Shown here: piece by piece, positions 1 through 64,000 of the stretch
How the letters are laid out: every line of letters begins with the position of its first letter
Position numbering within the stretch: position 1 is the first letter of the stretch
From: a virus
Length of the DNA: 64,000 nucleotides
IMG/VR virus record: IMGVR_UViG_3300037840_000188
Coordinates: 76,996 to 140,995 of that record
Strand: one strand, 5' to 3'
Translations under genes and position numbers: made by a program
The notes under the pieces: generated by a model
Seen by the model: only the letters and a program-made list of their open reading frames with translations
Told to the model about the DNA's origin: nothing
Databases searched by the model: none

Positions 1-308
1 CCAACTCCGGAGTCGAAAAACACCCAAGATGAATTCTCTTTTTTGACTTCTGTATAACGGCACGCCAGCGATTGCCGATCTTGTGGACGCCTTTGTATCC
101 GATTCATGACGACGTTTTCCATAAGGATCAACTTTCCATCCCCATAGCGACAGGCGTGGTAGCTGGCGGTTCTGGCGAGCCAAATAGCTTGCCACTTCCA
201 CTGCATTAAATATTCGTAGTTATGCTCGTCTACAAGCGATGTCATTCCGTTATCGAGCGGAATGCGGTACTCTTTTATTGGCTGGGTTTCCTGCTCATTC
301 AGGTTCAT
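1..308 (-). pseudogene. Degenerate HNH-AP2 homing endonuclease (HNH core missing, AP2 domain out of frame); runs off window
   Basis: ATG at 308 gives ...IPLDNGMTSLVDEHNYEYLMQWKW...ILMENVVM, a typical HNH-AP2 N-terminus. The AP2 motif GYKGVHKIGNRWRAVIQKSKKRIHLGCFSTPEL lies in another frame just after a TGA. Confidence 0.6.
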
Positions 309-359
309 GTGGTCGCGCTCCAACGCGAGTTACAACTCAGCCATTATATCACACTTGGA

Positions 360-2345
360 TCAACCCGATGTTGCTATTGTGGGTCCATTTGCATTCTGCT
401 TGAGACTTGGTGGGGCTTGGTCTGTCTGCTTCCGACCCGCCGAGTTCGCGATTAAGCCTATCCCGAGTTGCTGCTGAAGTGCCAGCCGACCAATTTCATC
501 AGCAGGGATTTTTAATCCAGGAGGAGAAAAATTATCTCTTCCCGCAGCTTCCATGAGAGAAAAAACGGATAAATATCCCATTTTAGCCAACATAAAGTCC
601 TGAAGGAGCTCCTGCTGCCCGGCAGAATTAAGCAACGAAGATGGCGCGAATTTAAATGCAAACGACGCAAGCATTGCCTTCGCTCTTTCATACAGCGGTC
701 GCGGTCCATCAGACATAAAAGCATCCAGCGTCGAGCCCACGTCACCAGGCTCCCCATCCGGCACATCATCTGGAATGAAGTTTCCAGCAGAGAAATCATA
801 ATCCTCTGCTGTTACTGCGTCTGGACCAAACTTCATTAACCGCTTGGAAAGTGTATCGAATTCAGCAATACAATATAAAAATTGTTCGCTAAATTCCTTC
901 ATAAACCCTTCCAGAATCCTTGATCTTAAACGGATTCCAGGCGTTTGAAACTTGGCGATGGTATCGAGTGTATCGTCGGATGGTATCTGATTTAACGACG
1001 CCATTCCCTGAATATTCGCCGTCCCTGCCGCCTCCCGCATCCATTCTTCGAGCTTCTCGATATGCGTCCAGATTGACTGCGGAAGAGTAGGCGGATTAAC
1101 GATCTGAATTCCCTTCCCAGAAGCCGGATTAGATCTCACTTTATATCCGGCGACCGCCGAATTAAACTTAGTAAACTCGCTGCGGGAAACATTGCGATCC
1201 GCAATAGCACCAGGCTGCGCAATTTGAGCGGCATTATTATCCACCACTCGACACAGACCGTTCAGCGACTCATTAAGCGGAAGAAGGTCCCAGAGCGGGG
1301 CCTTCCCCAAGAACGACATCGGCCACGGATTCAACGTGAGCTTGATGAGGGGATATTGACCATGCCAGTACGGCGACGTATCGTCATAAAGCATGACGCC
1401 GTTTGACCATACAATCATCCGCTTAAACGGGTAGAGCGGCATCCCGGGCTTGACCTTGTATGACCATTGATTCTGCCCGACTAGTTCGCCTTTTTCGTTT
1501 TTCTCCCAACCCCCCATGTAGACATCGTGTTTATATGGATTAGTGCGCGGGTCGTCCAGATAGAGGGTACGCAGAAAGCACGTGGGAGTCTTTGGAATTG
1601 GGGCGTCTGCATGCTTCCGGTCTGGAGATAACGGCCCAGTAACCGAACTCTTGCCGGTAACTGCCCCCACTGCGTGAAGAAACCACCCGAAGATAGATTG
1701 CCCGCCAACGTTAGGGGCTACGTCTTTTCCGTACTCTGATTTAATCCATGCTGGAGTTTTTGCCTGATTGAGGATGACGCCCTCAGCATCCTGAAGGGTG
1801 TGATACGAGATGGGTCCGATTGGAATTACGTTTCGTGGATCGACGGCATCCACCATCATGTCATTCAGGCGGCGGGAGTAATACAAGTGGGCATAGCCCG
1901 TACCGCAACACGTGTAGTATCGAATTACATCACTGATCCGCAGGTCGATGCAGCGCTGCGTATACCAAGCCGAAGCTTCTTTATTGGATATTCTAGCCTG
2001 ATTTTCGTACTTGGGATTATTCGTGGAGTAGTTCCAAAACACCCGTGCGTCGGTCAGCATCGCCGTGATATCTTCAGCGGTAATTGCCACCTTGTTGACC
2101 CGAGTGTTACTCAGGGGGCGCGGCGTCGGAGCATAACTGGCATTCGATGAGGTCTTTTCGTAAGCGAAAATCGCCCCGATGGTCTTGTCGATCTTGTCGT
2201 ACCCAACCTGCGCCTCAATAAACTCCTGCCCCTGTTTAAGGCGAGCCTCGCACCAGCTGATGATCGCGTAATCCCGCGTCCCCGGCTTAGCAGGATCGGG
2301 CTCAGGCAGAGGCGGCAAATCAAAGTCAGGCATTGCCTCTATCAT
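360..2345 (-). CDS. Phage portal protein (P22-like)
   Basis: 661 aa; GTGYAHLYY...VDAVDPRNVIP and YWHGQYPLI...LLPLNESLN segments resemble this portal class; lies downstream of the terminase on the same strand. Confidence 0.7.
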   Translation of the reverse strand: MIEAMPDFDLPPLPEPDPAKPGTRDYAIISWCEARLKQGQEFIEAQVGYDKIDKTIGAIFAYEKTSSNASYAPTPRPLSNTRVNKVAITAEDITAMLTDARVFWNYSTNNPKYENQARISNKEASAWYTQRCIDLRISDVIRYYTCCGTGYAHLYYSRRLNDMMVDAVDPRNVIPIGPISYHTLQDAEGVILNQAKTPAWIKSEYGKDVAPNVGGQSIFGWFLHAVGAVTGKSSVTGPLSPDRKHADAPIPKTPTCFLRTLYLDDPRTNPYKHDVYMGGWEKNEKGELVGQNQWSYKVKPGMPLYPFKRMIVWSNGVMLYDDTSPYWHGQYPLIKLTLNPWPMSFLGKAPLWDLLPLNESLNGLCRVVDNNAAQIAQPGAIADRNVSRSEFTKFNSAVAGYKVRSNPASGKGIQIVNPPTLPQSIWTHIEKLEEWMREAAGTANIQGMASLNQIPSDDTLDTIAKFQTPGIRLRSRILEGFMKEFSEQFLYCIAEFDTLSKRLMKFGPDAVTAEDYDFSAGNFIPDDVPDGEPGDVGSTLDAFMSDGPRPLYERAKAMLASFAFKFAPSSLLNSAGQQELLQDFMLAKMGYLSVFSLMEAAGRDNFSPPGLKIPADEIGRLALQQQLGIGLIANSAGRKQTDQAPPSLKQNANGPTIATSG

Positions 2346-2378
2346 ACGGCAAGTCGTGCCGAATCACCCAATTGCGAT

Positions 2379-2711
2379 ATGCTGGAGAGAATGAACTGGC
2401 CAGTCATCGGCTCATGGATCGTTGCGTTTGCCACGAAACATGAAGAAGCTCTCGGACTTTTCGCGCTCGCCATGGCTGTGACGATGCGGCCAAAATTACC
2501 GTGGCCTTTCGCCCTGATCGAGCCACTCGAATGGCTTTACGAATGGGTACGGGACGGCCTGCTCACATTCGTGTCGATGCGCGGCCCAGCGCATTCAGAA
2601 GCAAGCGTAGAGAAAACCACGAAGTCCATCATAGACCAAACTGGCAAGACAACCGAGGTCACCTCTTCAATCAAGGCCGAAGAGGGAACGCACGAGGAGT
2701 CAGCGAAATGA
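2379..2711 (+). CDS. Small membrane protein, holin-like
   Basis: 110 aa with hydrophobic N-terminal half and charged C-terminal tail. Confidence 0.4.
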   Translation: MLERMNWPVIGSWIVAFATKHEEALGLFALAMAVTMRPKLPWPFALIEPLEWLYEWVRDGLLTFVSMRGPAHSEASVEKTTKSIIDQTGKTTEVTSSIKAEEGTHEESAK

Positions 2712-3244
2712 TGCGATTGATTCTCATTCTGGCAGTCTCCTCAGTCGCCCTCGCCGACTCCAAATCAGACAGAGACCGCATTGCTGAACTCAATCGCCAG
2801 AACGCGGATCTGATCCAGCAGATAAAAGCCTCGATAGCAGGAAATCAATCCGAACTTCTCAAGCTCCGCGCCCAGGTCGCCGCGCGGTCGAAAGATGCTG
2901 CTTCTCTCGCGGCCTCCGGTCGCTCTGAGGCAAAGGCAACAGCGAGCGGCCAGTCCGATGCCATTGCAACCGTACAGCAGTCCACGGATGCCATCCAGCT
3001 CCAGATCGCGCAACTGAAGGCAGCGAGTCCGGTCAATTCAGTTCCAGTGTGGCTCGCGGCAATAGCTCTGATCGGGACGTTTTTCGGAACGCTCGGCACC
3101 GTGATACTCGCAATCATCAATCACACGAAAACGAGCGTCATTGAACAGCATGTCAACGGCATGGTAGAGAAGATGGGTGCGGCACGGGAACAAAAAGGCC
3201 GTGACGATGCGCGCGCCGAGGACAGAGAAGTTCGTGGTGGATGA
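2708..3244 (+). CDS. Signal peptide + coiled coil + C-terminal TM protein
   Basis: Start at ATG 2708 overlaps the upstream stop (MMRLILILAVSSVALA); TM segment VWLAAIALIGTFFGTLGTVILAII. Confidence 0.55.
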   Translation: MMRLILILAVSSVALADSKSDRDRIAELNRQNADLIQQIKASIAGNQSELLKLRAQVAARSKDAASLAASGRSEAKATASGQSDAIATVQQSTDAIQLQIAQLKAASPVNSVPVWLAAIALIGTFFGTLGTVILAIINHTKTSVIEQHVNGMVEKMGAAREQKGRDDARAEDREVRGG

Positions 3245-3448
3245 TGGACGGCGACGAGATAGGGCGTGCGGAAGAGGTCTATCAGTTTGTGTCGGAGCTA
3301 GCGGACGCGCTCCAGGACGCGCTGGAGATGGTGGATTCAGGACCACACAGCAGAGAGTCTGTGCTTCAGGAGTTTGCAGCACGGCTGGTGCTTATGATGC
3401 GCTCGAATAGCGAGTAGAATCAGCGGACGGGCAGTGGCGTGCTCTTAG

Positions 3449-3676
3449 GTGGGGGAGGTGGTGCGCATGCAGACCAGGAAAGCCAGTCCTCCGGCTGAGC
3501 AAGCTAAGGAGTTAGAGCGTCGCGTCAAGGCTCTCGAAGATCGACTCGCAGCAGGGCCAGGCGCTCAGGGACGTCCCGGCGAGAAGGGTGCCCGGGGCGA
3601 GAAGGGCGACACTGGCGAGTCTGGAAATCGCGGAGCAGAAGGACCACGGGGTCCTGGGTTTTGGGGAGGGGAATAA
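3449..3676 (+). CDS. Short coiled-coil + collagen-like (Gly-X-Y) protein
   Basis: GAQGRPGEKGARGEKGDTGESGNRGAEGPRGPG. Confidence 0.6.
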   Translation: MGEVVRMQTRKASPPAEQAKELERRVKALEDRLAAGPGAQGRPGEKGARGEKGDTGESGNRGAEGPRGPGFWGGE

Positions 3677-3679
3677 ATC

Positions 3680-3895
3680 ATGGAAACGTTGATCTATGTA
3701 TTGATCTGTATTGTCATATTCTGCATTCTTGCCTATGGGCTGCTTTGGGTCTGCGGCAAATTCTTCCCGGAATTTCCGCCCGCCCGCTGGATTTGCGGAG
3801 CCATCCTACTGATCGTTTTGCTTATTTTTGCGGCCAGTCAATTTGGTGGTGGAAGCGGCGTTCACTTCCCTGAATTTCGACACGATTCGCGTTAG
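3680..3895 (+). CDS. Small two-TM membrane protein
   Basis: Two hydrophobic helices; GGAGG upstream. Confidence 0.6.
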   Translation: METLIYVLICIVIFCILAYGLLWVCGKFFPEFPPARWICGAILLIVLLIFAASQFGGGSGVHFPEFRHDSR

Positions 3896-4158
3896 CGCGG
3901 CGCGAGGAAGCAGTGAATCTTGCGGCCTTCGGTGCGAGTGCAGAGACGCCAGTCGCCCTTGTGGATACGTTGACCGGCGGTGAGAATTGTGGAGCGGAAG
4001 GAGGGAACCGTGAGATTGGTGGGGGTAACGACTTCCAGTTGCTGGCCCGGCTCAAGAGCCTTTAACTGGGAATTCAAACCGGACCAGTCGGATCGTTGTC
4101 TGGGGATATCCAGAAGTTCACTGACCCGACCGATCCTGGTTCGAAGAGGACTCGCCAT
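3892..4158 (-). CDS. Hypothetical protein, last gene of Ro60-like operon
   Basis: 88 aa; starts immediately after the TAG of the upstream gene. Confidence 0.55.
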   Translation of the reverse strand: MASPLRTRIGRVSELLDIPRQRSDWSGLNSQLKALEPGQQLEVVTPTNLTVPSFRSTILTAGQRIHKGDWRLCTRTEGRKIHCFLAPR

Positions 4159-4503
4159 CTACCGCCCGGTTTTCGCCGGTGTGAGGCCGAGCTTGTTCTG
4201 GAGAGCCGCCATCTTCTTGACAGCTTCAGTCTTGCGCTCGCTCGTGGTCTTGTAACCCTCAAGCTCTGCTTCGATACGCTTCAGCTCTGCCATATCGGCA
4301 GCGCGAGTGCGACGGTCGATCTCATCACGCAGAACGGTGGTCGACTTCTCCAACCATTCCGGCGCGGAGATCTGAAGGTGGCCGTACTCATTCTCCAGAT
4401 TGCGCGCGTAGGCCGATAGCGTCACCGCTTCGTCCATATCAAGAACGCGATCCAGATTCAGATTCTTCAATGCCTGTAACATTGCTTTAATCCTTTCTAC
4501 CAC
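4159..4503 (-). CDS. Helical/coiled-coil hypothetical protein in Ro60-like operon
   Basis: 114 aa; begins 5 nt after the HNH stop. Confidence 0.6.
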   Translation of the reverse strand: MVERIKAMLQALKNLNLDRVLDMDEAVTLSAYARNLENEYGHLQISAPEWLEKSTTVLRDEIDRRTRAADMAELKRIEAELEGYKTTSERKTEAVKKMAALQNKLGLTPAKTGR

Positions 4504-4508
4504 GAAGC

Positions 4509-5102
4509 TCAGCGCGAGCGCGGCTTGGCAGTTATTTTTCGCAAATCATTCAAGCGCTCGACGAGCGCCTCGTTAGCCAGGTAAGTCTTGTAATTTATCT
4601 CATCCGGCTGATTTAGATAATGCATATCCGAGGAAACACGACCATATTCGGATGAGGCTATCCACGCCGAATATTCCATGCTCCCCCGAAGCTTATTACA
4701 GCGACGGCAGGCGCTAACTAGATTGTCCTCAGCCGTCGCCCCACCATCCTCCCAGAGAATTACGTGATCCACCGTTAATGGCTTTTCTTGACCACAGTAC
4801 CTACACCGAAAGTGATCTCTCCGAAAGACATTCCAGCTGACGAACTGATCTATCTGCCGCTGGCTCTTTCGAAGAATCGCCTTTCCCGGCCCTCGCACAT
4901 CGAGCACGTCGGACTGATTCAGGAAGCGCTCCCACTGAGCGGTGTCCATCACGAGCAGTTCGTGCTCGCCCGCGAGGTCTTCGTCTGGTAACGGGACGAG
5001 ATACACTTTCCCGTTACCAGTCCAGATCGCACCGCCGAGTTGAATCGTGTGGCCGACTTCGAGGATGTCGAGGTCGGCTAACGTCACCTGAGTGGCGGTC
5101 AT
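4509..5102 (-). CDS. HNH endonuclease with N-terminal extension
   Basis: RRDHFRCRYCG...LTVDHVILWEDGG...DNLVSACRRCN; ATGA overlap with the TROVE gene. Confidence 0.85.
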   Translation of the reverse strand: MTATQVTLADLDILEVGHTIQLGGAIWTGNGKVYLVPLPDEDLAGEHELLVMDTAQWERFLNQSDVLDVRGPGKAILRKSQRQIDQFVSWNVFRRDHFRCRYCGQEKPLTVDHVILWEDGGATAEDNLVSACRRCNKLRGSMEYSAWIASSEYGRVSSDMHYLNQPDEINYKTYLANEALVERLNDLRKITAKPRSR

Positions 5103-6619
5103 GCCGCCACCAACTCACGAACGCCGAGCACCTGATCGAGGGTCAACAGAGGGCACGACATGATCTTTTCAACGACACCAAACCGAGAGGCGTTCATCGA
5201 CTGTACGAGGTTTGGCAGCGCATAGTAGTCGGTCCCATTCGTCAGATCATATTCCGTGAACTGCAACCCAGCCGCTGCCATTGCGGCTCCAAACAGACGC
5301 GGACTTCCATTGCCCATCGCGTACCGAGCATCAACAAATGTCCGGTACAGGTAAACCGGAACCTGCTTGTCCGTCTGGCGCTTGAAATGTTGATACGCCG
5401 TCGCGAACATCGGGTGACTGTTCTCGCCTCCATCGCCCACGATTGCGATCCCATCGATATTAAGCTTCTTGTCGAGCGCCCAAGCGAGGCCAACGCCATA
5501 CGAAGTACCACCGCTGGCGAAGATGAACTTCGTCTGCCCTTTGATCTCGTCAAGCGTCTTGCCGGTTACCTCGATAGGAGTCACGTCCGTATTGCAGAAA
5601 ACAAGCCATACGCGGCCCGTCACAAACTTCGCAATAGCAGCACCGATGTGCGCTCCGAGTTCAATAGCCTGCTCCTGCGACTGGCTGCGATCCACGATCA
5701 CAAGCCAATCACCCTCAATCCCCCGCCCCGCATCCTTCTGAGCCTGAATCTGACGCTCCTGGAGTTCGCGAAGCATGGTCTTCAATCCCTTGTCCTCGAC
5801 TTCATCAGCCGCGACCGAGGTCTTGAGCGTTGCCTTATTGCTCTTCGTCGCCTTCGCAACTTTCTTTCGGAAGGTGTCCTTCAGCGCGGCATCTCGCGAG
5901 AGACCCTTCTTTTCGAGGCTCTTTGCCCGCGTCACGACCTCGGTATCGCTCATTTGGTCCATACCGGCCTGAACGACCTCTGAGGCCTGCTGCGTGGCCT
6001 TTGCGCCAGTCATGGCACCACTGACCACCAGTGGAGACAAATGCCACTTCTGGATCGTTGCAGCAACCTGTGCCGGGGTCATCTTCGAGAGATTCTTGAT
6101 GTCGGCGAAGATCGTACCCTGCGCCGGATTGCCGTTGAACAGCACATCCGCAGCGAAAGCTGGAATCTTCGCATGAGTCAGCGCGTACAGCGACTTCAAA
6201 CTGCGCCGGTGGCGAGCCGCGAGGCGGTTCCATTTGCCCGGCTCGGCAGCCTTGGCGTCGAGATAAGAATGGATCATCCGTTTGATCGCCGTATCGCGAC
6301 GGCGGGCCAAATTAAGTGTGGCCGAGAAGCGGAGCGCGCGAAGAATTTCGCGCGGCGACTGCATCGCCAGATGCGCCAGCGAGTTCTCGACAAGCTCATC
6401 GGGAAACTCACGCGTGGCCAGCGTGATCACTGGGAGAGCGATCTTTGTATCCTTTATTTGCCCGTTCGTGAAGTCAAAAGCGATTAAATGGGCGAGAAAT
6501 TCCGGGTCCTGACGGCAGGCTGCGCCGATCACGTTCTGATAGGCGGCGAGGTCTCCGTGAAGGGAAAGATTTAACTTCCCTACGATTTCGTTGCGCGTGA
6601 TTCCGAGTTCTTGTGACAT
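5099..6619 (-). CDS. Ro60/Rsr-like TROVE + vWA RNA-binding protein
   Basis: 506 aa. Helical N-terminal region with QDPEFLAHL...IKD..IALP (TROVE-like). C-terminal vWA MIDAS motifs VIVDRSQS, GGTSY, IVGDGGEN. Adjacent to tRNA-like RNAs. Confidence 0.75.
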   Translation of the reverse strand: MSQELGITRNEIVGKLNLSLHGDLAAYQNVIGAACRQDPEFLAHLIAFDFTNGQIKDTKIALPVITLATREFPDELVENSLAHLAMQSPREILRALRFSATLNLARRRDTAIKRMIHSYLDAKAAEPGKWNRLAARHRRSLKSLYALTHAKIPAFAADVLFNGNPAQGTIFADIKNLSKMTPAQVAATIQKWHLSPLVVSGAMTGAKATQQASEVVQAGMDQMSDTEVVTRAKSLEKKGLSRDAALKDTFRKKVAKATKSNKATLKTSVAADEVEDKGLKTMLRELQERQIQAQKDAGRGIEGDWLVIVDRSQSQEQAIELGAHIGAAIAKFVTGRVWLVFCNTDVTPIEVTGKTLDEIKGQTKFIFASGGTSYGVGLAWALDKKLNIDGIAIVGDGGENSHPMFATAYQHFKRQTDKQVPVYLYRTFVDARYAMGNGSPRLFGAAMAAAGLQFTEYDLTNGTDYYALPNLVQSMNASRFGVVEKIMSCPLLTLDQVLGVRELVAA

Positions 6620-6628
6620 AAAAATAAA

Positions 6629-6797
6629 GGGCGGCGTGTCGATGGACTGTTGCTTTTAGGCAATCACCAAATGATTGTGCCCCGCCGTGGAGCCTCTCCC
6701 CCGTAAGCGCTTTTCAGCAGTTTTATGGGTGGGGGAGGTCGGAATCGAACCGACTGTCTTCTTGCGAAGATGCGTGTAAGTCCGTCAGTTTCCGCCC
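6629..6797 (-). ncRNA. Y-RNA-like unit 1, tRNA module opened at the variable junction
   Basis: Closing GGGCGG/CCGCCC and ACUGACGGAC/GUCCAUCGACA. Inside, in order: hairpin UCUUC-GCAA-GAAGA, T arm GUCGG-UUCGAUU-CCGAC, acceptor CUCCCCC/GGGGGAG, D-like arm GCUC/GGGC, anticodon-like arm CAAUC-AUUUGGU-GAUUG. Confidence 0.75.
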
Positions 6798-6833
6798 TAA
6801 CTTAGTGCCTCAATAAAACGGAGGCGAAATCAA

Positions 6834-7000
6834 AGGAAGCCATGTCGATGCGCTTTGCTGTTATTGGCAAGTCATGCGCTCTACCGCTGAGCTAATCGCT
6901 CACTGGTGAAATCGTTTCCGACTAGTCGACCAGTGAACGATTCTGGATTTGAACCAGAGACCTCATGAATTAAACGTGTATGCGCGTCAGTTTGCTTCCT
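6834..7000 (-). ncRNA. Y-RNA-like unit 2, YrlA-type architecture (opened at the anticodon loop)
   Basis: Closing AGGAAGC/GCUUCCU and ACUGACGCGC/GCGCAUCGACA. Inside: UCAUG, AGGUC, T arm UCUGG-UUCAAAU-CCAGA, acceptor AUCGUUC/GAGCGAU extended by ACUGGU/ACCAGU, D arm UA-GCUC-AGCGGUA-GAGC, CAUGA. Confidence 0.8.
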
Positions 7001-7040
7001 GTCTCGATGAAAGCCGCGTCGTCAGACTCTCGAACTTATT

Positions 7041-7160
7041 CCCGGCATGTCGATGCGCGTTGATCCCTTACGGGAACGGTTGGAGTTGAACCAACTACCT
7101 AAAGCGTTGAAGGCTTTTGCTCTACCAAATGAGCTACGTGTAAGCGCGTCAGTGTCCGGG
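7041..7160 (-). ncRNA. Y-RNA-like unit 3, tRNA arms in normal order, acceptor stem replaced by the conserved helix, anticodon UCA
   Basis: Closing CCCGG/CCGGG and ACUGACGCGC/GCGCAUCGACA. D arm UA-GCUC-AUUUGGUA-GAGC, anticodon arm AAAGC-CUUCAAC-GCUUU, T arm GUUGG-UUCAACU-CCAAC, only a 3-bp acceptor remnant, then UCCC-GUAA-GGGA. Confidence 0.8.
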
Positions 7161-7190
7161 AAAACCTTTCGAACTTGCGTCCGAAACATC

Positions 7191-7221
7191 AGACTACCAC
7201 ATTACCCATGTTACCTGTCAA
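7191..7221 (-). promoter_or_regulatory. Putative sigma70 promoter for the Y-like RNA / Ro60 operon
   Basis: TTGACA-19 nt-TAGTCT with TGn extension and AT-rich sequence upstream; the spacer is long. Confidence 0.45.
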
Positions 7222-7241
7222 GTGATTTCTGAAAATAAATC

Positions 7242-7730
7242 TCAGACCTTAACAGTCAGCACCGGATCTGAATAAGCCTGATCCAGAATCTTCGTCTCCT
7301 GAATGGGCGACCCGACATTCGTCAGCAGCTCCCGCTCCGCCGTAGCCGACCCCTTATCGAAGTGCGACGCCTCATGTACGAGCCCGGTCTTACGCTCGAA
7401 GTCGTTCCGCTTCTGATGGGTGTCAAGCTCGACGCGCTCATATCCCTGCCGCCGGTAGACTTCAGGCATCTGAAGATCGGCACGTGCGGGAATGCGGCGC
7501 TCGCCGGTGCGGGGGTTCATATACACCACGGCGCGTTCGGATGGGTGGATCGAGGAGATGCGGCTTCCACCGTGGGGGGCCGTATGTCCGTGCTTCCCGG
7601 ATTCATCCTGGCAATATGGCCAGGACCCTACCGGGCGCGGTCGGCCACATGAAGGACACAGATCAACAACACCAGCAGGAGCAGGGGGAGATTCTCGCGA
7701 TTGAGCAGAAATTTCATTGACGGAAGTCAT
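7242..7730 (-). CDS. Hypothetical protein with CxxC
   Basis: ORF 7242..7766; likely start ATG 7730; CPSCG...WPYC...HGH. Confidence 0.55.
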   Translation of the reverse strand: MTSVNEISAQSRESPPAPAGVVDLCPSCGRPRPVGSWPYCQDESGKHGHTAPHGGSRISSIHPSERAVVYMNPRTGERRIPARADLQMPEVYRRQGYERVELDTHQKRNDFERKTGLVHEASHFDKGSATAERELLTNVGSPIQETKILDQAYSDPVLTVKV

Positions 7731-8074
7731 TAGATTAGCACGCACACTTCCCAAACCTCTCCGCACACCGACACAGATTGCACCTGCAATCCCGAGATCG
7801 CGCTATCCACGGCGACATCAGGATGGCGCTGAAGAGCAACGCAAGACCGAGGAGAGCAAGTAACGTGGGGCGAGTCAGGGTCATGTCCGCGAAGGCGTAA
7901 GCCGCCCGGTGACCACGGCAAATGCCGCTAGATCGTCCTCGTCTTTGATCGAGACGTTCACGCCGCCGAGGTCCACATCCATGTAATCTTTCTTCGTTAC
8001 TGGATCGATCTGCGGGGAGACCCGTACGACTTGATCGAGATTCAGGAGTTGGCCGGTTTTTAGCTTAAAGAGGG

Positions 8075-8380
8075 TCAATACGTCGCTCCGTACAGCGCAG
8101 GCCGGATCACAGTGCTCCACGTGAATTCGCTCACCGAGACGCCCTGCGAGCGGTTCTTTAGTCGCTTCAGTACGTCTGGCGGGATGATAATTCTCGCAAC
8201 ACCTTCGCCATTCGGCATTTCCTCGATAGAGCATTCAGGGCAGACTGGCTTCGGCTTCGCCTGGCGTGGGGCTGGTGCGCCCTCGGGGGCTTCTTCGACT
8301 CGCTCCGCTTGCGGGAGCGGTATTGCGGATTGCTTGACTGGGGGGCGGAGGACTGTTGGCTTTTCGGCTGCTGTACTCAT
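8075..8380 (-). CDS. Hypothetical protein
   Basis: ATG at 8380 overlaps the upstream TAA; GGAG upstream. Confidence 0.5.
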   Translation of the reverse strand: MSTAAEKPTVLRPPVKQSAIPLPQAERVEEAPEGAPAPRQAKPKPVCPECSIEEMPNGEGVARIIIPPDVLKRLKNRSQGVSVSEFTWSTVIRPALYGATY

Positions 8381-8646
8381 TATTTCTGATCTCCGATATT
8401 TTCTATTCTGACACATCTTCCAGCGTATTCTTCATCGGTCTCGTTAATCCGGCGCGACGGGAGCGCGTACATGGTTCCGTCCGGCATCCATGGCGCTGAG
8501 CGGATGTCCGGCATCACGAACTGGATATCGTCTGGTGTTGCTGGGATCGTCTTGATGTTGGCCACTTTTCGGTAGACCTCGTCTGCGGCCCGAAAGGCGG
8601 CTATGTGGAGTGGGTTGAAGGGGTCGAATTTAAAAGTATCGCTCAT
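8380..8646 (-). CDS. Hypothetical protein
   Basis: 88 aa, tightly packed in the operon. Confidence 0.5.
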   Translation of the reverse strand: MSDTFKFDPFNPLHIAAFRAADEVYRKVANIKTIPATPDDIQFVMPDIRSAPWMPDGTMYALPSRRINETDEEYAGRCVRIENIGDQK

Positions 8647-8649
8647 GAT

Positions 8650-9567
8650 TTAATCGTCAGACCAGTCGTCCACCGCCGCTGCCCAAGCCTCGCGATACGA
8701 CTTTTGCTCGCCGCTCATCGTTGGAGCTAGGTGCTGCCAGTCTACATCGAGTCGCTCTGTGACAGGCTCGTCAGTTCGCTCTGGATTATCTGTCCAGCGA
8801 TGACCAGCCCAGAATGCCAGGTTACAGGCCCGGAGGCGATCATCGTGGATTCCATAAGCACCACGAGCAGTCATTCTTTGCATGTCAACAACGGCATTAG
8901 CGTACTCATCTACAGCCCACGGCGACATTAATTTCACCCTGCGAGACATCAGGTGCATGCGTGCCCTGGTCCACAGAATTCTCGTGCTCCTTGGCGTCGC
9001 CTGCCAGCCTATAACGTTCGTGTCTTCCGCGACGGTGTTGGCAAACTGCTGCCACATCCACATATTCCCGTACCCAAGTCGGATTAATTCCTGCGTCATT
9101 AGGGGACCGGGGCCGGGGTATGACTCGTATATAAACTCGCACTGATCCCCTTCTTCTCCCGCGTACATGCGCCCCATGACATTGGCTACTTTTGCCAGCT
9201 CTGCAGCATCAACAGGAGCCGCGAACTCGGCCACCTGAAGATCCCGCATGACAAACGCTTGTGTGCCCGTAGCCTTGTCGATGACCGGCTTATTATTCTT
9301 GAATAGCGGCATCTTTATGGCATTCGGTCGGAAAATTTCGATCACGCCGTTATCGGTCTTATAGTCATCTTCGCGACGAGACCCTCGGCTCCAGTTCGTA
9401 ATCCCCTCGGACGGGTCCGCCGCCATTATGTATTTGGCCCAATGTTTTGGCTCTTCCCAGACGAGCAGTAATCCCCTGGGGTCACCATTGACAGACTCGT
9501 CGGCTTCGCCAGTTCGCAAGAAGGAACTTCCAGATACGTGGAAGGCGGATTGGAATTCGTCGTTCAC
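8650..9567 (-). CDS. Terminase large subunit, nuclease (C-terminal) part
   Basis: YIMAADPSEG, QVAEF and HDDRLRA RNase H-like motifs; in frame with the ATPase part across a single TAG. Confidence 0.8.
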   Translation of the reverse strand: MNDEFQSAFHVSGSSFLRTGEADESVNGDPRGLLLVWEEPKHWAKYIMAADPSEGITNWSRGSRREDDYKTDNGVIEIFRPNAIKMPLFKNNKPVIDKATGTQAFVMRDLQVAEFAAPVDAAELAKVANVMGRMYAGEEGDQCEFIYESYPGPGPLMTQELIRLGYGNMWMWQQFANTVAEDTNVIGWQATPRSTRILWTRARMHLMSRRVKLMSPWAVDEYANAVVDMQRMTARGAYGIHDDRLRACNLAFWAGHRWTDNPERTDEPVTERLDVDWQHLAPTMSGEQKSYREAWAAAVDDWSDD

Positions 9568-9573
9568 AATATC

Positions 9574-10830
9574 CTAGTTTACCGACAACTCATACTCATA
9601 ACAGGCCCCTGGATTCATGCACTCGTTAGTTAGCTGCTCGATAAGCTCTGGCGACAAGGCCCCTTTATGTGGCGATTGAAAGGTCTCTCCGGGATCAGCC
9701 CCAAAATTGGTCAGAAACTCTGGCAACTCTCCGTTACTTACATGCTCTGCCCGCGTGGACTCCCACCAATAAAGCTGCTCGCGAGTCGGTCGATATGTAA
9801 TGCCATCATTGAACTCCGGCGAAGTGCGCTCGATCTTCTCGGCGTGCTTACGTGTATGCTCTTCCGGAACCCAATCATCTGGCGCAATGGCTCGATATTT
9901 GGTTTTGTTATACCACCACGGAACGAAGCAATAAATCCAGTCCTCGTAACCTCGACGGTGCCACCTCGCTCCCTCCGAAGACTCATGCCAATAATTCCCC
10001 TTACCGTCAGACGTAGATTCCTGCACGTGGAGGGTCGTGATGGCTTTTGGAATCGAAGGAACGAAGCTGAACCTTATTTTTCCAGGCTGCTTGAATAACG
10101 CGACCTCAGTGAGGTGCGAAATATCGTTCTGCGTACCCGTGCCAAAGCCAGTTTCCGAATTCTCCGCCTGATAGCTGATACGACTTGATATCGGATCTTC
10201 AAATCCCAGTTCCGCATTCTGTTTGTCAGGATAAATGTTAGGCTTTAACCACCAGGCGAGCTTATCGAGAAAGAGATGATCACGAGCAAAAACTTCCGAA
10301 ATGCGCTGATCGTCGAGAGTCGCGAACAGGCCGCGCACTGGATACCAGAAAAGCATCCGATGCCACATCATGCCGCGCACTGTCGCTGTTGCGGCGACCT
10401 GGCGAACCTTGTGGATGTACGCCTTAATGCCTGTCGTGAACTTATACTTGCGCTGCTCTTCGTGGCACTCTACCTCGCGCTTGCCAAAAAGTTTGATATA
10501 TCGATGCTGAGATTCAAGCAGCATTGGCGGTCCGATACCGCTGCCACGCCCGACGCCGGGGTCGATTTCCAGATTGAAATATCTCGAAAAAAAATACTCG
10601 AAGTCTACCTTGCATAACAGGCGCTCACTATCCAGAAATTCTTCTTCCTCGCGGTTTAGTGGCCTGATTAATTGCCCCTGCGGTAGGAGCTTTCTTGTTT
10701 TCGGATCGCGAATCAGCGTCTCTAGGTGCGTAGAAAATTCAATCGAACGGTCGCGGCTCTGGCGCTGGAATTTGAGACCAGCCTTTTTGGCCTTGTGTAA
10801 ACGCTGGGCGATTATTTCCTGACTGTACGT
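9574..10830 (-). CDS. Terminase large subunit, ATPase part (probable ACG start at 10830; first ATG at 10524)
   Basis: Walker A-like IHKVRQVAATA, Walker B SHLTEVALF, coupling motif QESTSDGKGNYW. The frame stays open more than 100 codons upstream of ATG 10524. Confidence 0.8.
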   Translation of the reverse strand, partial: TYSQEIIAQRLHKAKKAGLKFQRQSRDRSIEFSTHLETLIRDPKTRKLLPQGQLIRPLNREEEEFLDSERLLCKVDFEYFFSRYFNLEIDPGVGRGSGIGPPMLLESQHRYIKLFGKREVECHEEQRKYKFTTGIKAYIHKVRQVAATATVRGMMWHRMLFWYPVRGLFATLDDQRISEVFARDHLFLDKLAWWLKPNIYPDKQNAELGFEDPISSRISYQAENSETGFGTGTQNDISHLTEVALFKQPGKIRFSFVPSIPKAITTLHVQESTSDGKGNYWHESSEGARWHRRGYEDWIYCFVPWWYNKTKYRAIAPDDWVPEEHTRKHAEKIERTSPEFNDGITYRPTREQLYWWESTRAEHVSNGELPEFLTNFGADPGETFQSPHKGALSPELIEQLTNECMNPGACYEYELSVN

Positions 10831-11021
10831 AGCCGATTCTCCTGTGCCATCCCGACGCGCTCTGTATAACCCTGCCTGCTCTGCGCCTCGGTAGCCTTAC
10901 GATACTCCGCAGCATCCCGAGCCGTCCACTGCCTGTTACCGATGGCGCGCAGGGCGACTACGTTGTCAGTGGGACCGTCGCCGAAGAGGCGGAATTTTTT
11001 GGAGAGGATGGGTTCTGTCAT
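10812..11021 (-). CDS. Small hypothetical protein overlapping the terminase 5' end
   Basis: 69 aa ORF. Confidence 0.45.
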   Translation of the reverse strand: MTEPILSKKFRLFGDGPTDNVVALRAIGNRQWTARDAAEYRKATEAQSRQGYTERVGMAQENRLRTVRK

Positions 11022-11100
11022 ACCGTGTTAAGCTAAGGGCTGACCGCCCAGTGCGTCAAACACTGAACGGCCAGCAAACGACCACGGGAGGGTCGCCGCA

Positions 11101-11715
11101 TTGCCCAACTTAAAGCCTACCGCACTTGAACGCCTGATGGCGAAAGTAATCGTACTGCCGAATGGATGCTGGCAGTGGACGGGCTCGCTGGATGATTGTG
11201 GATATGGATTCTTTCGAATGGATCGAGGGGTAATGTGGCGAGCGCATCGTGCGTCGTATGTCCTGCGAAATGGACCAATCCTAAAAGGAGCGGAATTGGA
11301 TCACTCGTGCCATGATCCTAAATTATGCAAGCTGGGGAATAAATGCCCTCATCGAGCGTGCGTAAATCCTGAACATATGGTCGTTTCAACTCACGCTAAT
11401 AATTGTTCTCGCGAGCGAGCTAATAATGGCATGGAGGCAGCCCATGCCGCACAGAGAGCAAGGACACACTGCAAGCATGGTCACGAATTTACTCCGGAAA
11501 ATACGTATAAAACAAAGAGCGGAAGAAGTTGCAGGCTATGTACATTGCTGAGTATGAGGGTAAAGCCACAGTTGAAATTAGAATGCATCCGTGGCCATAT
11601 ACTCACCCCAGATAATCGATGCGGGAAAAGATCTAACTCATGCAAAATGTGCAGAAAGGAGCAGCTACACGCTAACTACATAGCGAGAAAAAATAAACAT
11701 CAAGACCTGATCTGA
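11101..11715 (+). CDS. Free-standing HNH homing endonuclease with Cys/His DNA-binding repeats
   Basis: GCWQWTG...GYG...AHRASY...ELDHSC...RACVNPEHM; THCKHGHEFTPENTY...CRLC. Confidence 0.85.
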   Translation: MPNLKPTALERLMAKVIVLPNGCWQWTGSLDDCGYGFFRMDRGVMWRAHRASYVLRNGPILKGAELDHSCHDPKLCKLGNKCPHRACVNPEHMVVSTHANNCSRERANNGMEAAHAAQRARTHCKHGHEFTPENTYKTKSGRSCRLCTLLSMRVKPQLKLECIRGHILTPDNRCGKRSNSCKMCRKEQLHANYIARKNKHQDLI

Positions 11716-11960
11716 TCATCAAATTCATCGTCATTGACATCTGGTTTATCGAAAGCAAGAAAGCGTCGCCATGCAGGCTTTTCATCAGAGCCATCAAATA
11801 CCTCAGTATCAAATCTTGGATTCGGCTCTTCGGTTCTTCTAATGATCGGCGGCATTCGTGAGCCAAGCTCCTCCTCGTAAAGCTCTCGAATGATTCGCAA
11901 CTCTCGCGCAATCTCCTTCATGGGGGAAAAAATCAACCGCAACATCCGAAGGAGTTTCAA
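11700..11960 (-). CDS. Hypothetical protein
   Basis: 86 aa with acidic C-terminus. Confidence 0.45.
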   Translation of the reverse strand: MKLLRMLRLIFSPMKEIARELRIIRELYEEELGSRMPPIIRRTEEPNPRFDTEVFDGSDEKPAWRRFLAFDKPDVNDDEFDDQIRS

Positions 11961-12932
11961 GCTCGATACTCCCTCTCCGCGTGATTCGGTTCCGCCAATT
12001 CTCGCCGATCAAAGCTGTTATGAACTATCACGTCAGCCGTAGTTTCAGGATGCCGCTCGGGATGGCAGTGGCAATCCGGTATCTCGAAATGGGGCTCCAC
12101 GTCTTCTGTGGGGATGATATGCATGACACCGCTTACGCTGCGTACCTTCCACGGCATTACTTGAAGTCCTCGAAATAAACAGGCATGTACTTATCCTGCG
12201 TAACGTTCCTCAGGACGCCACAATAAATCGGCAGATATTTATTTTCGCGGATCGGAATCAGCGTGCTGCCAAATGCAGATTTATTCTCCTTCTCGGAGGC
12301 GTCAAAGAAGTCTCGATATCGATTCGGGCTCTCGGGGTGTACATGAAGCTCGATCACGTCCAGTACGGGCGGAAGGGAATTATAGAGCGCCTCTATATCT
12401 GCGAGAGTGAGACTGCCGGTCATAGCCGCACTCCATACCACCGCGCCACATTCCTCACCGCTGACGCCCACTCGAAATAATTACACGGAGGATCGTCGTC
12501 TGTCGATACACGCCAGAGCCAGACACCGGGCCAGCGGCTCGGGGCGGAGAAGATGCGGGGTTTGATTTTCATACAGGCAGCCTCGCCGGAGTCGCAGGAT
12601 ATCGAAGACCGCCATCCATGCGCTTCCAACCCTCGCCGGGTTTTCGATAGTATTTGTCGCCAGGCGACCACCGAACGTCGGGATCATTCCTCAGAGCCCA
12701 CTTCGCGTTCAGATACTCAAAGACGGGCGATGAGCAGAAGATCATATCAGGGAGTCCGGCGTCACTCATGTATTGCAGCGTGATCGAATTTATTTGATCG
12801 AGGCCCCCGTTCCATGTTGGGTTAATCTGCTCATTGATAAACGTCCCGATCTCTGGCTGTTTAATTGGCAGAAATCGAGCCGCCAACGGGGCAAGCACTG
12901 GCGCGAGAAGCGCAGCGAAAAATGAGTGGCGA

Positions 12933-13751
12933 TTATTCTCCATTTTCAACCTCGGATATGTCGGCGGGACCTTTATCAGAATGTTCGGGCACCTGATTCC
13001 AGTCCCGCTCCGCTTCGATTGCTGGATCACCCCCTTCTGTGATTGTGTCGGCACTTAAATCGAAAGTGACTCCCGCCAAGCGGTTCCCAGCCGCTTCAAT
13101 ACCGTGGCCGCCGTAATTATTATTTATGGCGACCGTCACACCAGCCGACTTATTGGAAATGCCGTTCATAAGGAGAATCTTCTCTCGCGCATGGCTATCG
13201 CCCGGCTTACTCAGCTTACCTTTACCGCTGCATTGTGGGCAGTCCCGAACAAACCTCGCTCCCATCGGACGAATACCTCCTGGTATTGGTCCGCCATCCT
13301 CAGGTAACGGTGGCATCTCCTGCTCTGACACATTCACAAACCCCCACCCGTCACACCGGCCACACGCCTCCTTCTGTGTGAGCGCATCGTCGGCCATGTG
13401 AGAGGTGATCTCGGGGAGTCGCTGCGCCGCTATGGAAAGCGCGCGGGTCCGACTGGCACTACGGAGGAAGTCTGTAAACTCTGCGAGCGAGATATCCATT
13501 ATCTTCGCGAGAGTCGAGGCCTTTTTGTTGCGGTTCTTAGGGAGGTTTAGCTGGCGCAGGTACTCGCGGAAGCGCTTATCGGTTGACGCGGCCAGCGCCT
13601 GCTGCATCTCCGGGCTCTGGAGTTTGGCTTCTTCAAGGAAAGCCTGGTACGGGACGTCGATCTCTTCAGCGTCCCACGCCGGAACAAGGCCGCGATACTT
13701 TTCGAGCATCATGCCGGGCGGGATGGGGGGTTTAGGCATTACGCTACCCAC
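12933..13751 (-). CDS. Hypothetical protein with DnaJ-type zinc-finger motifs; possible terminase small subunit
   Basis: CGRCDGWG and CPQCSGKG, HTH-like segment. The function is inferred from position only. Confidence 0.5.
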   Translation of the reverse strand: MGSVMPKPPIPPGMMLEKYRGLVPAWDAEEIDVPYQAFLEEAKLQSPEMQQALAASTDKRFREYLRQLNLPKNRNKKASTLAKIMDISLAEFTDFLRSASRTRALSIAAQRLPEITSHMADDALTQKEACGRCDGWGFVNVSEQEMPPLPEDGGPIPGGIRPMGARFVRDCPQCSGKGKLSKPGDSHAREKILLMNGISNKSAGVTVAINNNYGGHGIEAAGNRLAGVTFDLSADTITEGGDPAIEAERDWNQVPEHSDKGPADISEVENGE

Positions 13752-14380
13752 ATAGCGACGACGCCGGTATTTATACCCACAGCAGCCGCCGAAACAATAT
13801 AAGACCAGTATTTTTTCTGATTACCCATAGCGAAGGCCATGAGAGTAAATGCAATTGAAAGCGCAATAGCGGTAACCGCCAACTTCCATATGGGAATACA
13901 GATCACGTGACTAATCGCCTATTTCTTCTTCGCGGTCGAGCGGCCAGACATCTTGGCTTCGTGCTTCTGATCCATCTTGCGGCCTAGGGCAGTTTCGTTG
14001 GGACCCTTCATCCAGCCTTTAGCGTTCGCGATCTTATACGGAATTTTGCTATCAGCGCCATACTCCTGCTTCAGCTTTTTTAAAAGGAATTCCGGCATTA
14101 CCCCTCCACCTTCCTCAGCCCCATCGGCGTCACCTGAAAAACCTTGGGATCGTCAGGATACTTACAGTCAGGGCAGTTATAGAGGTTCTCTCCAGTCCAC
14201 TTTCCATTCTCGGCGGTGCCAAGCTGCCGAAGTTCCGTGCTGTGGATCGGACACCTGTGCCCCATGCGTCCATCTTAACGCAAAGAGGGACCACACGCGG
14301 AGGATGGGTTGCCCCTCTTCGTTGCACCCGGAAAAGCTTCCGGCGACTGATTCCCTTACCGCTAAAGCCGCTCGCGCGAG

Positions 14381-14659
14381 TTACGGAGTGGGCAGGCCGG
14401 TACGAAGGGCGGGTGCGATATCAATCAGATCTCTTCTCGACGTAGCGCCTGTCTTGTCAAAGATGTGGCGCATGAATGTCTTAATGCTTCCTTTCGCGAT
14501 CCCGAGCGTGCTCGCGATCACTCTATCAGAACAGCCACGCGCCGCCAGTGCGGCTACCTCAGATTCACGCTGAGAGAGACCCTTGGAGGTGACCCCGCGC
14601 GGCTTGTAGTCGCGGCGTGGGGTGCGCTGGAGAGAGAAGGTGGAGAGGGCGGAATTCAT
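14381..14659 (-). CDS. LuxR-type HTH regulator
   Basis: LSQRESEVAALAARGCSDRVIASTLGIAKGSIKTFMRHIFDKTGATSR. Confidence 0.85.
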   Translation of the reverse strand: MNSALSTFSLQRTPRRDYKPRGVTSKGLSQRESEVAALAARGCSDRVIASTLGIAKGSIKTFMRHIFDKTGATSRRDLIDIAPALRTGLPTP

Positions 14660-14662
14660 GGG

Positions 14663-14905
14663 CTAGCCGATAAGCCTCGACTCTGGAATATATCGCTCGC
14701 GCCAAAGGAACTCTGCCTGCCTTGCGGTGAATCCAGCGCGCCTCGCGGCGGCGATAAAGTTCAGACGCGGAGCCTCTCGCTCGCGCACTCTCGCGGCCTC
14801 CTGCTCGACATGTACGCGTTTCAACGCCTCGTTTAACTTATTTAACTGTGCGGGTGATAGTCGCTTACCCATCTGATTGAGAGAGCGAGAGTGGATGACA
14901 CTCAT
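14663..14905 (-). CDS. Hypothetical protein whose start codon lies in the IS TSD
   Basis: ATG at 14905 within ACTCATGA. Confidence 0.5.
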   Translation of the reverse strand: MSVIHSRSLNQMGKRLSPAQLNKLNEALKRVHVEQEAARVREREAPRLNFIAAARRAGFTARQAEFLWRERYIPESRLIG

Positions 14906-14955
14906 GAGGTGAAAATATACTTGACTCCTCAAATCAGTTCTCCTAAAATGGGTTT

Positions 14956-15939
14956 ATGGAAGCCGCCGCACCCGAACCAAAGACATTTCTGGAAGCCGTT
15001 CAGTACTTCGCTAACATCGACAATTGCATCGCATACCTTGCTAACAAGCGTTGGTCGAACGGCATCGTAGAGTGTCCGACGTGTGGCCGTAAGGATGCGG
15101 CCTACGTGCCGTCTCGTCGTTACTGGCAGTGCAAGACGCGGCACCCTAAGGCGCAGTTCTCGGTTAAGGTCGGGACGATCTTTGAGGACTCTCCTATCGG
15201 TCTCGACAAGTGGCTTCCCGTCATGTGGCAGGTTGCCAGTTGCAAGAATGGCGTCTCGTCCTGGGAAATCAGCCGGAACCTCGGAGTAACCCAGAAGACC
15301 GCGTGGTTCATGCTCCATCGCATCCGGCTTGCAATGCAGGACGACTTCACGGGCGGAAAGCTTGGTGGCGAAGTGGAAGTCGACGAGACTTTCATCGGCG
15401 GTAAGGCACGGAACATGCACAAGGACCGCAAGTGGCGTGCGCTTGAAGGGGCTGGTGGTGGCCAAGTCGGAAAGACCGCCGTTATCGGGCTGCTCGAACG
15501 TGGCGGCAAGGTTCGCACTCAAGTCATCCCGAACCGGAAGCGGCCCACGATTCAGGCCGAAGTACGGAAGCACGTTGAGCCGGGATCGCCGCTGTACACG
15601 GATCAGCTTGAGTCCTATCGCGGCCTGAATGAGTTTGAGCATCAGGTGATCGATCACGCCGTGGCATACGTCAATGGGCAGGTTCATACCAACGGGCTCG
15701 AAAACTTCTGGTCCTTGCTCAAGCGCGGATTGGGCGGCACCTATGTTTCCGTCGAACCGTTCCATCTGTTTCGGTACGTTGACGAACAGGCGTTCCGCTA
15801 CAACACGCGCAAGGACGCGGACGGCGAAGTGATCCCCGATGCAGAGCGTTTCGGCGAACTGTGTCGAAAGGTCGTGGGTAAGCGGCTGACGTATGCCGAA
15901 CTCACCGGCAAGGTGGGACAAAAACCGGAAGACTTCTAG
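14956..15939 (+). CDS. IS1595-family transposase
   Basis: Zn ribbon CPTCG; EVDETFIGG, LYTD, HTNGLENFWSLLKRG. Confidence 0.93.
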   Translation: MEAAAPEPKTFLEAVQYFANIDNCIAYLANKRWSNGIVECPTCGRKDAAYVPSRRYWQCKTRHPKAQFSVKVGTIFEDSPIGLDKWLPVMWQVASCKNGVSSWEISRNLGVTQKTAWFMLHRIRLAMQDDFTGGKLGGEVEVDETFIGGKARNMHKDRKWRALEGAGGGQVGKTAVIGLLERGGKVRTQVIPNRKRPTIQAEVRKHVEPGSPLYTDQLESYRGLNEFEHQVIDHAVAYVNGQVHTNGLENFWSLLKRGLGGTYVSVEPFHLFRYVDEQAFRYNTRKDADGEVIPDAERFGELCRKVVGKRLTYAELTGKVGQKPEDF

Positions 15940-16136
15940 GAATCTTCCCCGTGGTCCGAAGCGGAAGGCTTGACCCTCCGTTTTGGTCCGCGCCTGTTGG
16001 GGTTCGCGTCTACCTGTTTCCGATACTCCGCCTCGCGGCGCTGCATCTCTTCGCGCGATACAGACAGAACCCTTCCGACCAGCCCATCGAAGGCGTTGAA
16101 CTCGGCAGAGTGTTTCATTCGTGCCCATCCTATCAA
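15936..16136 (-). CDS. Small IS passenger ORF
   Basis: Convergent with the transposase; basic C-terminus. Confidence 0.45.
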   Translation of the reverse strand: MIGWARMKHSAEFNAFDGLVGRVLSVSREEMQRREAEYRKQVDANPNRRGPKRRVKPSASDHGEDS

Positions 16137-16170
16137 TTTCCTCGCGGCGACGCGGTGATAGACTCCCCAG

Positions 16171-16611
16171 ATGGCGAAGCCGCGACCATTTGACCCTCAA
16201 TACCCACTCCTCTGCAAGGGTGAGGGTTGTTCGCAATATATCTGGCTCCCTCAAGGAATCCTCGCAGATATACTTGGCGATCCACTGGGCCGCCCAAAAA
16301 TCCAGTATCCCGCCATAGCCGTTGTATGCCCTCACTGCAAGCAACTTCAAACGCTATCGAAGGACCAATTTGTCGCGGGTCACATGGAAGGGCGATACCT
16401 TGATGTGGCCACCGAGTTTTATACGTTGCTTCAATGCGACGAGGAAAAGTGCAGCATTCAAGTACCACTGTACGTGCAATGGAAAGCTCCCACATTTCCC
16501 TCCACCGAAGCAGAGTTATTCGAAGAAACCGATACATGGAAATGGGGTGACCTGCGCTGTGCTGCTGGGCACTCAATTGTGAAACCACCCCATTGGCCGC
16601 TGGTCTCATAG
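16171..16611 (+). CDS. Cys-rich IS passenger protein
   Basis: 146 aa with several Cys pairs. Confidence 0.5.
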   Translation: MAKPRPFDPQYPLLCKGEGCSQYIWLPQGILADILGDPLGRPKIQYPAIAVVCPHCKQLQTLSKDQFVAGHMEGRYLDVATEFYTLLQCDEEKCSIQVPLYVQWKAPTFPSTEAELFEETDTWKWGDLRCAAGHSIVKPPHWPLVS

Positions 16612-17478
16612 TTAGCCGCCGCCCTTCGCCTCGTCCAGACGCGCAAACATGTTATCCACGATCCCGGCCAATTGCTTGGTGGTCCACTTGTGCTCGTCAG
16701 GTTTAGCGGCACGACCATACAGTAATCGAAGTCGCTTAAGGTCCACCGTATCTGCTTTCCCTGAAAGCTTACGTTGGCGATGCCAGCACAACACGTCCGC
16801 AGCCTGTAACGGAAGACGGGTCTCCATGTCGCCAGGTATGACATCTCCGATGTAACGGTAAGCGTCTGGATAAAGGGACCCGAACCATTCCCTGAAGTCG
16901 TCCTGAGTCTTATCGAGTGTTTTGGAGATGTATTGCTTTTTGGAAACTACGAAGTCCACCTTGTCCGCATCTGGGAAGTGCCTGCGAACCGCTGCCACGA
17001 CTCTTACCATGTATGTCAAATAGCAGTAGTAATCCGGAAACTTTAAGCGGTCTGGAATATGCCTTTTCTTTTGAAATCGAGAGTGAATGAGATTCTTTAT
17101 TTCATCTTGGCTGATCGCCGATGTTGTTACCCGCAGCGAACCGCAACAAGACAGGATTCTGGCTGCTTGGTCGATTCTGTTCTGTGCCTCAATGTATGAC
17201 ATCCCGATTTTCTTAAGCCACTCCTCTGACATCTCGGACATGTGCAGATAAGGCAACGACCCAGTGCGTGGCGGTCCATCCAATACTTGCTCCTGCCACG
17301 CTCGGGCGATGTATGGCCAGTCATCCTTCGGGGCGATATAACCGCCAACAAAAAACTCGCTAGTATTTTTTACTTCCGACTCATCCGAATGAGAAATAAA
17401 CACAGCCACTCGCTTATACCTCGGAGAGAAGCCAGAGAATAGCGAATCCGTGAGAGCCGCTGCTGTAGCTCCCCTCAT
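16612..17478 (-). CDS. IS passenger, DUF3800-like protein
   Basis: SHSDES...FFVGGYIA, LHMSE, LPLQAADVLCW. Confidence 0.65.
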   Translation of the reverse strand: MRGATAAALTDSLFSGFSPRYKRVAVFISHSDESEVKNTSEFFVGGYIAPKDDWPYIARAWQEQVLDGPPRTGSLPYLHMSEMSEEWLKKIGMSYIEAQNRIDQAARILSCCGSLRVTTSAISQDEIKNLIHSRFQKKRHIPDRLKFPDYYCYLTYMVRVVAAVRRHFPDADKVDFVVSKKQYISKTLDKTQDDFREWFGSLYPDAYRYIGDVIPGDMETRLPLQAADVLCWHRQRKLSGKADTVDLKRLRLLYGRAAKPDEHKWTTKQLAGIVDNMFARLDEAKGGG

Positions 17479-17548
17479 GCGTAACCCCTGCGACTCTGTG
17501 AAAAATGGTACCGCTCTCCGCTTGAGGAGTCAACGATATTATCACCAC

Positions 17549-17893
17549 TCATGAGCCGACCTGTTCCGTTGTCCCTTCCCACACGAACTGATCGAGAGGG
17601 TAATGCGCCCCGCACCGGCAGCAAAATGTCCCGCTATAAAAGCCGGGATCGCGGGCATAGGTTTCCGCCAGAGCGGTTCCCATTGTGGTTACGGAGCCGC
17701 ATTTTTTATGAATATAGGAGCGTCGCACTGGCCGAACAAAACCCTTGGCGCGTTCCTTTTCACAGAGGACCACATATCCCTTCTGCTGGCCATCTGATCG
17801 CAACTCACGGTGATCTTCCGTCACGGGAGAGCCATCGGTCAGAACGCGACAACTGCGATCCACTGGCGGAATTTGATCTATTTCCATGTCCAT
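17549..17893 (-). CDS. Cys/His-containing phage hypothetical protein
   Basis: HKKCG...ETYARDPGFYSGTFCCRC; its stop lies in the TSD. Confidence 0.6.
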   Translation of the reverse strand: MDMEIDQIPPVDRSCRVLTDGSPVTEDHRELRSDGQQKGYVVLCEKERAKGFVRPVRRSYIHKKCGSVTTMGTALAETYARDPGFYSGTFCCRCGAHYPLDQFVWEGTTEQVGS

Positions 17894-17898
17894 TACCC

Positions 17899-18141
17899 TT
17901 AATTAAGCGGTGGCGCGACCTTTACTAAAATTGTTTCCGGTACCGGCCCATCCCCTTGATATATGACCCGAATACCAGGAAACCGCTCCTTTAACTTCGC
18001 GATGTAACGATCCGCTTTGCCTTCCTCGGAATCCGTGACGAAACCCACCACCAGCTTTTCCTGCATCGCCTTTTCGCCGATCTGACGAATACGCTCGTCT
18101 TCTTGCAGATCCGCTATATCTTTGTAGGGTATTGGCTTCAC
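17899..18141 (-). CDS. Hypothetical protein
   Basis: 80 aa; GGAG upstream. Confidence 0.5.
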   Translation of the reverse strand: MKPIPYKDIADLQEDERIRQIGEKAMQEKLVVGFVTDSEEGKADRYIAKLKERFPGIRVIYQGDGPVPETILVKVAPPLN

Positions 18142-18471
18142 GGCGTCGCTCCCATCTGCGCTCTCTCTCGGGGATTCGAGTCCACATTTAACCCAAGATC
18201 ATCCGACAGTCTGACGCCGAGCCAGAGGCCAACTACGGTGAGCGCCAGAGCGGAGATGATTACCCAGCGGCTCATAGATCGGCCATCCTCTCCAGCTCAT
18301 CAACGGCCCGGCCTGCCCACAACTCCTCAATAAACATCTGGACCACGTGCTCGTTACTCACACTGCTCAGATCAGTCGCTCGGTCGGACCTATCCACTCG
18401 CAACGCAGTTCCATGCGGAGACGTAGACGCCTTGACATCAGAGTCCCTACCGCCTTGCGAGTAGAGAGCCA

Positions 18472-18936
18472 TCACTTGATCGCTTTCAATTTCAAACCGC
18501 ACGCAATCCAGTCCGTCGTCAGACAAGCTTGTCCATCATAGAGCGTCATCTTTCCAGAGCAGATTGCGCGGTTAACCGCCTTTTCAACCACGTCCTTGAC
18601 GCGGGCGTTGTATTTACCGGAATACGGCTCTGCCCAGAGATTCTTGTCAGGATCGTTAGATCCACCGTTCTCCAGACTGAGGTAGTGATCTACTTCACAG
18701 CATCCGCTCTTCATCTGCTTGTCGCGAGCCAGGATTTGCTTCTTCGTCGCCTCGGTGACAGAGCGGACGGTCGCCGTGTATCCAACAACGCAGATCGTTG
18801 AATTGATCGTCGCCTGCGTTACAGCCTTATCGCGGTCGCCAGTCACACCCACTGGCGGATAAGCCTCAGGAGGCCCAATCCGGTCGGCAGCGAAGAGTGC
18901 CACGCAAAGGCAGGAGACCAGTACGAGTGGCCGCAT
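18472..18936 (-). CDS. Secreted HNH-like protein
   Basis: Signal peptide; EVDHYLSLENGGSN...NLWAEP. Confidence 0.6.
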   Translation of the reverse strand: MRPLVLVSCLCVALFAADRIGPPEAYPPVGVTGDRDKAVTQATINSTICVVGYTATVRSVTEATKKQILARDKQMKSGCCEVDHYLSLENGGSNDPDKNLWAEPYSGKYNARVKDVVEKAVNRAICSGKMTLYDGQACLTTDWIACGLKLKAIK

Positions 18937-19120
18937 TATGCCGCCTTCACGTACTCGCGGAGAAGTCCGACGATAAGTTGCGACATATTCTTATTTTCGC
19001 CCTCAGCCTTCTTCTTCGCTTTTGCACGGAGAGGAGCGGGAACGGATACATTGACCCGAGGGTCGGTTGCTGGAATTCGTTTTGACATGAGTTCAGATTA
19101 ATTCAGGGCGGGGATTAATG

Positions 19121-19492
19121 TCAAATCTTCTGAAGGATGTGCTTGCCCTCTTCTGTCGTTAATCGATATATATGGCCGCTCACGGTATGCCTCAGAATGA
19201 CACTGTCTGGAGTTTTCTCTTCAATCTGTTCCCAATCCACGCATTGACCGATGACCCAGGTTTTATCGTCCATCTGCCATAGGTCACGGATCTCCACTTT
19301 CTTGCCCTCGCCGAGTGGATAGCACGGATACGAGTAGAGTTTCGGCGGCGGAGCTTTAAGTGCGGGCTTGCCGCTTAACAGACGACGCAGGAGTGCGGAG
19401 TGATCGGCGTCTACATCGCGAGTGCCGCGTCCGTAATGCTCGCATATACGAAGCCATTCGGAAACGGCTTTTACTTGCTGCTCTATGTCCAT
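19121..19492 (-). CDS. Hypothetical protein
   Basis: 123 aa. Confidence 0.5.
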   Translation of the reverse strand: MDIEQQVKAVSEWLRICEHYGRGTRDVDADHSALLRRLLSGKPALKAPPPKLYSYPCYPLGEGKKVEIRDLWQMDDKTWVIGQCVDWEQIEEKTPDSVILRHTVSGHIYRLTTEEGKHILQKI

Positions 19493-20101
19493 CTACCGGC
19501 TTTCTCTCAGCCTCATTCCGATTCTCGCAAGTTCATCTTTTACCTCAGCGAGTGAGCGTTTTCCGAAATTCTGGATTCTCATGAGATCGCGTTCGGTCAT
19601 GGATAGCAACTGCCCAATGGTTTGAATCCCAGCATTTTTCACACAGTTATACGCACGGACTGATAATTCTAATTCCTCTACTGATTTACTATTGTCTGGG
19701 GCAGCGATTTCTCTCCGCTCACCTCCCGGAATCTCCGCCGGATGCTAGCTCTTCATGTGCTCAGCAATATTCTCAAATGTGCGATTGCAACACGGGCAGA
19801 CACCGTGCATGACACGATTTTTCAGTCTGGCCAGTTCTTGTTTTTCCTCTGCGAGTGCCTTCTCCGCAACTAAGCGCGCATGCCGCTCTTCATTGGCTTT
19901 CGCCTGAACCTGATTCACCTTCTCGCGCTCAATATCGAGATCCGTCTTCCCGGCATACTGCTGCTGATGGCCCATCGGACAATAAAACCAATTGTGCGAC
20001 TTTATTAATTCCGCCTTAAAATCTGAAGCAATAGCGAAATGCATGCCGCACTGGCAACATCGCAAAACGTCAAAACCAATCCCAAATACGATCTGGGCCA
20101 C
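19493..20101 (-). CDS. Zinc-finger/coiled-coil protein fused across an in-frame TAG (19745-19747) to an RNA polymerase alpha-CTD-like domain
   Basis: CPCCNRTFENIAEHMKS*HP... continues in frame to SVEELELSVRAYNCVKNAGIQTIGQLLSMTERDLMRIQNFGKRSLAEVKDEL. Confidence 0.75.
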
Positions 20102-21113
20102 AGATTACTCCTTGATCATCTTCTTCAACTCTTCCACCGTCGGCGTCCCCGGCTCAACTGCTTCCCAATCGAGAGCGTCGTAACGCCCCACGAATACACG
20201 CCAGGCGATCTTCCAGCGACGAGGATGGAGCAGCGATAGCTCAAAGCTGAGGCAGCGCGCAGGCCGATATTTACCGGATTCGTATTCCTCCCCAACGGGC
20301 CAGTGCTGGAGTTCGGACGGGGTGTGGATGGAGGGGGCTCTCATGTTTTATGGGCGATGCTGACCGACCTTAAAGTTCTTAGCTCCAAATCCAGGAGGAT
20401 GCCAATTGTGATAACCACCACAGAACCTACATCGATAATGATTCAGTCCGCGCATCTTTGTCCCAGCGGCAGCTTCAGCGGCTGTGTTGTAACGAATCTT
20501 TCCCTCACACGATCTTCGCCTGACGCGCCTCTTACTGCTCATTTCACCAGTAATTCGCAGTAACGCTAATCTTCGCCTTACACCGATGCCGCATGCAGAT
20601 ATCAGAAGCCCACGATGCCAGTTCTTCTTTTTGCGCGGCCAGCTTCTCCCATGAGATCTGCTCGCCGTATCCGTACGTCACCAGATCGAAGATAATGATG
20701 TCGCCTTCCTGCGCACCGATCTGCCAGTCACTGTCGTAGCGGGATTCCATCACCTTGATGTTGTATTTCTCGGTGCCGATGGGAATCTGGACATCGTCGT
20801 CGAACACGACGCCGGACTCTACGATAATTTCACGGTGCGTCTTCCGCGCCAGATCATCTGGCGTGAGCGTCAGGAGGAGGATTACATTCGGATGCTGGCT
20901 CATGCCGTCGCCGCCGGAGCAATCAGTTCCGAGATTTTCTTGTGTACGCAGGATTCCCCGCACAGATCGAATACGACAGCGCCATCGGAGCCTACAGCTC
21001 GTACATCACCGTGAGTGAGGATATAAATGCAACCATCGCCAGTCTTGCCAACGACATACCAGTGATTAGTCTGCTGCTTCACGGCCCTGCATACATCGCA
21101 CGTGATGGCTTCA

Positions 21114-21869
21114 CTACGCATTATTCTTCGCCACCTGCTTCCGTTCCGCTGCCACCATCAGACCATCGAATACTGGCCCATCTATCAGTCGCTGGCAGGC
21201 CTCCAGTACGTGCCCGACCTTCTTCATATCCAGCCTGTCGTCAGAGTCGCGGACGCGTCCTTCCATATCGATCCAAAATGCGCCAGAACGAAACGCCATA
21301 ATGCCGCCCACAGTCTCAGTCACGTCATCCGGCCCGATACCGCCCGCATAACCCACGTACTCAGAATCAACCATCCCATCCCACGCCCGCACCTGACGGC
21401 CTTCGCCGCCAGATTCGTCAAATAATGGAGCGCAGTTGAGGCCCTGTTCCTGACAGGCTCGCATATACTGACCCGCACGTGGATACTGAAAGACCAACTG
21501 TTGCTTGGCACCATACATGCTCATCTCTGCCGCCAACGCAGAAGCTGAGAGGCGCGTCCATAACGGTGTCTCGCCATTAATCTGCACTCGCTGGACGCCA
21601 GCGCGGATCGGAGGCAGCACATCCCACCTCATCTCCCCTGCCATCAGATCGCGAGCCCATTTCCCACAGATATGCATGGACAAGTTCATCCGGTGCGCGT
21701 ACTTCAGGAGTTTCTCCTGCCAGGCGCGAGAAGGATAGCGCGGGGAGCCTTCTCTCTTATGGCTAACGAGAATTCCGAACTCCAACCACGGATAAGCCAA
21801 CGCCAGATCGAGGAGTTCAAGTGGGTCGGTTTGGTCGTCGGAGCCGGTGATGGTTACGCGGTCAAGCAT
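21114..21869 (-). CDS. TrpF/PRAI-like TIM-barrel protein
   Basis: VTITGSD, RVQIN, LFDESGGEG, VGYAGGIGPD, FWIDMEGRVR. Confidence 0.7.
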   Translation of the reverse strand: MLDRVTITGSDDQTDPLELLDLALAYPWLEFGILVSHKREGSPRYPSRAWQEKLLKYAHRMNLSMHICGKWARDLMAGEMRWDVLPPIRAGVQRVQINGETPLWTRLSASALAAEMSMYGAKQQLVFQYPRAGQYMRACQEQGLNCAPLFDESGGEGRQVRAWDGMVDSEYVGYAGGIGPDDVTETVGGIMAFRSGAFWIDMEGRVRDSDDRLDMKKVGHVLEACQRLIDGPVFDGLMVAAERKQVAKNNA

Positions 21870-22094
21870 GTTTACTCACTATAGACGCAGCGCTGGTTCT
21901 ACGATTCCTCCACTCACCAACCTCTCTCTCCTGTACCCGAATATTCTCGTAGCGCGGAGCCCGACCACTTACCATCAAGCGCTTATTCGCCTGCCTGGCT
22001 CGGAGGATAGCTTTATCGATCTTCTCCTGAAAGCGGAGCGCTGTACTGATCGGTGATAGTTTTCCATTGAGATCAGCAACTACGCGCAACTCAG

Positions 22095-22433
22095 TCATAC
22101 GGACTCACTCCGTTGCAACCTATCGATTTCCGCCGCAATAAGCGCCCCAGCCTTCTCCAGCATTCGAATGCGCTCAGTCGAATTAGGTGTACCGGTCGTC
22201 CGCTTATCCCAGTGCCGCTGCCATGGCCATGGATCGGAGAATTTATGAAATCGCTCTGTCCTGTATTCGTGACTCCGTAAAGTATAAACGCGATCCCCAA
22301 CTGCGGCTGCGGCGTAACAAATAGCCGCCATCACCATCTCCCCGGCATCGTGCTTATCATCGTGCTCGGGCGTCCATCTCTCGACGGATATCTGGCGGTT
22401 GCGTTCGGCGGAGATTCTCTCGGAGCCGGTCAT
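22095..22433 (-). CDS. Conserved-looking phage hypothetical protein
   Basis: ISAERNRQ...EHDDKH..GEM..AAICYA...KAGALIAAEIDRL. Confidence 0.65.
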   Translation of the reverse strand: MTGSERISAERNRQISVERWTPEHDDKHDAGEMVMAAICYAAAAVGDRVYTLRSHEYRTERFHKFSDPWPWQRHWDKRTTGTPNSTERIRMLEKAGALIAAEIDRLQRSESV

Positions 22434-22681
22434 GCGGTTGCCCTCAGAACATCCTCAGCGGTGGCAATAGAGGGAAGGCTGTAGCCACCCTTCAAATTTG
22501 AAAGCTGAACGAGCGAAATGTCCATCCGTTTTGCAATATTACTCAATTCCCCAGTGCCCTCAAACGACTGGAGATGATCCTGGAGAGCAGCCCGCATTTC
22601 CTCGCGCTTCTGGCGGAAGACTGCTTTGGCTTCTTTTAATTCCGCGACCTTAATGGTCAATTTTTTACCAGTGATCTTCAC
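22430..22681 (-). CDS. Small HTH (XRE-like) protein
   Basis: IAKRMDISLVQLSNLKGG..LPS; start approximate, just after the promoter. Confidence 0.5.
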   Translation of the reverse strand: MKITGKKLTIKVAELKEAKAVFRQKREEMRAALQDHLQSFEGTGELSNIAKRMDISLVQLSNLKGGYSLPSIATAEDVLRATA

Positions 22682-22688
22682 TGGTAGT

Positions 22689-22717
22689 ACTGTACACGCT
22701 GCGCGCCAGCCTGTCAA
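22689..22717 (-). promoter_or_regulatory. sigma70-type promoter for the leftward operon
   Basis: TTGACA-17 nt-TACAGT. Confidence 0.55.
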
Positions 22718-22718
22718 G

Positions 22719-22758
22719 AAAATAAAAAGCCCGCCCTCCCCGAAGAGAGAAGCGGGCT
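22719..22758 (-). terminator. Intrinsic terminator
   Basis: AGCCCGC...GCGGGCT followed by TTTTATTTT. Confidence 0.65.
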
Positions 22759-22791
22759 CGTGGTGACAGTGGATTGGTCCGAGTATAGCAG

Positions 22792-23133
22792 TTACTTTGG
22801 CGTGCCGAAAGTAAACACAAGCGAAGCTGCGACCGACGGGGGTGGCGGAGGCGCGGCGGTCAATACGATAGTTGCGACGCCCTGAACCTGCTCAGTCGTC
22901 GTGCCGTCCGGCTCTAAAGCGGTTGCCACTTCTGTGAGCGTGGCAGTGCCAACGCCGACGCCGGTGATGATCGCTCCATTGGGAGTGCTGGGGTCCGGCG
23001 CAACAGTAAAGACTGTCGGGTCCGAACTCGTGTAAGAGGTACTCGAAAGAGTCGCCGTACTGGCTCCTCCCGAGGCGTTTACTGGCGAGCCGATCACACT
23101 GACCGACTGCGTTGCGAGCATGGTGAATTGCAT
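22792..23133 (-). CDS. Ig-like/beta-rich small protein
   Basis: YTSSDPTVFTVAP...ITGVGVGTATLT; AGGAG before ATG 23133. Confidence 0.55.
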   Translation of the reverse strand: MQFTMLATQSVSVIGSPVNASGGASTATLSSTSYTSSDPTVFTVAPDPSTPNGAIITGVGVGTATLTEVATALEPDGTTTEQVQGVATIVLTAAPPPPPSVAASLVFTFGTPK

Positions 23134-23468
23134 TTGTTCTCCTGAAATTTGGTTTTGACCAAGGCTGAATGTAAATCTGATCCTGTGCGCGTGGTGGCGA
23201 AACCGGTGTTCTCTGAAGTACCGGGTTAGCGAGAACCAGTGACACTGGCTACGGTGGGACATTAGGCAACTTAAGTATGACAGAAGGCTGGTTAACGTCT
23301 GGTGTCCGTACTATGCGGCTTCCCATCACTATACGACATCGCGTTGAGTGTGGGCAGGGGGCTGCAATGCTACCCCACCCCCTCCCGGCTCGGAGATGGC
23401 CATCGTTGGCCTTGCTGCTATGCGGGTGGTTTAGTTAATCCCTGCCTGTACTCGGTTTAAAATTTCTC

Positions 23469-23498
23469 TTGACATGATACCTAGTTTTATGTCACAAT
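23469..23498 (+). promoter_or_regulatory. Promoter for the serine recombinase, with overlapping dyad
   Basis: TTGACA-18-CACAAT; TGACAT-N13-ATGTCA inverted repeat; ATG 6 nt after the -10 (leaderless-like). Confidence 0.5.
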
Positions 23499-23504
23499 CA
23501 AATC

Positions 23505-24224
23505 ATGGAAACAATCAAGAAGGTCATCGGTTACTGCCGCGTGTCAACAAATCGACAGGAGCACTCTCGCGATGCCCAGGAGTTTCGCATTCGAAAAACA
23601 GCTGAAAGCCACCCGGAGTGGGAGCTTCAGGATGTGATTATCGACTTCGATGAATGCAGTGGAAATCTAAACCGACCCGGCGTTCAGCGAGTCTTGGAGA
23701 TGGTTCGCAATAAGACCGTCGACGCGGTCATCATCTGCAAGATGGATCGCATAACCCGCTCAACCCGCGACGCCATCGATCTGATTGAGTTGTTTGCGAA
23801 GCAGGGTGTGACGCTCGTGAGTCTTAACGAGTCGCTCGACACCAGCAGTGCTATCGGTCGTTTCTTTGTGCGCACGCTTGCCAGTATTGCCGAGCTTGAA
23901 AGGGAGATCACGAGCGAGCGCACCACGGCGGTCCTGCGCTATCAAAAGTCGCAGGGGTATCCAGCCGGAGCGACGCCTTACGGATGGACGCGTCAGCCAA
24001 AGGTCGCCAATGTTAACGGAAGGCTGGTATCCCAGCCGCTGGTGATTAATGAATCCGAGCAGGAGATTTTATCTAAAGCTCGCGATCTGCGTGCCACCGG
24101 CCAGAGCTATCAGCGAATCGCGGCGGCCCTGAACGAAGGCGGCTATCGCACTCGCACTGGCGGCCAGTGGGTCAAACAGTATGTGATTGGAATCCTGAAG
24201 ACTTCTGAGGTTGCGGCTGCGTGA
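23505..24224 (+). CDS. Serine recombinase (resolvase domain + recombinase domain)
   Basis: GYCRVST..Q, NRPG, KMDRITRS, AELEREITSERT, PYGW. Confidence 0.92.
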   Translation: METIKKVIGYCRVSTNRQEHSRDAQEFRIRKTAESHPEWELQDVIIDFDECSGNLNRPGVQRVLEMVRNKTVDAVIICKMDRITRSTRDAIDLIELFAKQGVTLVSLNESLDTSSAIGRFFVRTLASIAELEREITSERTTAVLRYQKSQGYPAGATPYGWTRQPKVANVNGRLVSQPLVINESEQEILSKARDLRATGQSYQRIAAALNEGGYRTRTGGQWVKQYVIGILKTSEVAAA

Positions 24225-24832
24225 AGCACCCCAACCGAGCGCCCTTCGAGTCTGCATTCAAGGCCATACGTCCATTTGTAATTGAGCGCGATGGCGGTCG
24301 CTGTGTGAAGTGCGCGTCAGATGTGCGCATAGAGGTCCATCATGTAAATGGATACGAAGATAACGCGCCCGATAATCTTCAGACTTTATGCTATTTCTGT
24401 CATGGTGTCGCGCCAATGGGAGATGAATATTGGATATGGAAGCAGTCTGGCGCTGATGGATGGAATCACTTTTTCGCGGCGATGCGATTGTCGTTCCCGA
24501 ATCTGACGGAAGAGTATATGCGGTCCACGGCAGCAGAGATTGTCAAGTACCAAAAGATAATGGAATCTGGGTCGGCACGCGCGGCACGCGCGATCATCCG
24601 TCAACGTTCTGGCCGTTGTGAGGGACCCAAGCCTTACGGGCACAGGCCTCATGAAATGTCATGTCTGCTAAAAATGCGTGAACTACGCGCCTCTGGCATG
24701 ACCTACGAATCAGTAGCTATGGCGCTGAATGACGGTGGTTTCGTCACTCGCTATGGCAAGCAATGGAGCAGGGCTGCTATCTATCAGATCCTCCAGCGTA
24801 ACCGCGATGCCGCCACTCGCCCGCCCCAATAA
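24221..24832 (+). CDS. HNH domain + recombinase-type DNA-binding domain
   Basis: ERDGGRCVKC..EVHH...NLQTLCYFCH; C-terminal GPKPYG...ALNDGGFVTRYGKQW resembles the upstream gene's tail. Confidence 0.7.
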   Translation: MKHPNRAPFESAFKAIRPFVIERDGGRCVKCASDVRIEVHHVNGYEDNAPDNLQTLCYFCHGVAPMGDEYWIWKQSGADGWNHFFAAMRLSFPNLTEEYMRSTAAEIVKYQKIMESGSARAARAIIRQRSGRCEGPKPYGHRPHEMSCLLKMRELRASGMTYESVAMALNDGGFVTRYGKQWSRAAIYQILQRNRDAATRPPQ

Positions 24833-25405
24833 GAAACGGCCCAATCATTCTCGGAGGAAGAAGTTGATCGGGCCGCCTCACGCGTCTCTAACTGTGCAGG
24901 GTAGTATATCTCACCTGACGCAGTGAAACCACAACCCCTTGCGTCCACCGCCACGGTTGCCACTACGCCGCAAAATTCCTCACAATCCAGTTGCAATGTT
25001 CTGCGGTGCTCAGTATGATCGATTCTGTCCCGGCGAGCGGGCGGCACAGAAGCGACGGCTGATGTGTTCGGAAGGCGGCGGGTGCCACATACGCCCGCCG
25101 TCGCTCTTTTATGTGGAAAGGGTACGTGTGCAACGCAACGGCAGTCCATTCTCTGATCTCCAGAAATTCCCCCTCCTCCGCACTACCATCTGCCCCTGTG
25201 GCGAGTCCGTGCTCCACGAGTTCATCCAGCCGGGGACTGTTTACTCCCTCGACATGTCGACCCGGCGCGGTGGCTTCACTTATCGGTGCGGGAGATGCGG
25301 CGTTGAACAACCCGACGTTCAGGTCGTCAAGGCCAGCCAGCAGTTGAATCCTGACCTTGGAATGGGGTGGTTGCCGTGGGGGTTGTTCAGCGAGGCAGAA
25401 GCGGC

Positions 25406-26206
25406 GTGAATTACTACAACGACAATAATCCAGATTCAGTTGCATGGCTAAAGCAATTGATTCTCGCCAATTTAATCCCAAATGGAGATATCGATGACCG
25501 ATCCATCGCCGACGTTGCGGGCGACGACCTTAAAGGCTATACCCAGTGTCATTTCTTTGCCGGGATCGGAGGATGGGCGGAGGCCCTGCGGCTCGCTGGA
25601 TGGCCATCTGACAGACCAGTGTGGACAGGGAGTTGTCCCTGTCAGCCATTCAGCGCAGGCGGACAGCAAAAAGGATTTAATGACGAGCGCCATTTATGGC
25701 CGCACTTCAGACGCCTCATCGCGGAGCGCCGTCCTTCAGTTATCTTTGGAGAGCAAGTTGCATCGAAGCTTGGACGTAAATGGCTCGCCTCTTTACGACT
25801 TGACCTGGAAGCATTGGACTATGCAGTGGGGGGGGCAGATTTGTGCGCTGCGGGCCTCTGTGCGCCACATATCAGGCAGCGACTTTACTGGGTGGCTGAC
25901 TCCGCTAGCTCGGGACTGGAAGGGGTATACGAAGCGATCCGGGGAATCGATATGCAATCAACTATCACGGCTTTACGGTCGCAGTGGGACGCCGAACCCA
26001 AAATGGACCGCGTGGCTTATGGGATACCCGCCAAAGTGGGACGATTGTGCGGTTTTGGGAATTCCATCGTCCCGCAGATCGGGGCGGTCTTCGTGAGGTC
26101 CTGCATGGAAGCCGTTAATCAACCAGTTATTTCCTGTCACATATGCGGTGACGTTACGTCTATCAATACTGCGTGCCCCTCCTGTGGCGAGGTCTGTACC
26201 GCATGA
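25406..26206 (+). CDS. C5 cytosine DNA methyltransferase (main polypeptide)
   Basis: FFAGIGG, GSCPCQPFS, FGEQV, PHIRQRLYWV, GFGNSIVPQ. Confidence 0.9.
   Translation: MNYYNDNNPDSVAWLKQLILANLIPNGDIDDRSIADVAGDDLKGYTQCHFFAGIGGWAEALRLAGWPSDRPVWTGSCPCQPFSAGGQQKGFNDERHLWPHFRRLIAERRPSVIFGEQVASKLGRKWLASLRLDLEALDYAVGGADLCAAGLCAPHIRQRLYWVADSASSGLEGVYEAIRGIDMQSTITALRSQWDAEPKMDRVAYGIPAKVGRLCGFGNSIVPQIGAVFVRSCMEAVNQPVISCHICGDVTSINTACPSCGEVCTA
25482..26096 (+). CDS. Nested alternative-frame ORF, putative second MTase subunit carrying motif IX
   Basis: 204 aa open frame inside the MTase; WLTPLARDWKG and NPKWTAWLMGYPPKW. Confidence 0.6.
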   Translation: MEISMTDPSPTLRATTLKAIPSVISLPGSEDGRRPCGSLDGHLTDQCGQGVVPVSHSAQADSKKDLMTSAIYGRTSDASSRSAVLQLSLESKLHRSLDVNGSPLYDLTWKHWTMQWGGQICALRASVRHISGSDFTGWLTPLARDWKGYTKRSGESICNQLSRLYGRSGTPNPKWTAWLMGYPPKWDDCAVLGIPSSRRSGRSS

Positions 26207-26246
26207 TCTGGCACCTCTCCCACCGCGCGGATAAGCGAGCGCTGCT

Positions 26247-26798
26247 ATGAAGTTCGCCTACTGCGATCCGCCATATATCGGCCAAGCCGCTCGACACTAC
26301 AATTGCGCTGAAGTTGATCACCCGAAATTAATCACGCGACTCGTTGACGAGTTTCCTGACGGATGGGCGCTGTCGCTTTCGTCCACAACGCTTCAACAAA
26401 TCCTGCCTCTCTGTCCGGCTGATGTCCGCATAGCGGCTTGGTGCAAATCATTCTGCGCTTTCAAGAAGGGCGTGAGGCCGTGCTACGCGTGGGAGCCGAT
26501 CATCTTCTGGGGGGGGCGTAATCCGATGAACGGCTACAAGCACGCGCCGCCACCTAAGAATGGCAAGCAGAATACACCGAAGGATTTTCTGGTCGAGCCG
26601 ATCACCATGAAGAAAGGATTAACTGGCGCAAAGCCGCAGAAGGTCTGCGCCTGGATTCTGGATCTTCTCAACTTCCAGTACGGCGAAGACGAGATCCACG
26701 ACCTCTTTCCCGGCAGTGGCTCCATGGCGGCGACGGTTGCAGGGCGTTGCGCCGATGGCTATATCGGCTATACCGAACGCTTCGAGGTGGTAGCGTGA
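26247..26798 (+). CDS. Amino (N6A/N4C) DNA methyltransferase
   Basis: YCDPPY and DLFPGSGS. Confidence 0.8.
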   Translation: MKFAYCDPPYIGQAARHYNCAEVDHPKLITRLVDEFPDGWALSLSSTTLQQILPLCPADVRIAAWCKSFCAFKKGVRPCYAWEPIIFWGGRNPMNGYKHAPPPKNGKQNTPKDFLVEPITMKKGLTGAKPQKVCAWILDLLNFQYGEDEIHDLFPGSGSMAATVAGRCADGYIGYTERFEVVA

Positions 26799-27185
26799 GT
26801 GTCCTCTGCCCTGCGCCCGTCGTCGTCCACCTCGCCACCGCTGACCTGCCAGCGGCTCGGGCAGCGCTGCCTTATCTTGCCGTTTAAGAATTTTATGAAA
26901 ATCAACAATCAAAACGAACTCCTTTGTGCCGCGTGTGGGTACAACTACACCCACCTGATTTCCATCGAGGCTTTCGAGCGCGCCGAGGATGCTGTCTCGG
27001 GGCTTCATGTCATTATTGAAGGCCAATCAGCCATCACGAATACAGCCCTCGACGGCAATCCCAGTGATCGCCGAGATGCTGTTCGTCTTACTTATTCCTG
27101 TGAAGGTTGCGATAAGCTGACGGTTATTTCCTTTATCCAGCACAAGGGCAATACTTTTGTGGAGTACGGTATTCAAGTCTGATCT

Positions 27186-30170
27186 GTGTCCCCACTCCAG
27201 CCCGACCTCGATACAATTCGCCGCTCCGTCGCTCTATTCCTTAAACCAGGCTCAGTAGCCGAACTGCGCGCCCCGAAATCCAGTCAGGGCGTCATTTCCG
27301 GTTACTTTTCTGATCCCGAGGCTCTCGTCAAAGCGGCGGCCTCAGTTAGTGGGCGAGCGCCGGGCGTTTACGCCACGATCAACAAGGTCCATCCAGACGC
27401 GCTTAAAAAGAATACTCCAAACCAGGCGCGTGCCAACGCTATCGAGACCACAGCCGACCGCGAGATCACGCACCGCTGCTGGCTCCTTTTTGACTTCGAT
27501 CCGAACCGTGCCACCGGAACTTCATCCACAGACGCCGAACACGATGAGGCTCTGAAGGTAGCCGCCGAGGTCGGAAACGCCATTATCGGTGAAGGGTGGC
27601 CCGAGCCGATTTATGCGGACTCTGGAAATGGCGGACATCTTCTCTACCCGCTCGATCTTCCAAACACAGACTATACCCGCGATCTCATAAAAGCCGTCCT
27701 TAAAGCACTGGCGAAGCGCTACGAGACCACCTCGATCACCATCGATAAAACGGTATTTAACGCTTCGCGCATTTCGAAGATATACGGCACTGCGGCATGC
27801 AAGGGGCAGCATACCGAAGAGCGCCCACACCGCCTCAGCTCGCTGATCCACGTACCGTCCGATCTTAAACCAGTTACACAGGATCTTCTCGAAGCCCTTG
27901 CAGCGGAAGTGAAGCCTGAGCCCGCGCCTCCCGCGCCGGAAAGATACTCAAACGCGCCATCGAATTTCCGTCTCGAAGATTTCATGTCCCGTTACGGGAT
28001 CAGAGTACATCGCGGGCCGATTCCTTATGACGGCGGAGAAAAATGGCAGCTGAAGAACTGTCCTTTCAATCCAGAGCACAAAGCTCCGGATTCGATGATT
28101 TTCCGCGCACCATCGGGACGTCTTGGATTCCGGTGCCTCCATAATTCCTGCGCGGATTACAACTGGACCAGCCTGCGCGATCTTTTCGAACCAGAGCGGC
28201 CAAAGGCCAAAGTCACGTCAATCACGAATGGCCATGCCGCTGATCACCCGCCCGCCGAGCCAGAACCAGAAGAAGATCCGGACAGTCATCTCCTCGCGTT
28301 ATGCGATGAGATCATCGCCTCAAAGCAGTCTCACCGGATATACGAGAAGAGCCTATTCGACCTGATCGGAAAAGCAGACAAGTACGTCGGTATCCAAGTC
28401 CGTTCCATGCTCCGAAAAGAGTTCGGGACCGATATGGTGATGACTGGCACTGGATCATGGCCCGAGCTTTATCGGGACGCGATTAAAACCGCCCCATGGC
28501 GAAAGAGAACTCCGGAACTGGAAGACAATCCATCCCCCGGCTCACTACTTCCGGTTCAGATAACCGACCGCCAGCTCCGTGATATATCGCTCGATGCGAT
28601 CCGTCAGGTGAAAGCCAAGAACGACCCACCCAGCCTGTTTGTCCGCTCGGGCGCGCTGGTCCACGTCATTCAGGACGAGAAGGAACGCCCCAGCGTCTCC
28701 GTAGTTACCGAATCCCGGCTGCGAGGAGTCCTCGCCCGCGTCGCCAATTTCATGAAGACCGACCGAAACGGCGAGCAGAGAAACGCGTTCCCGCCGGTCG
28801 AGGTTGTGAAGGACATCATGGCCTTCAATCCCCAATCCTGGCCGTTCCCGCGCCTGATCAGCGTGGCTGAAGTGCCGACCCTCCGTCCGGACGGGACTAT
28901 CCTCGACCAGCCCGGATACGACGAGGACTCGGCTATTTTCTACGCCCCCGCCAGCACCCTGAAGCCTTTCCCGCTCCCGGAGTCTCCCACTTTCGACGAT
29001 GTAGAGAGCGCGAAGTGCCTGGTAGAGGAGGCTATCGGAGAATTTCCTTATGCGGACCTAGCCAGCCACGCCAATACCTACGGCTTGCTTCTCACGCCAA
29101 TCCTGCGCCCGGCATTCAGCGGCTGCGCCCCCCTCGCCGTGGTAGACGCGCCTCAGGCCGGAACCGGTAAGTCTCTCCTGATCGACGTCCTCTCGATCAT
29201 CACCACCGGACGCCCGGCGGCTATGATGCCATACCCATACAAGGAAGAAGAGATGCAGAAACAGATTGGCGCGTCGCTCTCCGCTGGACGCCAACTCATC
29301 GTCTTCGACAACCTGGAAGGTGAACTCCGGAGCCCGGCTCTCGCGCTCGCAATCACCGCCAAAGAATTCGAGGCCAGAATCCTCGGCGTCAGCCAAAACA
29401 TGACGGTCGAGAATTCATCGACGTGGGTAGTAACAGGAAACAATATCCGGCCCGCTGGCGATATGCCCCGACGGTGCTATCAGATCCGGCTGAATGCACA
29501 GAGATCAAAGCCGTACATGGACCGCCAGTTCAAGCACCCCAGACTGCTTAATTGGGTGACTGAAAATCGGTCACAGATCCTCCACGCTCTACTCGTTATC
29601 GCCAGAGCGTGGTTCGCTGATGGCCGAAAAGAAACGGTCCAAAAGACGCTCGGTAGTTTCGAGGAATGGCATCAGATTGTGGGTAGTGTAATTGAACATG
29701 CCAAGATGCCAGAATTTTTGAAGAACTACTCCGACTTCATAGACCAGGAAGACGAGAGTCCTAGACAGTGGGAGGAGTTTCTTTTACAGATATTTACAAT
29801 TTGGGGCGCTGCGAATGCCGAGAAAACTAATGAATTTACTATCGCCGACTTGATTATAGCGATCAATACCGATAAGACGGAACTTCGCACCGTCCTTCCA
29901 GCGGAGGTCGCTGACTGCCTCGAAAAGAAAATCAGTCACCGGATCGTGATCGGCAAGATGTTCCGCACCCGCCGACAACGCCACTTTGGCATCGGTGCAC
30001 GTGAGTGCTGGCTTGACCGAGCCGACGACGGTACAGAGCACAAAGGCTCGGCTAAGTGGGTGGTCTGCCGATCCCTGAAGGGTGCTCAAGCTACGGTTGA
30101 AACTAATCCCCAGATCGAGAGCAAGCCGCCCGACGAAGACCTAGAAGACCGGATGACGCTCTGGTCATAA
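27186..30170 (+). CDS. Primase-helicase (AEP-like primase + Zn finger + P-loop ATPase)
   Basis: LLFDFD, DSGNGGHL, CPFNPEH...CLHNSC, AGTGKS, IVFDN, VTGNN. Confidence 0.85.
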   Translation: MSPLQPDLDTIRRSVALFLKPGSVAELRAPKSSQGVISGYFSDPEALVKAAASVSGRAPGVYATINKVHPDALKKNTPNQARANAIETTADREITHRCWLLFDFDPNRATGTSSTDAEHDEALKVAAEVGNAIIGEGWPEPIYADSGNGGHLLYPLDLPNTDYTRDLIKAVLKALAKRYETTSITIDKTVFNASRISKIYGTAACKGQHTEERPHRLSSLIHVPSDLKPVTQDLLEALAAEVKPEPAPPAPERYSNAPSNFRLEDFMSRYGIRVHRGPIPYDGGEKWQLKNCPFNPEHKAPDSMIFRAPSGRLGFRCLHNSCADYNWTSLRDLFEPERPKAKVTSITNGHAADHPPAEPEPEEDPDSHLLALCDEIIASKQSHRIYEKSLFDLIGKADKYVGIQVRSMLRKEFGTDMVMTGTGSWPELYRDAIKTAPWRKRTPELEDNPSPGSLLPVQITDRQLRDISLDAIRQVKAKNDPPSLFVRSGALVHVIQDEKERPSVSVVTESRLRGVLARVANFMKTDRNGEQRNAFPPVEVVKDIMAFNPQSWPFPRLISVAEVPTLRPDGTILDQPGYDEDSAIFYAPASTLKPFPLPESPTFDDVESAKCLVEEAIGEFPYADLASHANTYGLLLTPILRPAFSGCAPLAVVDAPQAGTGKSLLIDVLSIITTGRPAAMMPYPYKEEEMQKQIGASLSAGRQLIVFDNLEGELRSPALALAITAKEFEARILGVSQNMTVENSSTWVVTGNNIRPAGDMPRRCYQIRLNAQRSKPYMDRQFKHPRLLNWVTENRSQILHALLVIARAWFADGRKETVQKTLGSFEEWHQIVGSVIEHAKMPEFLKNYSDFIDQEDESPRQWEEFLLQIFTIWGAANAEKTNEFTIADLIIAINTDKTELRTVLPAEVADCLEKKISHRIVIGKMFRTRRQRHFGIGARECWLDRADDGTEHKGSAKWVVCRSLKGAQATVETNPQIESKPPDEDLEDRMTLWS

Positions 30171-30199
30171 TCGAGCCCAACTTTAGGTTCATTCCGAGA

Positions 30200-30515
30200 A
30201 TAAAAACAAAAACACTCCCCATTGTTTTTTTGTGTACTACAGATGAAGTTTTTACGATTTATTCGGGGAGTCGCGGAAACTACTTAGATCTCCCCAGCAA
30301 TTCCCCATACACACTCCCCAAATTTATAAGTCTGTATATATGTTATATTTATACGGATACTACGTTTATAGTATGGGGAGTTGGGGAGTCATATGGACTT
30401 CGTATATGAGAACAAAATAAAATACACATTTCCGCATATAATCTTTATTGCTGCATGTGTTCTCACAGCGCCGGGCGGCTCTACAACTCCCCCGACTCCC
30501 CAACCCCCCAAAAAA
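30200..30515. repeat. Putative replication origin: (A)CTCCCC repeats in both orientations with AT-rich tract
   Basis: CTCCCC/GGGGAG near 30215, 30265, 30290, 30314, 30375, 30383, 30487 and 30496, directly after the primase; AT-rich 30320-30372. Confidence 0.5.
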
Positions 30516-31437
30516 AATCAGCGCCCGATGGAAGGCGTTTTCCGCTCACCCCGCTCACCTCCGCCACGCACATTCGAAACTGCTCCTGTTCGCTCGGCTC
30601 TCGGGGGCGACTCCGTGGCGCTGGCGATCCGCCAAGCTCCGTGAGGTCGCCCAACCGCCGGAAATTCGCTGTAGGCCTCCCTAGCACGAAAGGAGGCCAT
30701 CCCACGAACCACTCACACAGCTCCATGGAGCCTAGCTTTACGGCCTTCCTAATTTTTTTTTGATTTTTTTTGGAATTTTACGGTGGTTCCTGAAAAAACC
30801 GTTATTGGGCCTGAGCGTTCAGCGACGCGTCCGCGCGTGGCGTCCGGACCCATCAAACAATGTGGAAGTCTATTTAAGTCAATACTTTGAATGTCTTACG
30901 TGCGGTCTCCGGATACCATGAAAGGACACATAACCGCTCGGTTACGTGTCAACACGAGACGGCATAAACACAGCTAACAACAACAAAACAAACAACATAA
31001 TAGCGGGATAATGGGATAATGGCCGCCGGAGAGTGGCGGTAGTGCCGGAGACCGCGTTACAGGCCGCGTGTAGGGAGTCCGGCGCGCCGATAAAGAGCTG
31101 CCACGCGTTCACTTGCCGCATGTTCACGCGCTAAATCTGCCAATTCCCGACGTGTGCGCCCTAGGTAATCCCGAGGGTGCGCGCAAACAGAACACGCGGT
31201 TTTACTCCGTCGATTGAAGTGTTTACATTGACTGCATCGCCAATCTGAAGCGCCAATCAGCACGTAGACAATCTTACCTAGTCAATGAATATTTATGCAA
31301 TCAGATGACGGATTTAAGCATAGATCAAGTATGGACTCATGTTTCCCGAGTGACCGCGCGGAATGAATAGATATTCATCGCGGTGAATATTTATACATAT
31401 TCGCGGGAGACCACAAACAGCACGGCGAAGATAGGTA

Positions 31438-31466
31438 TTGACGCCAGCAGTGGTACATGCTAACTT
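31438..31466 (+). promoter_or_regulatory. Early promoter copy 1
   Basis: TTGACG-17-TAACTT containing GTACATGCTAA. Confidence 0.7.
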
Positions 31467-32007
31467 ACATAGTGAGGTGATAGCCATGAAACAGAGACAG
31501 ATTACAGTGCTGGCAGCTGAGAGTCAAGACATGTTGGAGTCTCACGGCGCTAGTGTAGAGCAATTATTCGATACCATCGGTGAAGCGAAGAAACGCGCTA
31601 AATACTACCTCACTGAGGACTACATGAACGTTTGCGAGTCCAGTACGAAACTCGGGTATGCTCGGGTCCTGGTGAATGGTGATTGCGTGGCGGACTATGG
31701 CGAATAGCTTGGAACGCGATCCGTTCGGAAAATGCGAGTGTGGCTGTAACCGCGCGCAACATTCAGGCGGACTTGGAATGTGCAATGGCTTCAAATGCCG
31801 TTGTGGACGTTACAAAAAACAGACTCGCGAGTTTCTGCATATGCAAATGATGCGAGACGCGCTGAATGCGGCAATCGAAATGATTGAAGATTTACCCGGC
31901 GATGGACGGACTATAAAGGTATGCTTGCCGAATTACCAGGAACGTAATGATATGGTTCGGCAAATGAAGGCCGCTATCTCGGGTCCGGTGACACTCGAAA
32001 AAAAGTC

Positions 32008-32036
32008 TTGACTTGGTGCATCGTACATGCTAAGCT
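32008..32036 (+). promoter_or_regulatory. Early promoter copy 2
   Basis: TTGACT-17-TAAGCT containing GTACATGCTAA. Confidence 0.7.
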
Positions 32037-32040
32037 GGTT

Positions 32041-32640
32041 TCAGTTAAGGCGAGACACAAGCAAGCGGATAGAGTCACTCCAAGGATACTCACCGATAGC
32101 GCGGGAAACTGCAAGCTTTAACGAGACCACGGGTTACCACGGGACACGGGCAGGGGTTAAATGAGACCTGCCCGTATTACAGGTGCGCCATTCGTTTGCG
32201 GAATGCGGGTAAACTCCGATTCGTCAGCAAGCTTATACGCTCACTTGCGGGAGACACGGGAGACCAGCACGGCGAGACCTGACGCACGCGAGTGGCGACA
32301 CTGGTAAGGGTCTCAAGAGTAGTAACCGCGAAACGCGTTCGAGTGGCGACACTGATATCGCGGAGACCACGGGTAGTCAGTTCATTGATATAGCGTCTCG
32401 GGACAAGCTTACGCTTGCTTCGGATGCAATCGGCCATGGGATACGCGGCCATGGCTATCGTCAGAGACACTGGCGATTCATAACCGGAAACATCAGGTTC
32501 GCAAAAACGTCCGGTTAACGTGCTGATAGACCGCGTGGCACGCGCGGGACTGTGACAGAGTCGGATAGGTGTCAACACACTACGGGAGACCGTAGACGAA
32601 CATATAGAGCCATGAGTGCTTACGCATTCGTGGCTCTTAG
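32041..32640 (+). ncRNA. Candidate large structured ncRNA (~600 nt)
   Basis: No credible + strand ORF after the promoter. Nested helices 32059-67/32412-20, 32122-27/32395-400 and 32132-37/32322-27; hairpins 32146-75 and 32581-94. Confidence 0.55.
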
Positions 32641-32654
32641 TGTTTGGAGATAAC

Positions 32655-33347
32655 ATGTCAAAACTGATTAAAGACGGCGATAGCCTGGTTTCCGCTAAGA
32701 CGTCAGGCGGATATGAAATCCATGTCTATGATGACGGATTCGGCCCATTGTGGATATCCCGAAACTCAATCGGGATTAACGGTATCGTTCGCGCGCGGTC
32801 ATGGGAAGACGCGTACTCGATTTGTGAAGACGAGTTTTTTCCGGAAGCGGACGAGACCATAGAACAGCTGGTTAAAGAGTACGGATTTAAGCGGGAGAAT
32901 GTCAAAATCATTCATCCTGCGCACCGTAAGACTTCCCCAGTGACGTACGCCAATGGCCACGTGGAAGAATTCGACATAGAAACATCCGTCCAACGTGATG
33001 CGACTATGGCGGATTACCAGCTAACCGGCGGTAGTCTATTGCCTGGCCAGTTCGTACGCTGGGAAACGCGGGAAACTCCGGATGCGGACGCGTGGTCCGA
33101 GAATGAACTGTTTTGTGAGGCGTACGGATTCCGTCCAAATGGCCGCAATGAACGGGATACCATCGGCCATGGGATTTACTCGAAAGACTTGAACGGCGAT
33201 AGCCTGGATAGGCTCACTCCGGAATTGCTGGCGGATATCGGTATTGAACTGGTGATTGAGGCTGAAGAGTCCGAAGAATCGGACCCGCGCGACGATCCTG
33301 CAAATAACCCGGATGACGGCGGACGCGAGACACTGGCGGACGCGTAG
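32655..33347 (+). CDS. Acidic early hypothetical protein
   Basis: GGAG before ATG 32655. Confidence 0.6.
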   Translation: MSKLIKDGDSLVSAKTSGGYEIHVYDDGFGPLWISRNSIGINGIVRARSWEDAYSICEDEFFPEADETIEQLVKEYGFKRENVKIIHPAHRKTSPVTYANGHVEEFDIETSVQRDATMADYQLTGGSLLPGQFVRWETRETPDADAWSENELFCEAYGFRPNGRNERDTIGHGIYSKDLNGDSLDRLTPELLADIGIELVIEAEESEESDPRDDPANNPDDGGRETLADA

Positions 33348-33665
33348 ACCATGGAAAAACGCAAAAAACACTCCCATCGTTGCGCGATATGCCGTCAAGG
33401 CGTGTGAGGGGGTGTGTGCGTGTATTGGGCGGGTGGCGGTGAGCTACCCGGATGGTACGGAGGCTAAAGGTGAAATATAACGACAAAACCACACGCGCAA
33501 TCGCGCTTCGTGAGACATGGCCAGCCACCTATGGTGCGGAATTCGTATCTCGCATAATGCTCGACGATGAGAACGTGAGCACCGAGCAAAAGGCACTCAT
33601 CCGCGAATGGCTGGAACGCGACACTACCGCGCGGATCTCTGGAGCATAAGTTTTGTCGAGTGCGC

Positions 33666-33694
33666 TTGACAGCGTACTTCGTACATGCTAAGCT
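33666..33694 (+). promoter_or_regulatory. Early promoter copy 3
   Basis: TTGACA-17-TAAGCT containing GTACATGCTAA. Confidence 0.7.
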
Positions 33695-34476
33695 ACAAAC
33701 CATGACAGAGACGCCCACGCAAAAACTACAGCGTCATACGGCCCTGAGCGTCGAGTACCGGCGCGAAGCCTGGGCAGCGGGCATTACGTCACCGTACCGC
33801 CTCGGGCGCTACGTTCAGGATCGCTTGTGTGGCGTGAGCCATGCACGGGCGATGGAGTTGCAGAAAGGGAAGAGAGAGCCAGTATGAGCAAACGGGAAGC
33901 GCTTGACATTATCATGGACCTCGCACTCGGGAACATGTGCGACCGGGACAAGATGCCAGAAGAGCACACACGGCAGGCGCAGGCAATGGATATTGTGCTA
34001 GCGATGGCGCAGGAGAGCTGAGGCATGCCCAAGCCAACCGAGAAAAGCGGCGACTGCTTTCTTTGCCGGTCCGCGCGTACTCAAATGCGGGGAATTATCC
34101 GCCGTTTGGAGATTTGTGCGCGAACGAATCAGAGCGAGCCAAGGGGCGAGATCGGGGCGCACGCGGTAGCGGCTGAGCAGTGGCGTGTCGCCGCGATCCT
34201 GAAACACTTCGTCGCGGAGTGTCTCTCATGACCACCCAGACCCAGACCCCCGCCGAATGGCTGGCGGAATAGTTCGAATACGAGTATTGCGCCGAATGCG
34301 GCGGGGACGCGGAGCACCATACCGTTATCGGAGTGCTTGGCAATTACTTCGCGCGCTGCGATTATCCGCCATCGGAGGCTACGGGATTGGGGTTTGATCC
34401 GGTCATCGTGGAATACAGGGCACAGAAAGAGAAGGCGACTTCGATCTGATGGCGAAGGAAGGGGATATTTAAGCGA

Positions 34477-34866
34477 ATGTCGACACGTTGCACGACTCAT
34501 TTTAAGTACGGCGAACGCACGGCAGCAGTTGTCTTCCGGCATACCGACGGCTATCCGTCAGGCGCGGGCGTCGACCTGCGTAAGTTTCTGGTCGAATGTA
34601 AGGCGCTGGAAGATAGCAGACTAAGCGACCCCTCAATGCTGGCCGCAAGATATGTGGTTTACCTTGCGGATATGTTCAGGGAGCACGGTGCGTCGCGGTT
34701 AAACTTTCTCTCGGTGCGAGTGATGATGGACGATTCTGGAGACGCTCAGTATCGGTATGTCATCGACTGTGCAAAAATTGACGCGGACGGCCTGCCGGAG
34801 CTGACCTGCCTGAGTGTTTACGACGATCACAAAGAGGTAGCGATACCGAAGGCGGTCGCACTATGA
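34477..34866 (+). CDS. Phage hypothetical protein
   Basis: MSTRC...FRHTDGYPSGAG, a pattern common in phage early genes. Confidence 0.6.
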   Translation: MSTRCTTHFKYGERTAAVVFRHTDGYPSGAGVDLRKFLVECKALEDSRLSDPSMLAARYVVYLADMFREHGASRLNFLSVRVMMDDSGDAQYRYVIDCAKIDADGLPELTCLSVYDDHKEVAIPKAVAL

Positions 34867-35474
34867 CCGACGCCCTGATAGCAGGAGTCTGTTTCGCGGC
34901 CATGATAATCGCGGTTATCATTGGGACAAGGAAGGAGTACTGATGCGCGCGTTAATACTCGGCTGTTTTCTATGCGCCTCTGCGCTGGGATGCGACTACA
35001 CCCCTATCGGCGACAACTGGCGGGAAATCAAGACCGCGCCTCACGTCAGCACGGTCGAGCTGTTCGATGCGACCCAGCCGTGGTATGGCCTTTACAGGTG
35101 GCGTGCTGGCCGGTGGGATCGGATAAGCGCGGGCGGCGATGGGCATTGGCGAATTAAAGAGAGCGGGTGTTTGTTCTGGCGTCCTTACGTTGGACGACTC
35201 GCGGAGTATAAAGATCCTACCGGCGGCGGGCAAGTGGGAAACCATCGACGGGATGCCGTGGGAATGCCGGGAACGAAGCGCACCGAAGCCATCAAAGAAT
35301 TACGTTCTCGCTGAGGCCGGGAAGATGTTCATCAGGAAGGGCAGGGCGACAAGCGTGACGGCGGCTAAGCCTGCCTGCCTGTAGGTGATCTCTGGGCGCG
35401 AGTCGGGCGGCTTGCCCGACGCTGCAAGCAAAGCATTTGGTTTTGGTGTTTGAGTAGGGGAGGTAGAGAGGGAA

Positions 35475-35873
35475 ATGGAATTCGACACGAAAGAACTGGA
35501 GCGGCTGGAGGCAAAGGCCGCTTTGGACTTACAAGCTCATCGTATAGCCGAAAAGACGTGGCGTGAAACCTCGGAGGCGGAGGCATCTGAGCGATCGCGG
35601 CTACGCGCTCTCGGATATGGATCACCGTTTCCGCTTGGGAGCCGCGTTATCAAAACCTCATGGGGAAGAAAAAGCAAATCCATTAAAGGTGTCGTCGAAT
35701 GCATGACAAATGAGAATCGCCGCACTTATGCCGAAAACGGCGGCTCTGGTCATGGCGGTGTATTCGTGGTGCGTCATCTAAAGGCCGATGGAACACCCGG
35801 GATTGCGTTCACTTCGCTTGATCGGTGGGAGTTGGGGAATTGGTCGCTCGTGAAGTCCGAGGTATCTGCATGA
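35475..35873 (+). CDS. Hypothetical protein
   Basis: 132 aa; purine-rich RBS. Confidence 0.55.
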   Translation: MEFDTKELERLEAKAALDLQAHRIAEKTWRETSEAEASERSRLRALGYGSPFPLGSRVIKTSWGRKSKSIKGVVECMTNENRRTYAENGGSGHGGVFVVRHLKADGTPGIAFTSLDRWELGNWSLVKSEVSA

Positions 35874-36613
35874 CCCCTCCAAAGACACCGCAGGCCGAAA
35901 GAGATCCGCGAGTTAACCCGCGCGTCGGTGATGTCTGCTCGTTTCGGGACAAGCCGAGTCGAACCGTGACCAAGCGATTCACCGACGCCTGCGGCTCTGA
36001 ATGGGTGGACTACACGATCACAAAGCAGATTCGCCTCGAAGGATGGAAGCGGACGATGAAGAACAGCCGCGTTTGGGTGGTTTCGGTATGAGCCAGTCTA
36101 CCCGCAGGGAGCAGCACACGCCGAACCGCTTCCGCATTATCTTCAACGGCGAAGAGTATCGAGTTTCGATTCCGAACTACGAGGGCGGCGAGGTTGTTAC
36201 GGCTGAGATCGCCGATCAGATGCTGGTGGCACTAAAATCCATCAACGAATGGATACTCGATACCGGACATCCGATTGAGCGTCGGGATTTGTGGAACGCG
36301 AAGTTTTTGAAGGCTCACGATCTCGCCGCCGCTGCGATCAAGAGAGCAGAGGGTACAGCCCGATGAGACAACCAAAACCGAAGATTGAGATCCGCGTCGG
36401 CCAAGTGTGGCGGGACAAGGACCGCAGACGGCAAGAGGATGGGAATGTGCGCGAGATGACGGTAGCCTTCGTAAACGAGACAATGATAACCGTTGATGTC
36501 CATCACGGACAGGAGCCGGAACTCGACTGGCGCACGATGTTTCAGCGCTCACGTTTCGGCTCAGGCCGCGCGAACGACAGTTTTGAGCTTGTTTCTGAAC
36601 CGGAGGCCACGAA

Positions 36614-37760
36614 GTCAACGACTATCGACCGAAAGTCGATAGCTTGTCCCGCCCGCTGAAAGCGGGCTGAAGACGTTCGGCGCGTTGACGTTGCGCCCTG
36701 CGGCGGTGATTTGCCGCAGCGTTGGTATCTGCATGGGCCTCGTGATGGCACGAGACGCAGCGGAACTTAGACTGGCTGGAGCGGTTGGATTTTGAGATAT
36801 GACTGCAACGATTACATTCGCGGGACGAGTTTCGGGGATCGGTCACCTCGACCGGCACGCCCCCAATTCCAGCTTTGTAAGCCACGAACGATCTCAATTG
36901 CCTGAACGCCCAACTTCGCAGAACTACCCGTTGCGACTTCCTAACCTTTACCCGGTCGAGAATACCGCCAAGTTCTTCGATGGCGATACCCCGACCAGTG
37001 CCTTTGGCTGTCGCAACGATCTGTTTGGATATGCAATGGTTAATGTCACGAGCAAAACGCGATTCTTTGCCCGCCAATTTACGAAGACGACGGCGTGCCG
37101 ACTTCGTTTGAAGCTTCTGGAGTTTGGTTCTCAGTCGGCGCTGCCGATGCCGCACGGCTTTGACCGGCTTACCGCTGTAGTGCTTTCCGTCCGAGTCGCT
37201 GGCGATATTAGTAATCCCGAAGTCGACGCCAAGGAAATCATCGGCGTCTCTCGGTTCGGGCTCCTCAACGTTACACGTGGCTGTCAGAAACCAGTTGCCG
37301 CGATGGAAGAGAAGATCAGATTCGCCCTGGCGGGATGCGAGCAGCGCCAGCTGCCTCTCTCCTGCGACAAAGTTGCATTTTATGCGCCCGTCGAGAGTGC
37401 TTATGGAAACTGTCTTCTTATCGACATGCCACGTCAGATTTCGGTCGTCGAATGCGAGGCTACCGAGCGGCTTAAATCGCCGCTTTGTTTTCTTGTCGAG
37501 CTTATATGCGTCCGCGACCTTCGCTGTGCATCGGACGGCCACTTGGGCTGGAATTCCGAAGGTCTCTCGCAGTTCTCGGTACGAGAGTTTCTGGAGCGCG
37601 TATTGGGCAAACGTCTTCTGTTTCCACGCTTGATCGCTCAGCCAATTGCAGGCTTTATTTGCCGTGCGCAGTAACTTATCGAGAGCCATCCGTTGCGCGG
37701 CGTCGGGGAGCAATTTAACTTTTGCGGAAAGCTTCAATGATCCAGTATAATCAAGTATTG
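36614..37760 (-). mobile_element. Non-autonomous IS200/IS605-family (TnpB-only) element
   Basis: Right-end hairpin CTATCGAC-TTTCG-GTCGATAG followed by TCGTTGAC. Removing the element restores GGAGG-7 nt-ATG with a stop/start overlap. Inferred TAM TTCAT. Confidence 0.7.
36622..37737 (-). CDS. tnpB: TnpB RNA-guided endonuclease
   Basis: LGVDFG, IAIEEL, CNRC...CVSC, ADTNAAAN; likely TTG start at 37737. Confidence 0.9.
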   Translation of the reverse strand: MKLSAKVKLLPDAAQRMALDKLLRTANKACNWLSDQAWKQKTFAQYALQKLSYRELRETFGIPAQVAVRCTAKVADAYKLDKKTKRRFKPLGSLAFDDRNLTWHVDKKTVSISTLDGRIKCNFVAGERQLALLASRQGESDLLFHRGNWFLTATCNVEEPEPRDADDFLGVDFGITNIASDSDGKHYSGKPVKAVRHRQRRLRTKLQKLQTKSARRRLRKLAGKESRFARDINHCISKQIVATAKGTGRGIAIEELGGILDRVKVRKSQRVVLRSWAFRQLRSFVAYKAGIGGVPVEVTDPRNSSRECNRCSHISKSNRSSQSKFRCVSCHHEAHADTNAAANHRRRAQRQRAERLQPAFSGRDKLSTFGR

Positions 37761-38030
37761 ATGAAAAAAGCAAATCTCGACGGAAACTGGCAGTCGATGG
37801 GCGACGAGAAGTTGGATGCCGTAGCCGCTGCCTTGGGCTGGGAAGATCCCGCTGGCTGCACGTCTGAGGCGAAGCAATGAGCGACCGCCTGAAAGGCTGC
37901 ATTGTCAGTTTCGACCACGATATCCGCGAAGACGACGCCGAGTTTTACCTAAACGCCATCCGTGCAATAAAAGGGAATTATATACATAATTTCCCTTGAC
38001 TCCTTTGGGGTAATCATCTACTATTGAGAC

Positions 38031-38354
38031 ATGGAGAGCAACACAATGACCTGCGAAAAATGTACCGAACAGATAACAATTCACGCCGACGGCACGGCTG
38101 CTTGCGGATGCGAACTTCGGAGTTTGGCCGAGTTGCTGGCGGGTAAAACCGACCCGGCGGGATGGGACGCGGAACTGGTGACGCGGGACGCGGCGAAAGA
38201 AGTCCTGATGTCCGCAATCGACGATGAAGAGTTGGCCGATTTCGTCCACGAATCGGTGGATGAGCCTGCTGTGCTTCTTCGTGCCAAGGGCGACATCGAA
38301 CTCGCTATATCTTTGTGCCAGGCAGCTCTGGCCGATTTTAAGGCGGAAGCGTAA
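38031..38354 (+). CDS. IS passenger, acidic protein with Cys pairs
   Basis: 107 aa, abuts the transposase start. Confidence 0.55.
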   Translation: MESNTMTCEKCTEQITIHADGTAACGCELRSLAELLAGKTDPAGWDAELVTRDAAKEVLMSAIDDEELADFVHESVDEPAVLLRAKGDIELAISLCQAALADFKAEA

Positions 38355-39278
38355 ATGTCGAAATCCACCATCTCCACCTTCCAACTTTTCGCGCTGTTTC
38401 CCGACGAGGAGACGGCGCGAAAATATCTGGAGGGCCGTCTGTGGCCCAACGGGCTGGTTTGCCCGCAGTGCGGTAATGCCGCGTTGCTGACGCGCCCAAA
38501 CGGCTTCTTTCGCTGCAATCCGTGTGGGAAGTACACGTTTTCTGTGCGCGAAGGCACAATCTTCGGACGCTCGAAGATCCCACTGCACAAGTGGATTTAC
38601 GCGATGTATCTGCTGGTCACCGCCCGCAAGGGCATCAGCAGCCTGCAACTCGCAAAAGAGATCGGCGTCACCCAGAAATCCGCGTGGTTCATGCTTCAGC
38701 GCCTGCGGGAGGCGTGCGGAGACTCTGACGACATCGACAAACTGCGCGGCGATATTGAGATCGATGAATGCTTTGTGGGCGGGAAAGAGGCCAACAAGCA
38801 CGAGCGGAAGAAGCTCCACGCGGGACGAGGCGCGGTCGGCAAAGTCGCAGTACTCGGAATGCGGGAGCGCGGCGGCAGGACGCGGGCGCAAGTCATCGAC
38901 CAGCGCACCATCGAGACGATCCAGGGCGCGATTCACGCTGGCGTTGAGGTTGGATCGCAACTCTACACCGATGAGCACGTAGCGTATACGGATCTGGACG
39001 GCCTGTTCTTCCGTCACGAGACAGTCAACCACGGCGCGGGAGAATACGCGCGGGGCGAAGCTCACACGAACAGCATTGAGAGCGTCTGGGCGGTCCTGAA
39101 GCGCGGGCTGCATGGCGTCTACCACCACGCCAGTCCGAAGCATCTCAGCCGATACGTTGACGAGTTCACATTTCGGCTGAACGAGGGCAAGGTGTCCCGG
39201 CACAGTCTGGAGCGGCTCGCGTCGTTTGTTGATCGCGTGGCGGGTAAGCGGATCACCTATGCGGAGGTCATCGCATGA
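38355..39278 (+). CDS. IS1595-family transposase
   Basis: CPQCG..CNPC, EIDECFVGG, LYTD, HTNSIESVWAVLKRG. Confidence 0.93.
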   Translation: MSKSTISTFQLFALFPDEETARKYLEGRLWPNGLVCPQCGNAALLTRPNGFFRCNPCGKYTFSVREGTIFGRSKIPLHKWIYAMYLLVTARKGISSLQLAKEIGVTQKSAWFMLQRLREACGDSDDIDKLRGDIEIDECFVGGKEANKHERKKLHAGRGAVGKVAVLGMRERGGRTRAQVIDQRTIETIQGAIHAGVEVGSQLYTDEHVAYTDLDGLFFRHETVNHGAGEYARGEAHTNSIESVWAVLKRGLHGVYHHASPKHLSRYVDEFTFRLNEGKVSRHSLERLASFVDRVAGKRITYAEVIA

Positions 39279-41275
39279 GCGAGACTCCCAAGGTGCCAGA
39301 GCTGCTCGATTTGATCGTTGACAAGGTGCTGGCATACAAGCCGAAGCCTGTGAGCGTGGCGCAAAAGCGTCTCGCCCGAAAAGCGAAGAAGGCAAAGGCG
39401 AAAGATCAATGTGGGAAATCATCTATATAATTCCCCAATAAAAGGCGTCGTAGATGTGAAGCCGGTACTTGCCGACACGGACGACTGGATAGTACGGTCG
39501 CGAGTACGACGTGATGTCAGTATGAAGCTATACGACGCCATCAAGAGCATTACCGAATGACCCCCGACCCTCAGTCTAAATCCGAAGCCCGCGAAATGTG
39601 GCGCGAGCTGGAGAGCGCCCCGCGTGAGAAGGAGAGCGCCCCGCGACCACGCCAGATCGAGCGCCCCAACACCGGTTCGCCGTTCGATCTGATGAACGAG
39701 GCTCACGACATTGAAATCACCCGAGTTATCGAGCACTACGAGGGCGCTGTACAGCACCTGGAGAATCGCATTATCGAAGCCGAGATCGAATGCGAGGATA
39801 TGCGGGAGGAAAAGACGCGACAGAAGCAGAAAATCGACCGCCTGTGGCTCGGCATCTTCGCGGCGGGGTTGTTTATTTGCTATCTGGTGGGGAAGTCATG
39901 ACTTGGGAGCACCAAACAGAGACCGAAAAGTACGGCGAGAGTTGGCGACTTCGGGACGCCGAGCTACCCTTGGCGCTGGTGGTCAAGCACCACGAAAAAC
40001 TGTATAGCGCCTGCATTTATTCGCTGGGTAAAAGCATCAAGGTCGGCGATGTTTACAGTTCGGCTGGCGGCGCGAAGGCCGCTTGCGTGAAGCGGTTGAG
40101 GAAGGCGGGGGTAATTACATGAAGTACAGATACGAATATAACGGCAATACCGAATACGTGACTCTGCATCTGACGGAGGCACTCATATCCTGTGATTTTC
40201 TGTCAAAATTTGCGAGTAATGCAACCGCTGAGGATAACTTTCGCCTCGGCCTCTTCGAAGTGGTTAAAGGGGTTACGGATATCACTTTACGGCGATATTC
40301 GGTAACTGCCAAGCGCGGCGCAGCGTTTGATCGGGATGCGATTCTTGATAGTCTTCTTGAGATCGCCAGGATGATCTTTTCGTGGGAAGAGTCATGGACT
40401 GCTCTACCCACCCTGCGGAGTGATATCAACTATCACATGTGCGAGCAATGCGTGGCCGAGCGAAACCGGGAAGCCGCCATCGCGATGCGGGACTTCGATG
40501 CGCTGGATTACTGATATGACCACTGAACAGATCCAAGCCTGGCGTGCTGCCGCCGAGGCTGACGGCTGGGAAGTTAATCCGACCTATAGCCATGAGCCAG
40601 TCGACCGGGCTGCAACAATGTCGCGCGAAGGTTTTCAGGCGCAGGCCATCACGCGCGGCAATCGCGGGGACGAACTGACAATCTGGGGTCCTGACAAGCT
40701 TCAGGTGACCGTACCTGACGCGTATTTATGGGCCACGCTCACGGAGAACCTGAAGCGGTGTATGGAGTGCGCTCGGGTAGTAGCGCACGTTCAGCGCGTT
40801 GGTTTTGCTGGCCGATGCTGCGATGCGTGTTTGCCTAGCGCGCGGAGACGGGATGAGTTTCCGGGGTGGACGAGGTGAGGGAGAGGGATTATGGCGGAAC
40901 TGAGTTGGAAAGCAAGACGAAACGGCGCAATCTACTGCGCACCTGCATGTGGCGCTCGCTGCACATGGGTCGCGCATCAACGGGCCGTGAAGGATGCGAC
41001 AGCACTAGCGAGGGAGCTTGGTAAAGGATGGAGCCCGCGCGTTCATGAGAACCTCGGGTGGCATTTCAGCGCGACTCGCGGCAAGGGATACTGTACCGTC
41101 TATCGCCATGGTAGAAACTATACGGCCTATATCGGTCCGAATCAACCCGGCGGTTGGTGGGTCGGTAGTGGCAAGACCGCGATTGAAGCGGTGCGTGATG
41201 GAGTTCGGCAGGCGCAGGATGAACTTGCGGAAATCAAGGCGGTAGTGGAGTTTGTCGAAGGAATGGCGGCATAAA

Positions 41276-41731
41276 ATGAGCCTCGATGTTTACCTGACAT
41301 CCGAAGAGCCGGTCGCTGCGCCAGTGGGGCAGAGCGGTATTTTCATCCGGCATGAAGGGCGCACGGTGGAAATTACCCGCGACCAGTGGAATCTCATGAA
41401 TCCTGGACGCGAGCCACTGTTCGCGCAGTCCACCGAAGAAACTACCACTTTATTCAGTTGCAATATCACTCACAACTTGGGGCGCATGGCTCGGGCGGCT
41501 GGTATTTATGAGTTTCTATGGCGTCCCGAAGAAGTCAGCGTAACGCGAGCGGCACAGCTTATCGAGCCGCTACGAGCAGGATTGCGGCGGTTGGCCGTAG
41601 ATCCGGATCGGTTCCGCCAGTTCAATCCTGCTAACGGCTGGGGCAATTACGAAGGGCTGGTGGACTTCGTGGGTAGGTATCTGACGGCATGTGAACATTG
41701 GCCCGAAGCCCTTGTGAGGGCTAGCCGATGA
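41276..41731 (+). CDS. Phage hypothetical protein
   Basis: MSLDVYL...NITHNLGRMA...NPANGWGNY. Confidence 0.65.
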   Translation: MSLDVYLTSEEPVAAPVGQSGIFIRHEGRTVEITRDQWNLMNPGREPLFAQSTEETTTLFSCNITHNLGRMARAAGIYEFLWRPEEVSVTRAAQLIEPLRAGLRRLAVDPDRFRQFNPANGWGNYEGLVDFVGRYLTACEHWPEALVRASR

Positions 41732-41810
41732 GCACCCCGCGCTACAAGCGCACCGATAAAAACTTCCATGACGATATACTTCACACAAGGCGTGTGGTAG
41801 CATTCGGCAC

Positions 41811-42554
41811 ATGGATTTCAAGCCAATACGTTTTATCGCCACTGTATGGAATCACTGGGAGGCGCGCTTTGGCACGACGTTCGCCGTGCTTCTAGCGGTT
41901 ATGCAGGCAGTAATAGTCGCAGTGGCAGATCCGGTGAAAGTTCCTGAATGGATCAAAACATTTCCACCTCTGCTATGGCTATCCATAGGAGCGGTGCTTT
42001 TATTTTGGTCATGCTATGCAGCATGGAGGGACGTTGATACTAAACTTGCAGTACTCAAAGCGACTAACTCGAAGCCTAGCTTTTCGGGAAAGATAAAACT
42101 ACTCTCGTTTGCTTCTGGTGGACCGAATAACGAGTCGTCAATTGTAACGGCTGTACTATCTCTGAATAATCCAACTGGTCCACCGAGTATCACTGAGGAC
42201 TGGAAAATATCAGTCATTATTGGAGGTGAGGAGATAGTGAGCAAGGCGATTCTTTCTCCAAAGGGCGATATTCGATTGGGGTTCGCGTCGGACCCGCAAA
42301 AGAACATTATTTTGGGTAATGACAACTGGCTACCACGAGCCGGGAAGATAACTCCGATACCTTCTGGCGGCGGAATAGACGGATGGCTGATGGGTCTAGT
42401 GCCATGCCGCAGGGAGATTCTACAGAGGGCAGGTAATATGGTCCGGATTAGATTTAACGACGTTACCGGATATGAACACACAATTGATGAACCAATAACC
42501 GGTATAACCAGTGACCCCCTAGGGATGGATGGGTTACAAAATAAAACCTCCTAG
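41811..42554 (+). CDS. IS passenger membrane protein (2 TM + beta-rich domain)
   Basis: 247 aa; visibly lower GC than the surroundings. Confidence 0.6.
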   Translation: MDFKPIRFIATVWNHWEARFGTTFAVLLAVMQAVIVAVADPVKVPEWIKTFPPLLWLSIGAVLLFWSCYAAWRDVDTKLAVLKATNSKPSFSGKIKLLSFASGGPNNESSIVTAVLSLNNPTGPPSITEDWKISVIIGGEEIVSKAILSPKGDIRLGFASDPQKNIILGNDNWLPRAGKITPIPSGGGIDGWLMGLVPCRREILQRAGNMVRIRFNDVTGYEHTIDEPITGITSDPLGMDGLQNKTS

Positions 42555-43459
42555 GCGATGAGTTCCCTATACTCCATCTTCTCGGTCTGTACCAACCGCG
42601 TGAGCGTGTCACGGAACAGGAACGGATTCTCCCGGTTGTTGAAACGAAACTCAAACTCTTCAAGGTAACGATCCAAATGCTTCGCGCTCACCTGATGATA
42701 GGAACCGACGATAGACCGTTTGAACAGCGACCATGCGCCCTCGATGCCGTTCGTGTGAACGTCTCCCCTGACCCATTCTTCCGCGCTGTGGTTCACGCTG
42801 TGGTGCTCGGTGTCTGCGTCCGCGATCCCCGAGTATCCGGGGTTGTCATCAGTGACAATGCGCGATGTATCCGGCTTCGTGGTTTCCGCTACGAAGGCGT
42901 GCAGGGCTTTCTTGTTGCCCCGCTTCTTTTGCTTCTCGACGCGCAGCCGAATCTGTCCGCCGCGTTCGAGCGCCCCGAGGACCATTGTTTTGTTGTCGAG
43001 GTTCCCGCTGCCTACGTGCCGCTTGTGTCCGCCTACATAGGTTTCGTCCATCTCAACCGTTTTACCGATCCCGCCGATCTTGGTAGGACTCACTTCGGTC
43101 ATAGCCTTGCGGATGCGATGACAGAGGTACCAAGCGGTCTTATAGGCCACTTTGATCGACCGGCCCAACTGATTAGCAGAGATGCCTTTCTTTCCCTCGC
43201 ACATCAGATACACAGCAAGAAACCACTTCCAGAGCGGAAGGTGAGTGTCATTGAAGATCGTACCGGCGGTTACGGAGAACTGGTAGCGGCATGAGTCACA
43301 GTCATACACTCCGCGTTCTGCGATGCGGGAGACCGTCGTCTTGCCCGGGCAACGCGGGCAACGCGCGCCAGTGGGCCAGCGCAGCAACTCCAGGTATTCA
43401 CGGCAGGCATCATCATTACCGCCAAACTGTTCAACTAGAGCGACAAGGTTAGTTTCCAT
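42551..43459 (-). CDS. IS1595-family transposase
   Basis: CPRC..CDSC, EMDETYVGG, IVTD, HTNGIEGAWSLFKRS. Confidence 0.93.
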   Translation of the reverse strand: METNLVALVEQFGGNDDACREYLELLRWPTGARCPRCPGKTTVSRIAERGVYDCDSCRYQFSVTAGTIFNDTHLPLWKWFLAVYLMCEGKKGISANQLGRSIKVAYKTAWYLCHRIRKAMTEVSPTKIGGIGKTVEMDETYVGGHKRHVGSGNLDNKTMVLGALERGGQIRLRVEKQKKRGNKKALHAFVAETTKPDTSRIVTDDNPGYSGIADADTEHHSVNHSAEEWVRGDVHTNGIEGAWSLFKRSIVGSYHQVSAKHLDRYLEEFEFRFNNRENPFLFRDTLTRLVQTEKMEYRELIA

Positions 43460-43992
43460 GAAAAAGCCTCAGAAGCATCCCGAGAAAATGACGACCCCAG
43501 AGGTCATCCGGCACCTGTTCCATCCCAAGGTTGTAGAGGAAATGGAAAGGCACTCGAAGGAACTCAATGGGAAGCCGTCAAAGGTAAGAAAGGTCGCCAC
43601 TAAGTAAATTCTAGCGGATCACATACCATGTGTCAAGTATATAATCATGAAAACTTCCATGCCTGCTTGCTGTTGGCTGGAATTGGCTGTTGCGCCCTCA
43701 TGTATCTGGTTGTCAGGTGGGTAGGGTGAGATACAACAAGAAGCACTGGTCAAAGATTTACTTTAAAGTCGGGACCATGCCGGGAGATCATTACTTTGTC
43801 GCCACGTCCGACCTGCCAAATATGGTCATCGGTGGGCATTTGACCATACGACGTGACGATGGATCGACAAATCCAGCGTATCAACATGGAGAATCAGTGT
43901 TGATAGACGAAATTCGGTCGATTGGCCCTAGGCAGATACTGTACGTAGTTGAGAGGATGTAAGCACCGCGCGGTGCCTGTCAAAATAGATTA

Positions 43993-44319
43993 ATGCCCCG
44001 AAAAAATATATACACCTCTCGCTCCGAAGCCAACCGCGCCAACGTCCTGAAGCGCTGGTCTAAATTAACGCCAGCCCAGCGCCGTGTGCAGATGCAACCC
44101 GCTATCGACGGACATACCGAGGAATCCCGCGCCATGGCCGGGACCGCCGGAGGGTGGGCGACAGCTCGTGGGATGACCAAGGCCGAGCGTCGCGAACGCG
44201 GACAGAAGGGCGGCGAAGCCCGAGGTGCGGCGTGGGCGAAATTAACGGCGGGTGAGCGTAAAAAGCAGGCGCAGGTTATGCGGGCTGGTCGGGCGAAGAA
44301 AAGCAATAAGGCGGCTTGA
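43993..44319 (+). CDS. Basic small protein with KGG-like repeats
   Basis: LTPAQRR / MTKAERRERGQKGG / LTAGERK. Confidence 0.5.
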   Translation: MPRKNIYTSRSEANRANVLKRWSKLTPAQRRVQMQPAIDGHTEESRAMAGTAGGWATARGMTKAERRERGQKGGEARGAAWAKLTAGERKKQAQVMRAGRAKKSNKAA

Positions 44320-45093
44320 AAAAGGAAGGTGTTTGATGCCTGAAGACTCTGTACCGGGATCGGCGGAAGCAATAAGGGAGATCGCGGAGAAGATCATGGG
44401 GTGGGGTTGCGCGGCCTCCATACCAGACGGGCAGATTATATTCGCCTACCCAGATGACGGACCAGCTATTCGCGCATTTGATCCCTACACCAACCCGGCC
44501 CACTCTATGCTTAGTGGCGTTAGTGGGTAGCTTCGAGACAGAGCCGGTGAGATGGTGGGAGCCGTGGTTCATCAGGGCCTTGGGAATTTGTTGGGGATGG
44601 ATGAGTTTTCTTCTGTTTAGATATTCCTTTACCGGAAAGGAGATCATATGACTGATCTCTCAGCAGCTCTGGAGCGGTGCTGTAAAGCGGCGGGGTGGAC
44701 CTACATCGAATACAACGGCTACCAGCACGTACTGGAGAAGCCAACAGGCACGACCACTAAAGCAACGTGGCACTTCGATGACTCGTCTCACGACGACGCC
44801 ATAGCCCTTCAGTCCGCTCTGGTGAAGCGGTATCCACAGATGTGGCCTTCGTTCGTTTCCCAAGTAAGGGCACAAGCTCTGAGTGTTGTTGGGTGGGAAC
44901 TGTTGGCGGTTCATCTGTTGACCCTTGCCCCCTCCGCCCGTATTCTGGCGCTTGAAGCTGCGTTGCCGAGATGTGGGGAGTGCGGGGGCAGCGGTGAAAA
45001 ACCGACGGAGCGCAGCATCAGGCTATGCCTTGAAACCGGCTCGCCGATGGAAACTGGTATGTGCCCCGCCTGCGACGGTGTGGGGATAGAGAC

Positions 45094-46206
45094 GTGCTGA
45101 GAACGTATCAATTCAGGCTGCTTCCGAACGCCACCCAAACAGCGATACTTGAGCGCGTTCTTGCGGATAACTGTGAAACCTACAATGCTGCCCTTCAGGA
45201 GCGCAGGGATGCATGGCGACTATGCCGCGAGGGTATAACCTACCAGGATCAACAAAGGGAATTGACCGAGTTACGGAAAGACCCAAGTTTCAGTTGGATA
45301 GCCTGCAAAATTCAACGAGATGCCCTGCATCGAGTAGATCGTGCATTCAAGGCATTCTTCCGTCGATGCAAGGATGGGGAGAAGCCCGGATTTCCGAGAT
45401 TTCGATCCATCTACAGGTACAGGTCGTTCACAATTGAAAGCAAACCAAGCATCAAGCATCGGTCGATTCTTATCCCCAAGATAGGGTACATCCGGATGCG
45501 AGGAGGAAGGCCGGTAGCGGGGATCGTAAAAACAGCGACGATCAAAAAAGACGGAAGCATCTGGAATGCGAATATCGTGTGTGATATCGGGGCATCGCCG
45601 ACCCGACAACCGGTGTCACATCCGGTCGGAATTGACGTAGGCCTGACAAATCTCGCCGTTCTTAGCGATGGGACAAAAATCGACAACCCGCGCTGGACCA
45701 GGAAGCACGAAGCGAGGATCGCCGCCGCAAGCCGACGATTGGCCGTTAAACAGAAGCGATCAAAAAATCGTATCCGCGCACGAGAAGTTTTGCGTCGTGC
45801 CCACCAGCGAGCAGCAGATGCGCGTAAGAATTACCTGCATCATGTCTCTAAGTGGCTCATATTAAATTACGATCTGATCGCCCACGAAGACCTGAAGATC
45901 CGAAACATGGTAAAGTCCCCGCGACTTGCCAAATCAATCATGGACGCCGCCTGGGGTATTCTCATCTGGCAACTGACGTACAAAGCTGAAAAGGCTGGGC
46001 GTTGGATTGTTCCGGTGAATCCGCGCGGGACATCGATCCGTTGCTCTGGCTGTGGCGAGGCGGTCCCGAAGACACTGGCAGACCGTCAGCATACTTGCGT
46101 CTGTGGTGTGAGCCTCGGACGCGATCACAACGCAGCAATTAACATTCAAAGGCTCGGGATGAGCCTTGCGGGCTTTGGGCCTTCAGAACGTGAGGTCAAC
46201 TCATGA
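45094..46206 (+). CDS. tnpB: TnpB-family endonuclease embedded in the phage operon
   Basis: TYQFRLLP, YNAALQER, VGIDVGL, IAHEDL, CSGCG..CVCG, RDHNAAINI. Confidence 0.9.
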   Translation: MLRTYQFRLLPNATQTAILERVLADNCETYNAALQERRDAWRLCREGITYQDQQRELTELRKDPSFSWIACKIQRDALHRVDRAFKAFFRRCKDGEKPGFPRFRSIYRYRSFTIESKPSIKHRSILIPKIGYIRMRGGRPVAGIVKTATIKKDGSIWNANIVCDIGASPTRQPVSHPVGIDVGLTNLAVLSDGTKIDNPRWTRKHEARIAAASRRLAVKQKRSKNRIRAREVLRRAHQRAADARKNYLHHVSKWLILNYDLIAHEDLKIRNMVKSPRLAKSIMDAAWGILIWQLTYKAEKAGRWIVPVNPRGTSIRCSGCGEAVPKTLADRQHTCVCGVSLGRDHNAAINIQRLGMSLAGFGPSEREVNS

Positions 46207-46494
46207 GTTCCATAGAGAAGCCGAAGGAGAAAGCGTGACCAGCAAAGAGAAGCAGTATTTGGCAACGGAGCGGCAGAAGTCCGAAGCCATCACCAATCCC
46301 GTCGCTGGCGATGTCTGGGTATCGAAGCGGATGACGAGGATGGTGGTGTGGGCATACCTAGGTAATAGGATTCAAGTGGCACAGCCAAAGTCAATGTCTC
46401 TGGATCGTTGTGATAAGTGGATGGAGCCGTGTGAGTTCCGCCGTTGGTGCCGCACGGCAACGCTTGTGTCTCGTGGGCGTGGGGATGAAAAACA

Positions 46495-47526
46495 GTGAAC
46501 GTTGAGTTACTCCAGATCGACGGCAAGATTCCGAACATTGCGCTGATGCGCCTTGCGGCTCACCACAAGCAACTCGGTGATGACGTGGTGTATCACCGCG
46601 CAGATTCGCTCGCGTCGGTCCATCCATTTCGTTTCCGGCCCGATGCGAAGGTTTACGCCAGTACGATATTTTCGCGGTCCGCGCCGGTCGTGAAGGAATT
46701 ACTGAAGGGCAGGCCGGATGCCATTGTCGGCGGAACCGGCAGTGACGTTCCTCCATTGCAGATATCCCAACTCGAAAAACACGGCGTCACTAGTCTTGAT
46801 CAGGACTATTCGATCTACCCAAACTTCCGGCAGTCCATTGGATTCACGCAGCGCGGTTGCCGGTTGAAGTGCTCGTTTTGCGTCGTTCCTCAGAAGGAGG
46901 GACGCATCCGCGAAGAGAAGACTATCGCGGAAATCTGGCGCGGCGATCCGTGGCCACGTGAAATCATTCTGTTGGATAACGACTTCTTCGGACAGCCAAA
47001 CTGGAGAGGACGGATCGCAGAGATTCGTGACGGCGGATTCAAGGTCAGTTTCAATCAAGGCATCAACGCACGCTGCATCACAGACGAAGCGGCGGAAGCG
47101 ATTGCCTCGGTTAAGTATCGGGATGACAACTTCAAGACGAAGACTATCTATACGGCATGGGATAGCCGGGAAGACGAGGAACGCCTTTTTACCGGCCTGG
47201 GCCGACTGGTCAAGTACGGCGTGAAGCCCGACAACATCACCGTTTACATGCTGATCGGGTACTGGCCAGGTGAAACAGCCGAGGACCGCGAATATCGAAG
47301 GGCGAAGCTGAGAGCGTTTGGCGCTCGTCCGTTTCCAATGGCATACATTACAAACGACACGCCACCCGAGAAGGCCCTCGAACTCAGGGGTTTTCAGCGG
47401 TGGGTTATTCGCCGCGCAGATGTGGGGAAGAATCGGTGCTCGTGGGCTGAGTTTACGGCAGCGCGCTACCGGCCCGAGAAAATCGGCATGAGGGTTGGCG
47501 GGCGTGGGGATGAGGGAGGAAAATGA
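46495..47526 (+). CDS. Radical SAM protein
   Basis: RGCRLKCSFC (CxxxCxxC), LLDNDF. Confidence 0.85.
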   Translation: MNVELLQIDGKIPNIALMRLAAHHKQLGDDVVYHRADSLASVHPFRFRPDAKVYASTIFSRSAPVVKELLKGRPDAIVGGTGSDVPPLQISQLEKHGVTSLDQDYSIYPNFRQSIGFTQRGCRLKCSFCVVPQKEGRIREEKTIAEIWRGDPWPREIILLDNDFFGQPNWRGRIAEIRDGGFKVSFNQGINARCITDEAAEAIASVKYRDDNFKTKTIYTAWDSREDEERLFTGLGRLVKYGVKPDNITVYMLIGYWPGETAEDREYRRAKLRAFGARPFPMAYITNDTPPEKALELRGFQRWVIRRADVGKNRCSWAEFTAARYRPEKIGMRVGGRGDEGGK

Positions 47527-49713
47527 CGCTAACCGAAGCAAAAAGAGAGTTCTGTAGCGCATATCCAAATCTGCGCGTCAACGGCTGGGACGAGCGGGAT
47601 TACGATCTGTGGGGCAAGCTGCAAAGTCTACCTTCATGGGGGCTGATCGCAGGCGACGTGAATGACCCGATGATCTCGCGCAAGCACGTGATCGCCTTGT
47701 TGGAAGAGGCTGCTGAGGCACGCTTTGAACAGGATTGGAAAGCAAGATTCGGTCGCCCCACACCGGAGAAGGACACCCCATGGAAAGTAACCTGACACCT
47801 AGGCGGGCGATGGAACTGGCGAATATACAAGCTGAATTGCATCATGTCAGTGATGCGTCGCTCGTGGATATACGGAGGTTGGCCCGCTTCATCCTCTCCC
47901 GAGAGACGGCGGTGAGGCCACAGCGAAAGGGTGGCACTGACGGCGACGACACCGAATGCACCTGTGGTGCCCACGTGGTTGGGTGGATGAGTTACTGCGC
48001 CGATTGCGGAAAACCCCTCGACTGGACCCCAGCGCCCGAGAAGGAGACAACGAAGTGACACCTATGGATCATAACGAGAACGTGACAATGGCGAATGCCG
48101 TCGAACTGCAACGTCAGGAAATAGAATTTCTAGGGTCTGCACTTGAAAAGGCCGATGCGGATAAGACCCAAGCATTCTCTGAGATAATTCAACTCCGGGC
48201 CGAACACGACAATCTTCAGCGCCGATTCGATCACCACTGCGACACCATTCGTGCTTATGATGCCGTAATGGGCAGCATCTCAGCCCGCTGGCATGTGGAC
48301 TTCATCGGTGTCAATCCGCCAGAAGCGATGCTCCGCGCCATTGAGTTGCTGTGCTTATCTGCCATTACGCCAGTACCGAGGAGCGGTAATCGCGTGGATG
48401 CCGACAAAGAACTGAAAGAAGCGATGGAGGCCTTGAAATGGGACAAGTAGGCGGCGGTGGGGGTTGTGGCCCGATCAACTACAAACTGGAATTACGGGTG
48501 GCCAACGAGCGCATCGCCACCCTGACCGCCGAACGGGATCGGGCGCGGGCCGCACTGTCCTTGGCTAAAGAGGCGGGGCATTTCTACCTTCGGAAAGCTG
48601 CCGACGCCGGTATTCTGCGCAATTCAGCGGAGTCCGAACTCTCCACCATGCGGGAGCGTGCGGAGGGTGCTGAGTATGTCGGCTCTCTTTATCGTAGTCG
48701 TTTAGACGAGCTTGAACCAATCGCCAGCTATCCCGGCCACTACGTCTCTAGTTCTTGTCAGGCCGGTCTGCATGGGCAGTGCCGGTGCGTCAGCAAGTAC
48801 GGTGAGCAGTGTCAGTGCTCGTGTGGGCATACCGACGCATCCACAAAGCCGACGTATCGGGAACTGGAGCGGGAACTCGCGGAGATCAAGGAAAAGCAGG
48901 AGTGGGGTGTGGAATGCCTGACGGGCAACCTTTCGCGGAAAGGTAACGTACTGACCGCTCTCGATGAGGCTGATGCCAGCAGAATTGAATCACGGTTTCC
49001 AGATGAATACAGGGCTGTTTCCCGCCGCGCTCCCGGCCCTTGGGTGACAAAGGAAGATAGCTAATGTGGAAAACGCAATGCCGGTATTGCAAGGGCAGAG
49101 GATGTCCTATCTGCTGGCCGAAGAGTGGTGACATTCTACGCAAACGTGGGTGGGTTCGTATGGTCACGCGGACAAGCCCTAACGATGGTTTATTTGGCGT
49201 ATTTGTCGATTACCGCGTTAGACGTACCAACGAACGTTTTTATCGCAGGACTGTTCGCTCGGCATGGTACAGCGATCTTGTTAAGTGGGCGGCAAATGCC
49301 GTGGTCGTAAAAGCAGCGAATCGTGGGTGACAAAGGAGAAATAAAAGATGAAACTGTTCCGTTGGATCGCAAAGATGATTCACAGGTTCGATGATTATGC
49401 AATGGGGAGGCGTTGATGCCTGAACCCGGAGCACCCATACCGACCGAAGAGAGCCTGACGCTCCGCGATCTGGACCGAAGCCATCCATTCGAGCGCCCCA
49501 AGGCGTACCGCGTATCCGGCGATACGATCTGCGATACTCTTTGCCTGTTGGCTTTGCTGGAAGCTGGGAACCGGCAACTGAAAATGGAAGCCCTCTCCAG
49601 CAGGGAGAGGATTGCAGCGCTGGAGAAAGAGGTAGAAGAGTTGACCGACGAACTGGGGTCAGCTGTGGCGAACGCCGAAGAAGATGAAGGCTACGCGATC
49701 ATGCGCCACGGAC

Positions 49714-50514
49714 GTGGCGAGTAATCTGGTGCTTAATGCCCTTGGTCTCAGCGGCGGCAAGGACTCAACGGTTCTTGCGTTCCTGTTGAAAGAGCGCGAG
49801 CCCGAACTGGACATGCAGTACATCTGCACGCCAACCGGGAATGAATTGCCTGAGATGGTTGAGCACTGGCTAAATCTTGGCGAAAAGCTGGGAAAGCCTC
49901 TCATTCGGATCACCAACCAAGAGCGCACGCTATACGACATCATCGACCTCAACGGAATGATCCCAAACTTTCGCGCCCGTTTCTGCACGCGCCAGTTGAA
50001 GATTGAGCCGACAATAGCGTGGTGCGTCCGCCACGCGCCGGTAACGCTGCACGTGGGGCTTCGTGCCGATGAAGAGACACGCGAGGGGATATATGGCGAC
50101 CTAGTAAAGAGTCGGTTCTACTTCCGCGAGATCGGCTGGGGATTGAAGCAGGTTTTGGGTTATGCGGTGATGTTGCGGGAAAAATTCGGCATCGTGATAC
50201 CAGAGCGAACGGATTGCGGGGATTGCTATCACCAGCGCATCCGTGAATGGTGGAATTATTGGCGAAAGTATCCAGATCGATTCTGGCACGCCGCTGCCAA
50301 GGAAACGGCGATGGGGCATACATTCCGTTCACCTGGTCGCGACACATGGCCCGTGTCTCTGGCTGACCTCGGAGCCGAGTTTCAGCGCCTCTGGGATCTG
50401 GGCTGTCACGATTTCAAAGCGTGTCAGGATCGCCGGGACATCGAGCGCGGACGCAAGCCACGGAAAGAACGAGAGGAAAGGCAGGGCGAACTATGTCGAG
50501 TGTGCAGTCTGTAG
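49714..50514 (+). CDS. PAPS reductase-family protein
   Basis: LSGGKDS, RFCTRQLKIEP, GLRADE, CGDC. Confidence 0.85.
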   Translation: MASNLVLNALGLSGGKDSTVLAFLLKEREPELDMQYICTPTGNELPEMVEHWLNLGEKLGKPLIRITNQERTLYDIIDLNGMIPNFRARFCTRQLKIEPTIAWCVRHAPVTLHVGLRADEETREGIYGDLVKSRFYFREIGWGLKQVLGYAVMLREKFGIVIPERTDCGDCYHQRIREWWNYWRKYPDRFWHAAAKETAMGHTFRSPGRDTWPVSLADLGAEFQRLWDLGCHDFKACQDRRDIERGRKPRKEREERQGELCRVCSL

Positions 50515-51458
50515 TTGAGATGGAACGACGAATCGCAGAATTGGAGGAGAGGATTGCAGCGGCACCGCACGCGCCGGATTGCGCAGCTTTCAATTACGAT
50601 CACGATTTTGTTCGTGTCGATGCGGATAAGGGTTGGTGCTTGAAGTGCTTCAACGGAGAAGATCATCCACAGCACATCAAGATTTGCAACTGCTGGAAAT
50701 CAACTGGTATCCCTGACTCCCAGAAAGAGATCGACCGGCTCAACATGGTCATCCGCGATTTGCAACCGCACAAGTACCCGGTTGCTGTCGCCTGCGCGGT
50801 GATCGTGCGCGCCGGGAAAGTGTTGCTGGAGCGACACGCCCCAGTGGACGAAAAAGCCTACCTGTGGGACGTACCGGGCGGCAAGGTCGAATGCGGCGAG
50901 TCTCCGTCCGAGGCCGTAATACGCGAGATCCGCGAAGAGACCGGCTGTACGGTGCGCGTGCTGCGCGCTGGCAGCATCTACTCGTCGGTATGGGGAAACG
51001 ACGGTGCTCCAACGCGGCATTGGCTGCTCGTCTCGTTTCTGTGTGAACTCACGGAAGGGGAGCCTACGACTTCGGATGACCTTCAGTGGTTCGATTTGCA
51101 AGCTCTCGACGGCGTGCCGATCAAAGATCCAGACAAGCAGATGATCCGCGAAACGGTAGGTATCCCTGACTCCGTGGCTCGGATCGCGCCCGTTAAAGTC
51201 CATATCGGAACGTCATGCCTGAGCCGCGATCTCGTGTGGTGCGAATGTGGTCGAGGGCTATCGCGCGGCGGAACATGGAAGTTCTGCCCGTCATGCGGAC
51301 GACCGATAGATCAGGATTCCTATCGCGAATCCTGCGCGGAAGCGGAAAGAAACGGTGCGGGGCATTACTCGATGGTCGATACTGATCTGGTCAATCGGAT
51401 CGCGGAATTGGAGAAAGAAGTCGCTCAACTTCGGCGCGATCTGGAGTCAATCGAATGA
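50493..51458 (+). CDS. Mosaic protein with NUDIX hydrolase domain and Zn ribbons
   Basis: Nudix box GGKVECGESPSEAVIREIREETG. Confidence 0.8.
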   Translation: MSSVQSVVEMERRIAELEERIAAAPHAPDCAAFNYDHDFVRVDADKGWCLKCFNGEDHPQHIKICNCWKSTGIPDSQKEIDRLNMVIRDLQPHKYPVAVACAVIVRAGKVLLERHAPVDEKAYLWDVPGGKVECGESPSEAVIREIREETGCTVRVLRAGSIYSSVWGNDGAPTRHWLLVSFLCELTEGEPTTSDDLQWFDLQALDGVPIKDPDKQMIRETVGIPDSVARIAPVKVHIGTSCLSRDLVWCECGRGLSRGGTWKFCPSCGRPIDQDSYRESCAEAERNGAGHYSMVDTDLVNRIAELEKEVAQLRRDLESIE

Positions 51459-52476
51459 TCCCGGCAACCTATCGCATTCAGGCAGAAAGAGCCTATGTGG
51501 ACGCCGATGGCAAACTGGCCTATCGACCTGTATCCCTGCGCGTTGGAATGCACGTGAGCGGTTCCATCGCATTCGTGGACGAGATCAAAACCAGCGAGGC
51601 TATCGACGACGCCATGAAGACCACTCCACCACCCGGTCAAGGAGAAACGAAATGACAACACAACATTTTAACTCCCCGAACGTGACTATCGAAACAGCTA
51701 ATGGAATCAACTTCTACTCGCAGGCACGGCATCAGCAGATGCGATACCTGTACCCGGATTGCGGACATCACTGGGCCGGCTGGATTCTATACAAGCACCC
51801 AGACGGTCAGTGGGTATCGCTCCGCAAGGCTACCGACGCCGACATTGCGGAGCTGAGCGCCGCCGTCAGCAAAGCGCATCACGAGGGACCACCAGAAGAG
51901 GACCAGAAACCCGGCCCAGAAGAGGAGAAACGTCCGTGAGAGAGGTGAGTGCAGTCAACCACAGGATTCGCATTCAGTGTCCTAAGTGCGAAGCCCCAGT
52001 CTGGGTTCGGAATAACGGACTGATTTTTAAGCACCGTGTTCCCCGCCCTACAACCTGGTCGCGCGGTAAAGGCTCGGAATGTTCGTTCTCGGGTCGGCTG
52101 CACTCATCTGTTTCACCGGGCCAGGCCCCCGGCCCACTCCAGAGGAAGGAACCAAATGAACGAACTGATTGTGTTTTGGTTTTCAGGAATCGCTTGGGCT
52201 ACTGTGGGAATCAGATCAGGCCGAGCGCAGTGGCGGCGTGAATTCGGCTCTGAAGATCGGCACCCGGACTGGTTTGCTGCGATTCGACGCCCGGCGCGCC
52301 GCCACAGATAACGCGGTCGGGAGGCACGGTGATCAGAACGTCAAGTTCGGCAACAGTCGGGTTGAGACTTCGAGATCCGACGATAAGGAGGTAGTCAGCC
52401 GAGATAGATGCCATGAAAAAGATTTTACCATTCTGCTTGCAATATCGCAACAACGTTGTTATATTGAAATTCGGGA

Positions 52477-52695
52477 ATGACAAACGCCATTCGATCCTCT
52501 GCCAGGCGAGCTATCGGACATCCAGAGAGATTTCCTCTTGTGAGGCGTGCTCTTTTGTCGCTGCCGCGAACGGTAAAGCAAACCGATATGGCGCAGGCGC
52601 TCGGGGTAGACGATCCCCTGATGTCACGATTACTGAGTGGTCGGCGTGATTTCAATGATGAGCTGCTGAAGAAGATTGCGGAGTGGGGGTTATGA
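52477..52695 (+). CDS. XRE-like HTH protein
   Basis: KQTDMAQALGVDDPLMSRLLSGRR. Confidence 0.6.
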   Translation: MTNAIRSSARRAIGHPERFPLVRRALLSLPRTVKQTDMAQALGVDDPLMSRLLSGRRDFNDELLKKIAEWGL

Positions 52696-53156
52696 GCGAT
52701 CTTCGTGGATTTACTATCTCCGGGGTGGTTCTCGTGGTCACTCTCGCACTGGCCTATCGCAGCGGATGGAGGCCGTGGGAATGAGCGTCCCAATGGACAA
52801 GGAAAGATGCATCAAGGAGGTCCATAATGGCGGTCGTAGTGTGTTTTTTCATCGTTGCCTTAATCGCAGGGTGGTAGGTGAGTTCTGCTTGGTACATAGC
52901 CCGACCGGGCAAATGGCACGGCGTGCTGCTCGACCGCAATGCGCACACGTTGACGAAGAATCTGGCGAACGCGATTGCTCAACCATTGTAAACGGCACGA
53001 AATACTGCAAATGGCACGCTGAATCCGTCGTGCGTCATCGCGTTTATGCTCGGGCGCAGGCGCAGGCAAATGTTCTGGAGTGGCTAAGGGGCATCAAGCC
53101 GGGAAAGTTGATCTCCCCACAGGCGGTGATCGAGCGGTTGAAAGTGGAGCTGAAGA

Positions 53157-53660
53157 ATGTCTGACCTCCCCACCCGCGCCGAATCCATAGCTACTCAAGC
53201 CCACGCCAATCAAAAGTACGGCACAGGGCCGTACACCGACCACCTCGAAGCGGTCGTGAATGTACTGAAGGAATTCGGCCATCACAGTGAGGAGTTGCTG
53301 GGGGCGGCATGGCTGCATGACGTTCTCGAAGACACCGATTGTACGCCGTGGATGATCCTCAGTGGGGGCATTCCGCTGTACGTTCTTGCCCTCGTCGACG
53401 CCGTCACCGACCGGCCTGGCAAGAACCGCGCCGAGCGCCACGCACTAACTTACCCGCGCATCGCTCGCATCCCCGATGCGGTTACCCTAAAGCTGGCGGA
53501 TCGGCTGGCGAATGTCAGAGCGTCTGCCGAGTGCAGGCCGGATCTGCTGAAGATGTATGCACGCGAGCAACCGGAATTTATTGCCGCGATGCCGTTTCGA
53601 GAGTGTGATCGGGGAATGAGGGATGAGCTGGAAGAGATTTTAAGTGGAGTAACGGCGTGA
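53157..53660 (+). CDS. HD-domain protein, small alarmone hydrolase (SpoT/Mesh1-like)
   Basis: AHANQ..PYTDHL..AAWLHDVLEDT..KLADRLAN. Confidence 0.85.
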   Translation: MSDLPTRAESIATQAHANQKYGTGPYTDHLEAVVNVLKEFGHHSEELLGAAWLHDVLEDTDCTPWMILSGGIPLYVLALVDAVTDRPGKNRAERHALTYPRIARIPDAVTLKLADRLANVRASAECRPDLLKMYAREQPEFIAAMPFRECDRGMRDELEEILSGVTA

Positions 53661-54186
53661 CAGTTTGGAAAGTTGCACTCAAGTTAACTGACGAGCAGTT
53701 CATTACCGTACCGCTCGTAAACCGACCGCTATGCGTCCAGATGCAGGGCGGTGTTCCTTGTCTGTGGTCGGTGGTCGATCCAGAATCTGGCCGCGTTCAG
53801 GTGTGCGTGCGGATTTTCGGCACTGGCCACGAAGGCGTTACTGGCGACATGGACTATGTCGGTACTTTCCAGATCGACGGTGGATCGCTCGTGTTTCATG
53901 TATTTCTAGCGGGAGTGGTTTCGTAAATGTATAACTACCAGACCCAAAAACCCCACATCCTGACCGACGAAGGCCAACGGATGTTTCTCAAGATCCGCGA
54001 TCACGTAAGCGCTCTGCTATCTAAATCTGGCGCTGTCACGATGGGTAAGGCCATCGATGGTACTGGCGGTGGCGACTCATGGGACATGCTCGCGTGCGTC
54101 GACCGGCTTGTCGAGCTTGGCGAGATTCGAGAAATACCCCAAGGTGACGTTCCGGGGCAATGCCGGATATTTGTGGGGACGCGGGC

Positions 54187-55353
54187 ATGATGTCCCCCTC
54201 CGAGCGCGAGGCCTGGCTCGAACTCCGCAAAACCGGCATTGGGGGCTCCGAGGTTGCCGCGCTCCTCTCTGATGAGATCGAGACGAAGTACGCCTGCAAG
54301 CGCCGCTTATGGCTCGAAAAGTCAGGCGTCGTAGCCGACGAAGAATTTAACGATACGGCTCCGGTGCGCTTGGGCCGATTGTTCGAAGGACCAATCTGCG
54401 ATCTCTATTCACATATCACAGGTCGTCGCGTCGAGGAGATTCCGCGACAGGTGCACCCGGACCATCCCGAGCTTGGCGTAAGCGTGGATCGAATCGCACA
54501 TGACCCGGAAAAAGGACCGATAGTCGTAGAGGCTAAGGCTATGCTCACGCGTTCTTTTTTCAGCACTAAGCGTGATGGAATAATTCCTGACTACCTGGCC
54601 CAGGTAATGCATGGAATTTTAGTTGCGTCAGCGGCGCTTGACATCGATATCCAGTATGGCTCCTTCGTCGTCGGTCGCTCAGACGATCCGAAGCTTGTGG
54701 CATTCGCGGTCGAGTGGCACTTGAAGATGAACCCGCAGTACGAGCTTAATCCTGGCTATCTGATTCATTTCGACGTGCCGCGCAATCAGGAAATTTGCGA
54801 CGCGATATTACGAAAGGGCAACCCGTTCTGGAAGACGTTGGGGCAGCAAAATTTAGCCCCGGATCGTCTCGAAATCGATTCACCAAAGTGCCAGCGGTGT
54901 CGGTGGGCAATAGGCTGCCAAGGCGCGGCGCTGGCTCCCGCCGACACTTCAGACCCAATCCCCGTAGTTGACGACCTCATGCCACTGGCAGCAGAGTATC
55001 TCGACCGCCGCGTCGAATTTGACCGCGCTGAGGAACTATTAGCCGAGACCAAGGAAATCATTTCTCTCATGCTGGGTGAACGCCAGGCGGCGTACGTGCA
55101 CATCGGCGAGAAACTGAGACCCATCTATTTCAGGCAGCAGGAAGGGAAGCCGCTCTACGCTGATGCTGTGAAAAATATGGGTGCTCAGTATACGGCCTTG
55201 AGGGATAAGCTCATCAAGATGGAAGAGGCGGGAAATCCTGCGGCTACGGGCGCTAGTCTGATTCCGCCTGCGTCGTCGTTTATCCGCAAAGGGAAACCGT
55301 CCCGACCTTTAATGCTTCAGTATCTGTCGCCGAAAGTGAAAGAAGAGGAGTAG
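54187..55353 (+). CDS. YqaJ-like (lambda-type) exonuclease
   Basis: WLELRKTGIGGSEVAA, LWLEK, SVDR, VEAK, YLAQV. Confidence 0.88.
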   Translation: MMSPSEREAWLELRKTGIGGSEVAALLSDEIETKYACKRRLWLEKSGVVADEEFNDTAPVRLGRLFEGPICDLYSHITGRRVEEIPRQVHPDHPELGVSVDRIAHDPEKGPIVVEAKAMLTRSFFSTKRDGIIPDYLAQVMHGILVASAALDIDIQYGSFVVGRSDDPKLVAFAVEWHLKMNPQYELNPGYLIHFDVPRNQEICDAILRKGNPFWKTLGQQNLAPDRLEIDSPKCQRCRWAIGCQGAALAPADTSDPIPVVDDLMPLAAEYLDRRVEFDRAEELLAETKEIISLMLGERQAAYVHIGEKLRPIYFRQQEGKPLYADAVKNMGAQYTALRDKLIKMEEAGNPAATGASLIPPASSFIRKGKPSRPLMLQYLSPKVKEEE

Positions 55354-55356
55354 CAC

Positions 55357-56367
55357 GTGCCAAGAATCGCGTATCAGAAGTTCAGGCCATCTGCGGGCTC
55401 TCTCGCTATCATCGATCAGGCGAATCGCATCCTCGCGGAGTATCAGCAGCGCGGGATCGTGGTCACGCTTCGCCAGCTCTACTACCAGTTCGTCAGTCGA
55501 GACATCATTCCCAATAAACAGAGCGAATACAAGCGCTTGGGATCGATCATCAATGACGCTCGACTCGGAGGCATGATCGACTGGGATTTTCTTCAGGATC
55601 GCACCCGCAACCTGAATACTCAGTCGCACTGGAGCGATCCATCGGGTGTAATTTCCAGCGCGGCTCAATCCTACCACCGCGACCTGTGGGAGGGCCAGAA
55701 AAACTATGTGGAGGTCTGGGTAGAGAAAGACGCCCTCCTGAGCGTTATTGAAAGTGTCTGCATCCGTTGGGACGTGCCATTCTTCGCGTGCCGTGGATAC
55801 ACCAGCCAATCCGAAATGTGGGGAGCTGGCCAGCGTATCGTATCCAAGGTGATGGACGAGAAGCGTCATTGTAAAATCATCCATCTTGGCGATCACGATC
55901 CTTCTGGTGTCGATATGACCCGTGATATTCATGAGAGACTTGAAGGTTTTTTGGCACATCACGTTTGGGTTGACGTAGTCCATCGACACGTAAAAGCTGG
56001 CGGCTCGCGAACCGACGAAGAAAAAATAGTCGCGGTGGGATTACCTATTATCAGCGAGGGTATCACCGTCAATCGAATTGCTCTGAATATGGACCAGATC
56101 GAAGAGTACGAGCCACCACCAAATCCGGCAAAATTGACTGATTCGCGCTCGACGGCCTACATTAGTCAGCATGGTGATGAATCATGGGAACTAGATGCGC
56201 TCGATCCTGATGTGCTGACAGACTTAATCGAGAATTCCATCCGCGAGTACGTTGACGAAGATTTGTGGAATTCGGTGCGCGACCGCCAGGAAAAAGAACG
56301 CGAGATCCTGACCGCAACCAGTCATCACTGGGATAAAGTCAGAAAGTATGTGGAGAAATTGAAATGA
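55357..56367 (+). CDS. Topoisomerase VI A-like / Toprim protein
   Basis: TLRQLYYQ, EVWVEKDAL, HLGDHDPSG, WELDAL. Confidence 0.75.
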   Translation: MPRIAYQKFRPSAGSLAIIDQANRILAEYQQRGIVVTLRQLYYQFVSRDIIPNKQSEYKRLGSIINDARLGGMIDWDFLQDRTRNLNTQSHWSDPSGVISSAAQSYHRDLWEGQKNYVEVWVEKDALLSVIESVCIRWDVPFFACRGYTSQSEMWGAGQRIVSKVMDEKRHCKIIHLGDHDPSGVDMTRDIHERLEGFLAHHVWVDVVHRHVKAGGSRTDEEKIVAVGLPIISEGITVNRIALNMDQIEEYEPPPNPAKLTDSRSTAYISQHGDESWELDALDPDVLTDLIENSIREYVDEDLWNSVRDRQEKEREILTATSHHWDKVRKYVEKLK

Positions 56368-58080
56368 CCGAACGAGAAACCAAGCAACTCTACAAGCTCC
56401 TCGAAAAGATGATTGCAGCGAAGACGCGAGAGGGCAAGCAGGCATACGCGGCAACCGAGACTGGCATTATCAACTGCGTGCGCAAATGGGTGAAGTGGTA
56501 TGCCAGTGACGAACTGAACGTGGACCTCGGAGCCTGAGTATGCCACACTTGGAACTCCGCCACGAACACTACGTTCTGATTCGAAACTTCATGGAAGACT
56601 TTATCCCGGAGTCGCCGAAGGATGCACTGACTCCAGCCGAGACCGAGACTCTCGATCTGGTACGGCAGATTATCTTCAATATCGAGAAGCGTCGCGCATC
56701 GCCGCCAGTGAAGCATCATTACCGAAGGCAGAGGGTAAGGACATGACGCTTGGAGATTTTTTCAGCGGTAACTGGACCTGGATGCAGCTGATCGGAGAGC
56801 TGTGGCCAATTGTTCTTCCGGCGGCAATTATGTATTGGGCTGGATATGCGAAGGGCTGGAATGACGGCGCAAGAGACGCAGAGCGGATGCTCGGGCGAAT
56901 TTTAAAGTGATCGACATTTCCGAGTATCTCGACACCCGCGACGCCATGCCCACGTGCTCCTCATGCGGAGCCGCCTATAGCGGCAATATTACCTGTCGTG
57001 AATGCAGGCAGATCAACCGCGAGACCTGTCAAAAACACGGATGGTCAACGGATTTTTTGGATCGCATGGATGAGATTGATCCTCCGACAGGGAAGCCGGT
57101 TGGGGTTGAAGAGGTGATGGCGTTTATGCGGAGGCTGGGTGATGACCAAGGAAGAAGCAATTCTCACGACACAAGAAGGATGGAGCTTTGTTATGCGGCA
57201 GGGGGCGATGCTGGCGCTTATGCCGATAGAGGATTGGATAGAGGCCTTTGAGCACGCGGATTCAATTGCGCCTATTCTTGACCCGACGCTCTACCGCGAA
57301 GGCATCTACAGCGGAAAGCCCAAACTGATTCGTGAAGTATTGGAGGCCGCATTGGCATTCAAGCGAGCCATCCTCAGAGCGCAGGAGCAGGTAAAGAACG
57401 ATCCGAGGCTACAGAGATGAGCGATTCCGATAAAAACTTTCCCATGGGAACACGTGAGCACCAGTGCTCCTCCGCCATCGACTGGCGAACCATGTCTGAT
57501 GATGAGATCGACCGGGCACTGGAGGAGAGGGAGCGGCGAGAGCGAGCGAGGTGGGAGCAGCCGAGTCCTGCGCCGTGGACCGCTAAAGTATTGATGGTAG
57601 TCGATGCCAATGGTGTAGAGATTTGCAACTGCGGCGGCATGAAGGCGTGTTATGACGGAAACACCCCGAGGCCAGAGCGTGGTATTGCAAACGCCAGGCA
57701 CTGCGCGGTCGGTCCGGATGGTGTGGCGCTGGCGAGGTTAATTGTGGAGAAATGTGAAGGTCGGCGTGGCATACCCCTGGCGATCTTCTTTTTGAGGCCA
57801 AGAATTTATTGAAGAAGGCTGGGATTGAGTGAGGCGCGTTAAAGAGGCAGTTCCACTGGCCGAGTGTAAGCGCCGCGCTTTGGAATACCTGAAAACGCAT
57901 CGTCGGGAATATTCCAAGGCATCGTGTGTGGCTGGTGCAATCTGGCCAGATGCAGAATTCCACGCACAGGGAGCTGGAGCGGCGGCGAGTCGCATCCTGA
58001 AACATCTGGAGCGGGACGGATTGGTCTGCTGGAGCAGTAATGACCACGATTGGGGATGGACGGTCGGGGAGCCTTAAGAA

Positions 58081-59232
58081 GTGAAATTCATCATCGAGCA
58101 CGACCTTCAGGGCAAATCGAGACCCGGCATGCCGGTCACGGTCGAAGTCGCCGCCGAACCGCGCCGCACGTACGATGGTGAATGTAAGTGCGAGACGGTC
58201 TACCGCATTGCAGAAGAGTCGATGGCGGAACTTGTCGAGCTTGGTCTTGTGCTTGAAGGGCAGAGAAGCGATGAGGTGGTGATTTGCTCCTGTTTGGGAC
58301 GCGCCATCAGTGAACGACTTGCGCCAGCGGAAGCCATACAGGCTATTTGGGATGCCTTCTGTGTATGCAACTCCAACGGCGGATTAAGCGGAACAGCAAA
58401 ACGGCATTTGGAGCCCGCTATCTACGCAGCGATGAAGGCAATCCGGCACGAACCGTTTGTGCCGACCTTGGAACGCGGCCTATGCTGCCTCGACACGGAG
58501 ACTACTGGCGTCGATCCGGTCCTCGACCGCTTGGTCTCCATCGGCGTAGTCGTTCTCAATCCAGACGGTACTCGCCGCCGATGGGAGACGCTCCTGAATC
58601 CTGAGATGCCAATTCCTCCCGCCGTAACAGAAATCCACGGCATCACTGATGAGATGGTGGCCTCGGCTCCGAAATTCCATGACATCGCTCATAAATTCAT
58701 GAACGGTCTTACCGGAAAAGACTTGCTCTTATATAACGGTTGGCGATTAGACTTGCCAATTATCGACGAGTCCCTCCGACGCGTCGGCCTGAGCCTGAAT
58801 CTCGCTGGCGTCCGCGTCATTGACGCGGCGGGATTGTTCTTTAAAGAAAACCCACGGGACCTGTCGGCTTTTGTAAAGCGCTACGCTCGCCGCGATCACG
58901 AGGGAGCCCATGGGGCCGCTGCCGACGCCGAGGGTACTCTTGATGGCTATCTCAACATGCTGGCCGAGCACGATGATCTTCGCGCGATGACACTGGAGCA
59001 GCAAGCCGCGCACTCGATGTACGGAGATGATTCAGAGCGCCTCCCATGTGACCTGGCTGGCAAGCTTTACCTCAAGGGCGGAGAGGTTTATTTCGGTTTT
59101 GGAAAGGCCAAGGATAAACGCGTGAGGGATGACGCAGGTTACGCGTACTGGATGTTGAAGTGTACAGACCCGCCGTTCCCCGGAAGCACGCGAGATTGCC
59201 TGAGGGCGGAGTTGGAGAGGGTGGGGTTGTGA
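58081..59232 (+). CDS. DEDDh 3'-5' exonuclease (DnaQ-like) with N-terminal extension
   Basis: LDTETTG, IHGITD, YNGWRLDL, AHGAAADA. Confidence 0.85.
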   Translation: MKFIIEHDLQGKSRPGMPVTVEVAAEPRRTYDGECKCETVYRIAEESMAELVELGLVLEGQRSDEVVICSCLGRAISERLAPAEAIQAIWDAFCVCNSNGGLSGTAKRHLEPAIYAAMKAIRHEPFVPTLERGLCCLDTETTGVDPVLDRLVSIGVVVLNPDGTRRRWETLLNPEMPIPPAVTEIHGITDEMVASAPKFHDIAHKFMNGLTGKDLLLYNGWRLDLPIIDESLRRVGLSLNLAGVRVIDAAGLFFKENPRDLSAFVKRYARRDHEGAHGAAADAEGTLDGYLNMLAEHDDLRAMTLEQQAAHSMYGDDSERLPCDLAGKLYLKGGEVYFGFGKAKDKRVRDDAGYAYWMLKCTDPPFPGSTRDCLRAELERVGL

Positions 59233-59703
59233 GCGCGAAGTGGGACCGCTGTCCGAAATGTAAGCAGCCATTCGAAGACTGTCCGCACTCAATAGCTGAA
59301 GTAGAGCAATGGCTGAAGGATCGCGAGCTTGAGTCAAAGATTCGCAAGATCGTTCGCCAGGAAATAGCAAGAAAGTGACCATCCTTAACATCGACTTCGC
59401 TTTCGAGCCACCGCAACCGAGCGACAAGATTCATGACTGCTCAGCGCGCGAGGTCCTCAACCGCCTCCATGAACACGGCGAGCGCCTGTTATTCGCCGCG
59501 AAGTATCCCATTGAGATCGGCGAAGAAATAATCTTCAAGGGACTCGGGAAAGGGGCTGTTATCCGCTTGGTAGACCGCGAGGAGTTTCTTGCTTGGGAGG
59601 GGCGAGTGTTTCCCGGCAGGACCAGCGCGGTGATGGCAGAAGATCTGTATTTCTTTGAAGTGCACTGCGACTGAGCGGTAACAAAATAAATCTCACAAAA
59701 CGC

Positions 59704-59733
59704 TTGACGCAGATGAGACAGTTGACACATAAT
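59704..59733 (+). promoter_or_regulatory. sigma70-type promoter
   Basis: TTGACG-18-CATAAT. Confidence 0.55.
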
Positions 59734-59739
59734 CAGGCA

Positions 59740-59883
59740 TTGGAAAAAACAGTCCAGATCAGAGTCTACAAAGAGACTCGTCGGCAGGTGAACGTTGGCG
59801 CTGCTGCATCCGACATCCCTAAGGCCGAGTTCGTCAGGCGTGCTATCCAGACTGCGTATAACAACCTTAAGAAGGTGAAGTAA
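59740..59883 (+). CDS. Small ribbon-helix-helix-like protein
   Basis: TTG start; KTVQIRVYKETRRQVNVGAAASDIPKAEFVRRAI. Confidence 0.5.
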   Translation: MEKTVQIRVYKETRRQVNVGAAASDIPKAEFVRRAIQTAYNNLKKVK

Positions 59884-60713
59884 TGGCCGTAGACTTCAAA
59901 GTAGAAAATAAGCGTTCCTCGACCTATCTCATCGCTCCGGAGTTGATTGCCATCAACCCTGACATGAATGGTCGCCACGACCTTCCGGATATCGAATGGC
60001 TGATTGAATCGTTCATTAAAAATGGTCAACGGACGCCGGTTCAGATCACGAACGACGGCGGGACTCCGACGCTGGTCGCCGGACATTGCCGCTGGAGATC
60101 GGCGATTGAGATAAATAAGCGCAAGCTCACTCCTGAGCCTTTCAAGCTGAACTGCTCGTACTATAAGTCTACCAGTGAACTGGATTCGTATCTCGCCACC
60201 ATCTCGGAGAATTATGATCGCACTGCTCCGAAGCCGATTGACGAGGCGCATCAGATTGCGCTCCTGGAACGGTACGGGATGTCCATCGAGGACATGGCGA
60301 AGAAGGTCTACCGGCAAGATGTTCAATGGATCAAGGACCGCCAGGCGCTGATTGGTCTTTGCGATGAGGCACAAAAAGCCGTGTCGTCTGGGGAGATCAA
60401 AAAAATCAGCGCGGCTAAGGCGCTGGCTAAGCTCTCCAAAACGGCCCAACGTGAAGCCCTCAAACAGGCAAAAGAGTCTGGAACCAAGCTGACCGCAGCG
60501 AGCCTGAAGACTGGAGCGGTATCCAAATCTGACCGCACCAAGAAACTCTCCCTCTCCGACTGGACCGAATTCTGGTCCCCTTACTCCGATGGCGCGGAAT
60601 GCTCCATGAAGCGGCTGGCATCGGCATGGCTGGAGAGTACTACCGAGGGCGATCCAGACTCATTCTTTAAGGCTTTAACCGGCGAGCTTAAGCGCGCATC
60701 GAAGGCCGCGTAA
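59883..60713 (+). CDS. ParB-like protein
   Basis: NGQRTPV, LVAGHCRWRSA, ISENYDR. Confidence 0.75.
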   Translation: MAVDFKVENKRSSTYLIAPELIAINPDMNGRHDLPDIEWLIESFIKNGQRTPVQITNDGGTPTLVAGHCRWRSAIEINKRKLTPEPFKLNCSYYKSTSELDSYLATISENYDRTAPKPIDEAHQIALLERYGMSIEDMAKKVYRQDVQWIKDRQALIGLCDEAQKAVSSGEIKKISAAKALAKLSKTAQREALKQAKESGTKLTAASLKTGAVSKSDRTKKLSLSDWTEFWSPYSDGAECSMKRLASAWLESTTEGDPDSFFKALTGELKRASKAA

Positions 60714-61070
60714 AGTAAGCCCAGAAGGCATCCACCGAGACATAGAAAAAAGGTACCCAACAAAGAAATGAAACCACACGACACTTTATCCAGCGGATCG
60801 CTGAGCGGAGACGCCTCCCTGTCCGCGCTGAGCAACTTCCCTCCGCTTCCACCTGTCGAACCACATAATAAGGCACTCGACACCGCCTCCTTGCTCGCCC
60901 AACAGGCCGCGCATGAGAAGGCGAAGGCCGATCACATCACGGCCCTGCTGCAAGAGCGGGACGATCTCGAAAAAAGTACCGAGGAGCGGCTGGAAGCCAT
61001 AGCGTGTGATTTGAAGATGCTCGGGTACTCCAAGCCTCGGGCTCCGCGTACGAAAAAGGAGAAGGTATAA

Positions 61071-61562
61071 ATGGCAGTCAAAGCCGAAGAGCGTTATGAG
61101 GCGACCGTCAGGTCGGCTATTTTCACGACCAGCAACGAGAAGGGAACGCTTGGTCTGTCGATCACGTTCGACACCAGCGACGGAGACATAACTCACACGT
61201 TCTATGTGACTGAGAATACCGCCGAGCGTCTTGCGGAGAATCTCGACAAGTGTTTTAGTGTTACCAAAGCACAATTGGATGATGACGCGTTCCTGGAGGG
61301 CGGCATCAATGCCTTCCTCAAGGGAAAGCCGTGCTCGATCACGACCGAGTGGAAGAAAGACGCGAACGGAAACCAGTACAAGGATGCCAAGGGCAACACC
61401 TACGCTGACGTGCAGTGGATGAATCCATCGCGGTCAGGCAAGAAGGCCGAGGGGGCGTCGATAAAGAAGCTTAAATCCATCTTTGGCGGTAAAACCACTT
61501 CTGATGATCAGGGTCCGCCGCCGGTAGATTGGGGTGGGACCGACGAGCAAGCGCCGTTCTAA
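61071..61562 (+). CDS. Putative ssDNA-binding protein
   Basis: Beta-rich, ends with an acidic tail DEQAPF. Confidence 0.6.
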   Translation: MAVKAEERYEATVRSAIFTTSNEKGTLGLSITFDTSDGDITHTFYVTENTAERLAENLDKCFSVTKAQLDDDAFLEGGINAFLKGKPCSITTEWKKDANGNQYKDAKGNTYADVQWMNPSRSGKKAEGASIKKLKSIFGGKTTSDDQGPPPVDWGGTDEQAPF

Positions 61563-61571
61563 TTTTTTTGC

Positions 61572-61810
61572 GCTGGAGTCAGGCGTCGATGGTGAAAACA
61601 GCGGTGGCCACTGAACCTCTGTATACGAGGCAAGAATTCCGCTGAGACGCAGCCCCGCTTGGCCCGAGGGCTTACGGCAATGGCCGCGAGAGTATCCGTC
61701 AGAAGTTCGGGTTTGAATCCGAACGGTTCAACTGGCAGGAGAGGGTAACGGTTGTTGTGAAATCGGGCAGAGAGAAAACGTTAATCCGGGTACTGAACCG
61801 GAACTCCAGC
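61572..61810 (+). ncRNA. Candidate structured ncRNA (~240 nt)
   Basis: Terminal helix GCTGGAGT/ACTCCAGC, inner GCGTC/GACGC and CAGCGG/CCGCTG, T-arm-like GTTCGG-GTTTGAAT-CCGAAC. Confidence 0.45.
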
Positions 61811-61983
61811 TTCAGATTTTGAGAGGATAAAGATGCAGGTTTTTGTGGTTGTACCGGAAAATGATTACGACGCTCCTCCTGCTGTTTTCAGCACCGAGGC
61901 ACTTGCTGCCGATTACTGCCAGGCTAACAACTTCCACCGCTACGAAGAGTACACGGTGGACGCAACCTAGGATCGAGGAATAA

Positions 61984-63495
61984 ATGAGTACAGGCCCCCG
62001 CAAGAATATGATGATCGGTTTGACGCACTCCAAGGAGGGCCTGCCGATCATTATCGAAGACAAGGCCGTGAAGGTGGGCATCGGATTGCCACGCGGCAAG
62101 GCAGTTGATGTCTGGGTGGATACTTCGGGCGAGTGGAATATCCGCCAAGGAAACGCCGTGAGTGGTAAGCTAGCGTTCAAAACCGTGGCGAAGGTAAAGA
62201 CACGCGCTGAGGCCGAGTCTGAATTCCGCAAAGCGTATGAAGCGGCAGACCTGTGTGCTTATCCTCGAAAAATTCCGTACTTCTCGTTTTCCAGGTCTGT
62301 TATCGGGAAGGACGGAACCGAAAGCTACATCCCCGATTTCGATGCGATAGAGGCCTACTCATTTGCCGATCCTAAGCGGCCTGGTCCGCCTACAGAGATC
62401 GATATTGTATTTCTGAGCACGGACCCTTTCCAAGGTCAATTTGCTTATTGGTCGTCTTCCGAACTGCGCTGCTCTGGTGACGGCGTGGATGCTAATCGCA
62501 GCGTCTTGATGTACGATGACGAGAAAAAAGTTCCCGAATCCATGCGAGAAGCATGGAAGGTGGCGAAGGCAGCCGGACAGCGTACATTTGTTGTGTCTAA
62601 CGAATGCTGGAGCTGCGAGTGCCCCTTCTCGAAAGAGAAGGACGGAAAGCCCTCTCCGTGTAAGCCATCCGGAGATCTTCGATTCCAACTCCTACGCAAT
62701 CCGAAGCCAGGCGGTACTGCTTTCTTCCACACTTCTGGCTATCGCAGTATTCGCCAGCTTTTCAGCGCCGTCGAAAGCATTAAGGAGTTGACTGGTGGTC
62801 GTATCTACGGTATTCCCCTGAAGATGGTAGTCAAGTCACACATTACGAATCATGCAAACCAGAGAGCTATCCAGCAAAACGTAACCCTCCGCCCACGGGA
62901 CGAAGATAAGCTGGTCTGGAATAAGCTCATCGAGCGGGCGTGGCAGAAGTACATGTCTTCAGACGTGACATCTCTTCCTGAGCCAACTAAAATGCTCGAA
63001 CCGGCCAGTCAGGATTTCGAAGACTCCCCCATGTCCGCTCAGGCCATGGCTGGTGAATTCTACCCCGACAACGACGAAACCGAAGACACTCCACCGCCGA
63101 CCACCAACTCCCCCGCCACGCAAGCTGCCAGCGCAGCTAAAGTCCAGGAAATCGGCGAGAAGCTGGCCGCCACACAGCAGGCCACTGCACCCGCACCAGC
63201 CAGCAACGTAGTCTCGATAGCCCCGGAAAAAGCCCCTTGGACCGATGCCGAGAAGCCACGAGTGAAGATGACCGAAATATTTCAGGCGCTGCTGAAGGAA
63301 ATCGGCAAGCCTGTGTATGACGGCCTGCTGAAGAAACACGGCCTCGACACTGGCGCGACGATCAAGCATGACGCTCCCGAGGTCTTGGCTTGCTACAAGG
63401 AGATGGTTGTGGCGCGGGAGGCGGCTAAGCAGACGGCAACGCAGCAGACGGCGAGCCAGCAGGCACCGGCTACGGACGAGCGACCACTATTCTAA
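61984..63495 (+). CDS. Gp3-like / recombination directionality factor-like protein
   Basis: WSSSELRCSGDG, CKPSGDLRF, FHTSGYRSIRQL; ends DERPLF. Confidence 0.6.
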   Translation: MSTGPRKNMMIGLTHSKEGLPIIIEDKAVKVGIGLPRGKAVDVWVDTSGEWNIRQGNAVSGKLAFKTVAKVKTRAEAESEFRKAYEAADLCAYPRKIPYFSFSRSVIGKDGTESYIPDFDAIEAYSFADPKRPGPPTEIDIVFLSTDPFQGQFAYWSSSELRCSGDGVDANRSVLMYDDEKKVPESMREAWKVAKAAGQRTFVVSNECWSCECPFSKEKDGKPSPCKPSGDLRFQLLRNPKPGGTAFFHTSGYRSIRQLFSAVESIKELTGGRIYGIPLKMVVKSHITNHANQRAIQQNVTLRPRDEDKLVWNKLIERAWQKYMSSDVTSLPEPTKMLEPASQDFEDSPMSAQAMAGEFYPDNDETEDTPPPTTNSPATQAASAAKVQEIGEKLAATQQATAPAPASNVVSIAPEKAPWTDAEKPRVKMTEIFQALLKEIGKPVYDGLLKKHGLDTGATIKHDAPEVLACYKEMVVAREAAKQTATQQTASQQAPATDERPLF

Positions 63496-63497
63496 GC

Positions 63498-63659
63498 TCC
63501 CGAGGGTAGGGCGGCGTGACATTCGAGCCGCGAACAGGGATGCCTGCGATGCTCCCGCAAGTCGCAGGCTGTCGCCCGCGAGGAAATCGGGCTACTTCGC
63601 TGACTTGAAAAGGAAGTCGGATCATAGCTCATCGTGAAGAGATGGGAAGTGACTCGGGA
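63498..63659 (+). ncRNA. Candidate structured ncRNA (~160 nt)
   Basis: Terminal TCCCGAG/CTCGGGA with inner hairpins GCCTGCGA/TCGCAGGC, GACTT/AAGTC and CTCATC/GATGGG. Confidence 0.4.
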
Positions 63660-63674
63660 AAAATAAGAGGATAC

Positions 63675-64000
63675 ATGAAACAGAAGATCATGGTAGCGGC
63701 TCTCTCTATTGCCTTAACGGGCTGCGGGGATTGCGGAAATGAGTCCCATGTTGGCTCGGTAGTCAAACTTGGAAAGACAGGAGCTTTCTGCAAGACGTAC
63801 GAGGCAGAAATCGTACGTGGCGGATTAAATAACGGTTCTGGAGGCGTCAGCGCAACGGCGTTCGAGTTTACCATCGAAGACCAGAAGTTAGTCGACCTGG
63901 TGCAGGACGCCTTCGATAGGCAATACGAAATCAAAGTCACAGCCCATAATGAGGCTGTATCCTGGTGTCGATCCAACTCTGGCTCAAAGTTCGACACCAG
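63675..64000 (+). CDS. Phage lipoprotein (partial)
   Basis: MKQKIMVAALSIALTGC lipobox; GAGG RBS; runs off window. Confidence 0.65.
   Translation, partial: MKQKIMVAALSIALTGCGDCGNESHVGSVVKLGKTGAFCKTYEAEIVRGGLNNGSGGVSATAFEFTIEDQKLVDLVQDAFDRQYEIKVTAHNEAVSWCRSNSGSKFDT

What the first reader, a model, noticed from the sequence alone, without database searches (positions are those of the whole stretch)
3892..7221. Phage Ro60/TROVE-like operon with an array of three Y-RNA-like tRNA mimics and a coupled HNH nuclease
Seen: a putative promoter, three repeats of one RNA scaffold, then a TROVE-like/vWA gene, a translationally coupled HNH gene and two small genes, inserted between terminase and portal. 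Each RNA has 5'-ACUGAC-G(C/G)(G/A)C-(U/A)UACACG...G(C/U)(G/C)C-AUCGACA-3'. The helix shows compensatory changes (GGAC/GUCC vs GCGC/GCGC) and each unit has a different outer stem. Established: bacterial Ro60 (Rsr) binds Y RNAs such as YrlA, which carry a tRNA-like domain and tether Rsr to partner enzymes; the Salmonella rsr-yrlBA-rtcBA operon responds to tRNA damage. Inference: a phage RNP that displays several tRNA decoys, for example against tRNA-cleaving defence nucleases, or that guides or gates the HNH protein.
Basis: partly seen in the sequence, partly recalled or inferred. Interest (0 to 1): 0.92.

Follow-up and report, generated by a model that had tools for sequence, protein, structure and literature searches.

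The report
Phage Ro60-like protein with tRNA-mimic RNAs
A 141-kb uncultured phage carries a very divergent relative of the RNA-binding ring protein Ro60, preceded by three small RNA genes that share one conserved "handle" and each display a differently rearranged tRNA look-alike; this is a previously unrecognised, widespread phage variant of the known Ro60/Y-RNA particle, and its function is still unknown.

Summary
On the minus strand, three RNA units (about 7162-7039, 6999-6835 and 6797-6629) share an exact handle, ACUGAC-GNNC-WUACACG ... GNNC-AUCGACA, and each has its own outer stem. They precede a 506-aa gene, an ATGA-overlapping HNH gene and two small genes.

The 506-aa protein has no Pfam, PHROG or NCBIfam hit. 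Its AlphaFold model nevertheless matches every solved Ro60 over its full length (Z 15.6-19.6, 412-440 residues), with an invariant MIDAS motif.

In 69 related viral contigs the handle's 5' motif occurs 132 times upstream of the gene on the same strand, and 0 times in 937 kb elsewhere. Covariation is strong.

- Unit A holds a tRNA body in normal order, with a canonical anticodon loop (UCA), a 3-bp acceptor stem and no CCA.
- Units B and C are YrlA-like permuted bodies.
- Rfam's YrlA model and the published GNCGAA motif do not fit.

The steadiest protein partner is not the HNH (about 30 of 70 loci, at varying positions, probably mobile). It is the 114-aa helical protein, present in 64 of 70 loci.

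The Ro60/Y-RNA reading is supported. The decoy and HNH-gating ideas remain untested. This is a new variant of a known kind. The scan has noted similar handle-tagged arrays beside hidden Ro60-like genes in other phages.

The parts
7191..7221 (-). Promoter-like element: TTGACA (7221-7216), 19-nt spacer, TAGTCT (7196-7191)
   Evidence: Read directly. The hexamers are conserved at the same place in L001 (TTGACA..TAATCT) and L002 (TTGACG..TAACAT) while the flanks diverge. The consensus scan did not call it. Function is inferred.
7167..7186 (-). Leader hairpin with a GCAA tetraloop, between the promoter-like site and unit A
   Evidence: Sequence read; paired in the fold of the whole array. No further test.
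7039..7162 (-). RNA unit A (type I): handle plus a tRNA body in normal order (D arm, anticodon arm with loop CUUCAAC = anticodon UCA, T arm), 3-bp acceptor-like stem, GNRA hairpin, no CCA
   Evidence: Rfam tRNA 51.8 bits over model positions 5-66 only, at 7076-7139. ARAGORN finds no tRNA. Model R1 scores 103.7 bits. Fold; acceptor analysis.
6835..6999 (-). RNA unit B (type II, YrlA-like): handle plus T arm, long closed acceptor-like hairpin and D arm
   Evidence: Rfam YrlA 27.2 bits, E 1.4e-3, below the gathering score of 69. Model R2, built without window sequences, scores 65.2 bits, E 1.3e-13. Fold z -4.75.
6629..6797 (-). RNA unit C (permuted tRNA body): handle plus GNRA hairpin, T arm, 7-bp closed acceptor-like stem, degenerate D arm, and a 5-bp stem with 7-nt loop AUUUGGU (anticodon-like UUG). 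A U-rich tract follows, running into the ATG of the Ro-like gene
   Evidence: R2 scores 45.7 bits, E 1.3e-8. Fold; sequence. L002 has the same layout.
5099..6619 (-). Ro60-like protein, 506 aa: helical TROVE-type ring (about residues 1-296) plus vWA domain (about 300-500) with MIDAS residues D310, S312, S314, T372 and D396
   Evidence: AF2 model, pLDDT 84.9. The top 13 Foldseek PDB hits are all Ro60. VIA-align Z 15.6-19.6 over 412-440 residues. BFVD top hits are viral Ro-like/TROVE proteins. Invariant columns. No Pfam TROVE hit.
4509..5102 (-). HNH endonuclease, 197 aa, with a family-specific N-terminal domain. Its start overlaps the Ro stop (ATGA)
   Evidence: Pfam HNH 48.5 bits. Catalytic and zinc residues are invariant: C100, C103, D112, H113, C132, N136. 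The family is found in 30 viral loci, 29 on Ro-bearing contigs and 28 adjacent. The N-domain model has low confidence.
4159..4503 (-). Small helical partner protein: 114 aa from GTG 4503, or 107 aa from ATG 4482. Core motif PEW, coiled-coil C-terminal half
   Evidence: Present directly downstream of the Ro-like gene on the same strand in 64 of 70 loci, while the flanking genes are not conserved, and also in all 4 MAG loci. No Pfam, PDB or Atlas match. No longer fused form found.
3892..4158 (-). 88-aa protein of unknown function, the last gene of the operon
   Evidence: Homologues only in the closest relatives: L001-L003 and MAG locus L071. No family match.

Best explanation
This is a portable phage module encoding a Ro60/Y-RNA-type ribonucleoprotein.

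Transcription: one transcript probably starts at the conserved TTGACA/TAGTCT site and carries three self-contained RNAs followed by the protein genes. Each RNA is closed by its own outer stem. All share a two-helix handle whose conserved nucleotides are ACUG and UACAYG on the 5' strand and CGAC on the 3' strand.

Assembly (inferred): the divergent Ro60-like ring binds this handle, as Ro60 binds the conserved stem of Y RNAs. The tRNA-shaped cargo is thereby left exposed. It has an intact D/T elbow and a closed, non-chargeable acceptor end, and units A and C also have a canonical anticodon loop.

Action (inferred by analogy): as with Rsr-YrlA-PNPase and phage phiLo Ro60-Yrl-PNPase, the cargo docks the particle onto host proteins that recognise tRNA shape. 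This would redirect or blunt host RNA turnover or tRNA-directed activities during infection.

Other genes: the 114-aa helical protein is a dedicated subunit or adaptor, possibly a ligand of the conserved MIDAS site. The HNH nuclease is an accessory and most likely a homing-type element that travels with the module.

Shown here: the fold, the RNA structures, and the gene-RNA co-occurrence. Inferred: binding, processing and host targets.
For: - Fold: full-length matches to human, Xenopus, Deinococcus and Thermus-phage Ro60 (Foldseek E 8.5e-9 to 2e-6; Z 15.6-19.6, above vWA-only matches at Z 13.9 or less). MIDAS residues are invariant. A weak collinear profile hit to phiLo Ro60 includes the DPEF motif.
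- Handle-gene association: 132 strict 5' motifs upstream on the same strand in 261 kb, against 0 in 937 kb elsewhere; 52 of 69 loci have 1-6 copies.
- Type I model: 57 full-length hits in about 50 of 60 loci.
- Structure support: 97.6% of cells paired, 311 double-sided changes against 88 in shuffles, covariation 0.683 against 0.165, and 0.107 or less when the partners are slid.
- Type II model, built without the window, hits units B and C.
- Outer stems are present in 96% of units (-12.9 against -5.2 kcal/mol).
- Only the Ro-like gene, the 114-aa gene and the HNH are conserved across loci; the flanks are not.
- Precedent: Y RNAs lie next to Ro60 in more than 250 bacteria and phages (PMC4201824); phage phiLo Ro60 binds two upstream Yrl RNAs and host PNPase (PMC12135203).
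Against: - No expression or binding data.
- The Pfam TROVE model finds nothing even at E 10, so homology rests on the fold plus weak motifs.
- The handle lacks the GNCGAA motif thought to mediate Ro60 binding in YrlA, and no unit reaches Rfam's YrlA threshold, either here or in 15 related loci.
- Host partners are unknown.
- 8 of 57 type I units in relatives have a near-complete acceptor stem plus NCCA, so some could be real tRNAs.
Confidence: 0.68

Rival explanations
1. tRNA decoy or sponge. The particle's job is to present non-chargeable tRNA bodies with exposed anticodon loops that soak up host tRNA-cleaving defence nucleases, while the Ro-like ring protects the decoys from exonucleases.
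For: - Anticodon loops keep tRNA hallmarks across 57 units: 7 nt in 53, U33 in 44 of 53, purine 37 in 51 of 53.
- Acceptor ends are closed or truncated.
- Loci carry arrays of 1-6 units with different anticodons.
- The phage also carries 23 tRNAs of its own. Own knowledge: phage tRNA sets are a known answer to tRNA-targeting defence.
- Anticodons UUC, UUG and CUU are frequent.
Against: - 10 of 53 anticodons begin with A34 and 5 read stop codons, so many copy no natural host tRNA.
- Unit B has no anticodon loop.
- No defence or anti-defence gene is linked to the module.
- Nothing was tested experimentally.
Confidence: 0.15
2. The HNH is the effector. The Ro-like ring and its RNAs guide, tether or gate the HNH nuclease, much as Y RNA tethers Rsr to PNPase.
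For: - ATGA translational coupling in the window.
- The HNH subfamily with its own N-terminal domain is almost exclusive to these loci: 29 of 30 on Ro-bearing contigs, 28 adjacent.
- The catalytic residues are intact.
Against: - The HNH is absent from more than half of the loci, including the close relative L002.
- Its position varies: after the Ro-like gene, just before it, or inside the RNA array. Own knowledge: this pattern is typical of free-standing homing endonucleases in phage tRNA clusters.
- The N-domain fold is unresolved.
Confidence: 0.1
3. tRNA precursor cassette. The handle is a conserved leader-trailer pairing of phage tRNA precursors, and the Ro-like protein is a chaperone or quality-control factor for their maturation. 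The window's units would be decayed members.
For: - In type I units the handle continues the acceptor stem. 18 of 57 have at least 6 of 7 acceptor pairs, and 8 also encode NCCA.
- ARAGORN of 57 type I cores as tRNAs.
- 56 of 69 loci have ordinary tRNA genes within the flanks, nearly all on the same strand.
- M. smegmatis YrlA is cut by RNase P and receives CCA (PMC4201824).
Against: - Most units, including all three here, cannot yield a chargeable tRNA: a 3-bp acceptor stem or a closed hairpin.
- The permuted type II units are equally conserved.
- The phage's 23 normal tRNAs lie 22 kb away and have no handle.
Confidence: 0.06

Closest known systems
Bacterial and phage Ro60 (Rsr) with YrlA/YrlB Y RNAs (Chen et al. 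2014, PMC4201824; Rfam RF02553)
   Same: - A ring-plus-vWA protein with small RNA genes just upstream on the same strand.
- More than one RNA per locus.
- One RNA class (units B and C) has the T arm, closed acceptor-like stem and D arm order of YrlA.
- A long terminal stem formed by the 5' and 3' ends.
   Different: - The protein is invisible to Pfam TROVE and is 12-16% identical to solved Ro60s.
- The handle motif is ACUG..UACAYG/..CGAC instead of GNCGAA.
- YrlA model scores are far below threshold.
- Complete anticodon arms are present.
- A dedicated 114-aa partner gene is present.
Thermus phage phiLo Ro60 with Yrl1 and Yrl2 (PMC12135203; PDB 9KOP, 9L5Y)
   Same: A phage-encoded Ro60 with Y-like RNA genes directly upstream. 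It is among the best structural matches (E 8.5e-9; Z 17.3) and the best sequence-profile hit.
   Different: - The phiLo RNAs were identified by a CGAA motif and are not described as full tRNA mimics.
- That paper does not mention an HNH; whether phiLo has a small helical partner was not checked.
- Binding to host PNPase is shown for phiLo and only inferred here.
Deinococcus radiodurans Yrn1 (Chen et al. 2014)
   Same: As in unit A, the D-like and T arms are in normal tRNA order, with an anticodon-arm-like stem between them.
   Different: Yrn1 has a 6-nt loop and a partial D arm. Unit A has a canonical D arm, a 7-nt U33/A37 loop and a different handle. In this family both orientations sit on the same handle in one locus.
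Free-standing HNH homing endonucleases in phage tRNA gene clusters (own knowledge: T4 and T5 examples)
   Same: A small HNH gene with sporadic presence and varying position within or beside an array of tRNA-like genes.
   Different: This subfamily has its own conserved N-terminal domain and is almost confined to Ro-like modules. No target site is known.

Membership tests
Ro60 / Rsr (TROVE + vWA) | Helical TROVE ring followed by a vWA domain, matching solved Ro60 structures over the full length | tested here: met
   The top 13 Foldseek hits are all Ro60. Z 15.6-19.6, 412-440 residues aligned, rmsd 4.6-6.0, above vWA-only rows at Z 13.9 or less. This rests on a predicted model (pLDDT 84.9).
Ro60 / Rsr (TROVE + vWA) | Match to the Pfam TROVE model PF05731 (cut-off 23 bits) | tested here: not met
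   No hit for the protein or for 39 family members at E 1 or less. No hit in the six-frame genome at E 10 or less, while the controls ring.
Ro60 / Rsr (TROVE + vWA) | MIDAS motif (DxSxS ... T ... D) in the vWA domain | tested here: met
   D310, S312, S314, T372 and D396 are invariant in 39 sequences.
Ro60 / Rsr (TROVE + vWA) | Partner small RNA genes within about 2 kb on the same strand | tested here: met
   132 handle motifs upstream on the same strand against 0 elsewhere; model hits in about 50 of 60 loci.
Ro60 / Rsr (TROVE + vWA) | Physical binding of the RNAs, and of single-stranded RNA ends in the central cavity | not testable with these tools
   Needs RIP, EMSA or a structure.
YrlA (Rfam RF02553) | Covariance-model score at or above the gathering threshold (69 bits) | tested here: not met
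   Unit B scores 27.2 bits; units A and C have no hit. No YrlA hit in 15 related loci at gathering threshold.
YrlA (Rfam RF02553) | Permuted tRNA-like domain: T arm, closed acceptor-like stem, D arm | tested here: met
   Units B and C; R2 scores 65.2 and 45.7 bits.
YrlA (Rfam RF02553) | GNCGAAN0-1G motif near the 5' end (Chen et al. 2014) | tested here: not met
   No GNCGAA on the RNA strand anywhere in 6629-7162. The 5' strand reads ACUGAC-GNNC-WUACACG.
tRNA (RF00005) | Cloverleaf with a 7-bp acceptor stem and a free 3' end (NCCA, encoded or addable) | tested here: not met
   Unit A matches model positions 5-66 only. It has 3 acceptor pairs and no CCA. ARAGORN finds no tRNA in the window.
HNH endonuclease (PF01844) | HNH motif with the catalytic His and zinc-binding cysteines | tested here: met
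   48.5 bits against a cut-off of 21.4. C100, C103, D112, H113, C132 and N136 are invariant.
Terminase-associated (packaging) HNH | Conserved linkage to terminase and portal genes | tested here: not met
   In relatives the HNH travels with the Ro-like module. A portal homologue is near it in only 1 of 69 loci.

The most novel reading that the evidence does not exclude
A phage-specific Ro60-like platform uses one handle to load interchangeable, non-chargeable tRNA bodies opened at different points of the cloverleaf. It deploys them, with a dedicated adaptor protein, as molecular mimics that capture or disarm host tRNA-recognising immunity or RNA-turnover enzymes. That would be a programmable tRNA-mimic display system, distinct from classical Y RNA function.
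Probability: 0.15. Interest if true: 0.85.

Novelty: new variant of a known kind. Interest (0 to 1): 0.6.

Why it matters
Ro60 and Y RNAs are conserved from bacteria to humans, and Ro60 is a major autoantigen, yet what the tRNA-like part of bacterial Y RNAs does is still unknown.

This work defines a large phage clade of Ro60-like proteins that standard domain models miss: at least 365 clusters at 50% identity, 69 IMG/VR contigs, one GenBank phage record and only 4 hits among 185,579 species genomes.

The clade has a new and easily searched RNA handle. It has natural 'swap experiments', in which the same handle carries tRNA bodies opened at the acceptor, anticodon or variable positions. It also has a near-universal small partner protein.

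Together these give direct experimental handles on what Ro60 recognises and what the tRNA mimic is for. They also flag RNA genes that tRNA finders either miss or miscall: ARAGORN of 57 cores as tRNAs, including 'SeC' and 'Stop'.

Tried and rejected
- Ro-like protein, sequence searches: Pfam, PHROG and NCBIfam gave no hits. A single-sequence PDB search gave nothing useful.
- 114-aa protein: a profile search against PDB, Pfam scans of 23 members, the ESM Atlas and a search for longer fused forms gave only coiled-coil noise or nothing.
- HNH N-terminal domain: the AF2 model is too poor (pLDDT 37-60) for a fold search.
- RNA-repair context: there is no RtcB or Rnl2-type ligase in the phage genome, so I dropped the rsr-rtcBA analogy.
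- Recent duplication: unit A is not a recent copy of any of the phage's 23 tRNAs.
- Terminase claim: not verifiable by sequence methods.
- Twilight-zone link: the representatives search listed only the 150 best hits, so I could not test whether the profile reaches canonical TROVE proteins.
- Literature: three reviews or papers (Burroughs and Aravind 2016; Sim et al. 2020; Sim and Wolin 2018) are not held in the library.
- Rejected readings: a cis-regulatory leader (units are self-closed, lie 73-2576 nt from the gene, and are sometimes separated from it by the HNH); chance repeats; a packaging HNH.

Full report
**Setting.** The window is bases 76996-140995 of a 140,995-bp IMG/VR virus record that CheckV rates as complete. 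Every feature of the finding lies on the minus strand. The genome carries 23 ordinary tRNA genes about 22 kb away from the finding and none in the window. The only three copies of the handle motif in the whole genome are the three units discussed here.

**The observation.** The pattern ACTGACGNNCWTACACG occurs three times without mismatch, at 7153, 6991 and 6789 on the minus strand; 0.18 matches are expected by chance. Each copy is followed 78-125 nt later by GNNCATCGACA. Folded alone, each unit gives the same base: a unit-specific 6-bp outer stem, an internal loop, a 3-bp helix (U.G, G-C, A-U), a one-nucleotide bulge on each side, and a 4-5-bp helix (GCGC/GCGC twice, GGAC/GUCC once). A multi-branch body sits on top. 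Fold z-scores are -2.6, -4.8 and -3.3. The Ro-like ORF (5099-6619) and the HNH ORF (4509-5102) overlap as ATGA. A 114-aa ORF and an 88-aa ORF follow directly. A TTGACA, 19 nt, TAGTCT element at 7221-7191 is too weak for the consensus scan, but it is conserved at the same position in relatives L001 and L002 while the surrounding sequence diverges. The portal call for 360-2345 is supported (phrog_156, E 1.9e-10). I could not confirm the terminase label for 8650-10830.

**The protein.** No Pfam, PHROG or NCBIfam model matches it. The Pfam TROVE model finds nothing in the six-frame genome even at E 10, although it does find Deinococcus and Bacteroides in the controls. The protein nevertheless belongs to a large family. 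Word-based searching gave 392 clusters at 90% identity. A profile search of 1.84 billion representatives gave 365 hits at E 1e-30 or better and 1077 at E 1e-3 or better. Some members show vWA_CoxE or VWA_2, and sub-threshold vWA_Ro60. An AlphaFold2 model built on 39 sequences (pLDDT 84.9) is all-helical to about residue 296 and alpha/beta afterwards.

Against the PDB, the 13 best Foldseek hits are all Ro60 over the full length: Thermus phage phiLo, Deinococcus Rsr, human and Xenopus (E 8.5e-9 to 2e-6, TM 0.52-0.60). VIA-align gives Z 15.6-19.6 over 412-440 residues, clearly above the vWA-only matches (Z 13.9 or less over about 160 residues). The best viral predicted structures are annotated Ro-like or TROVE proteins. 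The MIDAS residues D310, S312, S314, T372 and D396 are invariant. The family profile's best PDB sequence hit, though weak (E 0.18), is the phiLo Ro60, and the alignment is collinear through the DPEF/DPEY motif and the vWA domain. I conclude that this is a highly divergent Ro60-type protein. Membership is met by fold and architecture but not by the curated sequence model.

**The RNAs elsewhere.** I fetched 69 viral contigs that encode the protein. The strict 5' motif ACTG-N6-NTACAYG occurs 132 times upstream of the gene on its strand (261 kb searched) and not once in the remaining 937 kb (downstream on the plus strand, plus the whole minus strand). 52 loci have 1-6 copies. The units fall into recurring classes.

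*Type I* (alignment A2, model R1) has the handle, then a D arm, a 5-bp stem with a 7-nt loop, a T arm, a short acceptor-like pairing and usually a GNRA hairpin.
- R1 finds 57 full-length copies at 56 bits or more in about 50 of 60 non-redundant sources, with window unit A at 103.7 bits.
- On these 57 copies, 97.6% of cells pair. There are 311 double-sided changes against 88 in shuffles. Covariation is 0.683 against 0.165, and every slid control is 0.107 or less. Even the near-invariant G4-C pair of the handle switches to U-A in 8 sequences.
- The 12 nt flanking each unit form a 6-9-bp outer stem in 96% of cases (-12.9 against -5.2 kcal/mol for mismatched partners).

*Type II* (alignment A7, model R2, built without window sequences) is the YrlA-like order: T arm, closed acceptor-like hairpin, D arm. 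It hits about 40 loci, and window units B and C at 65.2 and 45.7 bits. Many type II units also carry a short stem with a 7-nt CUUNNAA loop directly after UACAYG.

Unit C and its L002 counterpart add a full anticodon-type arm after the D arm. The window therefore shows three different openings of the cloverleaf on one handle, as another first-stage note (e1-5883319) also read.

**Are they tRNAs?** Unit A scores 51.8 bits with Rfam tRNA, but only over model positions 5-66. ARAGORN rejects it. It has 3 acceptor pairs, a GNRA hairpin and no CCA.

Across the 57 type I units the loop keeps tRNA hallmarks: 7 nt in 53, U33 in 44 of 53, purine 37 in 51 of 53, A38 in 47 of 53. The triplet, however, is free. 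There are 21 different anticodons, of which 10 start with A34 and 5 read stop codons. Selection therefore appears to act on the shape of the anticodon loop and on the D/T elbow, not on decoding.

In relatives there is a continuum. 18 of 57 units have at least 6 of 7 acceptor pairs and 8 also encode NCCA. ARAGORN of 57 cores as tRNAs, including 'SeC' and 'Stop'. The modules usually lie inside or beside ordinary tRNA arrays on the same strand (56 of 69 loci). This points to an origin from tRNA genes, and it keeps a minor rival alive: that some units are processed like tRNAs, as M. smegmatis YrlA is (PMC4201824).

**Relation to described Y RNAs.** Chen et al. 2014 (PMC4201824) defined YrlA by its position next to Ro60, a tRNA-like domain and a GNCGAA motif near the 5' end. 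Here the position and the tRNA-like domain fit. There is, however, no GNCGAA on the RNA strand of the array. Unit B reaches only 27.2 of the 69 bits that Rfam requires. No YrlA hit at gathering threshold appears in 15 related loci, even though they hold type II units scoring 65-104 bits with R2. The handle is thus a distinct motif, presumably co-evolved with the divergent protein. Phage Ro60 with two upstream Y-like RNAs that bind host PNPase is published for Thermus phage phiLo (PMC12135203). Jumbo-phage TROVE proteins with tRNA-like partners are mentioned in PMC7824862. The kind is therefore known; this clade, its handle and its partners appear not to be described in what I could search.

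**Protein partners.** I clustered all ORFs of 70 loci. Only three families recur: the Ro-like gene (67 loci), the 114-aa gene directly downstream on the same strand (64 loci), and the HNH (34 loci, including some unrelated HNH genes). No flanking family reaches more than 12 loci. The module is therefore portable, and the small helical protein is its steadiest companion. It also follows the gene in all four MAG loci. It has a conserved PEW motif, a coiled-coil C-terminal half and, in many homologues, a basic N-terminal tail. No known family, structure or fused form was found.

The HNH subfamily has its own conserved N-terminal domain and intact catalytic and zinc residues. Searched on its own, it gives 30 viral loci, 29 of them on Ro-bearing contigs and 28 adjacent to the Ro-like gene. 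Yet it is missing from more than half of the modules, including the close relative L002. It sits after the Ro-like gene (window, L001, L003), just before it, or inside the RNA array. That pattern fits a homing-type passenger better than a core subunit, though a functional link is not excluded.

**Distribution and host.** GenBank phages hold one relative, an uncultured 595-kb phage at 28.6% identity. Among 185,579 species genomes only four MAG contigs match. The best is a Solibacteraceae contig at 68% identity, which also carries the 114-aa and 88-aa genes. The family is thus essentially phage-borne, and the host is probably an acidobacterium. The phage has no RtcB or Rnl2 ligase.

**Mechanism.** The fold, the RNA structures and the exclusive co-occurrence are shown. 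The rest is inferred: the ring binds the handle, the RNAs are cut from one transcript at their outer stems, and the exposed tRNA-shaped bodies engage host tRNA-recognising proteins. I give 0.68 to the RNP reading as a whole, 0.15 to the specific decoy function, 0.10 to an HNH effector role and 0.06 to a tRNA-precursor cassette.

**Earlier scan notes.** Follow-up notes on other genomes (e1-272486, e1-5935525, e1-5922176, e1-5924251, e1-5933927, e1-5972937) describe similar handle-tagged tRNA-mimic arrays beside hidden Ro60-like genes in other phages. The scan has therefore met this kind of system before on other DNA. I did not test those claims.

Noticed in passing
window 8650-10830 (-): The long frame that other notes call the large terminase has one in-frame TAG (between ...ELSVN and DIVND...) and no ATG, GTG or TTG near its 5' end. 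It matches no Pfam, PHROG, NCBIfam or PDB sequence.
   Followed up: partly
genome G000:C1:52678-62037 (outside the window): 23 canonical tRNA genes, all on the minus strand, in three clusters about 22 kb from the Ro-like module. None carries the handle.
   Followed up: partly
window 11101-11715 (+): A second, unrelated HNH endonuclease gene (phrog_826, E 2.9e-42).
   Followed up: no
window 36622-37902 (-): A transposase-like gene (phrog_506, E 1.3e-40) inside the phage genome.
   Followed up: no
L039:2129-2239, L046:3445-3551, L010:2917-3029, L065:3758-3861 and others: Some handle-bearing type I units in related phages keep a 6-7-bp acceptor stem followed by NCCA, so they may still yield chargeable tRNAs. 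ARAGORN labels some others tRNA-SeC or tRNA-Stop.
   Followed up: partly
L054:57-346: A phage-encoded permuted tmRNA (Rfam RF04321, 101.2 bits) lies about 2 kb upstream of that phage's Ro-like RNA array.
   Followed up: no
L071 (Solibacteraceae MAG contig CAWKYG010000024.1, 428 kb): The closest cellular copy of the module (68% identity, with the 114-aa and 88-aa genes) matches in three different reading frames. This is either a decayed prophage gene or long-read indel errors. It hints at an acidobacterial host.
   Followed up: partly
L006/L069:5484-6020 and L055/L056 (L056:5485-6042): In two lineages the ORF of the small partner protein extends upstream into a CxxC...C zinc-ribbon-like segment. 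Many other homologues have an Arg/Lys-rich N-terminal tail ending in ERRKxM.
   Followed up: no
P0188 (971 aa): One family representative is about twice the normal length and matches only through its first 346 residues. It may be a fusion of the TROVE-like ring with another domain.
   Followed up: no

What the first reader, a model, noticed from the sequence alone, without database searches (positions are those of the whole stretch)
6629..7160. Three different circular permutations of the tRNA cloverleaf on one scaffold
Seen: unit 3 runs D-anticodon-T and is opened at the acceptor stem. Unit 2 runs T-acceptor-D and is opened at the anticodon loop, as in YrlA. Unit 1 runs variable arm-T-acceptor-D-anticodon and is opened at the variable junction. 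I know only the unit 2 topology from described Y RNAs. Inference: the scaffold is a modular handle that exposes different tRNA faces. Alternatively it is a processing or ligation signal, as in the permuted tRNA genes of algae and archaea; unit 1 has A-CC-C-A right after its acceptor strand.
Basis: partly seen in the sequence, partly recalled or inferred. Interest (0 to 1): 0.85.

Follow-up and report, generated by a model that had tools for sequence, protein, structure and literature searches.

The report
Three rotated tRNA mimics, one handle
A soil phage encodes, just upstream of a gene for a Ro60-shaped RNA-binding protein, three small RNAs that share one conserved "handle" but each carry a tRNA look-alike written in a different rotated order; only one of these orders was clearly described for such RNAs, and related phages keep all three.

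Summary
It lies on the minus strand, 7160 to 6629, in the 622-base gap before ORF 5099-6619(-).

- **The three units.** They share a closing stem (5' CUGACGSRCWUACACG, 3' CAUCGACAYG).
  - Unit A (7160-7041) runs D-anticodon-T, and a GUAA-capped hairpin completes its acceptor helix.
  - Unit B (6999-6835) runs T-acceptor-D, as in YrlA.
  - Unit C (6797-6629) runs variable hairpin-T-acceptor-D-anticodon.
- **Structure support.** RNAalifold recovers each order from relatives (40, 7 and 23 units). 90-97% of cells pair, against 30-49% when partners are slid.
- **Re-permutation.** ARAGORN calls no native B or C unit. It and 17/23 after in-silico re-permutation.
- **Conservation.** Six related phage loci also hold all three types.
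- **The neighbouring protein.** Pfam does not recognise it, but it folds as Ro60 (TROVE ring plus vWA).

My best reading is a phage array of Y-RNA-like partners of a divergent Ro60-like protein, with the tRNA mimic attached to the handle at three different junctions. Binding, expression and function are inferred, not shown.

A ligation pathway yielding real tRNAs is unlikely. RNase P-type opening of acceptor loops remains possible, because NCCA is enriched there.

This is a new variant of a known kind. The scan has noted similar handle RNAs beside Ro60-like genes in other phages.

The parts
7191..7221 (-). Putative sigma-70-type promoter: TTGACA (7221-7216), 19-nt spacer, TAGTCT (7196-7191)
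   Evidence: Read. Related arrays carry TTGACA-N16-19-TAnnnT at the same place. The consensus scan did not call it, so it remains putative.
7041..7160 (-). The acceptor is ACG/CGU capped by hairpin 7075-7064 (GUAA loop).
   Evidence: Rfam tRNA 51.8 bits. Model R1 116.1 bits. Alignment A2 of 40 units: 90.0% of cells paired, covariation 0.649 against 0.08-0.14 when slid. Cap hairpin statistics.
6835..6999 (-). Anticodon-stem 3' strand 6968-6964, T arm 6958-6942, closed acceptor 6941-6895, D arm 6892-6878, anticodon-stem 5' strand 6876-6872, extra hairpin 6871-6853.
   Evidence: YrlA RF02553 over its full length at 27.2 bits. RNAalifold on 7 units recovers this order. 97.2% of cells paired, with 4 of 5 anticodon-stem pairs compensatory. 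R3 156.7 bits. ARAGORN 7/7 after re-permutation.
6629..6797 (-).
   Evidence: tmRNA_permuted partial match 29.9 bits. RNAalifold on 23 units. 96.1% of cells paired, covariation 0.812. R2 102.9 bits. ARAGORN calls a tRNA after re-permutation.
7137..7152 (-). Handle 5' box of unit A (CUGACGCGCUUACACG). The same box lies at 6975-6990 (unit B) and 6773-6788 (unit C).
   Evidence: Exact pattern matches occur only at these three places in the window. UACAYG is invariant in A2, A4 and A5.
7046..7055 (-). Handle 3' box of unit A (CAUCGACAUG). The same box lies at 6841-6850 (unit B) and 6635-6644 (unit C).
   Evidence: It pairs with the 5' box as UGR/YCG plus a 4-bp helix with compensatory changes.
5099..6619 (-). 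Gene for a 506-aa divergent Ro60-like protein (helical ring plus vWA domain with an intact MIDAS motif). Its start codon lies 10 nt after unit C.
   Evidence: AlphaFold2 model with pLDDT 83.4. The top 12 Foldseek PDB entries listed are all Ro60/TROVE, E 1.7e-9 to 4.5e-6, aligned over the full length. Pfam TROVE gives no hit. DxSxS..T..D is invariant.
4509..5102 (-). HNH endonuclease gene that overlaps the end of the Ro60-like gene
   Evidence: Pfam HNH 9.6e-13. The same neighbour is present in L083-L087 and L091.

Best explanation
The three units are Y-RNA-like small RNAs of a phage. They are probably transcribed from one promoter together with the downstream gene for a very divergent Ro60-like ring protein, and are probably that protein's RNA partners.

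Each RNA has two modules:
- **A constant handle.** The outer helix is followed by an internal loop, a UGR/YCG helix, a bulge and a 4-5-bp helix, then the invariant UACAYG. This handle is the likely protein-binding site.
- **A tRNA-shaped body.** It has a closed acceptor end, so it cannot be charged as it stands.

The body is one cloverleaf joined to the handle at three different points:
- inside the 5' strand of the acceptor stem (A);
- at the anticodon loop (B, the YrlA arrangement);
- between the anticodon arm and the variable region (C).

On the ring, the L-shaped mimic would therefore project in three different orientations. A leaves the anticodon loop and elbow free. B leaves the acceptor end and elbow free. 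C leaves both tips free.

I infer that the mimics tether or titrate tRNA-binding proteins (modification enzymes, nucleases, RNase P/Z, or host anti-phage tRNA nucleases). This follows the known role of Y RNAs in tethering Ro60 to an effector.

Shown here: the three folds, their conservation, and their linkage to a Ro60-fold gene. Inferred: transcription, processing, protein binding and the effector role.
For: - **The three orders are real.** Each is recovered by RNAalifold from relatives and carries many compensatory changes. Against shuffles, 0/500 reach the observed values, and slid controls drop to 30-49% pairing.
- **The handle helices covary too** (helices 2 and 3, helix 1).
- **The downstream protein has the Ro60 fold.** The top 12 PDB entries listed by Foldseek include Thermus phage phiLo Ro60, D. 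radiodurans Rsr and Xenopus Ro60 with RNA.
- **The pairing recurs.** Type A units scoring 70 bits or more lie upstream of the homologous gene in 58 of 69 sources searched. Seven arrays hold A+B+C: the window, L083, L084, L085, L090, L010 and L012. Protein identity to the window among these runs from 87% down to 57%.
- **Published precedent.**
  - YrlA RNAs lie next to rsr on the same strand, mimic tRNA and are called circularly permuted (PMC4201824; 10.1101/312249).
  - Phage phiLo encodes two Y-like RNAs upstream of its Ro60 gene, and they bind it (PMC12135203).
- **Signs that these are mimics, not decoders.**
  - The anticodon differs between orthologous units.
  - One relative replaces the anticodon loop with a GAAA tetraloop (L089).
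  - The phage has 23 ordinary tRNAs elsewhere.
Against: - There is no expression or end-mapping data.
- The protein is not recognised by Pfam TROVE. A sequence profile barely reaches phiLo Ro60 (E 0.9). The Ro60 assignment therefore rests on a predicted fold with TM about 0.55-0.59.
- The YrlA motif GNCGAAN0-1G is absent from the 5' strand. The nearest look-alike, AYCGAY, sits on the 3' strand. Unit B scores only 27.2 bits on the YrlA model, little above tandem tRNA pairs at 21.1 bits.
- The phage has no RtcB, CCA-adding enzyme or RNA ligase by Pfam, so no effector can be named.
- Type B was found only in the closest clade (7 units). Its covariation therefore rests on few and related sequences.
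Confidence: 0.6

Rival explanations
1. The units are circularly permuted tRNA genes. The handle is cut out and the ends ligated, and the acceptor loop is opened by RNase P/Z. This would yield working tRNAs, as in Cyanidioschyzon merolae.
For: - Re-permuted B and C units are called as tRNAs by ARAGORN.
- NCCA follows the acceptor 3' strand far more often than chance: 16/64, plus 10 with NCC.
- Many acceptor stems are 7 bp.
- 10.1101/312249 raises this possibility for YrlA.
Against: - The handle is not a bulge-helix-bulge motif, and no splicing endonuclease or RtcB is encoded.
- Unit A's acceptor end is sealed by a GNRA tetraloop without CCA.
- Unit B has no anticodon loop.
- Anticodons are not conserved between orthologous units.
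- Window unit C lacks U8 and A14, and has ACCCA rather than ACCA.
- L089 has a tetraloop where the anticodon should be.
Confidence: 0.07
2. The array is chiefly a cis-acting leader of the Ro60-like mRNA. The protein binds the handle next to its own start codon and represses its own translation. On this view the tRNA-like parts are secondary.
For: - The start codon lies about 10 nt after the last handle, with no Shine-Dalgarno sequence. This holds in the window and in close relatives, whichever unit type comes last.
- No terminator separates the array from the gene.
Against: - This does not explain why two to eight units are kept.
- It does not explain why the tRNA-like helices covary so strongly.
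- It does not exclude the main explanation.
Confidence: 0.1
3. The units are decaying remnants of tandem tRNA genes and have no function of their own.
For: - The phage has a large tRNA cluster.
- Windows slid over tandem tRNA repeats would give exactly such permuted orders. This is the dimeric-tRNA origin proposed in 10.1101/312249.
- NCCA in the acceptor loops fits that origin.
Against: - Compensatory changes keep every helix intact across phages whose proteins are only 36-87% identical.
- The handle is conserved.
- The position next to one gene family is fixed.
Confidence: 0.03

Closest known systems
YrlA, the tRNA-like Y RNA of bacteria and mycobacteriophages (Rfam RF02553; PMC4201824; 10.1101/312249)
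   Same: - It is encoded beside a Ro60-type gene on the same strand.
- It has a two-module design, with a closing stem plus a tRNA-like domain whose acceptor stem is closed.
- Unit B has the same T-acceptor-D order, with the anticodon stem formed by the two ends.
   Different: - Units A and C have other orders.
- The handle lacks GNCGAAN0-1G on the 5' strand and instead has UACAYG (5') and AYCGAY (3').
- Unit B scores 27.2 bits against a gathering score of 69.
- The partner protein is not detected by Pfam TROVE.
Deinococcus radiodurans Yrn1 (PMC4201824)
   Same: It is a Y RNA in which the T arm and a D-like region stand in the opposite order to YrlA, with an anticodon-like arm between them. 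This is a partial precedent for unit A. It is made as part of a polycistronic precursor.
   Different: - Yrn1's tRNA likeness is weak: there is no clear D arm, the loop is 6 nt, and there is no variable arm.
- Unit A passes the Rfam tRNA threshold and has a tetraloop-capped acceptor.
Thermus phage phiLo Ro60 with Yrl1/Yrl2 (PMC12135203; PDB 9KOP, 9L5Y)
   Same: A phage Ro60 homologue with Y-like RNAs encoded upstream of its gene. It is the best structural match to the window's protein.
   Different: The phiLo RNAs are described as stem-bulge-stem with a CGAA motif, not as tRNA mimics in several orders. Protein sequence similarity is near zero.
Circularly permuted tRNA genes of Cyanidioschyzon merolae and some archaea (as summarised in 10.1101/312249)
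   Same: The 3' half precedes the 5' half, the acceptor is closed by a loop, and breakpoints occur at several positions of the cloverleaf.
   Different: Those are matured to working tRNAs through a bulge-helix-bulge motif and ligation. Here no such motif or enzyme is seen, and the anticodons are not conserved.
Two-piece (permuted) tmRNA (Rfam RF04321)
   Same: It has the layout T arm - acceptor 3' strand - CCA - spacer - acceptor 5' strand. This is why unit C gives a partial match.
   Different: Unit C has no tag reading frame or pseudoknots, and the score is below threshold (29.9 against 47).
'Clamp helix + ACAGCAA' handle RNAs beside DUF2828 Ro60-like genes in other phages and giant viruses
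   Same: These are small RNAs in arrays with one constant handle and interchangeable tRNA-like cargo, next to a Ro60-shaped protein gene. A conserved ACA-containing motif follows directly after the 5' strand of the clamp helix.
   Different: The motif here is UACAYG, not ACAGCAA. The protein hits neither DUF2828 nor TROVE. I did not compare the two RNA families directly.

Membership tests
YrlA (Rfam RF02553) | Reaches the family's gathering score on the covariance model | tested here: not met
   Unit B scores 27.2 bits against 69, aligned over model positions 1-114. Units A and C are not matched.
YrlA (Rfam RF02553) | T arm - closed acceptor stem - D arm order, with the anticodon stem formed by the 5' and 3' parts | tested here: met
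   Met by unit B only. Units A and C have other orders.
YrlA (Rfam RF02553) | GNCGAAN0-1G motif near the 5' end (PMC4201824) | tested here: not met
   The 5' strand reads CUGACGSRCWUACACG. The only CGA-containing motif is AYCGAY on the 3' strand.
YrlA (Rfam RF02553) | Encoded within a few kb of a Ro60 orthologue, on the same strand | tested here: met
   The array ends 10 nt before a gene whose product folds as Ro60. The same arrangement holds in relatives.
Y RNA in general | Bound by Ro60 through the closing stem | not testable with these tools
   This needs co-purification or a binding assay.
Ro60 / TROVE protein | Pfam TROVE (PF05731) match | tested here: not met
   No hit for the protein or for the whole phage. 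None of 30 relatives hits it.
Ro60 / TROVE protein | Helical-repeat ring followed by a vWA domain with a MIDAS motif | tested here: met
   The predicted fold aligns over its full length with Ro60 structures, E down to 1.7e-9 and TM 0.53-0.59. D310, S312, S314, T372 and D396 are invariant. 10 of 30 relatives hit VWA families, and 5 hit vWA_Ro60 weakly.
Functional tRNA | Free 5' and 3' ends on a 7-bp acceptor stem with a CCA end, and detection by tRNA finders | tested here: not met
   ARAGORN finds no tRNA in the window. All three acceptor ends are closed by loops.
Permuted tRNA genes (algal/archaeal type) | Re-permuted sequence gives a canonical cloverleaf | tested here: met
   ARAGORN B units (with a supplied loop) and 17/23 C units. 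It of the native forms.
Permuted tRNA genes (algal/archaeal type) | Bulge-helix-bulge motif at the joined termini, and a conserved anticodon identity | tested here: not met
   The handle has one internal loop and one single-base bulge, not 3-nt bulges four pairs apart. Anticodons vary between orthologous units.

The most novel reading that the evidence does not exclude
A widespread and undescribed clade of phage Ro60-like particles uses circular permutation as a design principle. One handle carries the same tRNA shape attached at three points, and at four or more in relatives. The particle thereby offers every face of a tRNA at once.

This could serve as a broad decoy or trap for host enzymes that attack tRNAs during phage defence, such as anticodon nucleases and acceptor-end nucleases. 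The coupled HNH nuclease might be the effector.

A bolder sub-case: the NCCA-bearing acceptor loops are opened by RNase P, giving two-piece, chargeable tRNA-like Y RNAs.
Probability: 0.15. Interest if true: 0.85.

Novelty: new variant of a known kind. Interest (0 to 1): 0.62.

Why it matters
Y RNAs are thought to steer Ro60 by tethering it to other proteins, but what the tRNA-like domain of bacterial Y RNAs recognises is still unknown.

- **A natural experiment.** One array presents the same tRNA shape in three orientations, and each is conserved with its own covariation. Whatever binds these mimics must see different parts of the L-shape. Pull-downs with units A, B and C could therefore separate elbow, anticodon and acceptor binders.
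- **A wider family.** Ro60-like proteins in phages extend well beyond what Pfam TROVE detects: 392 relatives were found at E of 0.001 or lower in one search.
- **Annotation.** Permuted tRNA look-alikes near such genes should not be annotated as broken tRNAs.
- **Origin.** The NCCA-bearing acceptor loops support the idea that such RNAs arose from tandem tRNA genes.

Tried and rejected
- **ARAGORN on the native window.** It finds no tRNA or tmRNA, as expected for closed or permuted forms.
- **Rfam at gathering thresholds.** It finds only the tRNA match in unit A. At E up to 10 it adds only a partial permuted-tmRNA match.
- **BLASTN of the array against 50,697 phage records.** It returns only short hits to ordinary tRNA genes and no homologous array.
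- **The promoter/terminator scan.** It calls no promoter, and the terminator-like sites lie on the wrong strand.
- **Pfam, PHROGs and PDB sequence searches.** They give nothing for the 506-aa protein. A profile of 30 relatives reaches phiLo Ro60 only at E 0.9.
- **My regex finder for handle pairs.** It was noisy and incomplete, so I replaced it with curated alignments and covariance models.
- **The metagenome scan.** It gave only 7 loci. One look-up (P0008) returned no DNA.
- **Sequencing runs.** No RNA holder is listed.
- **RNA-repair genes in this phage.** No RtcB, CCA-adding enzyme, LigT-like ligase, Rnl ligase or RlaP was found.
- **Literature searches.** No paper describes several tRNA permutations on one Y-RNA scaffold.
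- **Readings considered and rejected.** Terminase for the 506-aa ORF: the fold says Ro60. CRISPR-like or retron-like repeats: the units are tRNA-shaped and have no spacers.
Full report
**Setting**

The window is the last 64 kb of a 140,995-base IMG/VR phage record that CheckV rates as complete. The record comes from soil metagenomes. ARAGORN finds 23 ordinary tRNA genes at genome positions 52.6-62.0 kb, all outside the window, and none inside it.

The finding lies on the minus strand, in a 622-base gene-free gap. The gap runs from the stop of ORF 7242-7766(-) to the ATG at 6619 of a 506-aa ORF, 5099-6619(-). An overlapping HNH endonuclease gene follows at 4509-5102(-). A portal gene lies further downstream.

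**The observation**

Read 5' to 3' on the minus strand, the region holds three units. Each is closed by the same pair of boxes: CUGACGSRCWUACACG on the 5' side and CAUCGACAYG on the 3' side. Exact copies of the 5' box occur only at these three places in the window.

- **Unit A (7160-7041).** It carries a D arm, an anticodon arm (loop CUUCAAC), a 5-nt variable loop and a T arm in normal order.
  - The Rfam tRNA model matches 7139-7076 at 51.8 bits, against a threshold of 29, covering model positions 5-66.
  - Its acceptor helix is only ACG/CGU, but the next bases form the hairpin UCCC-GUAA-GGGA. Together these give 3+4 = 7 stacked pairs.
  - Unit A is therefore also a permutation. The natural ends are sealed by a tetraloop, and the chain is opened inside the 5' strand of the acceptor stem.
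- **Unit B (6999-6835).** It runs T arm, a 12-bp closed acceptor helix, then D arm.
  - UCAUG before the variable loop pairs with CAUGA just after the D arm. This is the YrlA arrangement.
  - The YrlA model aligns over its whole length, but only at 27.2 bits against a gathering score of 69.
- **Unit C (6797-6629).** It runs variable hairpin, T arm, acceptor 3' strand CUCCCCC followed by ACCCA, a 23-nt loop, acceptor 5' strand GGGGGAG, D arm and a 5-bp/7-nt anticodon arm.
  - Its T-acceptor part gives a partial match to permuted tmRNA.

**More than chance: relatives**

The 506-aa protein has 392 relatives at E of 0.001 or lower in the large protein collection. I fetched:
- 66 related loci from IMG/VR;
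- 7 from JGI metagenomes;
- 9 by exact-protein look-up.

Most carry two to eight tRNA-like units just upstream of the gene, on the same strand.

I aligned 40 normal-order units (A2), 7 YrlA-order units (A4) and 23 T-acceptor-D-anticodon units (A5). RNAalifold, given no hint, returned the handle plus the expected arms in the expected order for each set. Compensatory changes were seen in 21 of 23, 16 of 31 and 22 of 24 predicted pairs.

| Unit type | Alignment | Cells forming standard pairs | Same, partners slid 1-3 columns | Covariation score | Score when slid |
|---|---|---|---|---|---|
| A | A2 | 90.0% | 34.9-41.0% | 0.649 | 0.08-0.14 |
| B | A4 | 97.2% | 32.7-44.7% | 0.594 | 0.03-0.16 |
| C | A5 | 96.1% | 29.6-49.4% | 0.812 | 0.06-0.15 |

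No shuffle out of 500 reached the observed values in any set. In type B, the five-pair anticodon-stem analogue differs in sequence between units yet stays complementary in 34 of its 35 cells.

**More than chance: re-permutation**

- ARAGORN calls none of the 23 native C units. It of them once the acceptor loop is cut and the handle removed. The window's unit is among these, called as 'tRNA-Gln(ttg)'.
- It calls none of the 7 native B units, and all 7 after re-permutation with a supplied 7-nt loop.

**Distinctness and spread**

I built covariance models for the three orders and searched 69 sources.

| Window unit | Own model | Other models |
|---|---|---|
| A | 116.1 bits on R1 | none listed |
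| B | 156.7 bits on R3 | 60.1 on R2 |
| C | 102.9 bits on R2 | 64.1 on R3 |

The window units were part of the seed alignments, so these scores show distinctness, not discovery. Many units outside the seeds score above 90 bits on R1.

- Type A units scoring 70 bits or more occur in 58 of the 69 sources.
- Type C occurs in 22 sources.
- Type B above 100 bits occurs only in seven arrays: the window, L083, L084, L085, L090, L010 and L012.
- All seven hold A, B and C. Their proteins are 87% to 57% identical to the window's. In L010 the order along the array is reversed.

The trio is therefore older than the divergence of these phages. It is not a quirk of one genome.

**The neighbouring protein**

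Pfam, PHROGs and PDB sequence searches give nothing, and the whole phage has no TROVE match.

An AlphaFold2 model built on 30 relatives has a mean pLDDT of 83.4. It shows a long helical-repeat region followed by an alpha/beta domain. Foldseek against the PDB returns Ro60 for the top 12 entries listed, aligned over the full length at E 1.7e-9 to 4.5e-6 and TM 0.53-0.59. These include:
- the Thermus phage phiLo Ro60 (9KOP, 9L5Y);
- D. radiodurans Rsr (2NVO);
- human and Xenopus Ro60, including complexes with RNA.

Only vWA domains come after them.

The residues of a MIDAS motif (D310, S312, S314, T372, D396) are invariant in the family. Ten of 30 relatives hit VWA families and five hit vWA_Ro60 weakly.

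I accept it as a very divergent Ro60-like protein at the level of fold. A sequence profile reaches phiLo Ro60 only at E 0.9.

**What is known**

- Chen et al. (PMC4201824) found YrlA RNAs next to rsr in 254 bacteria and 22 phages.
  - They showed that these mimic tRNA.
  - They noted that D. radiodurans Yrn1 has its T and D-like parts in the opposite order, with an anticodon-like arm between them.
  - They showed that M. smegmatis YrlA is cut by RNase P and receives CCA.
- The YrlA crystal-structure paper (10.1101/312249) calls YrlA a circularly permuted tRNA with a closed acceptor stem. It proposes an origin from a dimeric tRNA.
- The phiLo paper (PMC12135203) reports two Y-like RNAs upstream of a phage Ro60 gene. 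These bind it, and together they bind host PNPase.

I found no paper describing several permutations of the cloverleaf on one scaffold, or arrays of this kind.

Earlier notes of this scan report 'clamp helix + ACAGCAA' handle RNAs with interchangeable tRNA-like cargo beside DUF2828 Ro60-like genes in other phages and giant viruses. The present handle has UACAYG at the equivalent place, and the protein hits neither DUF2828 nor TROVE. This looks like a sister of that family, but I did not test the relation directly.

**Most likely mechanism**

- **Transcription.** A conserved TTGACA-N16-19-TAnnnT element precedes the arrays, and no terminator separates the array from the gene. I infer one transcript from which the units are cut, as for the Yrn2-tRNA-Yrn1 precursor in D. 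radiodurans.
- **The handle.** Its two helices covary, and it has an invariant internal loop, a bulge and UACAYG. It is the constant part and the likely protein-binding site.
- **The tRNA-shaped body.** It is the variable part. Its YG-proximal helix always stacks on the handle, but that helix is the acceptor stem in A, the anticodon stem in B and the region next to the variable loop in C.
- **Consequence.** The L-shape would project from the ring in three orientations, each leaving different tips free.
- **Function.** By analogy with Y RNAs that tether Ro60 to PNPase, I infer that these mimics tether or titrate tRNA-binding proteins. I cannot name the partner.

The phage has no RtcB, CCA-adding enzyme or RNA ligase detectable by Pfam. 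Two relatives, however, have a LigT-like gene or an RlaP gene next to the array. The HNH gene and a gene of about 107 aa follow the Ro60-like gene in most close relatives.

**Rivals**

*Maturation to real tRNAs through excision and ligation.* This is unlikely, for these reasons:
- the handle is not a bulge-helix-bulge motif;
- A is sealed by a tetraloop without CCA;
- B has no anticodon loop;
- anticodons vary freely between orthologous units;
- a relative has GAAA in place of the anticodon loop;
- window unit C lacks U8 and A14.

- NCCA follows the acceptor 3' strand in 48 of 160 T arms.
- It also follows in 16 of 64 closed 7-bp acceptor hairpins, with NCC in 10 more. About 1 in 64 is expected by chance.
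- Many loops end in YUUAU just before the acceptor 5' strand, like a leader with U at position -1.
- This fits an origin from tandem tRNA genes. It leaves open RNase P-type opening of the loop, as in M. smegmatis.

*An autoregulatory leader.* The start codon sits about 10 nt after the last handle and has no Shine-Dalgarno sequence. This role is compatible with the main reading, but it does not explain the conserved tRNA shapes.

*Decay remnants.* The covariation excludes this.

**Verdict**

- The 'modular handle' interpretation is the best available, but it is unproven at the level of binding and function.
- The ligation alternative is weak.
- The system is a new variant of a known kind, Ro60 with tRNA-mimicking Y RNAs. 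It is notable for using at least three conserved circular permutations in one array, and for a protein clade that domain databases miss.

Noticed in passing
L026:1571-1699, L041:1351-1484, L043:2198-2320, L062:953-1086 and 21 more (alignment A6): Distant relatives hold a fourth order: a mini anticodon hairpin, then variable loop, T arm, closed 7-bp acceptor and D arm. The chain is opened between the D and anticodon arms. 21 of 25 units have a 3-4-bp stem plus a 7-nt loop (U at loop position 2 in 19) anchored on the last bases of UACAYG. Shuffles give a mean of 6.5 and a maximum of 14 in 1000.
   Followed up: partly
L077:733-863, L081:1-122, L089:1462-1592: A sub-form of the normal-order unit has a full 6-7-bp acceptor stem followed by NCCA inside the handle, like a tRNA precursor. 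In L089 the anticodon loop is replaced by a GAAA tetraloop, so this unit cannot decode.
   Followed up: partly
L027:1558-1640, L029:1638-1720, L035:1404-1480 and others: 'Half' units run anticodon arm - variable loop - T arm - acceptor 3' strand - NCCA, with no matching acceptor 5' strand or D arm nearby.
   Followed up: no
L090:~1387-1447, L054:2368-2440, L085:1173-1270: Minimal units have the handle but no tRNA-like body. They recall the hairpin-type second Y RNAs (YrlB, Yrn2) described in PMC4201824.
   Followed up: no
window 6703-6730 (-) and acceptor loops of relatives: Acceptor loops are strongly enriched for NCCA at their start, and many end in YUUAU just before the acceptor 5' strand. 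This is what a tRNA 3' end, spacer and 5' leader of tandem tRNA genes would leave behind.
   Followed up: partly
window 6619-6634 (-), and the same place in L010, L012, L077, L083-L091: The start codon of the Ro60-like gene always lies about 10 nt after the 3' strand of the last handle (GCCGCCC UUU.AUUU AUG), and there is no Shine-Dalgarno sequence. This holds whichever unit type comes last. It may reflect translational coupling or autoregulation.
   Followed up: no
window 7191-7221 (-), and upstream of the arrays in L010, L077, L083-L091: A conserved promoter-like element, TTGACA-N16-19-TAnnnT, has a spacer containing repeated GTTAC (GGTAAC in the window and L010).
   Followed up: no
window 6798-6834 and 7000-7040 (-), and spacers of relatives: Spacers between units repeatedly contain AAGUU(A/U)GG just before the next handle. 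This may be a processing site.
   Followed up: no
window 4509-5102 (-) and 4159-4503 (-); L083-L091: In most close relatives an HNH endonuclease gene and a gene of about 107 aa follow the Ro60-like gene, often with overlapping stop and start codons. L084 has a LigT-like 2',5' RNA ligase gene and L088 an RlaP gene beside the array.
   Followed up: partly
window 5099-6619 (-): This Ro60-like clade (392 relatives at E of 0.001 or lower) is invisible to Pfam TROVE and DUF2828. It keeps an intact MIDAS motif (D310, S312, S314, T372, D396).
   Followed up: partly
L011:1150-2400: One relative carries at least seven handle-bearing units in a row. Among them are two type A units, three type C units, a unit with two T arms, and what looks like a complete tRNA-Pro-like gene (about 2009-2088).
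   Followed up: no
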